This document shows positions 1 through 64,000 of a stretch of 64,000 nt of DNA, piece after piece. The position numbers were made by a program, and so were the translations under genes. The DNA is taken from the NCBI RefSeq assembly GCF_006345805.1, contig NC_042997.1:90892001-90956000 (forward strand). The letters run 5' to 3'. This stretch comes from Octopus sinensis. Lineage: Eukaryota. Below the pieces are notes generated by a model. The model was not told the DNA's origin. It made no database searches and worked only from the letters and a program-made list of their open reading frames with translations. Each line of letters begins with the position of its first letter. Position 1 is the stretch's first letter.

Positions 1-36
1 AACCCTATAATGGAGGCGTAAAAGCTTAATCGGAAG

Positions 37-740
37 CTTTCTGCTGTCGTCAATATTTGTGGTGTTATTTGAGTTTAATTGTATTCATTAAAATGTTTCG
101 AGGTCTAGCGATCAATGCAACCTTCAGAGATGTACAGTTTATAGGTGGTTGTGGTTCTTGAACACCACCTGGTCCTTAGTTGCTTTTAGCGAAATTCGGA
201 GCAAATTCTATTTCCTTCCTCGTCACTTTTTTTTTTATCCCTGCTAGAATTGGGACGTCCTGCAAGTTTTGCTCTTTTGGGAATCATTTAAAATTGGATC
301 TTTGTTTTTTAATATATTCTTCATCAAATGAGCTGCTTCAGTTTGAATGCCGTTTTTGATCTAAATCCACTTAACCTTCAAAAAACTTTTTGTTTTTTTA
401 AATACTACAAAATGATTTTGAATAAATTATTTCCATTTCCTCCACGCGTGCACACACACTTCTGTGAGCCACAGCTGTCTTTCATCAATGCTGCAAGTCA
501 CGTGAAGAGCATGTGGTCTTCAGTAAAGTGATGCAATGAAGTAGAAAATTGAATGCATTATAGGACATACGCTTTACACTTGTCTTGGGGTTTTTTTTAT
601 GTTGAGTGACTTTTAATTGCAAACACCATAATGTTTTCATTTTTTTTTTTTCATTGTAGACGTAATTGGTATAGAAAAAGAATCTGTGAATGACTAAGCA
701 ATAATGAAATATCTTTAAATAAAATTGAAATGTTTAAGTT
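37..740 (+). other. Putative compact spliced transcription unit (possible 5'TOP / snoRNA-host gene with a short ORF)
   Basis: CpG-rich start with pyrimidine run CTTTCT at 37, ATG at 93, donor AG|GT at 144/145, strong poly-T acceptor TAG at 659 (alternative at 247), in-frame stop at 695-697 and AATAAA at 718-723. The spliced ORF would be 29 aa (MFRGLAINATFRDVQFIDVIGIEKESVND); no homologue recognised. Confidence 0.3.
449..628 (+). ncRNA. Candidate intronic H/ACA-like RNA
   Basis: Imperfect hairpin 449-535, H-box-like AGAAAA 543-548, second hairpin ~554-621, ACA at 623-625. Folded by eye only. Confidence 0.22.
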
Positions 741-1124
741 CTGCTATTGCTCAAAACATTCTGGATTTCATTTATGTTTCATTTGGCAGCCAGTGTAATT
801 AGTTGGTATATAGCATGTTTAAGTGTTCGTTACACATTTTACCTGGAATTGTGCTCCTTAGACTAGGTATTAAATGTTTATGAAATCATTAAGATTTGTT
901 GGATCTTTTATGTTGCTATTGATGTTACACTTATTGTTCTCTCTCTCTCTATCATTTATGATTTCTAAAAGTGTGCATAAGACTAGTTTCAACCTGTTTT
1001 TATTATTTATCGATGGTTAATACCTTGAGAGAGGTATTAATACCATGGAAGAGTAGCTCTAAAATGCACCACAAAGTCTAGATATTTTGCTGACAAGGGC
1101 TAAATTGCATAAGCTGTACTATTT

Positions 1125-2334
1125 CTTGGTGTGTCAATGGAATGAATAAAAGCTGAGTGTGAAACTTTTTCTGAATCTTAATATCAGAACTATAGTCAGA
1201 TGCCTACACTGATAAAAACCATCAGCTTCAATATTTTTTTTTATGGTAGAGCTGCAATATTTAAATTATGCTCTGAGGTCAAGTGCCTGAGTCAATGAAA
1301 CTGACTGAAACCCTTCCCCTCTAAATTTTATATCTTCCAAGGTTAAATTATAATTGCTCTTCCTGAATGATTAGTTAGGAAAAGCACATCAAAGAAATAA
1401 TGTCTTTGTTACATGGGGATATAATGATATGGATGATGGTGAATTTTTTTTTTTTTTTATGTAAAGGTACGTATAACGATTAAATTCATTAGAAATCAAA
1501 ATAAAGAACATTTTCAGCACAACAACAATCAAGAGAATCCTAACTATTCTGGTTGTGTTGACCTTTGCTGTTTGTGGAGAAATTTCTCAGACTGAGGGGG
1601 TCAAGCAAGTTATCTAAGAACATCATTTTCATGTATTGCTGACACACTTTTCATAATGGCATTGACCAGTCTTGAGTGACCCAAAGTCATTCACAAAAAA
1701 GACTTAAGGTTTATTACTACCTTAATGGTACAATATTTGTATATTTCTTCATGCAAATTTCATTATTTTGCCATCTACATGTTTTCTTGCTATTGTTTTA
1801 AGCAAGTAATCTAATGCAGGAAGGCAGCAATTGCTGTACATACAATAATGAAAGGCACTACACTTTCTTCCATTAAATCTTGATCAGATAATTTGTCAGC
1901 TCCACCATGAAAATAAGTCAATATTCATGATCTTCAAGAACAACTGAACAACAAAGAAGCATTGAAATGTTATATCACTATCACAATAATGTTTGCACAG
2001 TCTTTGTTAGCAAAGATTTTGCTGTTAGTTGTTACTTAATAGACCTGGATTTAAAATGGGACTGCTACATGGTTGAGGAAGTCCACTGTCTGCATCCAGT
2101 TAGTGTTGAAAGTCTCTTGAATTCTGCAAGAGAGACCAGAAGCACTTATCCAAATCATTTAACCTATCTGTGCAATTCTCTATAAACATTGAATCTGTCA
2201 ACAAACCTGTAGATATGAAAGTGTTCTTTTAGTATATATGATTATCACAGTGTAGACATCTGACTATAATTCTGATATTAAGATTCAGAAAAGGTTTCAC
2301 ACTCAGTTTTTATTCATTCCATTGACACACCAAG
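1125..2334. mobile_element. Non-autonomous DNA transposon / foldback element with 87-bp inverted repeats
   Basis: 1125-1211 is the reverse complement of 2248-2334 (83/87 identical); ~1 kb interior with no recognisable ORF. Confidence 0.65.
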
Positions 2335-2635
2335 GAACGTGAAGTTTTAAATAGGTCTGTTTTCAAACTGAAATTAAAACAAAGTAATACTTTGGGCATT
2401 TGGCAATTGCCATAAAAGTCAAAATGAAAAATTAGGGAAATGTTTTGTTTTTGTTTTTGTTTTTTTATGTATATGCATGTAAGGTAATAAAAGCCGTAAT
2501 GTTTTGGGTGGCAAGATATTGATAGGTCAACAAACTTGGAATTAATGAGAGTCAGAGGTCACCAAATGTCTTCTAATACATTTGTTACAAATATTTTCAA
2601 GGGTATAAACAAAAGCTGGTTGTCAAGTGATGATG

Positions 2636-2810
2636 GGGAACAAAAATACAAAGACACACAAACATATGGCTTCCACACAGTTTCCTTCTACCAAATTTTA
2701 CTTGGCATTGGTCACCTGAAGGCTATACTGGCAGACACTTGTTTGAAGTGCTGTGTAGTGGAAAGGAACTGCAAACCATGTGGTTGCAAAGCAAGCTTCT
2801 TAACCATGTA
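2636..2810 (-). mobile_element. SINE family A fragment (degenerate)
   Basis: Similar to the reverse complement of the SINE at 41655-42083. Confidence 0.7.
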
Positions 2811-2914
2811 ACCAAAAACAACAAATTTATTTTTAAAATTCATTGAAATACTCATCTGATTTTATTCATACATGCAATACCGTTTCTTCAACAACTTTCT
2901 CTTTCACTAAACTA

Positions 2915-3490
2915 TAGGGTGGCCACAAAGTCATGCACTGTTGGCCACCTAGTACAGAATTTAAAATTGCGATGAACCCTCTCAAATAGCTCTTCATTGA
3001 TCTGTTCACATGTTTCAACAATCCTTTGAAGATGTCCTTAGTCATAAATCTTCTCAGAATACTCGAGGGATGTGATATATTCTCAGAAAACGTCTATGGG
3101 TGTTAAATCTGGTGACTGGTGCCCATTCAATTGGCCTGGATAAAATTCATTCACGAACTTGTAATGCATAATGGAGCGGAGCCCCATCCTGAAACCGGAC
3201 ACGATTTCCCCTTCCAAGTGAATGCACATGAGGCATCATCTTGTTGCCAAGCATGTCCAAATATGAATCACCTGTCACAGAGTCCTCAAATTAAAATGGT
3301 CCTATTACTTGGTTGTGCCAAATCCCGCACCACACCATTACCTCTCCTCCCCTCCCCCCGCCTTGATTATCAGCCTCCATCCAGTGAGGATTGGTTTGTG
3401 AGTAATATTGGCAGTTGTAAAAAGAGTTTAAAAAACAATGTTAGCAATTTCACGTATTGCAGGGTGGTGCATGACTTTATGGTCACCCAT
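2915..3490 (-). mobile_element. Internally deleted Tc1/mariner DNA transposon
   Basis: 22-bp TIRs GGGTGGCCACAAAGTCATGCAC (2917-2938) and complement (3467-3488). Minus-strand transposase relics WQQDDA (cf. FQQDGA) and EWAP-SPDLTPIDVF (cf. WPPRSPDLTPLDF). Confidence 0.8.
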
Positions 3491-4353
3491 TATGGACATT
3501 TTCCTTTGTGAAGCATTTGTTTACAGACACTATTTTCTTCACCACAAAAATTATTCCACAATTTAAGTCACAAAACAACTGTAAACTGATTAGTCTCAGT
3601 AGAATGTATGAGAAATGTTCATATTATACTGTTCAGTTTCTAAGAGAATTATGCAAGGTAAACCATGCCTACTAACACTAAACCTATAAGTATTACTAGA
3701 TATGAAAGTAAATGTCTAATTTAATGCATGAAATTCAATGTATAATTCGGTAAAAGGCTACTACTTTTCAAACCTAATTACATATATATATGGCATAACA
3801 TAATTAAGTCCATATGCCATTGATTAAATTTTATAATACATTTAGATATAGTGTAATAAAAACAAAATGAATTCTGCTTTTTCTCTCAGTGTCTGTACAG
3901 TGAGGAGTGTGTCCATTGCATCTTTATTTGCTTCTGTTGATTTAATTTTTAGAGACATTTCATTTCATGTAAGGATATAACATCCTACATTATAATAAAG
4001 TAATTGCAATGCATAGGTGTGGGTGTGTAACCATAATGCAATGATTGGTTAACTTACATTACACTACCAGCCCTTCCTACTTTCCACATATCACACCAAG
4101 CACCTCACCTTGGCCCTCTTTCCAAACAGTGGGAGGGAAGTTATGAGGAATAAAAGTAGGAAGAAGAAATGCATGTTAGAGTGGAGGAGTAAAATAAGAA
4201 GTATAAAACAATAAAATCAAAAATGTAAGAGGGAAAGAGAGTGAAGGGATGAAATAGCAGAAAATGAGAGTGAGTGCTATTACAGTTGCTGGTGTTTATC
4301 AAATATTTTTCTGCGTGTAAGGTGCTGTCAGTTGATACTGGTGTTCAGTCGTG

Positions 4354-4573
4354 TTAACCTTCTTGCATTCACATTACTCTGTCAAACGTATTTATTCATA
4401 TTGATGTGAATTAATCCTGCATTATCTCATAGCTTTGAAATGTTGATGACCCGATTGTTTATCTTTTGAATGACATTGTAGGGTAGGTGTGAGAAGGCAG
4501 ACCTGGTCAGTCTGAACAAAAGCAGATGGAATATTTAGGCTGGATGTAACCAGTTTAAATGCTAAAGGGTTAA
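4354..4573. mobile_element. piggyBac-like MITE
   Basis: TTAACC...AAAGGGTTAA ends (TTAA target site); second copy at 53537-53756. Confidence 0.7.
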
Positions 4574-5261
4574 AGCAATAAATACTTGATGGACAACCAG
4601 ATTATGAAGGAGCTTCTATATAGTTGTTCAAACTTCAAGAAATGATGGCCAAATCACTACCATTTTAATTGATATACAAAAAAAATGGGATGGTCATGGA
4701 ACAACTAAGTTTACTTCAAAATCAATGAAAAGGCCTCTGTGCACTCACTTGACCTACTACAAGTAGCCAAATTTCTCTCAAATCACACTCTTATTGCATT
4801 AAATTAGGAAACAATACATTGAACAATTTAGTCTTACATGGACAAAAAAGAGTCAAGATAGTCATGACTGGAATATCATTAATTGTTAATCTGGTGATAA
4901 GCAACCAGGTTTACTTAGATACTTAGTAACAGTTTTTACCATCAACATAGCTAATCATCATATGGGATATGTATATATTATAATACACACGAACACATAA
5001 AACTCTGTGAGTTGTTGCTTTGAGTTCCTCATTCCTCGTCTTTAAACAACTTGTGTTTATAGTCATTTAAGCTTGTGCATTTATCTGTCAATTGGATCTG
5101 ATCAAGTGACCCTGAAAACAACATGAGCATTGGCTGCACGCAATGACAGGTGAGAATGAGTGCAGAGAAAGAATAGAGAAATGAGAATAGGAAAGAAAAC
5201 AAAAAGTAATGGATATGGGTTCAGAAATTTTAGTAGATAAATACATATCCATTTGATCTCT

Positions 5262-5555
5262 TTCTTTTACTTATTTCAGTCATTTGACTGGAGCACCACC
5301 TTAAAATGTTTTAGTTAAAGAAATTGACCCCAGGACTTGTATTTTGTAAGCTTTGCTAAGTTACAGGGACATAAACACACCAACATTGGTTGTCAAGCAA
5401 TGGTGAGGGAACAAACACAAATATATATATATACGATGGGCTTCTTTAAGTTTCTGTCTACAAAGTCTACTTACAAGGCTATAGTAAAAGACACTTGCTC
5501 AAAATGCCATGCAATGGGACTGAACCCAGAACCATGTGGTTGAGAAGCAGGCTTA
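5262..5555 (-). mobile_element. SINE family A
   Basis: Tail TTTCAGTCATTTGACTG, internal (TA)n, head GGGACTGAACCCAGAACCATGTGG. Confidence 0.8.
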
Positions 5556-5904
5556 CATTTTAACATTGTAATTAGTTGCTCTCAAATTGTCCTTACAAAG
5601 ACCAGTGGAATAAATTCTCTTTATTTGAAAAACAGATAAGAGTTGGCAACTAGAAGGGCATCTGGCTATAAAATGCTGCTTAAAATTGATTTTATCTAAG
5701 TCATGATAAGCATGGACAATAAGTGAAAAGTTTATATACACAAGTACCATTTATAACATAAATTGGTATGTGTGACTGTATCCACAAAAGTGTATTACTC
5801 ATACTGAACATTTTTATAACATTTATTTTGATGTGTATAGTACGAATGTGCTTGAATAATATTCAGATAATTTTCACTTTCCTCGGCTGATCGAGAAATT
5901 AATT

Positions 5905-6095
5905 TTTTGTAACTAAACACTTTCAAACTTTGGACACTGGTAGAATGTGTCATATAGAACATCTTTTACTCTTAGTGTTGTTGAGAAAAGTTTCTATTTA
6001 CGAAGTTATTTCGTGTTAAAGTTGTATTTCGGTTATTTCAACCAATCAATGACGTGTATTCAGTTGAATAAAATTACTGCTGTTGTTTGTCACTG
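5905..6095 (+). repeat. Dispersed repeat, probably DNA-transposon derived
   Basis: Diverged second copy at ~32298-32472 (AACTAAA..TTTCAAACTT..GGTAGAAT..GTTAAAGTTGTATTT..ATCAATGAC). Confidence 0.7.
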
Positions 6096-6830
6096 TTATT
6101 TATGACATCGTTCGTGCGTTTGTACTGATTTTAGGGTTACAGTTACGGGGGGAAAAAAGTGAAAAATGAAGAAATTGGAGGTGTTGTACGGGGACAAAAA
6201 AATTTCAAAATTCCGATTTGGGGGAATTTTCCGGAATCTCCGTATCCTAAAAGCTGAGGTTTTGGCAAAAAAAAAGTTTTTTAAACAATTTGCGAGAAAA
6301 TGAGGGGAGTGACGGGAGGAAGTCTTTCCGAAAATAGTAGCTGAAAAACAACCTAAAAAGCAGTAGAAATGCACGAATTATTTTATTATAGAAACCAAAT
6401 ATTATTAGAGTATTAAGTAGAGTGATAGGGTCCTATGCAAGAAGTACTAACTGCACCAACTAGGTAAACTGGTCTGAAACCTTTTTATCAATAATCATAA
6501 TAAAGTCAGTTCGATCAAGTTTGACCTTATTTAACAAGAACAAAGTACCAGTCAAGTATTGAAGCAGATTAAGCAAACTACATCTTTTCTCTAATTTATG
6601 TCTTGTGCCGATGTTAGACATCATCATTATTCTGTGCAGAATTGGTAGAACTGCAGGCAAATGCCATGTGAAATGTAATTGCTTTCATAATGCAAGGCTC
6701 GATGAAATAAGTACTTGTCAAATACTGAGATCGATTTAATTATTCTCGTTTCCACCAGATCAGGGGTTTGTGCCAACTTCATTATTATAATCACCCTACA
6801 GGGCGTTGTAATTTTAACACATCAGTACAT

Positions 6831-6894
6831 GAATACGCACACCACCCGTTTTCGGCCTAACCCTAAACGCCGAAAACGAGTAGTGTGCGTATTC
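6831..6894 (-). other. 26-bp stem hairpin with telomeric loop
   Basis: Arms 6831-6856 and 6869-6894 match at 24/26; both mismatches become G-U pairs on the minus strand. Loop CTAACCCTAAAC. Confidence 0.85.
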
Positions 6895-6992
6895 TTTACC
6901 TTCGCCGGAGAATAAAACTCAGAGACAAATACGACACAAGTATTGAATTGAGTAAGGATTTAAATTTTAATTAAAGTTTAACTCTGGTTGCC

Positions 6993-7055
6993 ATGTTACC
7001 TAAAATAAATAGTTCAAGTAAAAAAGACGAGCTCACACAAGAGTATGAAAAAATA
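6993..7055 (+). CDS. Possible first coding exon of an unidentified gene (MLPKINSSSKKDELTQEYEKI)
   Basis: GCCATG context, 21 open codons, consensus donor GTGAGT at 7056, CpG-rich upstream region; downstream exons not identified. Confidence 0.25.
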
Positions 7056-7422
7056 GTGAGTTTATTACTATGCTATAATTTCCATATAACATTCCTTTGT
7101 CACTTCTGTTTCACACACTATTCAGTTACAATGTGAACTCTTTAATTTCTACTCCATTTGGTTCATTGGACAGATATTCAAGTATAACGTATCTTAGCAA
7201 AAATGAAGTCAACTTTCAAAAGTGGATCTAAACCTCCCTTACTTTCTCTTACTCTATTTCTCTGGTTTATTTTATTTTAGTGACAATTTATTTTGTTTTT
7301 TGTCAGTTTTCTCTTAACATTATTTCGTATTTCTCATTTACTTTTTACGAGTAATATAAGTATTTTATTCATCTGGTTGTCATGGACATTACGTGTGCAA
7401 TCCGCAATTTACAGAACAAATA

Positions 7423-7756
7423 TAAACAAGAACACTGAGAGCGCAAACCTCCGCCAAGGTAACGATTAGCCAGAGATGATTTTTAAAATGAGAATATCTG
7501 AAATAAACTCGACTGTTTTCACAAACAGGAATGCTAAAGATAAATTCGACCGCTCTCAAAAATTAAGTTAAAAAAAAAACAGGAAAATAATCCAGAATCC
7601 TTGTCCGGTAATGGATCAATCCCAAAATCCAATCAGTTCGTGTCAGTCACAAGGCTTCATCAGAATCCATCCAGCGGTTCTTGAGATATCCTGTTCACGG
7701 GCAAACAAACACAACTGAAAACAGTACCTCCACCTTACTTCGCTTAAGCAGAGGTA
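7423..7756 (+). mobile_element. Non-autonomous Helentron/HINE-like element
   Basis: Subterminal ACCTCCGCC repeated near both ends and terminal hairpin TACCTC..GAGGTA. Confidence 0.45.
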
Positions 7757-8601
7757 GAAAATACAGCGGCATCGAACCTTATTATGTTGTTATTTATCCA
7801 TTAGTCATACCTGAGCATACCTATGACCAAAGACACTCCGTCCGTGAGCATTCCACATTTCTAGGTGATTTTGGACATATACTAGTGTTCCTTCGGTTTA
7901 TATTCACAAACTACAACCAATTGAAGTAGAGAAATTACGTAAGAAATCGGCATTAAATGAATGTATGAAGGTTACCTGATTTATGTGTATAACGATATAC
8001 AATCCGAGTGTCCAAATGATTGATTTAAGATGAAATCTCCGAGTGACTGTTTATGAAAGATGATTTAATATAAAATGAAAATGAATATCCGAATGATGTA
8101 TTATAAAAAGTGCGAATGATTTTTTTTTTTATGAAAGATCAATAATTATGAGTTGAAAGGAATATATGAATGATTTATTAGTGAATTGTAAAAACAAAAA
8201 TATTCAACTTTGTGCGTAAATTTACAGAGATTGCTGAATAGAGTCAAATCAAACTAACTTTATAGTCTGTAATCATAAACCGAAAGAATACCTTATATAT
8301 TAACGTTCGTTTCCTTTAAGTTTATATAACATATTTGAGAGATTTAGCTGTTATTTCTAGAAGTTAGCAACTATGTAGAGTTTCCCTTATTGATTCGACT
8401 CAAGCAACTATTTCGTGAGTTGACACAATTTATCTTAATCAATTCGTTTAGGAGTTGGTAGTAGACACTACAAGATCCACCAATTCGATAGTTGCTGACT
8501 CACCTTATCCATAATAAAGTAAACGTTAAAAAGAACTCTCTTTCTTTCTTCATGTGTTATACAGCAAAAAGGTTGTGGACCTTAATGCTAAGATGTGAAG
8601 G

Positions 8602-9166
8602 GAATCTTTTGTTTGGCTGCACCTGTGGAAATTTTTAAGTTTAGTGAAAATTTTGAAATTTGTGTATTGATGTAATTTTCCAAGCTGAATCTCAGGAGAT
8701 AATCCAGAAAAAATATATTTTTGAAGTAACAGGGATTTACAGTTTGATCATTTTTTGGAATTTTCAGAAAATTTTTGCAAATTTATATTCTACGCACGAG
8801 AATTCATATGATTATGCAAAAAAAAAATCGTACGTGATTTAAGGCTACCTATTTAGCTGTTATTTTTAGCACATGTCATGATCACCTCATAACGCATGTG
8901 TTTTAAGCATAATAAGCGATAAAAAAAACGTGATAAGCAGCTTGGTAACAGTTTGGTTTATTACTATGGAAACAGGCATCGGTTTGTCTATGATTTTCAG
9001 TTGGTTAAAATTACCCAAAATTTACAAACTTCAAAATCTATTAACTCGTTATTTATTGATTTATGACGAAAATGAATTTCATGACTTTACAAAACTACAC
9101 CAATACACCAAATATGAAATCAATTGGAACAAAAATTGAAAAGTGGCAGCCAAACAGAAAAGATTC
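8602..9166. mobile_element. MITE
   Basis: Imperfect TIRs GAATCTTTT(CT)GTTTGGCTGC / GCAGCCAAACAGAAAAGATTC. Confidence 0.6.
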
Positions 9167-10120
9167 TGTGAAGGTTCATGGCTTTTCTTGAGAAATTTAC
9201 TGCAGTGCTTTCTGCATTCTGCCAGTTTATTTACAGCTTATTCTATTAGTTACCTGCTCTCCCAGCTTACCTTTGAGTGATAAGTTTACATGACATCAAG
9301 GTATGTCCACACACTGTTGGCCCTAATTAACTCATATCTCAGAGGCCCAGCTTTCCTCTGAGTTTTGTATCCATTAGTTATAGGAACAGCTATTTGAACT
9401 ATAACAGGGCCCTGTGACACATACTACAACCCCTAGATACAGAGGGCCTGAGAGCAGCCTCACATTGGGAATAACTGACATACAGGTTCTTTCATTGGCT
9501 TGTGTAGCCAATGTTCTGTAGAGCATGAGGTCCCTAACCACCAGGTCATGGAATTCTTTTGATACCGGACCACATAGAATAATTTTTTTTATTTTATTCA
9601 CTATCACAATCTGCAGGATGTTTTTAGAATATATATGTAATTATAAAATTATTTGTTATGCACATGATCCCCCAGTCCATGGTGAAATTGTCTTGCATGA
9701 AACTAGTCTGTGATGCCAAAACATTGGGGGATCACTGTTGTACAATGTCTCTCTCTCTCTCTCCATGTTCAGATGATTCTCCATATTTAGCCATGTCTGT
9801 AATATTTGAATGTTTTTAAGAGATAATCTTCCCAATGCCAACCATTGCTCTATATTGTTTTGAAGAGATGAGTTTATATAAAATTGACTCAAATAAATAA
9901 TAATGCCTGTCTAAGGATAGAAAACAATCTTCTGTAAGTCTTGAGTTTATGTCCAATTGGCAATTTTTTAGATATTTTTCCATCATCATTTTATTGTCTA
10001 CTTTTCTATGTTCTGTAGATCAGAACAAGTTTTACTCTTTCAGGCTCAAGCTTTAAAAATCATTTGCCTAAAGAAGAAGAAAGATTTGGTGAAAATTGAC
10101 AAGATATAGATACAGAAGAT

Positions 10121-10295
10121 AGGCACAGACATGGCTCTGTGGTAAGAAGCTTGCTTCCCTGTCATGTGGTCTTGGGTTCAATCCCACTGTGCAGTACCTT
10201 GGGCAGATATCTTCCACTATAGTCCCTGGCCAACCAAAGCCTTGTGAGTAAATTTGGTATACAGAAACTAAAAGAAGACTATTATGATTATATGT
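10121..10295 (+). mobile_element. SINE family A, 5' half
   Basis: Pol III A/B-box head (TGGCTCTGTGG..GGGTTCAATCCC) plus CCAAAGCCTTGTGAGT core. Confidence 0.8.
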
Positions 10296-12442
10296 ATATA
10301 TACAATTAGCCAACATAGCATGTTATTTGCATTCTACCCTACAATGTCCAAATACCTGCTTATAAAATGATTTCGGCTTTTTATAGTTTCAGGTCTTGAC
10401 AATGTATAAAGCACAGTACTGGTGACAGGAAACAAACTCCTTAGCTCTTTTTCTGTTATCAGTCATCTACTGCTGGTACTTTTTAAATTAGAAGTTCATA
10501 ATTAAACAAATTCCTTTACTGTGTCCCATATCAGATTACTTGATCTTTTACAAGAAAGTCATTAATTAGACTTATTCTTATTAATTAATACTATTTGCTT
10601 ATTTTATCTCATTTTCAGTATGTTTAAAATCATTTTCTTCTTTCACTCTTCCTTTTTGAGTTTTATCTCTCTCTTAAGAAGTTAAGCTCACTAATTACCC
10701 AGTGGAATTATAAATTAAAAATTAATCCTGAAGGCCTAAGTGTAAATAGGTATAATGAAGCTTCTGCAATTAACTAGGATGAATTGCAATTGCAAATTAA
10801 GGATCATTCATGTTAGTTGCTTGCCTTGCTAATGTAGCAAACAAATTTTAATATTAATCTTTGACAGTTGCACCACATGTTGTAAGTCAAAGCTGTTATA
10901 ACAACATACACACCACAACTTCGGAAAGCTAAATATAAATTACTAACCTACAATCTTTATATAAAACTTAATACAATAGGTAAATTTAGAAATTATAAGC
11001 TGTTCACCAACTTCTATTTCTGGGCTCAAATATTGCTATTATTGAGTATATCTTTCTTATTTTTAGCCTCTTTTGGTTTTATAAAATTTATGTGTTTAAC
11101 TTCAAAAAAATTATACCATACAAGTTTGTGTACTCAGACTTCTTTTAATAATCCTGTGATTGCTTTTGCTATAGTTCAGTGTTTACCAACATCTAATTGG
11201 TTGAAAAGAAAGTTCAAAATTAGCTTGATTGCACTTATATATGAATTTCTTGCTGAAAGAAATAAACATTAATAAATCTGTAGTAATGTATAGATAAATG
11301 TTAATAAAAGTCCCCCTAATTTAGATTTGCTACATTTATAATTGAACAGAGTAAATGAGTGATTTGTAATATTTACATATCTATACTTGACAACATTAAA
11401 CAACCAGATATCCAACAAGACATTTCATGGTAGAAATTGCAGGTCTAGTTTTATTAAATGGTGTGTTTCATCTTTACCAAAATGCAGCTTGTGAGTTCAG
11501 AAGAGCAGAAGTAGTGATAGAAGATGTAGAGAAGAAACAGCATGTCCTTGAGTCAGTACACAGTGTGTTTGAGGTTTGGGATAATCAGCAAAGTGACTTG
11601 ACTTTATTTTGTATGTGGTCAAGGATATTTTGTTATCAAACAAATCTTTGCATTATGTGCAAAAGTGATTGTGCTTTGGTCATCATTGTTAGTGGTAATA
11701 ACCCCCCCCCCCCATTTTTCTCATAACTTGCTGTATACTATACAACTGTAGCTGCTCTGTAAGAACTATTCTGCCTCAGTGTACAATAACTATTATACTA
11801 TGCTGGTGTTAGCAAAATGTGTAGTAGATCAAGGTGATGTGGATGTCAGGCCAGAAGTCTTTTGTTTAAATTCACTGCAAGCACATTGATGAACATTGAA
11901 GTAAAATTTTTCATTTTATGTGCCTTAATTTCCCTCATCAGGAATAGTTACCAGACTGGTAATATAGGGTTCTTATCCAAGAGATATTTGTTGCTCACAT
12001 ATTAAGAAATCAGAGCTTTCTTGAGATATTTTAAACATTTATTTCTCTTATACCGTGTAAAGTTATCCTTTAAAAACTAAAAACACCTCCCCCTCTCTCT
12101 GTCACGTGCATATTCAAAACGAACAATCTAAGGCAGAACGTGCTGTACTATCAAAATTACTCAGCATGGTCATTACTGAGAACTCTTCTTGACTGATACT
12201 CTTCAGTTTTATCAAGAGCAAAAGTCAGATGTTTATACATACATATTTTTATGTGTTTCTTGTTTAATTTCAAAGTTTGTGTTTAATTCTGCCTATATTT
12301 AGATTGGATACTGTTTGAACATAAGGTAAATGTGTTTGAAAGTTGTGTTTTTTCCTTGGTATGTTTGTTCCCAAACAACACTTCTTTTAATGCTGCCCAG
12401 GTGTCGAAACTAACTTTAAAATTAAACTACAACAAGAAACGC

Positions 12443-12446
<4 letters not shown>

Positions 12447-12495
<49 letters not shown>

Positions 12496-12599
12496 ATTCA
12501 ATATCCGAAGGGCTGCTGACGATGGAGGTATGTTGGATTATTGGTATGGCTGTTTTTGTATATGTGGAATAGTGTTATAACACATCTTTTATATATATA

Positions 12600-12650
<51 letters not shown>

Positions 12651-12760
12651 ATAAACCTTTACATAAATAAATAACGTGAAATACACGAAGGGACGAACAT
12701 AAGAGACAGACGGGTCATTCAAAGCCTTCGTTCTTCAGTCAGAAACCGATTCCTCATCGC
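12447..12760. repeat. (TA)n microsatellites enclosing short Penelope-like modules
   Basis: Two long (TA)n blocks with interspersed CpG-containing ~100-bp segments; minus-strand CTGAAGA..GAA resembles a decayed hammerhead core. Confidence 0.5.
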
Positions 12761-15239
12761 AGATAGTTTTATCCTTTTATTTGGCAGAAGTCTTAAAAAT
12801 GGCTTATTTTCATAACGCAAAATGGTAATTTAATCCTGATTGAGCCATGTCGCCACTATAATTACTCAGTAAATTTAGTCAGGGACTCACTTTCGTTTTT
12901 AATTGGAATCATTTTCCATTACCAATAACCTCAGGATAAGATTTTTAAAATAAAAAATAATGGCTTTATTGTTTTTAGTTTGTTTTTTTAGGTTTTTTTC
13001 CAACTATTTATTCATGAAAAAAAAAAGCCTGTTGACAGAAACTATTCCATTTTATATGTAAAGGATTGATTTTCGCAAACTCTGGTCTGCAAGAAATGGA
13101 GTATTACTTTTCACAAGCTAAATTGACCTGGATTTCTAATGTCTTCCCGATCTGCTACGCAGCTGTAAAGAGTGAGCTAAAGCAAGATAATATCTATTAG
13201 TTACTAAAGCCTAACAATGACACGAAGTAGAGAGTACTTTTCAATATGGCCGAAAGCTGTCAGCTAGGAAAGTAGGTTAACAAATATAGATTCAACTTGC
13301 TATGCTATAACGTTAGGTTGACCTCGCCAACCAGACGGACATGAAAGGAAAAGAATGTTGGCATAGCAACTGCGAACAAGAGCCAGTGCATGGGAATAAA
13401 AATATTATTTGCTAATACCTCACGCCTACCCACAGAGCCATCTTTAAATACAATAGGTACGCGTGTGTTAACAAACATACAATTGTCTTCTATGATTTTT
13501 AAGCAGTAAGAAACGAAAGACTTTTTCTTTTAGACTCCTGTTTTCTGTAAATATCAGGTCATACCGATTTTTTTTTATCATTTAGCCATTAGTTTCTTTC
13601 AACTTGGGCTACACACTACTTCATATGAACCAACGAGGAAGCGTTTTTACGTACTTGCTAGAAATAACAGTCAACTCTCCCTCAAATCCCGCCCTGCCAT
13701 CTTACACAAAGAACACATTTGATAATGTAGTCTTACATACATTACGCCTAAACAGATCACAAGATGGTCATGGCTGGACTGCTTTTGATCTTATCTGTAC
13801 GTTCAGGGTTGAACTGAGGCTAAATCACCTCTTATGTCACTGTATGTCTTTATTCATTTTGTATGTATGCGAGGAAGGAAGGAGAGCAATTATCGTCCCA
13901 AGGTCGGAAACTAGATACTACGATTAAGGATATGTAAAGTTTCAGCTTTCAATAAAATATATTTTACTGTTAGTACTAAATATTTTCTTTTTATTCAGAC
14001 TTTACATATAGACACGTGCATCATTTAACGGCACATTATACATACTTGTTATATTTCTATGCATTTTTACACTCCCCTTATTTATTTACCTTGTTTATTT
14101 TCGTCTTCTTTCTCTTTGCTAAAATCAATCTGTCCATTCCATTAATTCTTTTTGTCTTCATCTGTATTTGTCTTTCCTTCTCTCTTTCCGTATCACTTCA
14201 CCCTATAATCACATATTCGTATCACTCCATTTCTGTCCAAATGCCAACTACATTTTAGCACGGTCTGATATACAGATTTTACTATTACTACTACAAGTAA
14301 AATCTTGCTCAGTAATTTATTATTCTAGAATCTTTTGGTGACCTAATTTCAATTCTTGATTGAAACCGTTTCACTTTATGCCGTCAATTCTTTGGCAAAA
14401 CCATTCCATTATCTTAAACCTTGCCCACATATAAGAAACAAATATTGGAGAAAATGTTCATTAATGTGTATTCTGCTATATTGCCCAGAGTATTAGCGTT
14501 CATGTCCTTTCCAAGACTAAAATAACTACACGATTATCTCTGTAGATAATCGGTTCTTAACTTAACCTAATACTTTAGATATCCGTTATCGTTTATCTTA
14601 CATTGTTGTTAGTAATTGGACTGTGATCATGCTGGAGCACCGTCTTAAAGGCTTTAATCATACAAATTGACTGTACCTAGAATATCGCGTTAAATATATC
14701 TCACTTTTAATATGAAGCCACGTCAACTTATTTAACCCCAGGTCAAACAAGATCAAATAATCCTATGATAGTCAAAGACATTATAGCCGTAACCATTCTG
14801 TCTTTTATCTTTTAAGACAATATACCTAGGCCTATATTATCCAATGTCAGAGTAGGCTGTGACTTCAGAGAGATTTGGTTACTATTTCTAACACTAAACG
14901 ACCGAGTTCAAGCTCTCGTTGAATCCTCATTTTCTGTCGTGTTCTTTCTTGCTCGCTCATAACTTTTATTTGCTCTCTCTCTCACAGATTGTAGCTGTAT
15001 GGCTGGATGAATATTCTCTTAGTCAGGTGAATAAACAATTTCGATCGATAAAGAGGAATGGGAATGATAACAAGTGTGTGAGGATGTGATTAGATAAGAT
15101 ATTTATGAAAAGAACATAGGAAGGACTGTCTAAAATTATTAGCCCATTTTGTAGCAACCTTGATTGTTATACATTTTACAAACATTTATTTTTCTATATT
15201 TGTTTTAGAACAAACAGTTGGCGTATTTGTTCATTTCTA

Positions 15240-15946
15240 GTCTTGCTCTCTCTCTCCAATTCTACTTTTGTCTTTTTTCATTCATCATCATCCCCTCTCT
15301 GTCTCTCTTCTATATCATATAACTTCCACCATGCTACCCCTTCTCTCTCGGTTTTCTTGTTTATCATACCACCTCTCTCTCCTTTATTCTGTTACTCTCT
15401 TCCACTGTTGCCCAATTCTTTATCACACGATCTCTTTCTTCTGTTTCCACCTTTCTAGTTCTCCAATTTCATTCTTCCAATCTTTTGAATCTATCAAACA
15501 TGCTTTTTCAGTCTTCTTCCCCACCCTCCGCCATTTATCACTTTTCTCTTTTTCTTTAACATTGTAGTTCTCTCTCTCTCTCTCTCTCTTCATTTTCATT
15601 CTTTCTATTTATTCCTTCGCATATTTTCTGCACTTCTCTAATGTATGACAGTTTTCGCTCCTTTCTCCTTCTCTCATTGACACTATCATCATAACTCTTT
15701 CTGCCCTTCCCTTCTTTCTCTTATAATCACTTCCTCCCATTCTCTCTTTCCCTTGTATTTCGTACTTCCTCAATATTCATGCTAGCATGCCTAACACTCC
15801 TACTCGTTCCCACTCTGTCTTTGTTTAGAGACCTTCAACTCTCTTCCTGTCTCTTACCCATTTTTCATTTCCCCTCTCTGCTCTTTTTATCTGTCTTTCA
15901 CGTATTTCTGTCATTCATTCCCACGCTTTTTTATAATTTCACACAC

Positions 15947-16018
<72 letters not shown>

Positions 16019-16130
16019 GGCGCTTACATTTCAATCGATTATGGTACTCATGTAAGAGTCATACACATGGGTACATGCTTTCTATCTCACTTTTCTCTTC
16101 ACTTCTTTCTCTTTCTCCCTTTGCTACATA
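15240..16130. repeat. Polypyrimidine low-complexity region including (CT)n
   Basis: Strong CT bias; long (CT)n run at ~15950-16014. Confidence 0.9.
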
Positions 16131-16404
16131 AATTACAATAATTTTATATAAGTGCTAACACGCTATTTTAAAGATACCGTATTTAACGTAGATATTACGT
16201 TTTGCCTATGTAGCCTATTAACATTAGATTTTGTGCTAATTTCTATTGCAATGGACACTTTTTCCAATGTGGGTCTCGCGTTCCACTTTTACAGACACTC
16301 TTTCGATCAACTTTTACCAGTCCTCCCTACCATTCCCACGTCTCTTCGTTTGCAATTAGCTTTATAGATTCTTGTTTTACAACTTCTTTTTCCCACTCAG
16401 CCCA

Positions 16405-16568
16405 CTCTACGGAGTGTTTGGTGTTAGGAAGGGCATCCAGCCGTAAAAAAAAAACCATGCCAAAACACACTCAGAAGCATGGCGCGGTCTCCCGCCTGGC
16501 CAGCTCCTATCAAACTGCCCAACCCATGCCAGTATGGAAGGAGGACGTTTAACAATAATGATGATGAT
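16405..16568 (+). mobile_element. SINE family B ((GAT)n-tailed, RTE-type 3' end)
   Basis: GTTAGGAAGGGCATCCAGC..AACCCATGCCAG..GATGATGA. Other copies at ~17110-17290(-), 19260-19460, 26100-26430, 39500-39735, 53070-53250(-), 59145-59400(-). Confidence 0.75.
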
Positions 16569-17302
16569 TTCACTCTCTCACATGTACATACTCTGTACTG
16601 CTGGAAAGAAATCCAGATGGAAAATATATTTATTTTAAGAAGTAATGTTTATCACCACCTAAATGTGGGTGCTCTATAAGAATAGACGATACTGATATTT
16701 TAATCCCAGGAGGACGCCTGCAGTTAGTTATCCAGTGTATTTCACACTTAATATGTATTGCAAACGGAGAGAGAATGCTCTGGCATTCTCCTGGGGTTAG
16801 AATAGCAATATCATTCATTCTTAAAGAACACTAACGTTTAGGTAGCAATAAACATTACATCTCAGTATAAATACTGCTTTCATCTCTTATAGGGATTTTC
16901 TTAGCAAAATTATTTTAAGATACGTACAGGTGTTCTTTTCATGCTACCTTTTTTCATATTAAGAACTACATTTTCTGTTGTTTCCTTCTTTTAAGAATGT
17001 TGGATGTGTGGTTTGGAATGACCAGTGAAACTTAGTTATGCTCTCTTAATTATAGTCATGTAGGTTCTACTTAGATAGTTCCATGATAAAATGCATTGCA
17101 GTTGTGATTATCATCATTGTTTAATGTTCATTTTCCATGTTGGCATGGGTTGGGTGATTTGACATGGAGCTGGCCAACCAGGAAGCTATCCACACTCAAA
17201 TTATCTGTTGTGGCATGGTTTCTAAAGCTGGTTGCCCTTCCTAATGCCACCCACTTTGCAGAGTGCGCTTGATGCTTTTTATGTCATGTATATATCTGTG
17301 TA

Positions 17303-17651
17303 TATCTATTATATAAATCCCGTTCTGTGTGTGTGTGTAAAAGTTTATTACAGCCATATTTTTCAACTGATTTTCTCCAATCTGGGAACATACATTACTT
17401 ACGTACCAGGGATGGTTTTAGACTCTTAAAATTTTTCGCATAATGAGTAACAAGCCCCCTGGGGGCAGAAAACGCCCGTTCATGTGTTACGTGGCGAAGG
17501 GAGATAACTCTTTGCGAAGATACTTTCATAAGTTGATTGTCTCCCTTACATCCATTGGTCATCAAAAAAATTTTTTAGATATTTCTTTTTATATTAGATT
17601 CATGCCTTTGAAAGTTTTTTGAAATGTTTACTTAAGGTTTTCTAACGTCAG
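17303..17651 (+). mobile_element. Helitron-like 5' fragment
   Basis: Starts TCTATTATATAAA followed by (TG)n, typical of non-autonomous Helitron 5' ends; truncated at the palindrome. Confidence 0.4.
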
Positions 17652-17695
17652 TATATATATATATATACTGACGTTAGAAAACCTTAAGTAAACAT
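17624..17695. repeat. Perfect 72-bp palindrome centred on (TA)8
   Basis: 28-bp arm + 16-nt TA run + exact reverse-complement 28-bp arm. Confidence 0.95.
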
Positions 17696-19544
17696 ATATA
17701 TATACACACACACACAGCAGTCTTCTTTCAGTTTCTGCCTACCAAATCCAGTCACAAGGCCTTGGGCAGTCCAAGTCTCTAGTAGAAGTCACTTACCTAA
17801 GGTTCCATGCAGTGGGACTGTATCCAAGACCACATAGGAAGTAAGCTTCTTAACATGCAGTCACACCTATGCCATCGTTCTGCATCTATATTCTGTTGAT
17901 TTGCACCAAACCTTTCTTCTTTGAGCTAAATGTTTTTTCAAGGCTTCAAACTGATAGAGTAAAACTAGTTCTAATCTGTTAGAACATGAAGACATTGTCA
18001 GTAAAGAGTGTTGGTTTAGTTGTTGCAGTTGCAGTTAATCAACAACAATCTTTGATCATTCAGAATAGAATAGCAAATTTCATAGAATACTTTTATGATT
18101 AGAAAGCTTACAAGCTAACATTCTAATTTTGAACCCATGTAATCAATAGCTCAACTGTGGCAGCACTGTTTTAATCTCACTCTAACTATGTCTTCAAAAA
18201 AATATTTTCCAAAAAACAATGTACATGCCAGAATATTCTTGCAATCTTTTACAGGTATTTGTTGGGGATTATAAATTTTGCCCATGATAAAGATAACTGC
18301 TTGATAACATATTTTATTTATATCCTCTATCGAGCGTTGGGCCTCACAGAGGCAATGTGACCAATGCTGATGTTACATGAGTAGCACCTGTGCCAGTGGA
18401 ATGTAAAAAGCACTTTTTGAGCGTTGGGCCAAAGATAAACAAGATATGGCAAGTGACCTACTGCTATGAATTCCAAAGCACAACCATACTCCAGCTGGTT
18501 GTTCAAACACAATATATGTACATTAAATCACCAGAGACACTGGATGTCTCCCTGAAGACCTCCCTCAACCAATACAAGATGACATACATGGATGACATGT
18601 GCAAGTTAAAAATGTCTGAGCAAGCTCAACCAGATGATGAAAACATGTTCTGCAGATTTATTGACAAGTTATATATATAGATGACAATTGTTTCAATAAT
18701 GTGTGAAAGACAAATCAAATAATGTACATGGAGACATGGATCAGAACAATGATATTGTCATCAATTATATCATGTGTATCACTTATTGATCGACCCACAA
18801 TCATTTAGTTATAACTGAATGAATAAAGAAAATATAGTTACAGATTGGATAATTTCACTTATATAAAAATACAATAGTCTAGTGGATGGTCGTTATTTGA
18901 TTCAAGAAGGAGGGGCTAATGTTAGATGTTTCAACAACAAACAAAAATAAAAAACAAATGACTAAACAAGTTAATTATATTTCTTGATAATATAATTTCT
19001 CAGTTTCTATTTATCAATCAGCTTGCATGTCTTGGCAGTTGTCTGCTTGGTATTTACAGGTATCATAAAGCTTGCATATGCATGTGCACGCACACACTCA
19101 CACACACACACACACACTTGCATATATATATACATAATTATATATGCATCAGTGCATGTGCATACACATGCATATATGTGTGTGCATAGGTATATGGATG
19201 TGTTATTCTTTACTTGGATAAAGAAGTAAGAGCCTTTTTCTTTTCTTATCTTCCAAGTTACTTGGTGACTTCACTAGTGCCAGTGGCATGAAAAGAAAGC
19301 TCCCAGCGCACTCTGTAAATTGGTTGGTGTCAGGAAGAGCATCCAGCTGTAGAAATCATACAAAAGCAGACATTAGAGCTTGACATAGTGCAGTGGCTCA
19401 TCAGATCCTTGCAAACTGTCTAATCCATGCCAGCATGGAAAAGGGATGTCAAATGATGATGGTGGTGGTGGTGGTAGCAGTAGTGGTGGGTGTGTGTGAA
19501 AACAGTATGTAGTGTATACATACAGTGTTAGTAGAAATTATATA

Positions 19545-22500
19545 TCTACTGGCAAAAAAGTTCTGATCATTGGTGGAAACTATTGATAATGGAAAGTCTG
19601 GTTATGTTGTGATATATTTCTGTGTGGTGATCAAGCTATCTGTTTCTTTCAGTACATTATTGTCAAGCTATGTTTGTTTGGTTGCTGACAATTAATCAGT
19701 AAATAATGTTCTACTTGTTAAACATGTGATCAGAAGTGCATGTTGATATAGCATCAGACTATATTGCTGATTGGTCTGTATGATGATACTGATGTCAGCA
19801 CATCTGTTGATGAAGTATATGTATGAGTTGATTAGTCTGAAAAAATATTAGTGTACTTTAAAAGAGGAACACCTGTTGTGGTAGTTGATCAATCCAGAAG
19901 CTGATGACATAGGTGCATCTGTTAGTACTAGTCTGCCTGGTGCTATGCTTTTGTTCATGAAAACAAAATGCTGATTTGAGGATCTGCTCTTGAGTCATTG
20001 GGATGTCATGAATATGATAACATGAGGTTTTCACTACATTAATCCCATGTTGGATTTCTGTGCACAAAAAGAATAGCACCCAACATTTATTTTTGAAGTA
20101 GTGAAAAGCATATGTTTCTATCACAAATGAAATATGTGCATGAATTGTGCTGTTTTGCCCTGATCTAGTTTTCCTGACTACTATTAGAGAAATAACTAGA
20201 GTACTGATGGTAGGACAAGAGACTAGTGATAAATGAGCTCCAAATGAACTTACTTCATATTCATCTGATATATATATACTGGTTGAAACAAATGGACAAT
20301 GACCATGTCCATGTGAAGGCAGAAGTGACCCTGTGAGATTAGCATATATGTGCTCAGACTTTGCATAATGTGTAGCAAAGATGACTTATGGTGACTTGAT
20401 ATAGAGATGTATCTTTGCTTTTTGTTTATATAATGCAAATCCTAGTCTATTCTTGAGTTTTTTATTGATACTAAGCCAAATGAAGCATGCTGAAATCAAA
20501 TTTTTTGAAGAATTGGTACCAGAGTGTTTCAAACAATGGAATGTATTGAAAACCTCACAACAGTGACTTTGAGACACAAAAGTACATTTGTGACTGTTAA
20601 AGATTTCACACTAAATATATCCTGCTGAGAAGGAAGTGACATCTGATAGAATACTAAAGAACGAATTCCAAAAGTCAGGAGAGATCTTTGCTGTTCTCTT
20701 AAATAGCTGCTACCACATCTAAATTGATGGAGGCAATTGTGTGTAGTACATTCACATGAATACATGAAAGTGCATATATTGCGACATTGTCAATTACCTG
20801 AATATGATTGATGCTAGTTGTGTAGTGCGATAAATAGTTGAAGTTGATGATCTCTTTTGGTGAATGGCAATCAGGTTTAGACTTCAGAGTATGCGTTGGA
20901 AGCTTGTAATCTGATAGAAAGTGAAAACACAAACACTCAGCATGTGAGAGAAGTACTTCATGCTGAGATAGGCTACAACAAACACAAAGACACACACATG
21001 CATACATACACGCATGCACACACACACACACACACACACACACAAGCATGCACACATATCCACGCACGCACACACACACAATGACTTCCTTCATTTTCCA
21101 TCTATGAAATCCACTCACAAAGCTTTGGTCAGCCCAAGGCTATAGTAGAAGACAGTTGCCCAAGGTTCTATGCAATGGGACTGAACTTAGAACCATGTGG
21201 TTGGGAAGCAAACTTCTTACCACACAGCTATACAGTGTCTATATGATCACTTAAAGAACTTCTTGTGGTAATGACATTACCATCTCTCTTATCTCCAGAA
21301 ACTGAGAGTATATGAATGCTTTCTCTGTTTGGTCTCTTCTACGAAACCTAATGGAGTTGAGAATGCTTATATCCATTATGTCAAACTTGCAACCTAAGAG
21401 CTGAGAGCTGTCACTTCTGACTGTATTTAAGAAGTAAAACTAGTGGTAAATTCCACAGATCCCTTATGCTGCATTGGAAACATGGGTGAAAATACATTTC
21501 CATTAGCTTAGCTAATTACTCAATGAGGATACTGTCTTCAATTGATGTAAGAATGAGCTGCATATCTATCAAAAACCATTAAAGGAATTCTTTTGAAAAT
21601 AGTGTCCTCTGTGTGTTATCTTCCAGGAGTTGATGTACACTGAGTAGGATCCTGGAAATATTGAGCTAACCTAGCCCTTCCCAAATAAAATGCTGATGTA
21701 ATCACTTAGCTCTTTCCTCAGGATCATGTTGCTTACAATATGTAGTGGTGTGCTAAACAAGTCTCATCTTGGGCTATATTTGGCTAAAGTGAGCCTACAA
21801 TATAAGTGAAATGCATAAATTCTGACAATATATGGCATGTCAAAAACTGCAACTCATTTTGTGTGAACCAGAGGGTAGGTTCATTAGGGGTAAAAAAAGA
21901 GGGAGCTTCAAATGACTTCACTCTAAATACTGGGTGCATCTCAGACATAGCTGATGCCCCTTGCACTTTGCTTCCAAGAAAAGATGTCACATGTAAATGC
22001 TTCCAGTAGGTTGACTTTGATGGTTGTAAAAATAAACTTGCTTGTGGCTATCCATATGTGGCAGTGAAAAGCAAGTTATGTTTGTAGATTTGATAAATTG
22101 TGAAAGAGAGAGAGAGACAGAGTGAGTGAGTGTGTGTGTGTGTGTGTGTGTGCACATGCATGTGTGTACTGTATCTGAACAATATGAAGAAGAGATTAGA
22201 CATACGATGGCCGAGTGGTTAAGGCGTTGGACTTAAGTTCCAATGGACATCTGTCCGCGTGGGTTTGAACCCCACTCGTGCTAATTCATTTTAAATGGCG
22301 GTGCCCCAGCATGGCCACAGCTCATGAGCTGAAACTAGATAAAATAGAATTTTTTAAAATACCTGTAAAAAAAATTTCTGACTATTAGTGGAAACTATTG
22401 ACTATGAAAAGGTGAGGTACAATGTTTATTTCTCTACATAGTTATCAAGTTGTGTTTGTTTTTCTGTACAGCTGTCGAGCAAGGGTTGCTGATAATTAAC

Positions 22501-22600
22501 CAATAATTAATCTCTGCTTGTTATTCTCTTCTCATATATGACCAGAGGCTGACTGATAAATTACTTATCAGCTGGTCCAAAAGGTGTTGAAAGTAGACAC
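19545..22600 (-). mobile_element. Decayed Gypsy LTR retrotransposon (CsRn1/Kabuki-like), RT largely missing
   Basis: Gag relic FTPNEPTLWFTQNELQF (21784-21990), RNase H relic SDYKLPTHTL..HSPKEII..DNVAIYALS (~20770-20960), integrase zinc region FNTFHCLKHSG..LISACFIWLSINK (20386-20577). Diverged direct repeats ~19545-19790 and ~22361-22600 are probable LTRs. Confidence 0.8.
22201..22283 (+). tRNA. tRNA-Leu(TAA), probable pseudogene/retrocopy
   Basis: 83-nt type II cloverleaf with A box TGGCCGAGTGG, anticodon TAA at 22234-22236 in stem TTGGA/TCCAA and variable arm GGACATCTGTCC. The B box is mutated (GTTTGAA) and the first two acceptor pairs are mismatched. Confidence 0.9.
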
Positions 22601-23334
22601 CAATGTGCTTAAGTGGATGAATAAATGTCGTGCCAGTTCATGCCAGCCACCTTTGCCAATTTGAAAATTTTCATTTGTATTAATTGAGTACCACAAATAT
22701 TTGCTACGTACCTCTAAATCTGGTTACTGTATTTTCGACACAGATGTAGTGGAGATAGCGGCATATTTCAAGGCCAAATCTAATAAAGTGTCTTTACATT
22801 TGTGAAGGTAGCCAATTGATAGTTATTAAAGCATCGGCTAGAATTACACTGTATAACATGATTTTGGTCCTTGAGTAGCCACTATTATTTCTGATTTGTT
22901 TACCTCTAAAAAGTATGAAAAATGGCTAATATTTCCTGCAAACTTTGCTTTTTTACATTTGTTCAAACACCAAAAAATCCCTCTCAATACATGGCTATTA
23001 TGTTCCCCCCATTACTCCTGCTCATCATTAGAAATGCACATATTGTCAGCCACTAAGGGACATGCTCAAGTGGTTAAGGTCAAGCAAATATGTATGATAT
23101 TGAGCAGAATATTTGCAGTAACAATATTTCTGCTTCAGCAACTCAGCACTGAATCTGTCAGAAATGTAATGGATAATAGGTCAGTTTCAAAACATTGATG
23201 TCCAGATCACAAAGCAAAGTTTGAAGGAAATAATAGTCATTTCCTTTGATTTCTAGATAGAAGCAAATAGGAAATAGCACTTAATGACAAATAACAAAAA
23301 AAAAAAGTTAAAATTTTGTTACACATTGTTATTT

Positions 23335-23645
23335 AAGCCCTTTACTCCCAATGGAACATAGGCCATTGACAATTTTTCTACACTGTTCTCAACTCTAGGC
23401 TGTCTTTTCAACCCCCAGGTTTTGAATTGTTAGCAATGCTTTTGTAACTTTGCTCTTTACTAAATAGGGCTACTGGCCCTACACAAACCCATTTTTACCT
23501 CTGAGAAAAAGTGGTCCATGTTAGTCTGGCCTCAATCCTTTGACCTGTCCAGCATGGAAGACCCTACCAGGAGCTTGCATTCTGTTGGTATAGCTCTCAG
23601 AGTCACTGAGGCACACAAGCCACTTCATTGCAATAATGTGGTGGA
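23335..23645 (-). mobile_element. Bipartite non-autonomous RTE derivative (copy 1, degenerate)
   Basis: Similar to 37665-38070 (TTAGTCTGGCC..GACCTGTC..CCTACCAGGA..TATAGCTCTCAG). Confidence 0.55.
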
Positions 23646-24689
23646 TCAGATAGAATGCCTTGTGGTATTTGTTCGAGCCCTGCTCTCTGAGTTTGAATCC
23701 TGCCAAGGCCAATATTGCCCCCCCTCTCTCTCTCTATCCCTCTGTCTACCTTGGTGACACTCATTCTTTCAGATTATTTGTGTTTGTGTGTGAGGACAGT
23801 GAATTGGCAGAATCATCATTGAAGACAATATTGGAATCAATTAAGTACCAGTCAAGTCCTGGAGTTGATTTCTTTCTCTCTTCCTCTTCCCTGCCTCTCT
23901 CTTTCTTTCTATCAATCACAAGAAGGGGCTAAGAAAGACACATTCAGATTACAGTACCACAATTCTTCCACCACCACTGTGTGAACACAAGAAGGCAAAA
24001 CCTTTATTTGAAACGTTGATATAGTTGAGGTTTTGATGGAGTTAATTTGTGCCTTGGTCTGGTGACAAGAACAAGTGCGGTTACAAGCAATGCATTTCTT
24101 ATTAAATACAATTAACAGCTATAAATATCAGAAGGAAGGCAAAGAAGTCATTATTAGAACACTATATATAATTAACTCTCCTGTACAGTTTAGAAACATG
24201 AACAAAGATAGTTCTTGTAATTTTTCATTGTAGTTGTATGAAATAACAGTGAACTGAAGTGAATAAATAGTTGACAAGGATGAATCATTAGAAATGAAAA
24301 TTAGAAAAGTGACTGACAATCTTTAACAGCTGAATATACTGGCTAATAAATAAATTAACTCTATTTTTAATGATAAAACAGTATTTTTTTCCAACTCTTA
24401 AATCCTGTTACATCTATTTCTATATTGACCAAAGTTCATGACATGATCAAAACTAACCAAGTTTAGCTCAACAAACTATATTATTTAGTTTGAAGGACAA
24501 AATAAGCAATGTGAAGGACAAAATAAGAAATAAGCAAAGTAAGCAATTGATTTGATATGTCTATATTCTCAGGCTATGTACCCTATTATCATTGTGTGTG
24601 TTAGTATTTGTGTATAGTATAGTGCATAATGTATGTTTATGTGTATGGATGATAGTAAAATTAGTAAAGTGTTATGAATGTTATATCCA

Positions 24690-25700
24690 TCTTCTCCAGC
24701 TACAGTTCCTGGGAGGGTCATGAAGGTAGAATCCTCAGGCATTTCCAGTATAGGGTTCAATCAGAAGTAAATATTTTTATACTTTCCCTGATGGATTCCC
24801 AAGCATAACCAACTGAGACTATGGATATTACCTATCTCATTCTTTGTCTATTGCCCGTTGGCTTGTCTTGAAGAACGTCTTGCAATTCTTTCCTGTAATA
24901 TTCTAATCACGTGTTTGTAGTACCAGAGCTGTGGAGAATATGAAGAAGTAGAGGCTTGACCTGGAGAGACATTCTAATCTCCTGAATACACACACTGGAT
25001 GTTACACTGACTGCTAATATCTTTTAAGAAACGAAGACAGTCATTAGCAACAACACCCTCTAACACATTGAATCTCTGTCTCTCACCTTAACGACCACCA
25101 GCATGATTTTCATAAAGCCAGATCCATTGGTGGCTTACTCTCCTCTATTTCTCACAAGTGTTCCAGTTTGGTGAAGCTGTGTTATTACCCTCAACATCAA
25201 TAAAGATTTTGACTAGCATGCACATTTCCAATCAAAATATCCTGGGAGATGAGCAGGCCCCATTTCTCATCATGTGGACTGGTAGCTTTCAATCAGATCA
25301 CTCTATTCCAGTGTGTATTGAGCTCTTTTTACCCTGTATTCTATCAACTCTGGTGTGCTCCAGGCTTTTGTTTTGTCATTCATTCTCTTCTTTCTATGGA
25401 TCAATGACTTACTTGCTGCTACATCCAATAACACCCACTCTTACATACATGATTCTACTATTCATTTACCACTTACAATTTAGACACTACATGCTAAACA
25501 CAAGCTACATGTAGAATAATAACTAAAGCAAACTCATTGAATTATTACTTCTTTTCAATAGCATATTCTGGTTCTTCCTCTGTCATCACTATCTCTTAGG
25601 TCATGTTGCCTTCTGTCAATCCTGTATCCCCTGAATCACGTTAATTTGTATGTACATGTCTCAGAATACTAAGTACCCTTGCTACTCACACCTCTAATAT
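24690..25700 (-). mobile_element. Highly degenerate LINE (RTE-like) fragment
   Basis: Minus-strand C-terminal relic TLPGTVAG (cf. LQGTVEG) and coding-like composition with many stops. Confidence 0.4.
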
Positions 25701-25721
25701 CCCACTCCTGACTTATCACTA

Positions 25722-25975
25722 TGGAGCCACGTGGCTTAGTGGTTAGAATGTTGAACTCATGATCATAAGATTGTGGTTTCAATTCTTGGACTGGGCAGTG
25801 CATTGTGTTCTTGAGCAAAACACTTCCTTTCACATTGCTCTAGTCCACTCAGCTGACAAAAATGAATAATCCTCTGACAGACCAGTATCCTGTCCAGATG
25901 GGGAATATATATGCCACGAAACTGGAAAACTGGCCCTCATGAGTCAGTATGACACAAGATGGTGACTTTACCTTT
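25722..25975 (+). mobile_element. tRNA-derived SINE family C
   Basis: TGGCTTAGTGGTTAG head, TTGAGCAAAACACTT CORE-like body; second copy 56195-56495. Confidence 0.75.
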
Positions 25976-27239
25976 TATTTTGACTATCACTATCATTCAT
26001 GTCTCTCTCACTCAATCATTCATGATAGTGGAAGTTGTAAGTGACTGAGCAGAGATATGTTGTCAAGAGGTTCTTTTAGTTGTGTCATTGAACATAGCTA
26101 CCTCTCTAGTGCTTGTGCCATGAAAAAACACACCTGATATACTCCGTAAAGTTTAAGGTTGAGAGAACTGTTTAGTCTTGTTAGGAACATGACATTTACC
26201 TAGCACTTGTGCTTCACAGAAAAAGCAATTAGTACTCTCTGTAAGGCAGTTGTTTGTTAGGAAGGGTATCCAATTGTAAAAACCAAACCAAAAATGCAAC
26301 TCATGTGCAAGATGTGGCTCTCTGATCTATCTATTCGAGCAGCACACCTGAATATTCACTGAATCCAATCATGACAACCCTTCTAGACCATGCTACCATT
26401 GAAAGTGGTTATAAAATGATGATGATGATGGTATATACACATGTGTATGCTCTCACTCACACACAAAATGAAATTGTAGTGTATGATTTGAGTAAGGGCT
26501 GACTGATGTTTCTATCAGGTGTAAATAATCTGTTGCATAAGCAAATGCAAACAATACTTTGGATATTTTTAAATGTTATTGTAACATATGCAATGAATAG
26601 TAGCAAGCAATTTGATTGATTACCTTTTTTAATTCTACAGGTGGAGCCTTTTCAACTTCTGCGCATGTACTGTACAACTGCAAAGAAGTCAAGATAAAAA
26701 AGGAATTACTTGAAACCATGTTATTCACACACATACATACAGTGTGTGTGTGTGTGTACATGAGTGTGAGTAATTATAGACATAGGTATAATTTTTTTTT
26801 AGTATATGTGTCTGCATATAAATCTGAGGCTTTTTTTATCTAGTTATAGATGAATAATGGTGTAGATGTGGGCTTTTAGAAAGGAATCCGAGTTGCACAT
26901 GTCAGGGTTAGGACTCCACAATTTTAACATTAAAAAAAAAATATTTTCCTTCTTAGAATTCAGGTTTTTGATTCATAACCAGGACATTTCAGTGTCTATG
27001 GGACAAATTTGCTTACGAGACAGGACATGGACTGTCTCAGCCAAACCAGGACATATGGGGGCGTCTACACACACACACACACACACACATGGTGTCAAAG
27101 TGAGTCATGTCAATTTAAGAGGACTATTTTTTTTTTGTAATAAATACTATCACTTAGAACTTTTGTCATTGATAAGTAAAAGAATTGGTTATCTTGTTTG
27201 GAAGCACCCTCCCTTTTTCTTTTTTTTTTTAATAGAACA

Positions 27240-30200
27240 TTGCGGTATTCGAATGATAGGATTATTGTATACACCTTTCAGCTATAACAGTTTGTGGAAC
27301 TATTGAGAGAAATTCCAGTGGACTTTTGAACTGATCAAAGACCTGTATAACTTCTACAAAAAGACTAGGGAAGATCTTTCAATAGGTTACATGAAAAGGA
27401 TGAAGAATAACTGGGGTCTAAAATGCCATGACTGCTCAAACAACAACAAATGGCAACATTCCTTGAGAAAAGCTTAGCTGCTTTCCCCACAGACCAACAG
27501 AATCACACAGCAAATATGAGTCAAACTAAATTAGTGAATTCTCCTGAGGAGACCATGAACAATACGGATTACAAGTGATGTGATAACAAAAGAATTAAGA
27601 CAAACGTAGTATCAAAACACGAACGAGCAGAAACTAATAACAAAGAAACAGAATTAAGTGAAGAACGTAGACAATTGAAAGAGCTCTTAATAGCATTTTT
27701 TTAAAAAGCCCTATCTACATTAACGTACAATTAATGAGAAAGAGAAAACAATTACCTCAAAAATTGAGAGAAAACTGACCAACCTAATGAGCCAAATACC
27801 TAAAGAATAATTAGCAGAACATTGAATGTTCTATATTGTGCTGCGATTACCATTCACCAACAGATGGGAATAGCAGAGATCGATTGCAGTAAGAAAAAAT
27901 AACCAAGATAGATTACCCGTCTGCAGACACATGTCGACAAATTCAGGTAAAATATTGGACAGCTAGACAGTACCATTAAGTGCAAAGTAAATAATAAATT
28001 CATGAACCACCAGTTGCAACTTCATGATAGATTATCTAATGTCTATAGGAACGACCAACAAGAGAAATTAATGGACAAATGAACTGCAAATGTTAAGTGA
28101 ACAATTTCATTATAAAAGAAACCTTCAAGAACAAAAAAGCCATCAATCACAAGTTTGCAATAAACCTTCGAGTGGTGTATTATAGTTTGAAAAGCCATCC
28201 CATTAAAGGTTATGAATGATCTAAAGTCGTTTTGAGGAGGGATCTGAAATATAAACAAACAACACAGCTGAGGTGCAATGTGGTTAGATGAGCTACAGAT
28301 TGAGTATTATGCAAACACCTCTCCCAAACCTTATAATATTAATAGTGAAACTTCCTTACGGTTGTTGCAAAACTACAAAATGGTAAATCACCAGACAGAA
28401 AACTGATAGTAGGTTATTGGTATAGAAAACTCACATACTACAACACTAGTTGTATAAAAAACCATGAGACACAAGTAGCTAAAAATTACAGGTCCATAGA
28501 ATGCTTCAATGTGATGTAAAATATATATATATAGGTCATTTGAATGCATTCCCCTTCACTGTGAAACACACAATGTCTGAAGAGCAGGCAGGAGAAAAGC
28601 AAGGAGCATGGGGGTATGCCGAACAACCCATCAACAAAGCTGTCTTTAAGGAAGTAAAGCAGCACTACCGAACCTTGCTGACTGTATGGCTAACAATAAG
28701 AATGCGTTTAATTCTGCTCATCACTCACTAAGCCTTGCAAAGGTTCCAAATGCTTTGGTCAATGCCATTGAGAGGAGACTACAATATGGTCTACAGCACT
28801 ATCATTAAGACATCATCAGAATTAAGCTATCAAAAGCTATACCATTACTTGTTTTCAGAGTGACAGCTTAACTGCCATGCTTTTTGAACCCCATGTCAGC
28901 TCTTTTAAGGAAACACAAGGACTACAGGATCAGCTTTACAGATAAAAGAAAGATTAATTTCCTAACTTTTGTTGACATCCTTGAATATTAATTAATATTC
29001 AAGACAACAAGAAGCAGTTAGACCTGGTCACAACATTCTGACTGGGCACAAGAGTGGAATTTGGTCAGGACAAGTTCTAATATTTGTGAGGAAATGTTGG
29101 CCAGGCAAGAGAAATGGTTGTCAATGTCTATCTTTCCTATCGCAAGTGATGAATGTTGCAAATACCTTGAAATAGACGAGAATATTGCCTGTGTTGCTGA
29201 TGTGAATAAAGCACAAACATATGCAAAAGAATACTTCAGCAGGCTTCAGGAGATATGGAAGTCAGAACTGTCTACATTCACGAAAACTATATCCCTCAAT
29301 GTGCTATTTTTGCGTGTGATCTACAAGGGAGATTACTTTAGGTTACTTTTTAAATTATTTTGTATTTTCAAAATTCTTATAATAATTAAGATAAGCATGT
29401 AGATCGCCCACCAAAGTAAATTTGCTCACGTAGATCACATGGAAAGTAGCACTAACAAAAGTAAACTAAAAAGTAATCTCCCTTTAAATTGTAGATCACG
29501 TGCCAAAGTGGCACTGTTTTTGCAATGCTAGTGCTAGTACCAACATTTTGGATATTAGACTGGATACTTGGAAAAATCTGCAACTTGGGCAACAGGACTA
29601 GGAAAATACTATCAATGACTTGTAGCTTCCACATCAACAGTGACACCTACTGAACAGAAATGAGTGATCATGTGTATACTTAACAGTGAACATAACAATA
29701 TTATGAGATTAGGCGAAGAGCTCTTGAACAAGTACTCCAAGACTAACTTAAACGGAGACTTAGTAGAAAATACGCCTCATACCAATAGAAATTTATGCAT
29801 AGGTACATATCTCGCAAGCTAGAGAATACCAGCAACATTGACAAGAATGGTAATCTGTCCTGGACCTGTGATGAGTATATCACATCTCTCCTAGAAGGCT
29901 ATCCCTTTGTTATCTAAGAACAGGAGATAGCTACTAACTACCTGGTCAGCAAAAGAGAATGATGCCTCTAGACCTCCATGCTGTGACAGAAAGCATCAAT
30001 TACACCATACAAGTGTAGATAATGTCACTCATATTAGTAGCAGTCCAAAAATGTCTGCATGATACTTTCCATGAGACATGACATTGCTGCCAATACGATC
30101 TACATGTTACTGACTGCTATGCTAAAGGCACATCAGAACCAGAAACTAGCTAATACTTTTATAAATAAAGAATGCTGGTGGAATATTCCAACAAAAACAG

Positions 30201-30297
30201 CAACTTGGTGTAAGCACAACAGTCCAAGTATAGTTGTATGAAAGAAGAAGCAAAAGTTATGTACCGTTGTAGAAATCAGTTGTCCAGTGGATGTGTA
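27240..30297 (+). mobile_element. Decayed R4/Dong-clade (RLE) non-LTR retrotransposon
   Basis: RT relics EEQAGEKQGAWG..NKAVFKEVK, F(Q)SDSL, KYLEIDENI; QEIATNY; RHD; endonuclease relics WWNIP..KHNSPSIVV..VEISCP. Many stops and frameshifts. Confidence 0.8.
29297..29516. mobile_element. MITE inserted in the R4 element (hAT-like ends)
   Basis: Inverted arms GTGATCTACAA-GGGAGATTACTTT / AAAGTAATCTCCC..TTGTAGATCAC. Confidence 0.6.
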
Positions 30298-30679
30298 AAT
30301 ACTTCGCGAGACACAGAGAGTTGTTCATATTTACTCAGTATTAGCTAGATTTAAAAAATATTATATCTGATTCTGTGCGGTGATTCCTTATTTTGAGTTA
30401 GTATGCTATCCTTGACTAACCTGTAAAAAAGCATTCGGGTAACGCTCTACAATGAAGCTAGTTGTATTACCTCCCTTTACCAACTATTAGATCATAAATA
30501 ATTAAATTAGTTCACACTGAGATCTTGTTTCACACGATTTTAAAATTCGCACATTTTTAAATAGCGATTTCTTTTTCTTTTTTGTCATCAAATTTATTTA
30601 TGTAATAAAAAAAATTATAAGTATAAAATTGTTACTTGAATGGTAGTTTGTCACTTAGATTGATAGAGATGACTCTTAA

Positions 30680-30866
30680 CCCTTTGCCTGTCCAAAAAGT
30701 TTTTCATAAATGTCCATTACTTATTTTCAGACTTTTCGTTCTTTTTTCATACATTCTGTGTAATATAAAGCCTTCCTTTGAAAAGTGAAAAGTTATCCTG
30801 GTGGTCGAAAGGATGCCAGGAAAATATTTCCGTGTTTCATATGTGATACACAGGACAGGCAAAGGG
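30680..30866. mobile_element. piggyBac-type MITE, 187 bp
   Basis: Perfect 14-bp TIR CCCTTTGCCTGTCC with TTAA on both sides (30676-30679, 30867-30870). Confidence 0.9.
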
Positions 30867-31254
30867 TTAATATCAGATAATTCTCATGAGAAAAAGTGAT
30901 AACTTTTGAAAACTTTTGTCACATGCTTATAAAATAGATTACAAATACTCAATTGCACCATAAGTTGCCTCCCTTGTCAACTGATTCTCATTCTGCAATA
31001 GTCACAGGCTCAAAGCCTTATATTTGGTGAACATACATGCTATAAATATGACAAGTCAAAATATAAATCGGTCTCATTATATATATTGCCATCATAACTA
31101 TATAAATACCACTAATAATCTCACCAAACGTTATATCAGTCCATGTGCTAAGAAAGAAGTCTCAACATCAGCCATGGGAAACCACGGCTTCTAGGACTTC
31201 GTGAAAGGCATGCCAAACGAAAAATTACCTTGAATTTTTTTTTTTTTTTGTGGT

Positions 31255-32090
31255 GTAGTCCGCCTGATGATTAAGTATAACGACGTCATGAGAGAAATCC
31301 TAGGTTTCAACGAAGATCATCTGGCCAACCTGTTCCAAAGAACCTTCAGGCCAGTGCCTATGGATAATTACCAAAAGTCCCTGGCTTGGCAATGTTACAG
31401 AGGAGCTTTACCAGTTCAAGATAAGCTCTTTAGACATGGGTGTGTGCCTTCGCCGGTTTGTGCAAGATGTGAGCAGGACAGTAAAATTGTCCTGCACGCG
31501 ATTGTGCAATGCCCCAAGGTAACTGAGCTCTGGGCTTATGTCGAACACCAGCTGTCGCATTCGAGAAGAGTACAACTGTCGAGCGAATCTGTAATTAAGA
31601 TCGTTCCGCCGACCTTCCTCAATAGGGAGGAGTGAGCCTGTTTTCTCTTGGTAGTTGCTGTTGTGAAAGAGGTAGTATGGAAGACGAGAGTGAAAGGAAT
31701 TGCAACAGGCATGTTCATCTCCAGTCTCAAGCTAATCGACTTTTTCGTTTTCCACATGAAACGGAAAATAAGGCTAGAGAAGAAATGCCTGTTGCAAAGT
31801 GTGCTTCGTAAAAGATGGAAGTCTATAGCAAGTATGTTGCGAGTGAAAGAACATGTTTAAACAAGAATATAAAAAGGAGAAAGCAAAGTCTTCAGTGTGA
31901 ATATGTGGTTTTTGGGGTCGACTGCATCTTCCGCTTCATCTTTTGTAAATCACTCCTTCTCATTTAATTGTATATATTTTAATTGTTTATTTATTCATAC
32001 GTTTTGTCTCATTCGATACCCTGACCCCAATGTTTGTTTTGTCTGCCCTCATATCATCTCTTTTTCTCAACCTTATGGTTAATAAAGAAA
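31255..32090 (+). mobile_element. Tx1/L1-clade LINE 3' fragment
   Basis: zf-RVT region AWQCYRGALPV..CARC..LHAIVQCP, one in-frame stop at 31633-31635, T-rich 3' UTR, AATAAA at 32081. Confidence 0.8.
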
Positions 32091-32484
32091 TTGAATGGAT
32101 AATGTCTCATGCAGTTTGCTTCTGGAAAACGTTGCCCATGTCTGCTCTACGTGATCGTTCAACCTGCTAAGAAAAACAGCTAAATTCACTCTCAATGCTT
32201 TACTGTCTTTCGTAAAAAAAACAGGAAGGACAGATCGGTTAATGTAGCCCAAAAGGATCTATTCCATCTCAATTACAGATTTTTTAATTAATTTTTTTAA
32301 CTAAATAGTTTCAAACTTCAAATACCGGTAGAATTTCTCATGTAGAAGACGGTTTGCTCTGAACGGTTTTGACAAAATTTCGTATTTTAGAAGTTATTTC
32401 ATGTTAAAGTTGTATTTGGGTAATTTCAACCTATCAATGACATGTATTCGGTTGAAGAAAGCTACTACTGTTTGCGATAGTAAT

Positions 32485-32722
32485 CGAAGAGGAACAACTT
32501 CTGGGCCATCTCTACTAAATGTCACCACTCTACTGCATGAGGAAAGAGTGAGAGAAAGTTGTGGCGGAAGAGTCAGCAGAATTTCGCCATTACCTTCTGC
32601 CGGAGCTGTGTGGAGCTTAGGTGTTTCGCTCATAAACACACACATCGCCCGGTCTGAGATTCGAACCCGTGATCCCTCGACTGCGAGTCCACTGCTCTAA
32701 CCACTAGGCCATGTGCCTCCAC
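32485..32722 (-). mobile_element. tRNA-derived SINE family D
   Basis: Minus-strand head TGGCCTAGTGGTTAGAGC..GGGTTCGAATCTC; second copy ~59450-59742. Confidence 0.8.
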
Positions 32723-32984
32723 ATTATTCATGTTTAGTGTATAGGACAGTGGTATTGCTTGATATCTTGTCTTTTATCTTTCATTTCTTTCAGTCATTGA
32801 ATATCGCATTGAAGAGTTTCATTTGAACAAATTGACCCTAGTATTTATATTTTGCAAAGTCTCATACTTATCCTATCAGTCTCTTTTACTGAATCACTAA
32901 GTTACAGGGATGTGAACAAACCAACACCAGTTGTCAAGCGGTGGGGCTGTGTGCCACAGGCACAAACAGATGCATGCATATATC

Positions 32985-33144
32985 AGGAGTGGCTCTGTGG
33001 TAAGTAACTTGCTTACCAACCATATGGTTCCGGATTCAGTCCCAATGCGTAGCACCTTAGGCAAGTGTTTTCTACTATAGCCTCAGGCCAACCAAAGCCT
33101 TGTGAGTGGATTTGGTAGATGGAAACTGAAAGAAGCCCGTTGTA

Positions 33145-33219
<75 letters not shown>

Positions 33220-33412
33220 CTGTGTTTGCCCCCCTAACATCACTTGACAACTGATACTGATGTGTTTACATCCCCGTATCTTAGCAGTTTGGCAAAAGAG
33301 ACCGATAGAATAAGTACTAGGATTACAAAGAATAAGTCCTGGGGTCGATTTGCTTGACTAAAGGCGGTGCTCCAGCATGGCTGCAGTCAAATAACTGAAA
33401 CAAGTAAAAGAG
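32985..33412 (+). mobile_element. Full-length SINE family A with internal (TA)n/(TG)n
   Basis: Head GGAGTGGCTCTGTGGTAAG, core, microsatellite, tail GGCGGTGCTCCAGCATGG..CTGAAACAAGTAAAAGAG. Confidence 0.9.
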
Positions 33413-33420
33413 TATACACG

Positions 33421-33462
<42 letters not shown>

Positions 33463-34548
33463 GACTGGTGCAGGCTCGTGTCAAACCGTCCCACCCATAC
33501 CAGCATAGAAGGCGGATGTTAAACGATGATGATATATATATATATCATATGTATATATGACAAGCCTCTTTAAGTTTCCATCTACCAATTCCACTCACAA
33601 GGTTTTGGTCGACTCAGTACTATAGTTGAAGATAATATTTGCCCAAATGTCACACAGTTGCTCTGAACCTAGAAATATGTGGTTGGGAAGCAAACTTCTT
33701 ACCACACAGCCACGCTAGTGCTAGAGTTTTCTATTTCTTTTCTTTTCCATTAAACCTGGTTGGCATGTCCATATTGAAGACTGCTAACAAGGTCTCTGTT
33801 TATGAAATCAATGCATGTAAATAAATAACATGGGATGGTCACAATTTCTTGATCATGGTAGACATGGGGTAAAACATCGTAACAATGCAGGGCAATGAAT
33901 TAGCAGAATTGTTAGAGCATGGGGAGTTATGCCTTAAAAGTATTTATTCCAACTCTTAGCATACTGAGTTCAAATACTGCTGTTGTCCAAGTGGATCATA
34001 GACTTAATATGTCACCAGGTTTAACAGCCTCAACTGGTCTTTGCTGCAAGCATTCAACTTTGAGGAGACCTTTCTCTCTCCCTTTCATCAATCTTAAAGG
34101 CTCTGATTACAGGTTCAAGTACTGTCCTGAAAAACGATGTTGTAATCAGCAGAAGAAACATGGTAACATCTACGTCACAATTCAATGTATTTTAATTAGT
34201 AACCAAATTACCAAAAAATTATACCCTGTCATCTTAAATAGGAAGGACAAATTGGATAATATACAATGATATGCATAAATCGGTATGATTACTGCTTGAA
34301 TATCTTACATAATTGATCTGCTCATTCAAGACTAACCTTCGACTAAACAACAACAGCACAAATCACTAGACATGCATATGGGGTTGTCAGTAGATCGGGA
34401 TATCTAAAATGCTTCATCTCTGGAAAACATATGCTGGAACACATATGCTGGAACAAATCTGACAAAAGATTAAACAAACACCAAGAATAACTGAATCCAG
34501 CTTCAAATGCCAGTTACTTCCCCTGGTTTAAATATGATATGCATTTAA

Positions 34549-35607
34549 ATAATAATAATAATAATAATAATAATAATTGTGTACAGTGCTCAGGTGCACT
34601 ACAACTCATCTAAAGTGTATATATAATCAGGTGTAGTTTCGACGGATTTCGGGAAGCATGAGGGCCTTAAAGGATGCAGTGTCATGGCAGTCAACAACTG
34701 ATGCAGGCAGTTTATTCCACGCTTCAGCAACCCTGAGCGTGAAAAAATGTTTCCGAAAGTCATGGGAGCTGTGCTGTTTTCTGACTTTGTAGGCATGTCC
34801 ACGTGTGTTAGACACATGGAGATCAAAAAGGTGTTCAGTGTTGTTGTTGGTGAGGTGGTTGATAACCTTGTGGGTGTTTACCAAGTCCGTCGCCAGACGC
34901 CGGAGCTTCAGTGAATCCATGCCCAGGGAAACAAGGCGCTCAGAATATGGTAGGTGTCTGATGGAGGGTATGCGTTTGGTTGCACGTCTCTGGACAGATT
35001 CCAGGAGGTCAATGTTCTGAGCAAGATAGGGATTCCAAACTGATGATGCGAATTCCAAGTGTGGTCGTACCATAGCTGTATACAGTTTTAAATAGATGGC
35101 TGGAGAGCGGCTAACAAAAGTCTTGCTGAGTGATGCCAAGACACCCTCGGCCTTCTTGACAATTTTAGAGATATGCTTTGTCCAACGCAAATCACTGCTG
35201 ACAGTGATGCCTAGGTCACGCTCGCAAGAGGATTTCTTGATATCAGTGTTGTGGAGGGAGTATGTGAACGCAGGGTTTTTTCTCCCAAAATGCATGGTGG
35301 TACACTTGTCCACAGCCAGTTTCAGTTGCCAGTCTGTGATCCATTGCTGCATTGTGTCTAGGTCTGATTGCAGGAAAGAGTTGTAGACATCAGGATCAGT
35401 CCTCTTGATTTCAAGGTACAGCTTGATGTCGTCTGCATATTTCAATACTGTGGCATTCTTTAAATTGGCATCTATGTCATTAATGTATGCCACAAACAGG
35501 AGGGGACCAAGGACAGATCCCTGTGGTACACCCGATGACATCTCATATGGTGTAGAGTGCTGTCCTAGAACTGTGACTACCTCCTTTCGGCTGAGGATGA
35601 AGGATTT
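34549..35607 (-). mobile_element. Young 5'-truncated CR1-clade LINE with (ATT)n tail
   Basis: Uninterrupted 304-aa RT C-terminal ORF 34627-35541 (GVPQGSVLGPLLF, YADD, RPHLEFASSVWNP, TRGH, WNKLP), short 3' UTR, (AAT)n at 34549-34577. Confidence 0.95.
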
Positions 35608-36464
35608 CTTCTCAAAATCTTTAGCACCGTGTCATTGTATCATTTATTTATTGATTAGAACCATATAGACTATGATTGTGCTGAGTAGCGTATTTTTAGA
35701 GATTTGGTCGTTCATAACGCTGCTAGTATTTGGTAGAATGTACTAATTTTAGCAACTATTTTCCATCATAAAGGGACGCAACTCGATACAACGTGCCAAA
35801 GTAAACGAGAGATCTTCGTGATCATTAGATCTGCTAGAATTATTAATCAAAACTCCCTCAAATGAAACTCTAGCGTTATTTGTGTATGGTGGGGATGGGG
35901 AATGTGTGATTCTTGGTTCCCCTGGCATTGAAAAAAATAATAACCCGGATGATCACGACTGGAATATTTCAATTAAAAGTTTACTTGATTGGAGCTGACC
36001 TCAATCTAAACAATAACACAGATTCATACATTTTCTTCTTTTTCTTATGTACTTTTTCAGTCCATGAGTTGTTTTACTGGAGTATCGCGTTGAAAGGTTT
36101 AGTCATTCAAATTTACCCCAGTACTTATTCTATTGTTGTTCTCTTGCTGCTTAACTGCTATGTTACAAGGACGTAAGCAAACCAACACCGTTTGTATTGT
36201 CAAGTGGTAGAAAGCTCAATTCTCAAGCACATGGTTTTGGGTTCAGCCCCACTTCTTGGCACCTTGGACAAATGTCTTCTATTATAGCCCTAGGTTGGCC
36301 AAAGCTTTGTGAGTGGATTTGAGAGATGGAAACGCATATAAGTGTTTGTGTTGCCTTGTCTCAACACCCACATGATAGTTATAAATGAGTGTCATCATCA
36401 TACAAGCAATGCTGTTTGTTTCTAACCTTCTGTGAATATATGTCCAGTCATGAAGAAATATTGA

Positions 36465-36675
36465 TTTCAAATTTTGGCACAAGGCCAGCAATTTTGGGGA
36501 GGGGATAAGTCGATTACATTGACTTACATTCAAGTGGTACTTATTTAATTGACCCTGAAGGGATGAAAGACAAAGTCAACCTCAGCAGGATATGAACTCA
36601 GAATGTAAAGACAGATGAAATGTTGCAAAGCATTTTTTCCACTGTGTGCTAATGATTCTGTTAGCTCACTGCTTT
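36465..36675 (-). mobile_element. SINE family E (degenerate)
   Basis: Similar to the reverse complement of 55013-55238. Confidence 0.7.
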
Positions 36676-37664
36676 ATCATAAGGAAATATTAACTTGCTT
36701 GGAAACAAGTTAATGCTGGCAACAAGAACATTATCTGGCTGTACAAAATTCCAATGAATTCCATCTGACCCATGCAAGCACAGAAAAGGGCATTATTATG
36801 CTAGTGTTGGTAATGATTGTGATGATGGTGTCAACAACAGCAATAGCGATGGCAATGACACCAATGATGGCAATGTTTTTAAATCTAAGGAAGGATATTG
36901 TGAAGAATGAAATCTCTGATTTACAGAAGAAGTGAGGTCACAGCTGGAACGTCTTTGAGTGGAGCTAATCTGAAGCTAAATGTGAACAATAATAACAACT
37001 GTTGCATTCAGATCTGGATGAATAGAACAAAAATTTTTGCTACATTTCCTATGTCTGGTTCTTTATGAACCTTTGCTTCTACTTTCATTTCTTGCTATTT
37101 CTACCTTACTAAGTTTGTTCTTTGGGGTAAAGGAGCTTGTCTTTCACCTTTCTATCATACATTTATTTTAGAGTCCTCAGAACTTTAGTGAACCACAAGT
37201 TGGTTCTTTAGATATCTGAGATACAAACACCAGAACTGGCTACTGTTCATAACTGCATTTATTAAAATACCTTTAACCCACTACTTATTGATTAAAAAAA
37301 GGTAACTGCTTTATAATAATGTCAGCAAATAAACTATTAATATAGAGTGTTGATTTAGCTGTTACCATTACATTCCTCTATTTATACTATGTTCTTATTC
37401 CACGTTTAATGTTCTTTCACTTGGAAATTATTTAATTTTTTTCTCTCTACAACTTATAATTATTTAAATTATGGTCATTCTGGCTATCCACGAATACCAA
37501 CATAGATTGTTGCTATCCATGGATTGTAAGATGGAAAAATGGTAGCTTTCTGGGTTTTAAAAAAAATCATTTTTCATCATTTTTTCAATGATTAATATTT
37601 ACAATACTGTAGCATTTTATTTCAGCAGAATGATTTGTTTCTTTATCATCTTCTTTACTTACTT

Positions 37665-38070
37665 CTTCCTTCCTTCCTATGAAGCATAGGACACTAATGA
37701 CACTTCTCCACTGCTCCTGACTCAGGGCTATCTTTTTCTGCTTTCCTCCAGTTGGATCCCTACTTTTTCAGTTCCACCTCAGTATCCCACCACCAGCTAT
37801 TTTTGGGACATCCCCTCTTCCCTCTCCCTAGTGGGTTATGTTTTCCAGAGGAAGGCCTTCCATCTCCTGGGTTTCAATTGTCATTGATGCTTTTTCCTAA
37901 GTAAGGCTGCTCGCCCTATGCAACCCCATTTTTACTTCTGGGGAGAGGTGTCTCATATTAGTCTGGCCTTTTGAACCTGTCTAACATAAGATGTCCTACC
38001 AGGAACTTGCACTTCACTGGTATATCTCTCAGGGGTCATTGAAGCACACAATTCACCACACTGCAACAGG
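37665..38070 (-). mobile_element. Bipartite non-autonomous RTE derivative (5' UTR fused to ORF C-terminus/3' end)
   Basis: Minus-strand relic PLGRGKRGCPKNSW..AEKIALSQEQWRSVISVLC followed by a GAA-rich tail, joined to an RTE-like leader. Confidence 0.6.
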
Positions 38071-38449
38071 GACTGGACTTTGTGATGGATCTTCTTCCCT
38101 TCCTGTTTATTCCTTTCTGCTCGAAATTTCTTTCATTCTACTTTCTCCTTTCAGACAACCAACTATCTATAATTATTTTCCTTGTTAATTACTTTTCTAG
38201 TTCTGTATTTATGGGGACAGAGAGAGGGCAATTTTTAGGCAAATTTCAAAGGGTACTGGTTGTTTAGAAAGGTTATGGATTTTCTTAGAAATAAAATATT
38301 TAAATCAGGTACATTATTTATATTTTAAACACATTTTCAAAACATCTTTGTTGCAATTAAAATATAAGCAGGATATTCAGTAAGCAGAAACCCGTGACTG
38401 ATGGTGTGTCAAGGTCTGAAATAATTTTTTAATCTCAATTATCTGTTAT

Positions 38450-38810
38450 CTTTTACTTGTTTCAATCATTAGGCTATTCCCATGTTGGAGCACCGCTTTG
38501 AAGAATTTTTAGTTGCATGCATCAAACCCAGGAACTTATTCTCTCAGTCTCTTTACCAAACTGCTAGGTTATAGGGATGTAGACACACCAACACCAGTTG
38601 TCAAGTAGTGATAGGAGACAAACACTTATACACACACACACACACGTACATGATGGGCTTCTTTCAGTTTCTGTCCACCAAATCCACTCACAAGGCTTTG
38701 GTCGACCCAAGGCTATAGTAGAAGACACTTGCCCAAAGGGCCACACAGTGGTACTGAACCTGGATCCATGTGGTTGGGAAGCAAGCTTCTTACCACACAG
38801 CCATGCCTGT
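38450..38810 (-). mobile_element. SINE family A
   Basis: Near-full-length reverse copy. Confidence 0.85.
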
Positions 38811-39182
38811 ACCTATTCTCAGTTTTTTTATCCTTTTTAGTAATTTCCATAGAAATTTAATATAATGGACAATAGTTCAAGCAAATGTCTAAAAAGAGAT
38901 ATATACTGGACAGGATACTGTTAAGAAAATATGGAGAACAACCCACAACACAAAATTAAGTGTTAAAATAATCTTTTTCTTTTTTCTTTTATTTCATATA
39001 TTTATTGCAAAGCATAGTAAAGGGGCATTAGTAAAAGGTTGAAAAAGGGTGAGAACCACTAATATACACTGATTATACATGCATTTATTGCAATATAAAT
39101 TTTTAATTGCTGTACATTAGTAAACATACATGAATGATACCGTTTTTTCAAATATAATCTCTTAATAATTTATATTTTGTAG

Positions 39183-39231
39183 CAACCCACAACCAGAATA
39201 ATAATGGACAAGCAAAACAGCCATCTTTAAG
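39183..39231 (+). CDS. CUSTOS: CUSTOS homologue, internal exon (..THNQNNNGQAKQPSLR)
   Basis: TTTTGTAG acceptor, AG|GTATGA donor, phase 1 to 2. Ends in QPSLR as in vertebrate CUSTOS and joins in frame to the next exon. Confidence 0.8.
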
Positions 39232-40239
39232 GTATGAAAATATATTTTGTTATTCATATAACGAATCTTGTCTTATGTGTGTACCTATGTTATTGAGTGG
39301 GTGTGGACATAGCCAAATATTTAAAATGTTTTGCCATGAAACTTGAATTTCTGTTTTGGGTTAGATTTACTTAGAGTCCTGATGATGCTCTTTGGCAGAA
39401 GAATGTAATATCATGAAGAGCTTTTCACTTGAAAAGATACCCTTCATTGCAGAAATTTCACCAGAACAGAATTGAGATCTTAAAACTGAAGTGTCATGTA
39501 AAAAGCATTGGTGTGGGTGCTGGTGCCACATAAAAAGCACCGGTGACATTGTCACATAAAAAACACTCAATACACTTGGTAAAGTGGTTGGCATTAGGAA
39601 GGTCATCAAGCCAAGGAAACCAAGCCAAAACGGACTAAAGAACCTGGTGCAGCCCCTAGCCTTGCTAGTTCCTGTCAACTCATACCAGCATGAAAAATAG
39701 ACATTAAATGTTGATGATGATGATGATGATGATGTCAATTGTGATTCAGCAATTTCAAGGCCACCATCCTGCAGGTACTAGCAATGATCCTTTTAAACTA
39801 CTGTTCAACAATTTCCAGGAGCAGAAGATTGCAACCTCCAAAAATAAACAGAGTGAACAGTAATTAAGTGATTATTCTGTTACCTTTTCTATTCATGGAG
39901 CATGACATTACATTTGAATGCATGTTATTCTGTGTCATCATTTTATGTGTCTTAAATCCCTTAATTAAAATTTGGTGTAAAGAATAAGTCAGAACAGTTG
40001 TGTAGCTGGACAGACTGAACAACATTGCTTACAACATTAAATTTAAATATCACCTAGGAGAGAAAGTCAGTTTAAGCTGTAGAAACAGCTTGTCCATCTT
40101 CCTGTATGTGTGTGTATATATATATATATATATATAAAGACTAGTGGGTCTAGAGGATGAGAGAAGAAAAAAATAAGAAAAATGATGACAAAGATAATAA
40201 AAAGAATAATGATAATGTTGAGTGTAAATTGTTACTGTC

Positions 40240-40275
<36 letters not shown>

Positions 40276-40850
40276 TCCTGATGCAGTACCAAGCAGTAGC
40301 TCTCATGGCTTTTGATCTTAACTGATTGGAAGTGTTATTATGTATATATTTTATCTTGGTATAAAAGATGCGCTACAGCAAATATTCTGCTCAATACCAC
40401 AGATTTGCTTGTCAGTTGTTTAACTTAACTAGTTGAGCACATCCCTTAATGGCTGATGATATGTGCATCTCTGGTCACGAGCAGAAGTAGTGGGGGAGCA
40501 TCATAGCTATGTGTTGAGATGAATTCTTTGGAGTTTGAATAATTCACCTTTGGAAACCTGGATGTTTCGTTCATCATCCTTAAAGAAACCTTATTCAAAG
40601 ACCTTTTGAGTGGGATGAGCTACTCAACCTGAAAAAAAAATTCTTACTGGACCTCACCTGCCAGGTCATGTACTGTTTATCTTGATGTGAGATCACTATG
40701 TCATGCACATAAGGTTGTGGTGCATGTGCCTGCTGTACCCTTATCAGACGGGTAGTCATGATGGGCATATTGGGCTTCATAAATTTGTATCCCAGTGTCA
40801 CTTTGATGGCATGTCCTGCTCTGTCACTCAATAACAATAATAATAATAAA
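40240..40850. mobile_element. ~560-bp non-coding element bounded by (AAT)n on both sides
   Basis: (AAT)n at 40240-40274 and 40830-40850; internal ~170 bp shared in reverse orientation with ~22960-23125. Confidence 0.6.
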
Positions 40851-40903
40851 CATTCCATTTCCTCATCATTATCAATATATTGTTTGTTTTACTTACTTTT
40901 CAG

Positions 40904-40999
40904 AGGGAATCAGACTGACCAGACAGATTATAACCAGTTACAGACCACTCCAAGTTTTCAAAAACATGTTGCCAAAAAACTTTCACAGATCTTAGATCA
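40904..40999 (+). CDS. CUSTOS: CUSTOS homologue, conserved exon (GNQTDQTDYNQLQTTPSFQKHVAKKLSQILD)
   Basis: TTTTCAG acceptor, GTGAGT donor, 96 nt; matches the CUSTOS signature [22 protein letters not shown]. Confidence 0.9.
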
Positions 41000-41654
41000 G
41001 TGAGTTATCAAAATTATTTTTTTTGAGGAATATTTAATAGAATTATTGCAAATACATTTTGTTTTTTGTAATTTACAGAATCAAGTGATGTTTTTTTTTT
41101 ACTGTTTTATATCCACTTTTTTTCCTTTGCATGTTTGGAAATGTTTTTTTGTTGTATTTTTTGCTGGTAAAATTCTTGCTGGAAACCAATGCAAAGTAGG
41201 AATGGAACTTGATTCAAATTAGCCTGGAAAATGGGAGCAAGCAGAATTAGGTCTTAACCTTAGTCCTTGTGCTTCATCTTATGCTCCTTGTAGGGGATAA
41301 ACAGAATTTAAATGTTGATTTCTCCTTGTATATCAACTAAGGTTGGGTTTGGATCAGTTATGATTGCACATAATAAATTAATTTAGGATATTTAGAGTCT
41401 GCCATCAAATATTCCTTCTTCTGGGAGATAGTCATGTTTCTCACTGAAACAACATTACCATATACAGCACCAACACAACACTTGAGATCACACAGTTGGT
41501 TATATCAATGAATTTCATTTCTTTCAGTTGTTTGGTTCTAGATTTATTGCTAAATGTCTTTCATATTTCATAAGTCTGTCATGTAACATCAGATCTAGAG
41601 AGATTGTCTTAGACCTCTTATTTTAAGGTGGCAAACATCCTAAATGTATTGGCA

Positions 41655-41812
41655 CAGGAGTGGCTGTGTGGTAAGTAGCTTACTTACAAACCACATGGTT
41701 CCAGGTTCAGTCCCACTGCATGGCACCTTGGGCAAGTGTCTTCTACTATAGCCTCGAGCCGACCAAAGCCTTGTGAGTGGATTTGGTAGACGGAAACTGA
41801 AAGAAGCCCGTC

Positions 41813-41862
<50 letters not shown>

Positions 41863-42083
41863 GTGTGTGTATGTCTGTGTGTCTGTGTTTGTCCCCCCAA
41901 CATCGCTTGACAACTGATGCTTGTATGTTTATGTCCCTGTAACTTAGCGGTTCAGCAACAGAGACAGATAGAATAAGTACTAGGCTTACAAAGAATAAGT
42001 CCTGGGGTCGATTTGCTTGATTAAAAGGCGGTGCTCCAGCATGGCTGCAGTCAAATGACTGAAACAAGTGAAAGAGTAAAAGA
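41655..42083 (+). mobile_element. Full-length young SINE family A (intronic)
   Basis: Complete head, core, microsatellite and tail. Confidence 0.9.
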
Positions 42084-42374
42084 GCAGCTTTTATAGATTG
42101 ACTGAGAAGTGACAGAAATGGATAGGCCGAAAAGGAAATGATTGTTTTTCCGCACAACAATTTAGCGGCATCTATATGATCAATGACACAGAGTTAGATA
42201 TACTGAATTGTTTGAATCACATTTGAATATTTCTTAACTGCAAGCATGTAGATGAAGGCAGTCATCCAGTGCACAGATTACTAGTGGAATAGTATCTTAT
42301 TCACTTGACCATTGTGAGGGCTATGTGTTTGTTTATCTGTATTTATTTGTATGTATTTGTGAGTATTTTTTTAT

Positions 42375-42795
42375 TCTTTTACTTGTTTCAGTCATTTGAC
42401 TGCAGCCATGCTGGAGCACCATCTTTAATCGAGCAAATCAACCCTATAACTTATTGTTTGTAATCCTAGTACTTATTCTATCAGTCTCTTTTGCCAAACC
42501 GTTAAGTTACGAGGACGTAAACACACCACCATCGGTTGTCAAGCAATGTTGGGAAGATAAACATAGACACACGGACATACACACACATGCACACACACAC
42601 GCGCGCACACACACGCACACACACACACACACATATATGACAGGCTTCTTTCAATTTCTGTCTACCAAATCCACTCACAAGGCTTTGGTTGGCCTGAAGC
42701 TATAGTAGAAGATACTTGCCCAAGGTGCCACGCAATGGAACTGAACCCAAAACCATGTGGTTGGTAAGCAAGCTACTTACCAGCCACTTCTGTGC
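42375..42795 (-). mobile_element. Full-length SINE family A (intronic, inverted relative to 41655-42083)
   Basis: Reverse-complement similarity over ~420 bp. Confidence 0.9.
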
Positions 42796-42796
42796 C

Positions 42797-42846
<50 letters not shown>

Positions 42847-42850
<4 letters not shown>

Positions 42851-43040
42851 TAACCCAAACAAGAAAACACAAAAAAAACAAAAAACACAACGCGAGGACA
42901 TGGAACAAATAAAGTATTATTGGACGCTCAGGAAAGAAGGGAAGAAGGAGGGTTTAATGTTTCGAGTGGAGCTCTTCGTCGGAAACATAGGAGAAGGGAA
43001 GACAGAGGAAAAAAATCGCCAGCGGTACTCACGAGGTCAC
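42847..43040 (-). mobile_element. Penelope-like pLTR fragment with degenerate minimal hammerhead
   Basis: Between (TA)n blocks; minus strand GTTT-CCGACGA-AGAGCTCCACTC-GAAA-CATTA-AAC. Confidence 0.6.
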
Positions 43041-43552
43041 ATATATATATATATAATATATATATATATATATCACTCTGCCTTTCCCTCTTGTCTTTGT
43101 TTAGTAGGAAAGTTTTCATTTGTCCTTGTGTTACTCCTCATTTGTCTGTCTTCTAGCCCATGGCTTTTATATTGTCACATCTGTATTATTTTTTTGTTGT
43201 TGTCTTTGCCTGGCCCTAAGGCCATATTCTACTTATGCATTTTGCATTTTTGTGTCTCATCTGGAATTACATTTTTTGTATGTTCATTTCTGTATTCCTT
43301 GTTCATCCTTGTTTGTCTGTCTTGCTTTGTTATGCTTTGATTGCATTCCCAGCAAGTTTTCTTGATGGTTGCCTCCAGGGTGGATGTAATTTTGATAATG
43401 GCATGAAATTGCACTCGACACCTTGCCCGATAACTGATGAGGAATAGGTGACCAGTATTCCTTCTCCATTCATCTGTGCATTCAGTGCATTTAGTATGTC
43501 TTTCCATCCATTTGTTTATTACTATACGTGTTTGACTTCTGAAAATAAATAA

Positions 43553-43589
<37 letters not shown>

Positions 43590-44268
43590 TAATGATGCAA
43601 ATAAATGAATACAACTACTTAGGTTAGATATACAAAATATATATACATGTATACAGAGAAGAGCAAAGACTGAAAATTTTCAGATGATGAATATTCAAGT
43701 ATAAATGTATGGATATTTATATCTTAACAGAGCAACCTTACACAGAGTACAAAGATACAGAAGATTAAAGGGAAGAGGTATGGTGTTACAAGTCCGACAG
43801 CTATTTTATCTCCCTACCCTGAAGACAGAAGCTGGATTTATCCAATGTTTATTTGATTCCATTACTGGATGCATATTTTTGTGAACTAATCTGCCAACAT
43901 TATGAACTCCGAGCTCCCAGAAACAGCTGTCGGATTTCTAACACCATACCTCATCCCTTTAATTTTCTGTGCCTCTGTATCCTGTGCATGTTTGCTCTGT
44001 TAATATATAAATTTATATTAATATACTTGAATATTCATTGTCTGAAAATTTTCAATCTTAGCTTTTTTACATGTAAACGTATTTTGTGTATCAAACCCAA
44101 ACAGTTTTATTTGTTTATTCACATAATTGTCTCCATAGCTGCTCACCTGGATTCCTCTTATAGCCACCTTTTACCCCATGGTCCTCAGTAAAGATTTCAG
44201 AGTGCAGGTTCAAATCACTTGAGCGCTATTAAGTGTTTTCCGTATTGAGAATCTCTGGATCTCATCTG

Positions 44269-44312
<44 letters not shown>

Positions 44313-44319
44313 CTCTCTC

Positions 44320-44412
<93 letters not shown>

Positions 44413-45534
44413 ATAATTATGCATAAGTGAAAGAGGGAGATAAAAAAGGTGTAACTTTGTTGTTAGAGCTTGTGATTAGTACAGAATTTACCCTTTAAAG
44501 CAAACAAGGTAAGATAACTTACCTGCAGTTGGATTTGTTGCGAAGAATAAATATCTATCAACTTTGTTTGGACCAATGGCCAAATCTTCCAGCTTTACTT
44601 GTCTTTTAATAGTCATGGATAAATACTTGCATTATCCCTTTGCTTTTATGTGTAAGGAAATATCTAGAGATATTTGTTCCAAGCAGGAAATTATGCAGAA
44701 GAAACAGCACAGGCCTCACATGACCCATTGATGTTAAGTTTATCGACTTAATCTATTGCCCAGTTTAACACAATAACCTTGGCCTAAGAATGTCTTCAGC
44801 AGAATACATTCTATTGCAAGCATTTCAGCCAAGACTCTGTTCTGATGGTAACTTCCTGTTTCCTTCCACCAGTATCAGAGGCTCTGAAAATGGTCATGTA
44901 CACTACTGTCCTACCTCCTCTGAACCATTAAAAAAAGGATGTATGCTAAGACTGTCAGTTATGATATTTTTTTTTCGGTTTGATAATTTTTAACATTTGT
45001 ACACATTCTCTCATCAGGGAACTAGAATTTTCTGAATGCTATTCTGCACCTGATGACCTTCATACCCTCAGTGACTCAGGTAATTTCAACTTTCAATAAT
45101 TTTTCTCTGATATTTTGCTTGATCTTATCCATTTATTACTGATATAGATTCATTTGTTTCTTCTCTGTTACATACAGAAATAATACTCTTATCTCTAATA
45201 CATTTGCTACATGTGTGTGTAATATAATTAGTCTCTGAAACACTTGGGTTTCAAACAGCCTCTTAGTAAATGAACTGTAATGGTTTTAAGATTTCTTAAC
45301 TTCATTTTGTTACAAATTGTGATAGATTGTATAACAGTTATGGAATCACTGGGACAAAATGCTGAAGTGAGCCACATTCAGTGTAGTCTGTTGTAGCTAG
45401 ATGCTGAAGATGTGACAGTTGAAAGTTTCATTCAATCTTAAGAACATGCAGACTTGAGTTAGTTAAGAAATTTGTATAATGTAGAAGGAAGTGATACAGA
45501 AGTGGATGAAAATAGGAAATACAGGACTGTACGT

Positions 45535-45917
45535 TTTTACTTGTTTCAGTCATTTGACTGCAGCCATGCTGGAGCACCGCCTTTAGTCAAGGAAATCGAC
45601 CCCAGGACTTATTCTTTGTAAGCTTAGTACTTATTCTATCAGTTTCTTTTTGCTGAACCATTAAGTTACAGGGACATAAACTCACCAGCATCGGTTGTCA
45701 AGCAATGTTGTGGGGGACAAACACAGACACACATATATATATACATATACATATATACAATGGGCTTTTTTCAGTTTTCGTCTACCAAATCCACTCTCAA
45801 GATTTTGGTCAGCCCGAGGCTATAGTAGAAGACACTTGCCCAAGGGGCCACACAGTGGGAATGAACCTGGAACCATGTGGTTGGTAAGCAAGCAACTTAC
45901 CACACAGCCACTCCTGC
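45535..45917 (-). mobile_element. SINE family A (intronic)
   Basis: Full-length reverse copy. Confidence 0.88.
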
Positions 45918-46488
45918 ACCTATATGATGGATTAGAAACATAACATAGCCTTTGTGATTTCAATGCCAAAACAGGATATACAGAAATAAGTGTTTACTAT
46001 TCTCAAAGACTACAAGCATACTCACATCTTTCTGTCAAGTATAAAATCACCTTTCACAACAAATTCCTTTATCAACATGACTGATCTTGCTAAAAACCAA
46101 AATGTAAGCAAGAGGAAGACAGCAAGGGCTGTGAAAATGACTTTGCTATAAAGTCATATATTCACAGGAAATGATGCATTCTCACAGCCTGCTCTAAAGT
46201 TATTGGAGTTGAGAGAGACCCAGAGTTTCTCAACTGACTGAAGTACATGTGAGGGAGAGTGAGAATTTTTCTAAACAAGTAGAAATTAGTAGTTGACAAA
46301 TTTTTACCCAACTTGTATTCTTAACTACGTTGATTGCAACTTTCATACTAAACTCTCTTGCTCTTCTCTTGTATAGACACACTAGAAAAGATACTGATTA
46401 CACTAAAAAAGTATTTTTATGAATCCATATCAATAAATGTAAATATATTCTAATTTCACATGTCATAATTTTTTTTTCATTTTCTCAG

Positions 46489-46606
46489 GGATTAAATTGT
46501 TATCCACATCAAAAGACTATGTCAACCTGAATGAAGCAATTTCTGTGAAAAAACGTCCACTCAAAAAATCCCATGACAGAAGTAGCAGCAGTAATACTGA
46601 CAGCAG
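46489..46606 (+). CDS. CUSTOS: CUSTOS homologue, penultimate exon (GIKLLSTS..KKRPLKK..SSSSNTDSS)
   Basis: Poly-T/CAG acceptor, CAG|GTAT donor, phase 1 to 2; cf. GFRLFFTS..RKRQPSSSS. Confidence 0.85.
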
Positions 46607-47029
46607 GTATCTGTATCATTGTTCTACATCTTCTTCAGATAGAATATTATAGTATATTTAATAAAGTCATCAAGGATGGCAGAGTAGGCAGAGAAACTAC
46701 ACGAAAGACTTTACAAAATCTAGTTTACTATCGCACAATTTTGAGTCAGTAGAATGTAGTAGATTAAAATAATTATCTCATTTTAAAATTTACATAATTT
46801 AATGTCCACCTTTTGATGCTTGCATGGGTCAGACAGAATTTGATGAGGCAGAATTTCTGTAGTCAAATGCCCTTTCTGTCATCAATCCCCACCAGTTTCC
46901 AAGCATGGTAACATTTCCTTTGGTCAGATATGCTTTTCATAGAAGACAGGAAAGGAGCAATATGCTCATTTGCAACTGTCGATTAATGTCAAGACAAGAG
47001 TACACACAACATACATACATACATACATA

Positions 47030-47063
<34 letters not shown>

Positions 47064-47102
47064 TTTTCCTGTTATGTATATATTTTATTATTTGATTTCT
47101 AG

Positions 47103-47298
47103 TGATGAAGATGCCAAATTTGCAGAAGCTGCCATATCATATGATGCTATCAAACTGAAGGATCAACTTCTGTCAGCATTTGATGCATCAATACAAAAAG
47201 CTGGAGAATCACTACCAAAAGTGGAGGACAATACTTGCAATGATTCCAAAACAAAACAAAAGAAAAAGAAAAAGAAAGTGAAAAAGGGGAAAGACTGA
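47103..47298 (+). CDS. CUSTOS: CUSTOS homologue, last coding exon (DEDAKFAEAAIS..KKKKKKVKKGKD*)
   Basis: TTTCTAG acceptor in frame with the previous exon; EAA(V/I)S motif and Lys-rich C-terminus; stop at 47296-47298. Confidence 0.88.
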
Positions 47299-47413
47299 CA
47301 GAAAATATTGCCATGCTGAAATCCACAATGGTGTAAGATGTTTATATACTTGAACAATCTGCAATAATTTCTAATGTGATATTTTTATACATCTATGTAC
47401 AATGTCAAAGAGG

Positions 47414-47419
47414 AATAAA
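47414..47419 (+). terminator. Probable polyadenylation signal of CUSTOS
   Basis: AATAAA ~115 nt after the stop codon; a second one at 47581. Confidence 0.5.
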
Positions 47420-48406
47420 ATTCCCAACATTTACACACAAAATTGTTATTATGAAGTTGGTAATAGGGAGGTAAAGCATCGGTAAGCTGCCTTGTCGTTT
47501 TCAATCATGTCAGTTTATGTTCTGAGTACAAATTTTGTCAGGGTAGGACTATTACCCAATTTGAAGTTTTTTTCAATTGCAATAAAACAGTGTTTTCTCT
47601 ACCTTTGGTATTCAAGTACTATTTTCTCCACCTTGTTTTGTACCCGTGTGCTCATTTATGTATGTGTATGTGTATTGTATATATACATATATACTCACAC
47701 ACAATATAAATACAATGTGAACAATATATTTATGCATATATCATTCAACTACAGTTCTTAATGTAGTTTTTTTGTTGCAGTCGGCGTCTTCCAAGCAGTC
47801 TCACTAATTCAGTTTTAATCGAAATCAAATTTAGTTTTTTGAATTATGCTTGACTAGTGATAAGCTACATTTAGACATAAAATACTTAAAATCTGGTGCT
47901 GTTGAACAAAAGTTAAGAGAGAAAACGTATAGCCCAAATTGGTTGACTGGCGGGTAGTAACGCCCGACATCGACACTTTGAATCCACATCATTCTTTTAA
48001 TTTTGAGTAAGAATTATTATATTGATATTAATATGAAAGAGAAACGTTAAAGGAATATATTGGTAAAGGTTTCGTAAAATTTTATCCATTAGAAAAAAGG
48101 GTATTTAATTTTAATTCTCAAATTTTAATCAATTTTTGCGTGATATTAAAGGGACACTACTTATATATGAAACTAACCTATTTCTTAGACGCACACACAA
48201 CAGAAGATAAAAGAACACAAATCGATACAAAGAGTTCTAATATTTATTTTCATTAGTCTAAATTATTTTTTATAAAAAATGAAATTATTTTTAATAAAAA
48301 ATGAAATTTTTTTCGTAACTTTTTTGGAGTATGGCTTTTTAAAGTCCATTATTGAATAAATTATTTTAATAACAAGATTATTTAATAAAATATTTTTTTA
48401 AAATTA

Positions 48407-48464
48407 TTTTGTCTCTATGGACAGTACTGAATCATGTAGTAGGGCTGTTCAGAAAAGGCAAATG
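48407..48464 (+). repeat. 58-bp hairpin-forming direct repeat, copy 1
   Basis: 52/58 identical to 51831-51888. Confidence 0.9.
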
Positions 48465-51400
48465 ACAAAAATTCAAATATTTTAACACTCAATTTTCACT
48501 ATTTTAAAATTTTGAAACACGGAGTTAATTATTTGTATGTTAAAAATGACTTTATTTATTAATTTGATAGTAAATATAATATGATTAAATTTTTTATTGC
48601 CTTCACAGTGTTTACTGTTTTATAAAATCAAACTTGAAAACTGGACAAAACAGAGACACAATTGAAAAAAATTAAAAAGAAAAAAAAGAAAGAAGAAAGA
48701 GAAAAAAGGGGAAAAAAAACCCAAAAAACAACAACAAAACAATTCACCACCTTGGGTTAAAAAGTTGGGGGTGATGGGAAACCTTTCTAATGGCTATTGA
48801 GACACACCAGAATTTTTGCAGTGTTATCACGTTTGATGGTAGGGCTGATGCGCTGGGGATGTTTGCCCAGTCCAAGCTCCTCTTAAGTATCAGGTTCAGC
48901 TCCGTATGACACATGAAGCAACCAGCATTCAGGTGGCAAGAAAGGCCATGGAGGCTTGTGAAGTCGAGGAGCTGTCACAATGACAAAATCAAACCCATGC
49001 AAATGTCAGCTCTCACTCTGAGGGCAATGGAGACATGAAGTTTGTCAAAGCTGAGTAGGCCACCAACATTAGCCACAGGGATGGCATCAATCCAGCCACC
49101 TGAGTATTTGGCGCTAGCAGACAGTAAGTGGTAGCTTGAAAACTGGTCCAACTGGATGAAGAGGGAGTTGAAGGTGGCCTTCGAAATTATGTTGTCCCAA
49201 GCTATCTGACACCAACGGTCCTCCACCTTCTCAGGAGCAGATAAACCCAATTCCCTCCAGTGTTGGAGAGCTTCATCCAACTCCTTGTTAGAACTGGTCC
49301 ATGTTGGAGAGGAGAGGATGTTGCCCACCAGGGTGGAGAAGGCGTGGGTGGAGGAAAGGAAGCAGGGGAGGGAGACGGACGAACACTTACCAAGACCAAG
49401 ACCTCCAAATCACTTGGGCAATGCAGCCTGATCGCAGAACGTTGGAAAGAGTCCGACATTGTCTAAGCATTTGAATCTCTCAAAGATTTGGTTGTCGAAG
49501 TGTTGGAGGTACGATAGGAATCGGTAAGATGAGCTGACTCTGAGTAAATACAGGAAGCTTAGTGATCAAGAGGTAATTCCTAGGTATGAAAAAACCTTGA
49601 TGGGGTTCGATAGCTTCAATATTTTTCAGCAATTGCTCAAGGGCAGCCACCTTCAACTGGAAGATGGACTCAAAAGCAAGGTCAGTGACTGGGGCACCTT
49701 GAGAGTACCAAGCTGATGGGGGAGGGACTGCGATGGAAGGGAAGGACTCTGCATAAAGGCTAATAGTTGGTTGATGTTGAGACGTCAGGTGGTTGAGGAT
49801 CCAGAGCTCACATTTGGAGCTGTTTACTTGGAGATCTCAGCAACCAAACTCCCCAACCATCATGTTTGCAATGGTGAGAACCCAGTCCAGAAGTCCTGCC
49901 AAACAAGCATTGTTGAGATAGCAGATGTTGAGGTCTAACTCAATGCTCATTTTGGTGATGTCATCAATGCTCAGAGCAGACTTGAGTGGGTCGCTCTGTT
50001 GGACTCCTGAGGTGGAGGTGACGATTTGGTCAGCGAAAGAGAGATAGGAGGGCTCCTAATAAGCCTGCCATGCAAGGCAGTAGAGTTGTGGGACTCTCTC
50101 TCTTACTGAGCTGAGGAGAGCATCACGGCTGATGGAATTGAAGGCATTCTTAAGGTCAAGTTTGAGGATGACCTTGGATGACAAGGAGAGCAAGTTGGCA
50201 TAGGCTCTGGTAGCGTAGGCAGCAGTTTCACATCCCAATTTAGTGCCCACTCCTAGCTGGGTGGGGGAAAATCCCTCCTCCAATAAGCTAGAGACTGATT
50301 GTAAGCACACCTTTGCAGTGAGATGGCGAAGGGTGCAGCCAACTGCAATGGGGCACAGGTCTCCATTGGAGTTGGTGAACCCAAATAATTTTGCACTGAA
50401 GAATAATGGGCAGATATAAGGGAGGACGTTTGCTGAAGAGAACTGGTTCGGAAATTGAGTCAAATTCTACAAGAGCTCAAGTCTGGCGTTACCGGCCGGT
50501 AAGGAGATACTGTCTTTGAAGTGTTGAAGCTGAAGGCCATCAATTCCCGCACCTGAACCAGCAGGGAAGGATGAGATCGCCTTTCTGATGTTATCAGAGG
50601 TGAAGACCACTCTCGAGTATTCAGGGGGATCAAGTCAGTTTAGTTGATTATCAGAGGGTGCCGATGAGTGCTTCTCTTTCAAACGTCTAAGATACTCAGA
50701 GTCACACAGAGCCAGGGAGGAGATGGACAACACCTTTTATATCAAATTGACTGTGCACTTAAGGTTTATCAGTTGCCTATCGCTAGGCACTGTGCTTGAT
50801 GTCAAATTGAGGTGAGAAGTGGTCAGAGTGGACTCAAATAGCTGGAACTGCCACTTGAGTGAGGATGTAAAGGGGCTTGACTTCACATCGTGCATGTGGA
50901 GAGAGATGCGGAGGAACAGAAGCAGTTTCTGCCAGTCGGACACATTGATGGATAAACACATTTTTCAACAAGCTGGAGAGCACATGAGCAAAGTTATTCT
51001 GATCTCCCGTAGGGATCTTGTTAATGATCTTCGATTTAGATAAACCCTGGAGGGCTGCAGCAAAGTCCTCAGTAGAAATCTGGTTGTTGAAGTGTGAGGC
51101 ATCTTCACGGAGTGTGTTGGAGCTGAAGTAGCACTGACTGTGAGTCTAGTATGGAATACTTTTGGTTTGTGCCTTGGTGATGTGGACACAACTCCTGTGG
51201 TAATTCTGGGGACACAAGTGACAATTAATTGTCTTTAAGTAACGGCTAGTGCAAGCACAGTCAGGTGGTGAGCTAGCATCAGCTGAGAGTGGAGGGCTAG
51301 CTTTGGAACTCAACCAAGGGAGTGCAGCATTGGTTCCGAAGGTGGGACTAGAATAGAGGTTGGGTGGTGTGGGGGAGGGTTAGAAGTTGTAGGAGTGGTG

Positions 51401-51830
51401 GGGTTGGCAGGGTTAATTCCATTTCCATTGGTGGGGCTGGAACAAAGGCCAGGTGAAAGTTGTAGGAGTGATGGGGTTGGTAGGGTTAATTCCGTTCAGA
51501 ACCCATGATGGAGCGAGGTTAACTTCTCTCAAGTGTACTGAAATTGGTGGAGAATGAGAGGTCAGAGGTTGATCTATTGTCACACAGTCGCTCCACCAGG
51601 CAGGTCTCTTGGTTGTTCAATGCATGCCTCCGCCACCAAGAATGGATGGGTTAAAGTGGTGGCAACCCTACCAATCGTCAGTCATTGACGATTGGGAGAT
51701 AAAGAGCAATGAATATACAAGAATGGTGGTGATGGAAAGAGGGAGAGAAGAAAAGACAAGAAAAGTGACAAAACTTTACAGAGCGCTATCAAAAAAGTTT
51801 AAAGAGTCATGCACATGCGACTATCTGTGG
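48465..51830 (-). mobile_element. Decayed near-full-length CRE-clade non-LTR retrotransposon
   Basis: SFPAGSGAGIDGL..HFKD; PIAVGCTLRHLTAK; PTQLGVG; KLDLKNAFNSISR; GVQQSDPL; YLNN (cf. YLDD); HCPSDLEVL/GGLG region; SGGWIDAIP..IALRV; C-terminal QRISPTIKRDNTA (cf. QRISIAIQRGNA). Pro/Thr-rich N-terminus; many frameshifts. Confidence 0.85.
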
Positions 51831-51888
51831 TTTTGTCTCTATGAGCAGTACTGAAGTCTGTAGTAGGGCTGTTCAGAAAAGGTAAATG
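51831..51888 (+). repeat. 58-bp hairpin-forming direct repeat, copy 2 (third diverged copy 51995-52051)
   Basis: TTTTGTCTCTATG..CTGTTCAGAAAAGGYAAATG. Confidence 0.9.
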
Positions 51889-52230
51889 CTACTTGTAATT
51901 ATATTCTATTCAATAAAATCATTTTATTAAATTTGTCTCCTCATTATTTTTTTCCATTATTTAAAAAAATTCTTTAAATATATTCATTTGTAACTTTGTC
52001 TCTGTACAGCACCAAAATTACAGTACCTACATTATGTCCAGAAAAGGCAAAGTTGCAATGATTATCATTCGTTTTTAGTTTAATTTCTAAATGAGAATTA
52101 GTCAAATTTTAAAAAATCAAAATTTTGTTTGAATTTTCTTGGAAATTTTGGAATTCAAAATGACAGCAAAAAATTGTAATTTCATATATTTTTAATTAAA
52201 ATTTGACTGCAATGCCTGTAAAAACACTGG

Positions 52231-52585
52231 ACTAGCCAATGAAAAATCCTGATGCATACTAACTGTATTCTTAGCAATTAAACCTGGAAAAGTAGAGGAC
52301 AAGAAAAAACTCATTAAAATTAGAGCTTAAAATATTACTAAAATTAAAATTAAAAAAAATTTTTTATTAATTCATTTAGTACAAAAATAAAATTAAAATA
52401 TAAAAGGAAAAGTGAAATTAATTGAATTTTTAAAAAAATATGAAAAAATACCTAAGAGGTACTTTTTAATTTTAATAGCAATATTTTAAGCTCTAATTTT
52501 AATGCGTTTTTTCTTGTCCTCTACTTTTCCATGTTTAATTGTTAGGAATATAGTTAGTATGTGTCTGCATTTTTCATTGGCTAGT
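52231..52585. mobile_element. Foldback MITE with ~120-bp inverted arms
   Basis: ACTAGCCAATGAAAAAT..GGAAAAGTAGAGGACAAGAAAAAAC..TTAGAGCTTAAAATATT mirrored at ~52465-52585. Confidence 0.85.
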
Positions 52586-53536
52586 ATATGTGTATGTGCA
52601 TATATATACATGCGCGCATGTGTGTGTATTTGTACACACACATAATGTTATAATAAAAACCACAAGTCTTGTTAAATGCAACTACCCAGGGTTTCCTGGT
52701 CAAAAGTATTTCACCATTTTTCAAACTGAGAACAAAACCATTTGTCAGTTACTTTTTAAGCAGATAATGTTTAAACAAGGGATGCTGCTGATAAGGAAGA
52801 AGACAAAAAAAGGAAGATAATCAACGTTACAATAAATTTGGGAATGGTGATGTTTTTTTTTGCCAATTAAACACATGCACTGTATACTTGGTCTTCACTT
52901 CAATTTTATTATTATTATTATTTAAGTGTCCTTTGTCTGAAATCTTTTGTCACACCTCCTGTGACCTCTTCAGCGACTCCTTCCCATGTATATCCTTTTG
53001 TTCTGTTTTGTTCATAAGATATTAATGGTTTACTATGTGTTTGGTGGCCTATTACACACATACATACATGCATATCATCATTTTTAATTAACATCCTTTT
53101 TTTTTACTGATATGGGTTGATCAGTTTGATTGCCACAAATGAACCAGCACCTTTGGCATGGTTTCTACAGTGGGATGCCCTTCCTAATGCCAACCATTTT
53201 ACAGAGTGTACTGGATGCTTTTTCATGGCACCAGCACTGGTGAGGTTACTAAGTTCTCACAAGACAAGAACCCCCTCAACTGAGTGGCTTTATAGTATTG
53301 GAGATATAAAAATATGATAGGACAGGAGCAAGTGTTTTGTGGTCATTTTATTCTTGCAAGCAGCTGAATAAAAACAACTAAACTAAATTTTAAATTCCTT
53401 TTTCATCACATGTAATCTCATATTGCCATATTACCCTCTTCCTTCAATTTTGACAAGTGATTACTTGTAGTATTATTGTTAATAGTAGTAGTACTTTTGG
53501 TAATGTTAAAATAGCTGTTATTTTTCCTTATAGAGT

Positions 53537-53756
53537 TTAGCTTTAAGATTATTCTGTCAAATGTAATGCTTATTTATTCACATTGTTTTGAATTAATCAT
53601 AAATTAACTTACAGCTTTGAAATTTAAAAGATGTGACTGTTTATTTTTAGAATGACATTGTAAAGGAAGTGTGAAAGGTCAGATCTGGCCAATTTGAACA
53701 CAAAACTGGCCAGATATTTTGGACGGATATGGCTGGTTTAAATACTAAAGGGTTAA
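53537..53756. mobile_element. piggyBac-like MITE (same family as 4354-4573)
   Basis: Shared internal sequence and AAAGGGTTAA end. Confidence 0.7.
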
Positions 53757-54194
53757 TGGTGGTTTCCATCTTTACATTTTAATTTAATATTTATGAAATA
53801 CAAAATTACATTGTGGATCTTTCTATCTGCCTCTTACCTCCCTCTTGCTCCTCACCACCTCCTCAATGACTGTTGAGCATGCTTTATCACTTTCTCTTCC
53901 CAGGCAACTCATAACCACCCCTTCCTTCAAGCTATATGTATAATATATTTGTAATCATGTGTATATATATGCCTATGTGCATGTATGTGAGATATACATG
54001 GTGTATGAGAGAATGCTGAAAAGGTCCTGGTTTTGGGTAAAAGAAAATACAAGAGGATCAGTTAATTATGATTTTATTCAACATATTATCTTCTCAGATT
54101 CACATACTTATTGGAGCAGTCCTTCTGTTTTTCTAAGCCCTGTAAAAGAATTCAGAAAGTTGGGATTCCAACCAGGCTTTTTGCATTACCCTTA

Positions 54195-54420
54195 AAGCCA
54201 GGAGCTTTTCAGCAGCCCCTCATATATAGAGGTTATGGATTTGGTTCTAGAAATAAGGGAACAAAGCTGTTGGAGTTCTGTAATGCAAATGACTTTTTAT
54301 CTGCAACATTAAGTTCAGGGAACCTATCAGCTACTTTATCTCCTATGAATCTAGTGTGCACACAAGTCAGATTGACTACATTCTCACCAGAAAATAGGAA
54401 AGGTAGATGCTTCTTAAATT
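54195..54420 (+). mobile_element. RTE endonuclease fragment
   Basis: GYGFGSRNKGTKLLEFCNAND, similar to 62393-62605. Confidence 0.7.
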
Positions 54421-54859
54421 ATGATGGTGATGATGAATAGCAATAATCATTTACCATACCAAATTATCAAATGGGGACATGAAGCCATCAAAACTGAAAC
54501 TTTTGGTTAGCTAGTACTAAAATAAATAGACATTTAGCAATGAGAAGAATAAATTGTTCTTCAAAATAAGCGTGAAAGGCACACCCTCTAATAATCCATC
54601 AAATAAAAACATGGTTTTGTCATCTTATGAAGTTTCAAAATTGATAATGGGGACAAGATTTCACATAGTATTAAGGTAAAAAGTAAAGTTTATACTCCTT
54701 GTACTTAAAATTGTAACACCTTGAAAGAAGGATTAGAGTTTTAAGCTGTATTACTGATATCTTACAATACAATTAAACATAAAATTGCTATATAATAAAA
54801 TTATAGAAGAATCTTTCATTTCTAGGATACAGTCAACATTTTTTCCTTCCATTACAAAT

Positions 54860-55263
54860 GCAGGCATAGCTGTATATTAAGGAGTTTGCTTCTCAACCAC
54901 ATAAGTTAACAGCTTCACTCCCACTGTGTGGCACCTTGAGCAAGTATCTTCTACTATTGCTTGGGGCAACCAAAGCTTTGTGAATTGATTTGGTAGACAG
55001 AAACTGAAAGCTTTAAGGTGGCAAGCTGGCAGAAACGTTAGCACGCCGGGCGAAATGCTTAGTGGTATTTTGTCTGCCACTATGTTCTGAGTTCAAATTC
55101 CGCCGAGGTCGACTTTGCCTTTCATCCTTTCGAGGTCGATTAAATAAGTACCAGTTACGCACTGGGGTCAATGTAATCTGTTTGTCTATCCTTGTTTGTC
55201 CCCTCTGTGTGTAGCCCCATGTGGGTAGTAAAGAAATAAGAAACTGAAAGCTCATCATATATG

Positions 55264-55294
<31 letters not shown>

Positions 55295-55485
55295 GTGTGT
55301 CCCACCACCACATGATAACCAATGTTTCTTAACGTTCCCTGTAATTTAGCAGTTCAACATAGGAATCTGATAGAATAAGCACTAGGCTTTAAAAAAGGTA
55401 TTGGGGTCAATTTATTCGGCCAAACCCGTCAAGGTGGTGCCCCAGCATGGCTGAAGCCCAATGACTGAAAGAAGTAAAAGATTAA
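54860..55485 (+). mobile_element. SINE family A interrupted by SINE family E
   Basis: Family A head 54860-55012 resumes at 55239. Confidence 0.8.
55013..55238 (+). mobile_element. SINE family E, nested, with 14-bp TSD
   Basis: TSD AGAAACTGAAAGCT at 54999-55012 and 55239-55252; core GCCTTTCATCCTTTCGAGGTCGAT..AGTACCAG. Confidence 0.9.
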
Positions 55486-56194
55486 AAAAATATAATGGGT
55501 GCGAGCACAGCCATTGCAGGTAATTCTAATTCAATGTGCTCTGTAAGTAATGTTTCAAAGATACCTTTCAAGAAAATTTTATCATTGTAAATTATCTCCA
55601 AAAAGGATAACTACTGAAGAAATATTTAAGTTTATGGATGGATTTTATCATTAAGCAAAATATTAATTGGAGAAAATGTCTAGGTCTGCATTACAGAAAA
55701 ATTTTACAAAAACAACAAAACAAAGTCTGCTGTCTGATGGGGAACATTACTATAATGCACACATATTTGTGAGTTTTAAATAGAATAAAACTGAAAAGAA
55801 AAGTAAATTATTATTATTATTATTATTAGTTTTCCTTTCAAGTCAAGGTAAATAGATATTATATGAAAAGGTTTTAAATAGGCTTGGGGAGGTATATAGC
55901 TGATTAATTCATTGGTGTTAGCAAGAGTTACCTCCCCTGCAATCTGATCTTAAAAGACTTAAAAGTTTATTTTTCGTTTTAATCACTTTTACTGTAGGCA
56001 TGCAAGGACACCACCATAGAGGATTTTAGTCAAGCGACTACACCGCAGGACTTATTTTTAAATCCTGGTACTTATTCTATCAGAATATTTTGCCGAACTG
56101 CTAAGTTACTGTGATATAAAAACATCGGTTGTCAAGCAGTGGTGACAGAGAACCCCCCGCCATGTGTGTGTATATATGTATATATATAGTGTGT

Positions 56195-56495
56195 GTGAAG
56201 GCGCATGGCTCAGCGGTTAGATCGTGGGGTCATGAGGTCGAATCCCGGACTGGACTGCGTGTTGTGTTGAGCAAGACACTTTATTTCATGTTGCTCCAGT
56301 TCACTCAGCTGTAGAAATGAGTTGCGACGTCACAGGTGCCAAGCTGTATCTGCTGTTGCCTTTCCCTTCGATAACATAGGTGGCATGGAGAGGGGAGGCC
56401 GGTATGCATGGGCGACTGCTGGTCTTCTAAAAACAACCTTGCCTGGGAGGGTAACTCTCTAGGTGCAATCCCATGGTTAATCATGACCGAAGGGG
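56195..56495 (+). mobile_element. SINE family C nested in the microsatellite of a reverse family A copy
   Basis: GCATGGCTCAGCGGTTAG head, TTGAGCAAGACACTT body; family A halves at ~55975-56150 and ~56660-56790. Confidence 0.75.
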
Positions 56496-56508
56496 GTAGT
56501 AGTATATG

Positions 56509-56550
<42 letters not shown>

Positions 56551-56583
56551 TATACGAAATTCTTTCAGAATTTTTGTTGTTGT

Positions 56584-56638
<55 letters not shown>

Positions 56639-57470
56639 TGTGTGAGAGAGCGAGAGAGAGAGAGGCTTTTTTCAACTTCTGACGATCAAAATCAACTCAA
56701 GGCTTTTGGACAATCTGGATATTAAATAATAGAAGACACCTAACCAAGGTGACATGCAGTGAGACTGAATGTGGAACCATATGGTGGGGGAAAAAATCAC
56801 TGAAGAGAAAGAGAGATCAAGGAGATGGAAGTAATAGCTCTGTAACCTTGAACTTTAACCACATCTATTATCAAGATGGTAGAGAGTTAAATGTGAACAA
56901 GTACCAATGAGACTATTTCAGAATGGTTGTACACAACAGCTCACTTTTACAAAAAATAAGTTAGGAAAAGAAAGGCTCAACATAACAATCCTGTTTACCT
57001 TTTACCCAACAACAGAGTTATCTGATCATCTATTGATATATAACTTGAACCATACAACTACAAGCAGATGACTATGTCAGTGAATAGGATAATTAATCTG
57101 CTTTCATATCTTTTTTACTTGTCACTAGACTGTGGCCATGCTGAGGCACTACCTTGAAGGGTTTTAGTTGAACGAATCAACCCCAGTACCTTTTTATTTC
57201 AAAAAAAAAAAAAAAAAAAACATGGTACTTATTCTATTGACCTCTTGTGCTGAACTGCCAAGTTATGGAGGCATAAACAAACCAATACCAGTTGTCAAAG
57301 AGTTGGTAGGGAACAAACACATAGACATATATTTACATACACTCAAAGGGTTTCTTTCAGTTTCCATTTCCACTCACAAGACCAGGGCTATAGTTGAAAA
57401 CAGTTGCCCAAGGTGCCACAGAGTGAGACTTGTAATGGGTAAGATTGATTAAGTACACAATATTATGAAA

Positions 57471-58080
57471 TGTCGGAGTCAGCAGTCGTAACGATAAAAA
57501 AATTGTTGTTATAATTGCATACTGTAGGATGTGAAAGATGAACAATGCATGAAGTTTTAAGAAAGTATTTAGTTACCATTGTGTTGCAATACCTTGCCTT
57601 GACGGGCAGGTTATGATAAATCCAAAAGTATGCGAAGTAAAGTTTGTGTCCGCTTCATTGTTTAGTAGTAAATACAGAGAGAGATAGAATGATGTTGTAA
57701 GAGAACAGAATTAGAGCTAGTGAGAGTTGTAGGGTGTGGGACGTCTCACAGTTGCTGACAGTAAACTTCATTTCTCCCTCTGACCAATGTTCTAGCTGGT
57801 CAGCCAGACTTCATTGAGTCGTTACCGACTGTGACTAACTGATTTTTGCTTGGGGTATTCTTGCTTTTATAGCTATCCAGAAGAGTAGACATATCATTGA
57901 GAACAATAGATTTAGTTGGTGGTCTTGTTATCTCTATTCTAGCTTTTGGTGAAGTAGAAGAGGTCAGAAAGGGTCAAGTGGTGAAGACATTATTTCGGCC
58001 TAACTAAAGGCATCTGGAAAATGTAAAACTGCTGTTAGAGAAAAACTATTGTTCCACTGTGGGAAAAGTTCTGTTGCAGT
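57471..58080 (-). mobile_element. Possible solo LTR
   Basis: Begins TGTCGG; reverse TATA (CTATAAAAG) near 57865; non-coding, with moderately higher GC. Right boundary uncertain. Confidence 0.3.
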
Positions 58081-58349
58081 GTTAATTTAAATTTGGCTAT
58101 GATGGATCAAATTCAGTTCATACTTGCAAGATCCACTACAGACTGAACCCGTAACCATGTGGTTGGGTAGCAAACCTTTTACCCAACAGCCACAAAGAAA
58201 AAAACAATTTTGTTTTATAGTTTTAAATAGGTTTTCAGTAGATACTCCATTAGTTAAATTCTGTTGTGTGTTGTGTCTGTACTGTATTTGTAATTTGGCC
58301 TTGAGTACTAAATCAATAAAAACATATCCCACTATATTTTTCTGGTAAA

Positions 58350-58648
58350 GAAGAAAGAACTCATAACTTCTTTTACTTGTGTAAAGTTATGTTATTATTT
58401 CCAATCGACAAAAAAACAAAAGTGCCCTTTCCACAAAAACAAACCCAGCAACCAGTATGCACTAGAGGAGAGATTACTAAACAGCGACATTATATGTTGG
58501 ACATTGCGGTTATATGCCAAAAGAAAGAACACATAACTCATTTTATTTGTACAGAAGTTATGTTATTTTCAATTGACAAAAAAAAAAAACCAGTCTATTC
58601 CATAAATACAAACCAAGAGACAAACACCCACAGGAAGAGAGATTTCTG
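58350..58648 (+). repeat. Diverged tandem duplication
   Basis: AAGAAAGAAC.CATAACT..AAGTTATGTTATT..GACAAAAAAA..GAGAGATT at ~58350-58480 and ~58520-58648. Confidence 0.75.
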
Positions 58649-59449
58649 TGCAGGGATATAATTTGAACATCATGTTCACATGCTAAAAAGCTAAAGGTTG
58701 TCTTATCCCTAACATTTTCTATTCTTGTACTGCTGAGCAACTCAGTGTATTCTCTTACTTGTCAGGTTTTTTATTGGCTTCAGTCACAAGTGAATTTCCA
58801 ATTAGAGTCAATAAACACCACGCAAAGGAGAATGTTTCTGGTGCTTTCTTCTTCCATGGAAGAAATACTGCTGTGGCTGACCATTGAAATTCTGGTGAGA
58901 CACTCATCCAGTGAACCTAAAATTGCTGAGGTATATTCTATATCTGTTTCTCTAGAGACAGTAGAACTCTAGATAATTAGAATCATAGAGATATGCAAAC
59001 TTAGCATATAACTAGAAACAAGTATTGCATCAAACTTCCATACATTTCCATGATAAAAATTTAAGGGCATTGAACTGAGAATTAACTCCAAATACCTATA
59101 TCTCAAATAAGTTTCTCACCTACTACAACAAAGCAGGTGTCGTATACATCATCATCATCATCATGTAACGTCTGTTGTCATTGTCGGTATGGGTTGGATA
59201 GTTTGACCAGGGCTGGTAAGCTGGAGGGCTGCACCAGACTCCAGTGTGATTGGCATGGTTTCTATGGCTCAATGCCCTTTCTAATGCTAACTACTCCGAG
59301 GGTGTTGTGGGTGCTTTTGCATGCCAGTTGTGTGACACAAGTATCTGCCATGACTATGATTTCACTTGGCTTGATGGGTCTTCTTCTCAAGCAAAGCATA
59401 TTACCGAAGGTCTCAGTCATTTGTTATACATATATATATATATATGTAT

Positions 59450-59742
59450 CACTGTGACTGACCAGGCTATCAGATGTTGATACACATCGCTGGGCACAAT
59501 GCGCTTCGCATTGTTTTAGCCTTCAAATGACGCCACCTTGCTGGCTAAGCAAGCAGGCCAACAGAAGAAAGAGTGAGAAATAGTTGTGGCGAAACTGTAC
59601 AGCAGGGATCGCCACCATCCGCTGCCGGCGCCTCGTGGAGCTTTAGGTGTGTTTTCGCTCAATAAAAGCCCAGTCTGGGAATCGAAAGCATGATCCTACA
59701 ACCACGAGTGCGCTGCCCTAACCACTGGGCCATTGCACCTCT
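59450..59742 (-). mobile_element. SINE family D
   Basis: Minus-strand head TGGCCCAGTGGTTAGGGC..TTCGATTCCCAGAC. Confidence 0.75.
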
Positions 59743-59774
<32 letters not shown>

Positions 59775-59865
59775 GTGTGTTTGTTTATATGTGTATGTAG
59801 GTGTGCATAAATGTATATATATGTGTATATATATATGTATGTATATGTGTGTATATATATATATA

Positions 59866-59901
<36 letters not shown>

Positions 59902-60295
59902 ACATAAGGGACTAAAGCCATCTAGCCCCAGGCGAACATCAACGTCGCCAGATAGGCTTGACACCATCACGGCGTCCTCTATCCTGCAAAGGGAGATAAT
60001 TCCCCGATGAAGCGGAAACCACACACGGACCTAGGTTTCAAGGTGTTTGCCTATTATGAACGTATGGTAGGCACCCTCTTCCTCGACAAACCACTCACTC
60101 TGCAGGATATTTATATAGATTTTCAAGCAAAATACATTTGCTGATTTCGAAAATCTGTTCGACAGCAATAATAATTCTCTAAATGAGATATAGACAGTAA
60201 CTGCTCCATAACATAAGGGACTAAAGCCATCTGAATATGGCTAGGGACAGGGCAGGGTGGTGGGGGTGTTACTGTTGCATTTAGCCCCAGGCGAA

Positions 60296-62676
60296 CATAC
60301 TGGCAGAGCATACTGGCTTCATTCCTTGCAAACTTACTCATGTCCTCAGCAGTCATGGCCCATCTTTCACTGCCATGTAGCATGGCTGTTCGCACACATG
60401 CGTCATACAATCTACTTTTTACTCTGAGCGTGAGGCCCTTTGTCACCAGCAGAGGCAAGAGTTCTCTGAACTTTGCCTAGGCTATTCTTATTCTAGCAGC
60501 TACACTTTCAGAGCATCTACCCCTGTTACTGATTTGGTCCCCTAGGTAATGGAAGCTATCACTACTTGTAGTTTTTCTCCTTGGAATGTGACAAAAGCTG
60601 TTCTCTGCACATTTTCAGTGTTTACAGCACCTGAGCATTTGCCACATGCAAAAACTATCTTCCTAGTTAGCCTTTGATATTGCTGCACCTCTTATGTGTC
60701 CATTAGCTTACACTGGGTCATCTTATAGAGTTTCTACCTACGCCTTTTCTACAGATTGAGCAGGACCATCAACCTGAAGGGATTTGTGGTTTGTCTGCCT
60801 TCTTACTTATTAAGACTTTGGTTTTAGCTAGATTGACTCTAAGGCCCTTCAATTCTAATCCTTGCTTCCACACCAGAAACTTTTCCTCTAGTTCTGATAG
60901 TGACTCAGCAATTAGAGCAAGGTCATCAGCATAGAGGAGTTCCCAGGGGCATCATGTCTTGAATTCCTCTGTCATTGCCTGGAGAACTATGATGAATAAG
61001 AGGGGGCTGAGGACTGAACCCCTACCCGGAATTCTTCACTGTACTCGTTGCCAACCCTCAACTTACTGACAGCATCCTTATACATGCTTGCACAACTCTC
61101 ACTAGCCATTCATCTATCCCTAGTTTCCTCATTGTCCACCAGAAAAGGGATCGGGAGACCTTGTCAAAGGCTTTCTCCATGTCAATGAAAGCCAGGTACA
61201 GAGGTTTGTCTTTCGCTAGGTATTTCTCCTACAGCTGTCTTACCAGAAATATAGCATCAGTGGTGTTTCTCTCTGGCATGAACCCAAACTGCATGTCATC
61301 TAGGCTGACTCTCTCCCCAATTAGTTGGGCTATGACCCTTTTCATGACCTTCATTACCTGATCCAACAACTTGATATTTCTGTAATTATTTGTATCTAAA
61401 GTGTCACATTTACCTTTGTAGCAGTTGACTATGGTGCTGCTACACCAGTCATTATGTATGACTTCTTCATGTATCACCTTGTTAACTATACGGGTGACTT
61501 GGCTATAGCCAACACTGCCAGATATTTTGAGCATCTTCGCAGTGATTCCTGATGGGCCAGGGGCTTTCCCTGTCTTCATATCCTTAATTGCTTTATCTAC
61601 CAAGGTACTGTCAATTCAGATAGCTGGTCACTCTGTTGGGTCGGCATTTGGCAGGCTCTCTTTCTCCCATTCGCTCTCTTTATTTAGCAACCTTTCATAG
61701 TGGCATCTCCATACCTCTCTCTTTGCAGCCTTATTTAATGCAAGTGAACCATCATCCATGCGAACACATTTCTCTCCTACGACATCACGATTCTCTCACA
61801 CAGTCTTGCAACACGAAATACCTCAAGTCCTTGGTTTTCACAGCACAGAACATTGGCAAATTTTTTCTTATCTCTTTCCTCTCTGGTTAAATAAACCTAT
61901 CTCCTAGCTTCCCTTCTGACAGTCTGATACAACTCCCTGCTACCACCGGTCGTCCAGTCCTCAAAGCCTGTTTCTTTTCCCTAATGGCCCTGTCAACAAC
62001 ATTGTTCCACCACGTTACCTAGGGTTGTGAGGGGACTTTGCACCATCCACAGATCTGGTCAGTAGCCCTCAGCAGGTTGTCCCATAGAAACCTAAAGTTG
62101 TCTCCAGCATCATGTGATGCTATATTCCCCTCTATTTCGTCAAAAGCTTCAAGTAATGCGTCTCTAAATCTCTGTCCAGTCGCAGAATCTTTAAGTTTTC
62201 ACACCCTTCTCCTCCGTGCTGGTCATCTTCAAGGCATCCATTTAGCCCTGATCCTGAAGTTGCTAACTAGTCTATGTTGTGGGGTACATTCTTCGCCTGG
62301 GAAGGTTTTGGTATTTATAAGCAGCCATCTCTCCCTTTTTCTGGCAAGGATGTAGTCAATTTGGCTAGTGTGTCTAACAGACTGGTAGTTGACTAGGTGA
62401 CTGGCAGGATTCCTGAAGTTAGTATTGCAAACCAGAAGTTAGTATTGCAGAACTCCAGCAGCCTGGTTTCATCTTCATTGCGGGAACCAAAACCGTAGCC
62501 TCCATGTACACCATGGAAGCCCCTTGTATGTTGTCCAACATGTCCATTGAAGTCACCAGCCACAAAGAGAAGGTCCCTGTCAATTATCAAGGAGGTAGTC
62601 TGCAAGAGGGTGTCATAGAATCGGTCTTTCTGTCCATTAGGTAGCCCTGGCTGAGGGGTATAGGCCGAAATAATGG

Positions 62677-62678
<2 letters not shown>
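60296..62678 (-). mobile_element. RTE-clade LINE (APE + RT), mutated and truncated at both ends
   Basis: AGDFNGHVG..GYGFGSRN..RLLEFC; KAPGPSGI; QFGFMP..TTDAIF; FIDMEKAFD; LLYADDL; KSRLYDACVRTAMLHGSE. Confidence 0.95.
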
Positions 62679-62706
<28 letters not shown>

Positions 62707-62713
<7 letters not shown>

Positions 62714-63267
62714 AATTTACGTAAATAAGGATAAGATCGTTATTTAAATACCGATCTTATCAGGTGGCCAGCATGGGAATAAAAACCTTCAAAGGTAATA
62801 ATTATTATTAATATTATAATTTAGGGTATCTAAAATAAACTTTTTTTTGCTAGTTTATTTTGTCTCTTTGTCTTCTCTCCTGATGCTGTATGAACATTTA
62901 ATGTGGTTTTAGAGTCAAGTTTTCGCTGCTATTTCCAGCGTGGTGGTATCTCCTAGATTCCCTAAATTTTATATATATATATATTATATATATATATATA
63001 TATGTATATAAATTTACGTAAATAAGGATAAGATCGTTATTTAAATACCGATCTTATCAGGTGGCCAGCATGGGAATAAAAACCTTCAAAGGTAATAATT
63101 ATTATTAATATTATAATTTAGGGTATCTAAAATAAACTTTTTTTTGCTAGTTTATTTTGTCTCTTTGTCTTCTCTCCTGATGCTGTATGAACATTTAATG
63201 TGGTTTTAGAGTCAAGTTTTCGCTGCTATTTCCAGCGTGGTGGTATCTCCTAGATTCCCTAAATTTT
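62707..63267. repeat. Tandem pair of apparently identical 264-bp units separated by (TA)n
   Basis: 62707-62970 = 63004-63267. Confidence 0.92.
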
Positions 63268-64000
63268 ATATATATATATATATATATAAACACACACACA
63301 CAAGTGCACTAACATATATACATATATGAAAAGGGTTCTTTCAGTTTTTGTCTACTAAATCCACTAAGCTTTGGTCATTCCACATCTACAATAGAAGCTT
63401 GTCCAAGGTGCCACACAGTGAGACTGGTCCTGAGACCCATGTAGTTCAGAAGCAAATTTATCACACAACTATGCCTGACATACAAGGATGAAAGTGAAAC
63501 CAGTTAAAATAACCATAAATGAGAAAACTCATAAAAAGAAATTCTAGCAAAACAACAGTTGATGCTAATTCTGAAATCAAAACTGCCCTATGCTCTAAAT
63601 CTGAGACAATGTAACCAAGTGAAGCAATTGTTTCTGAAATCACACTGAACCCAAGTCTTATCAACAATAAGATTCTGGACATGCACAATATTGAATCATA
63701 TCACTAACTCATCCAGATTCTTAAAACTTATCGAACACAGTAGGTGGTGAATTGGCATTTATTCCGACTCATTGTGTTCTAAGTTCAAATTCTGCCAAGG
63801 TTATCTTAGTCACACATTCTTTCTGAGTTGATAAAATCTACCAAACCAAGGTGGTGAATTAGCAGAACTACAAAAATGTCCAACCAGGTACCTTGCAGTA
63901 CTTGTTCTGGCTGTTCCAACTCCAAATCTCATGGTTTACTTGGGTTTTAGATCTAATTCATCACTTAGTTTATCATTACCATTGGATGCAGGTGTGGCTG

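What the first reader, a model, noticed from the sequence alone, without database searches (positions are those of the whole stretch)
48407..52051. CRE-clade retrotransposon bracketed by a structure-conserving 58-bp hairpin repeat: candidate new site-specific target or terminal RNA element
Seen: direct repeats at 48407-48464 and 51831-51888 enclose the whole element. They fold on the + strand (antisense to the ORF) as UUUGUCU/AGGYAAA, UGRRCAG/CUGUUCA and UACUG/UAGUA. All 6 differences are structure-neutral: three in the loop, three swapping Watson-Crick for G-U. A third, more diverged copy (51995-52051) keeps both stem ends, and an inverted collapsed trace lies at 48641-48660. Known: CRE elements (CRE1, SLACS, CZAR, MoTeR) are often site-specific for repeated RNA genes or repeats and can make long TSDs. 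Inference: an undescribed small structured RNA or tandem unit is the target, or the hairpin is an element-borne terminal cis signal. With only 6 changes, chance cannot be excluded.
Basis: partly seen in the sequence, partly recalled or inferred. Interest (0 to 1): 0.75.

Follow-up and report, generated by a model that had tools for sequence, protein, structure and literature searches.

The report
Helitrons carrying microRNA-like hairpin cargo
The repeats are not a retrotransposon's target or end signal but two of three internal hairpins of a rolling-circle transposon into which a broken retrotransposon jumped, likely once; related transposon families keep the hairpin's base pairing while its sequence changes, so it is likely a structured RNA, possibly a microRNA gene, carried as cargo.

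Summary
The repeats are real, but they are neither a target-site duplication nor ends of the retrotransposon. They are internal units A, B and C of a 1.64-kb non-autonomous Helitron (47741-52584; A|TC...CTAG|T); empty copies carry all three about 190 bp apart. A 5'-truncated, decayed RT-RLE (CRE-like) element (48588-51821) inserted between A and B, likely once, and the Helitron likely copied the composite to 7 loci (same junctions, shared private base). 40 of 45 retrotransposon 3' ends lie elsewhere, so it is not site-specific. Dead hairpin copies decay neutrally. Two other Helitron families, only ~70% alike at the 5' end, carry 3 and 1 homologues with a 94-98% identical core and compensatory stem changes. 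Sister subfamilies spread without it, so it is cargo. No copy outside Helitrons and no Rfam match were found. Best reading: a Helitron-borne, pri-miRNA-like RNA once under selection; expression is untested. The scan noted LINE nests in Helitrons (this genome) and miRNA-like clusters in Mavericks (other genomes) before.

The parts
47741..48587 (+). 5' part of a non-autonomous Helitron (family 1; positions 1-848 of a 1640-bp empty copy); starts TC after an A; its terminal 5' hairpin is partly deleted in this copy
   Evidence: (23 of 23 5' ends follow A; 21 start TC)
48407..48464 (+). Hairpin unit A core (first '58-bp repeat'); extended fold about 48386-48484
   Evidence: (z -3.4)
48576..48587 (+). 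Outer 5' arm of hairpin B's basal stem, cut off from the rest by the insertion; holds the composite-specific T at 48577 (G in most empty copies)
48588..51821 (-). 5'-truncated, decayed RT-RLE (CRE-like) non-LTR retrotransposon; 3' end with AATAAA and short A-rich tail at 48588; internal deletion of about 345 bp at 48855/48856 removes most of the endonuclease; TA repeated at 48586-48587 and 51822-51823
48641..48660 (-).
   Evidence: (29 of 29 other 3'-end loci)
51822..52584 (+). 3' part of the same Helitron; ends CTAG before T
51831..51888 (+). Hairpin unit B core (second '58-bp repeat'); its 3' basal arm runs to about 51907 and has lost its partner here (z -0.65, against -4.2 to -7.0 in 3 of 3 empty copies folded)
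51995..52053 (+). Hairpin unit C, the diverged third unit
52231..52585 (.). Inverted duplication of the Helitron 3' end (110-nt arms, 91% complementary); holds the 12-nt sub-terminal palindrome (52559-52570) 10 nt before CTAG

Best explanation
The three repeats are internal hairpin units of a non-autonomous Helitron; a 5'-truncated CRE-like retrotransposon inserted into the base of unit B, likely once, the Helitron likely copied the composite to at least seven loci, and the hairpin itself is likely a structured RNA gene (predicted pri-miRNA-like) carried as cargo. Shown: Helitron ends, empty sites, junction identity, lack of target specificity, neutral decay of present copies, strand-specific ~100-nt fold, compensatory changes between units of three families, and spread of sister subfamilies without the hairpin. 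Inferred: target-primed insertion with early 5' truncation; mobilisation in trans by one of the genome's many RepHel transposases; past purifying selection on the RNA fold in the active Helitron lineage or in a host source that is lost or not assembled. Predicted and untested: transcription on the TC-to-CTAG strand and Drosha/Dicer processing of the conserved ~58-nt core into a small RNA (about 0.4 alone).
For: Helitron; definition in PMC4067079 and PMC11417382 (passages). Empty sites: of 27 spacer segments, 18 empty, 6 retrotransposon-filled, 3 other (one empty row was mislabelled by the script and corrected by eye). One origin: same 3' junction in 6 of 6 loci; same 5' break in 2 of 2 that keep it; host T in 4 of 4 informative composites against 0 of 21 others, Fisher 8e-5; 3 shared private sites in the retrotransposon against 0.72 expected, P 0.04; flanks share only other repeats. 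The 3' junction is bridged by a 148-nt contig with 0 differences in run X12. RNA fold: majority units A-F have RNA z -2.3 to -8.2 on + and weaker folds on - (6 of 6 by energy and z), with 5-10 G-U pairs on + in 5 of 6. Core changes 1/50 (B vs E) and 0/50 (A vs D) against 16/49 and 13/44 outside the core. Neutral-mutation nulls reach the observed energy in 0-2 of 400 runs for B to D, E, F, G (random positions). 32 real copies: 86% paired, 50 double-change cells against 15.5 shuffled and 5-21 in slid controls. No hairpin in 0 of 20 loci of sister subfamilies, i.e. none hit (positive control).
Against: The retrotransposon tree is a star and does not group the composites (5 changes, as shuffled), and composite-composite host distance (0.138) equals the background (0.132-0.136), so a single origin rests on junctions and a few sites. 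Units A and C do not beat the nulls (B to A 87/400, B to C 91/400, D to A 38/400), and B to E fails the same-position null (65/400). The structure was derived from these sequences, and the double-change cells reflect only about five independent events; RNAalifold alone recovers only 11 core pairs. Arms of 41-51 nt exceed the usual ~35-bp pri-miRNA stem (recalled); CNNC at the expected distance is in 1 of 6 units and basal UG at -14 in 1 of 6. No Rfam match. No autonomous partner was tied to these ends.
Confidence: 0.62

Rival explanations
1. The retrotransposon has a weak preference for this Helitron site (the base of hairpin B) and inserted there several times independently.
For: 6 of 46 known 3' ends share the site. 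The tree does not group them. An unrelated TIR element sits within 2 nt of the same site in L003/L142. RLE elements often target repeats, including transposons (PMC4640811, passages).
Against: Identical 5' truncation in 2 of 2. A private host base in 4 of 4 against 0 of 21. 40 of 45 3' ends have unrelated AT-rich flanks. The same Helitron spread a second nested element from one fixed position to at least 6 loci.
Confidence: 0.1
2. The hairpin is a protein-binding RNA element, or a single-stranded-DNA hairpin on the displaced strand (like a single-strand origin of rolling-circle plasmids), that helped the autonomous Helitron, not a miRNA.
For: It lies on the TC-to-CTAG strand, which is the displaced strand in rolling-circle models (recalled). 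DNA-parameter z is -2.9 to -5.2 for 4 of 6 units. It was found only inside Helitrons. miRNA motifs are mostly absent.
Against: Two sister subfamilies with the same ends spread without it, so it is not needed in cis. RNA parameters give stronger z than DNA parameters in 6 of 6 units.
Confidence: 0.25
3. The hairpins are neutral relics of a small palindrome or MITE that duplicated inside the Helitron and was homogenised by sequence exchange between families.
For: Present copies decay at the family's average rate (unit A 0.076 against 0.073-0.077 for the 5' and left parts) with no pairing bias. Helitrons hold internal repeats (PMC4067079, passages).
Against: The core is conserved while the outer stems differ yet still pair, the reverse of a MITE. 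Compensatory pairs and G-U bias to one strand. No free copy outside Helitrons.
Confidence: 0.15
4. One reading: the repeats are a long TSD of a site-specific CRE element in a small-RNA gene array, or the element's own terminal RNA signal.
For: Two 90%-identical copies do bracket the element. The site lies in the basal stem of a structured hairpin.
Against: Empty Helitrons hold both copies already, about 195 bp apart. The repeats are 123 and 9 bp from the element ends. Free copies lack them.
Confidence: 0.02

Closest known systems
Helibat composites with nested retrogenes (bat Helitrons; Thomas et al. 2014, PMC4224331, passages)
   Same: A 5'-truncated retroposed sequence inserted into a non-autonomous Helitron, empty exemplars exist, and the composite was then amplified (4 cases, 118 copies).
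   Different: There the passenger is an L1-retroposed mRNA; here it is an RT-RLE retrotransposon itself, in 7 decayed loci.
Canonical non-autonomous Helitron (HLE1; PMC11417382, PMC4067079, passages)
   Same: 5' TC, 3' CTAG, insertion between A and T, short palindrome 10 nt before the end, no coding capacity.
   Different: The palindrome is 12 nt (16-20 is canonical). There is an added 5'-terminal hairpin, a 12-nt sub-terminal inverted repeat and an inverted 3'-end duplication; families 2 and 3 end GTAA.
CRE-clade elements (CRE1/2, SLACS, CZAR, MoTeR, Cnl1, FoTeR; PMC12857005, PMC4640811, passages)
   Same: RT followed by a CCHC knuckle, RH, E, KPD and D motifs in nearly the published spacing.
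   Different: No target specificity, no long TSD, all inspected copies decayed; clade placement was not tested by a tree.
Clustered pri-miRNA paralogues, including virus-encoded clusters (general knowledge, recalled); Helitron-derived bat miRNAs (Platt et al. 2014, recalled, not seen)
   Same: Conserved ~58-nt core, variable loop, covarying basal stem, G-U-rich one-strand hairpins in AT-rich spacers.
   Different: Carried inside a transposon and conserved between its families rather than born from its palindromes; the stem is longer than usual; no reads shown.

Membership tests
Helitron (HLE1) | 5' TC terminus | tested here: met
   21 of 23 family-1 ends (2 carry small deletions); 20 of 20 further loci were picked by a TC-starting pattern
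Helitron (HLE1) | 3' CTRR terminus | tested here: met
   CTAG at 52581-52584; 25 of 40 matched ends (outer ends and their inner inverted copies) read CTAG, the rest 1-2 changes; families 2 and 3 end GTAA
Helitron (HLE1) | Insertion between A and T without TSD | tested here: met
   A precedes 23 of 23 5' ends; T follows 37 of 40 3' matches; L004 flanks show no TA duplication
Helitron (HLE1) | 16-20-nt palindrome about 11 nt from the 3' end | tested here: inconclusive
   A 12-nt palindrome 10 nt before CTAG: right place, short
Helitron (HLE1) | RepHel-coding partner with the same ends | tested here: inconclusive
   1309 Helitron_like_N candidates in the genome, 150 scored; by eye none of the 150 lies within 20 kb of the family ends listed
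Helentron/HINE (HLE2) | Insertion in TT with sub-terminal inverted repeats | tested here: not met
   A 12-nt sub-terminal inverted repeat exists, but the target is A^T
CRE clade | Single ORF with RT and C-terminal CCHC plus restriction-like endonuclease | tested here: met
   RVT_1 E 4e-5, below Pfam's cut-off; L084 reads C-x-C-x9-H-x3-C-x8-RH-x-x19-E-x10-KPD-x15-D against the motif in PMC12857005; colinear with full-length homologue P0004
CRE clade | RT phylogeny with CRE1/SLACS/Cnl1 | not tested
   No named reference proteins were returned
Site-specific CRE elements | Most copies in one target sequence | tested here: not met
   40 of 45 3' ends outside the Helitron; their flanks do not match each other except one duplicated pair
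Target-site duplication | One copy at the empty site, two abutting the insert | tested here: not met
   Empty sites hold both copies; gaps of 123 and 9 bp to the element ends
Canonical animal miRNA | Imperfect hairpin with at least 16 pairs between ~22-nt arms; arms conserved, loop variable | tested here: met
   19 pairs in the 58-nt core; core against flank conservation p about 2-3e-5
Canonical animal miRNA | About 35-bp stem and UG/CNNC processing motifs | tested here: inconclusive
   34-41 pairs, arms 41-51 nt; each motif in 1 of 6 units; the expected values are recalled
Canonical animal miRNA | Reads from both arms with homogeneous 5' ends and 2-nt overhangs | not testable with these tools
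   Only contig-level runs were offered
Known RNA families (Rfam 15) | Match above the gathering score | tested here: not met

The most novel reading that the evidence does not exclude
A Helitron lineage encodes its own microRNA family: one to three pri-miRNA hairpins kept by selection across families that are otherwise barely alignable, expressed from the element to tune host genes or anti-transposon defence as DNA viruses do, and scattered to more than 100 places in this genome.
Probability: 0.3. Interest if true: 0.8.

Novelty: new variant of a known kind. Interest (0 to 1): 0.46.

Why it matters
The finding as posed is ordinary nesting, and it shows that a Helitron's internal repeats can mimic a long TSD. 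Two things remain of value. First, it is a likely case of a Helitron spreading a retrotransposon fragment, which inflates apparent target preference. Second, a structurally conserved hairpin is confined to three Helitron families (117 arm matches). If processed, it would be a miRNA family maintained inside a rolling-circle transposon and a concrete route by which new miRNA genes could be seeded, in an animal group (octopus, per the scan's earlier notes) where a large unexplained miRNA expansion was reported (PMC9699675, title and passages). Existing small-RNA libraries can test this directly.

Tried and rejected
Long TSD, terminal signal and site specificity: rejected. Segmental duplication as the source of the composites: flanks share only other repeats. 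Tree of 45 retrotransposon 3' regions: an unresolved star; the window copy was left out because of its deletion. SECIS, H/ACA (ACA after the stem only in units A and D), coding mini-exons and K-turn were considered by eye from recalled consensus and dropped, because the needed letters are not kept across units. Rfam: nothing above gathering for the hairpin. Expression: no RNA holder listed; two guessed-RNA contig runs cover parts of the family at low depth, which is no evidence either way. Octopus miRNA sequences: arm words were not found in the readable supplements of PMC9699675 (file 3 has no sequence table by its sheet list, file 1 was unreadable, file 2 was not searched) or of PMC11701709, so a match to an annotated novel MirGeneDB family is open. 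Viral contigs: 0 matches. Metagenome contigs: 1 match, no hairpin, chance. Host source locus: all 53 exact 22-nt arm matches and 40 of 40 newly fetched arm loci lie in families 1-3; part of the 117 looser matches was not inspected, and 17 were not listed. My early idea that a 'sister subfamily at host position 439' lacks hairpins was wrong: it is a nested TIR element. Literature searches (Helitron carrying a LINE; octopus Helitrons; Helitron-encoded miRNA) listed no paper on this element or on a conserved Helitron-borne miRNA; I saw listings only.
Full report
Observation. The direct repeat 48407-48464 / 51831-51888 is real, 52 of 58 identical, and folds as described on the + strand (z -3.1 and -1.1; the third copy folds differently, z -0.6). 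Between the copies lies a decayed retrotransposon on the - strand: RVT_1 at E 4e-5, colinear with a full-length RT-RLE homologue. A less damaged genomic copy shows the CCHC, RH, E, KPD and D motifs within one residue of the spacing given for SLACS/CRE in PMC12857005 (passages). The window copy has lost about 345 bp of the endonuclease region. Clade placement by phylogeny was not done. The genome has 2.72 Gb; the label 'octopus' comes from the scan's earlier notes, not from my calls.

The repeats are parts of a Helitron. A genome search with repeat B gave 43 matches (77 candidates, 40 scored). All 30 loci fetched (some overlap) carry the window's own flanks, usually as A - about 137 bp - B - about 130 bp - C with no retrotransposon. 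The empty element is 1640 bp. Its 5' end follows A in 23 of 23 cases and starts TC in 21; its 3' end is CTAG before T, with a 12-nt palindrome 10 nt upstream. This is the canonical Helitron signature (PMC4067079, PMC11417382, PMC4224331; passages). In the window it spans 47741-52584. Of 27 spacer segments held, 18 are empty, 6 hold the retrotransposon and 3 hold something else (the script mislabelled one empty row). So the repeats existed before the insertion. They lie 123 bp and 9 bp from the element's ends, and only TA is repeated at the junctions.

The retrotransposon is not site-specific. Of 45 distinct 3' ends in the loci held, 40 lie outside the Helitron, and the hairpin is upstream of 4, all composites (one more composite escaped that anchor). 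Seven near-full-length free copies run on 100-400 bp beyond the window's 5' break and have no hairpin nearby. The 'collapsed trace' is 3' UTR present in 29 of 29 other 3'-end loci.

One insertion, then copying. Six loci on six contigs share the 3' junction, and a seventh shares the window's exact 5' break. Four of four informative composites have T ten bases from the junction where 0 of 21 others do (Fisher 8e-5). Three sites inside the retrotransposon are private to composites, 0.72 expected, P 0.04 (one 26%-diverged copy left out). Flanks beyond the Helitron ends share only other repeats. A 148-nt contig from run X12 bridges the 3' junction without a difference, and run X13 shows the empty form as a loose end. 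Against this: a 45-row tree is a star and does not group the composites, and composite hosts are no closer to each other than to empties (0.138 against 0.136). That fits copying soon after insertion but does not prove it. The same Helitron spread a second nested TIR element from one position to at least six loci. The genome holds many RepHel frames, but no partner was linked. The precedent is the nested retrogenes amplified by bat Helitrons (PMC4224331, passages).

Three are fixed differences between units A and B. Among present copies, stems mutate as fast as loops (ratios 1.16 and 0.84), pair-keeping transitions are not in clear excess (28:18, p 0.09; distinct 17:12, p 0.23), and a 44-copy alignment pairs no better than shuffles (105 of 500). 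The copies are dead.

What the hairpin is. In empty copies unit B extends to a 96-nt stem-loop of -30 to -40 kcal/mol, z -4.2 to -7.0, much weaker on the other strand. The insertion site splits its basal stem, and the window's remnant has z -0.65. One outlying match led to a second Helitron family with the same 5' terminal hairpin and three units D, E, F. An arm pattern (117 matches, 0 in the reversed control) revealed a third family with one unit, G. Between family 1 and families 2 and 3, BLAST aligns only the first 190 bp (70-73%), the hairpins with adjoining bases (cores 94-96%) and short pieces, mostly at the 3' end. Majority units A-F all fold better on the TC-to-CTAG strand, with RNA z -2.3 to -8.2 and weaker DNA z. 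B and E differ at 1 of 50 core and 16 of 49 outer positions; A and D at 0 of 50 and 13 of 44. Random mutation of B to the same degree reaches the energy of D, E, F or G in 1, 2, 0 and 0 of 400 runs (random positions) and 0, 65, 5 and 5 of 400 (same positions); A and C do not pass. In 32 real copies of B, D, E, F and G, 86% of cells pair and 50 cells show double changes, against 15.5 shuffled and 5-21 in slid controls; examples are A-U/G-C at columns 50:81 and 17:114, U-A/G-C at 38:93 and U-A/C-G at 26:105. These are about five events, on a structure taken from the same sequences, so they are good but not decisive evidence of past selection on an RNA fold.

Cargo, not a cis signal. The shared 5' end has 349 near-exact matches. 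Of 20 such loci fetched, none holds the hairpin (positive control); 13 belong to two amplified subfamilies that join the same ends without it. No copy outside Helitrons was found among 53 exact arm matches and 40 newly fetched loci, and there is no Rfam family for it. A conserved pre-miRNA-sized core, variable loop and covarying basal stem in a cluster of three is the pattern of paralogous pri-miRNAs (recalled). The stems are longer than usual, and processing motifs occur in only 1 of 6 units. Expression could not be tested, and supplements that might list cephalopod miRNA sequences were unreadable or held none.

Verdict. The CRE-target and terminal-signal ideas are refuted; the locus is a retrotransposon nested in a Helitron and likely copied with it (about 0.85). 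The hairpin is likely a once-selected structured RNA carried by three Helitron families (about 0.7), most likely pri-miRNA-like (about 0.4). Interest 0.46; a new variant of a known kind.

Noticed in passing
L153, L160, L167, L169, L172, L176 (host position about 439; window about 48163): A second nested cargo of the same Helitron: a 0.9-1.1-kb element with terminal inverted repeats and a 7-8-bp duplication at one fixed position in at least 6 loci.
   Followed up: partly
L003/L142 (G000:C15:11.849 Mb): An unrelated TIR element with a ~7-bp duplication inserted within 2 nt of the retrotransposon's site in the basal stem of hairpin B; one case only.
   Followed up: no
window 47741-47770; L159, L162, L153, L167, families 2 and 3: The Helitron's 5'-terminal hairpin shows a paired change (TAC/GTA against CAC/GTG) between subfamilies and loop inversion in 2 copies; a 5' hairpin is not part of the usual HLE1 definition.
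   Followed up: partly
window 52231-52585; families 2 and 3: All three families carry an inverted internal copy of their own 3' end, giving a long terminal palindrome.
   Followed up: no
G000 unplaced contigs (e.g. L225, C12878:7055): Many related RT-RLE frames of 800-1075 aa without stops lie on unplaced contigs; one has an N-terminal PHD-like finger.
   Followed up: no
G000:C18:36.29-36.52 Mb: At least 8 copies of the Helitron's 5' half with unit A, spaced 17-50 kb, inside what looks like a local duplicated cluster.
   Followed up: no
L082-L088, just beyond the window's 5' break: The free retrotransposon's 5' region holds a GCCATTTTG word on the sense strand, like the YY1 site of L1 promoters (motif recalled).
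   Followed up: no
window 34627-35631 (-): A 334-aa open frame of another LINE reverse transcriptase C-terminal half.
   Followed up: no
L262:26-148: A U4 snRNA-like match just above Rfam's gathering score near a family-2 copy.
   Followed up: no
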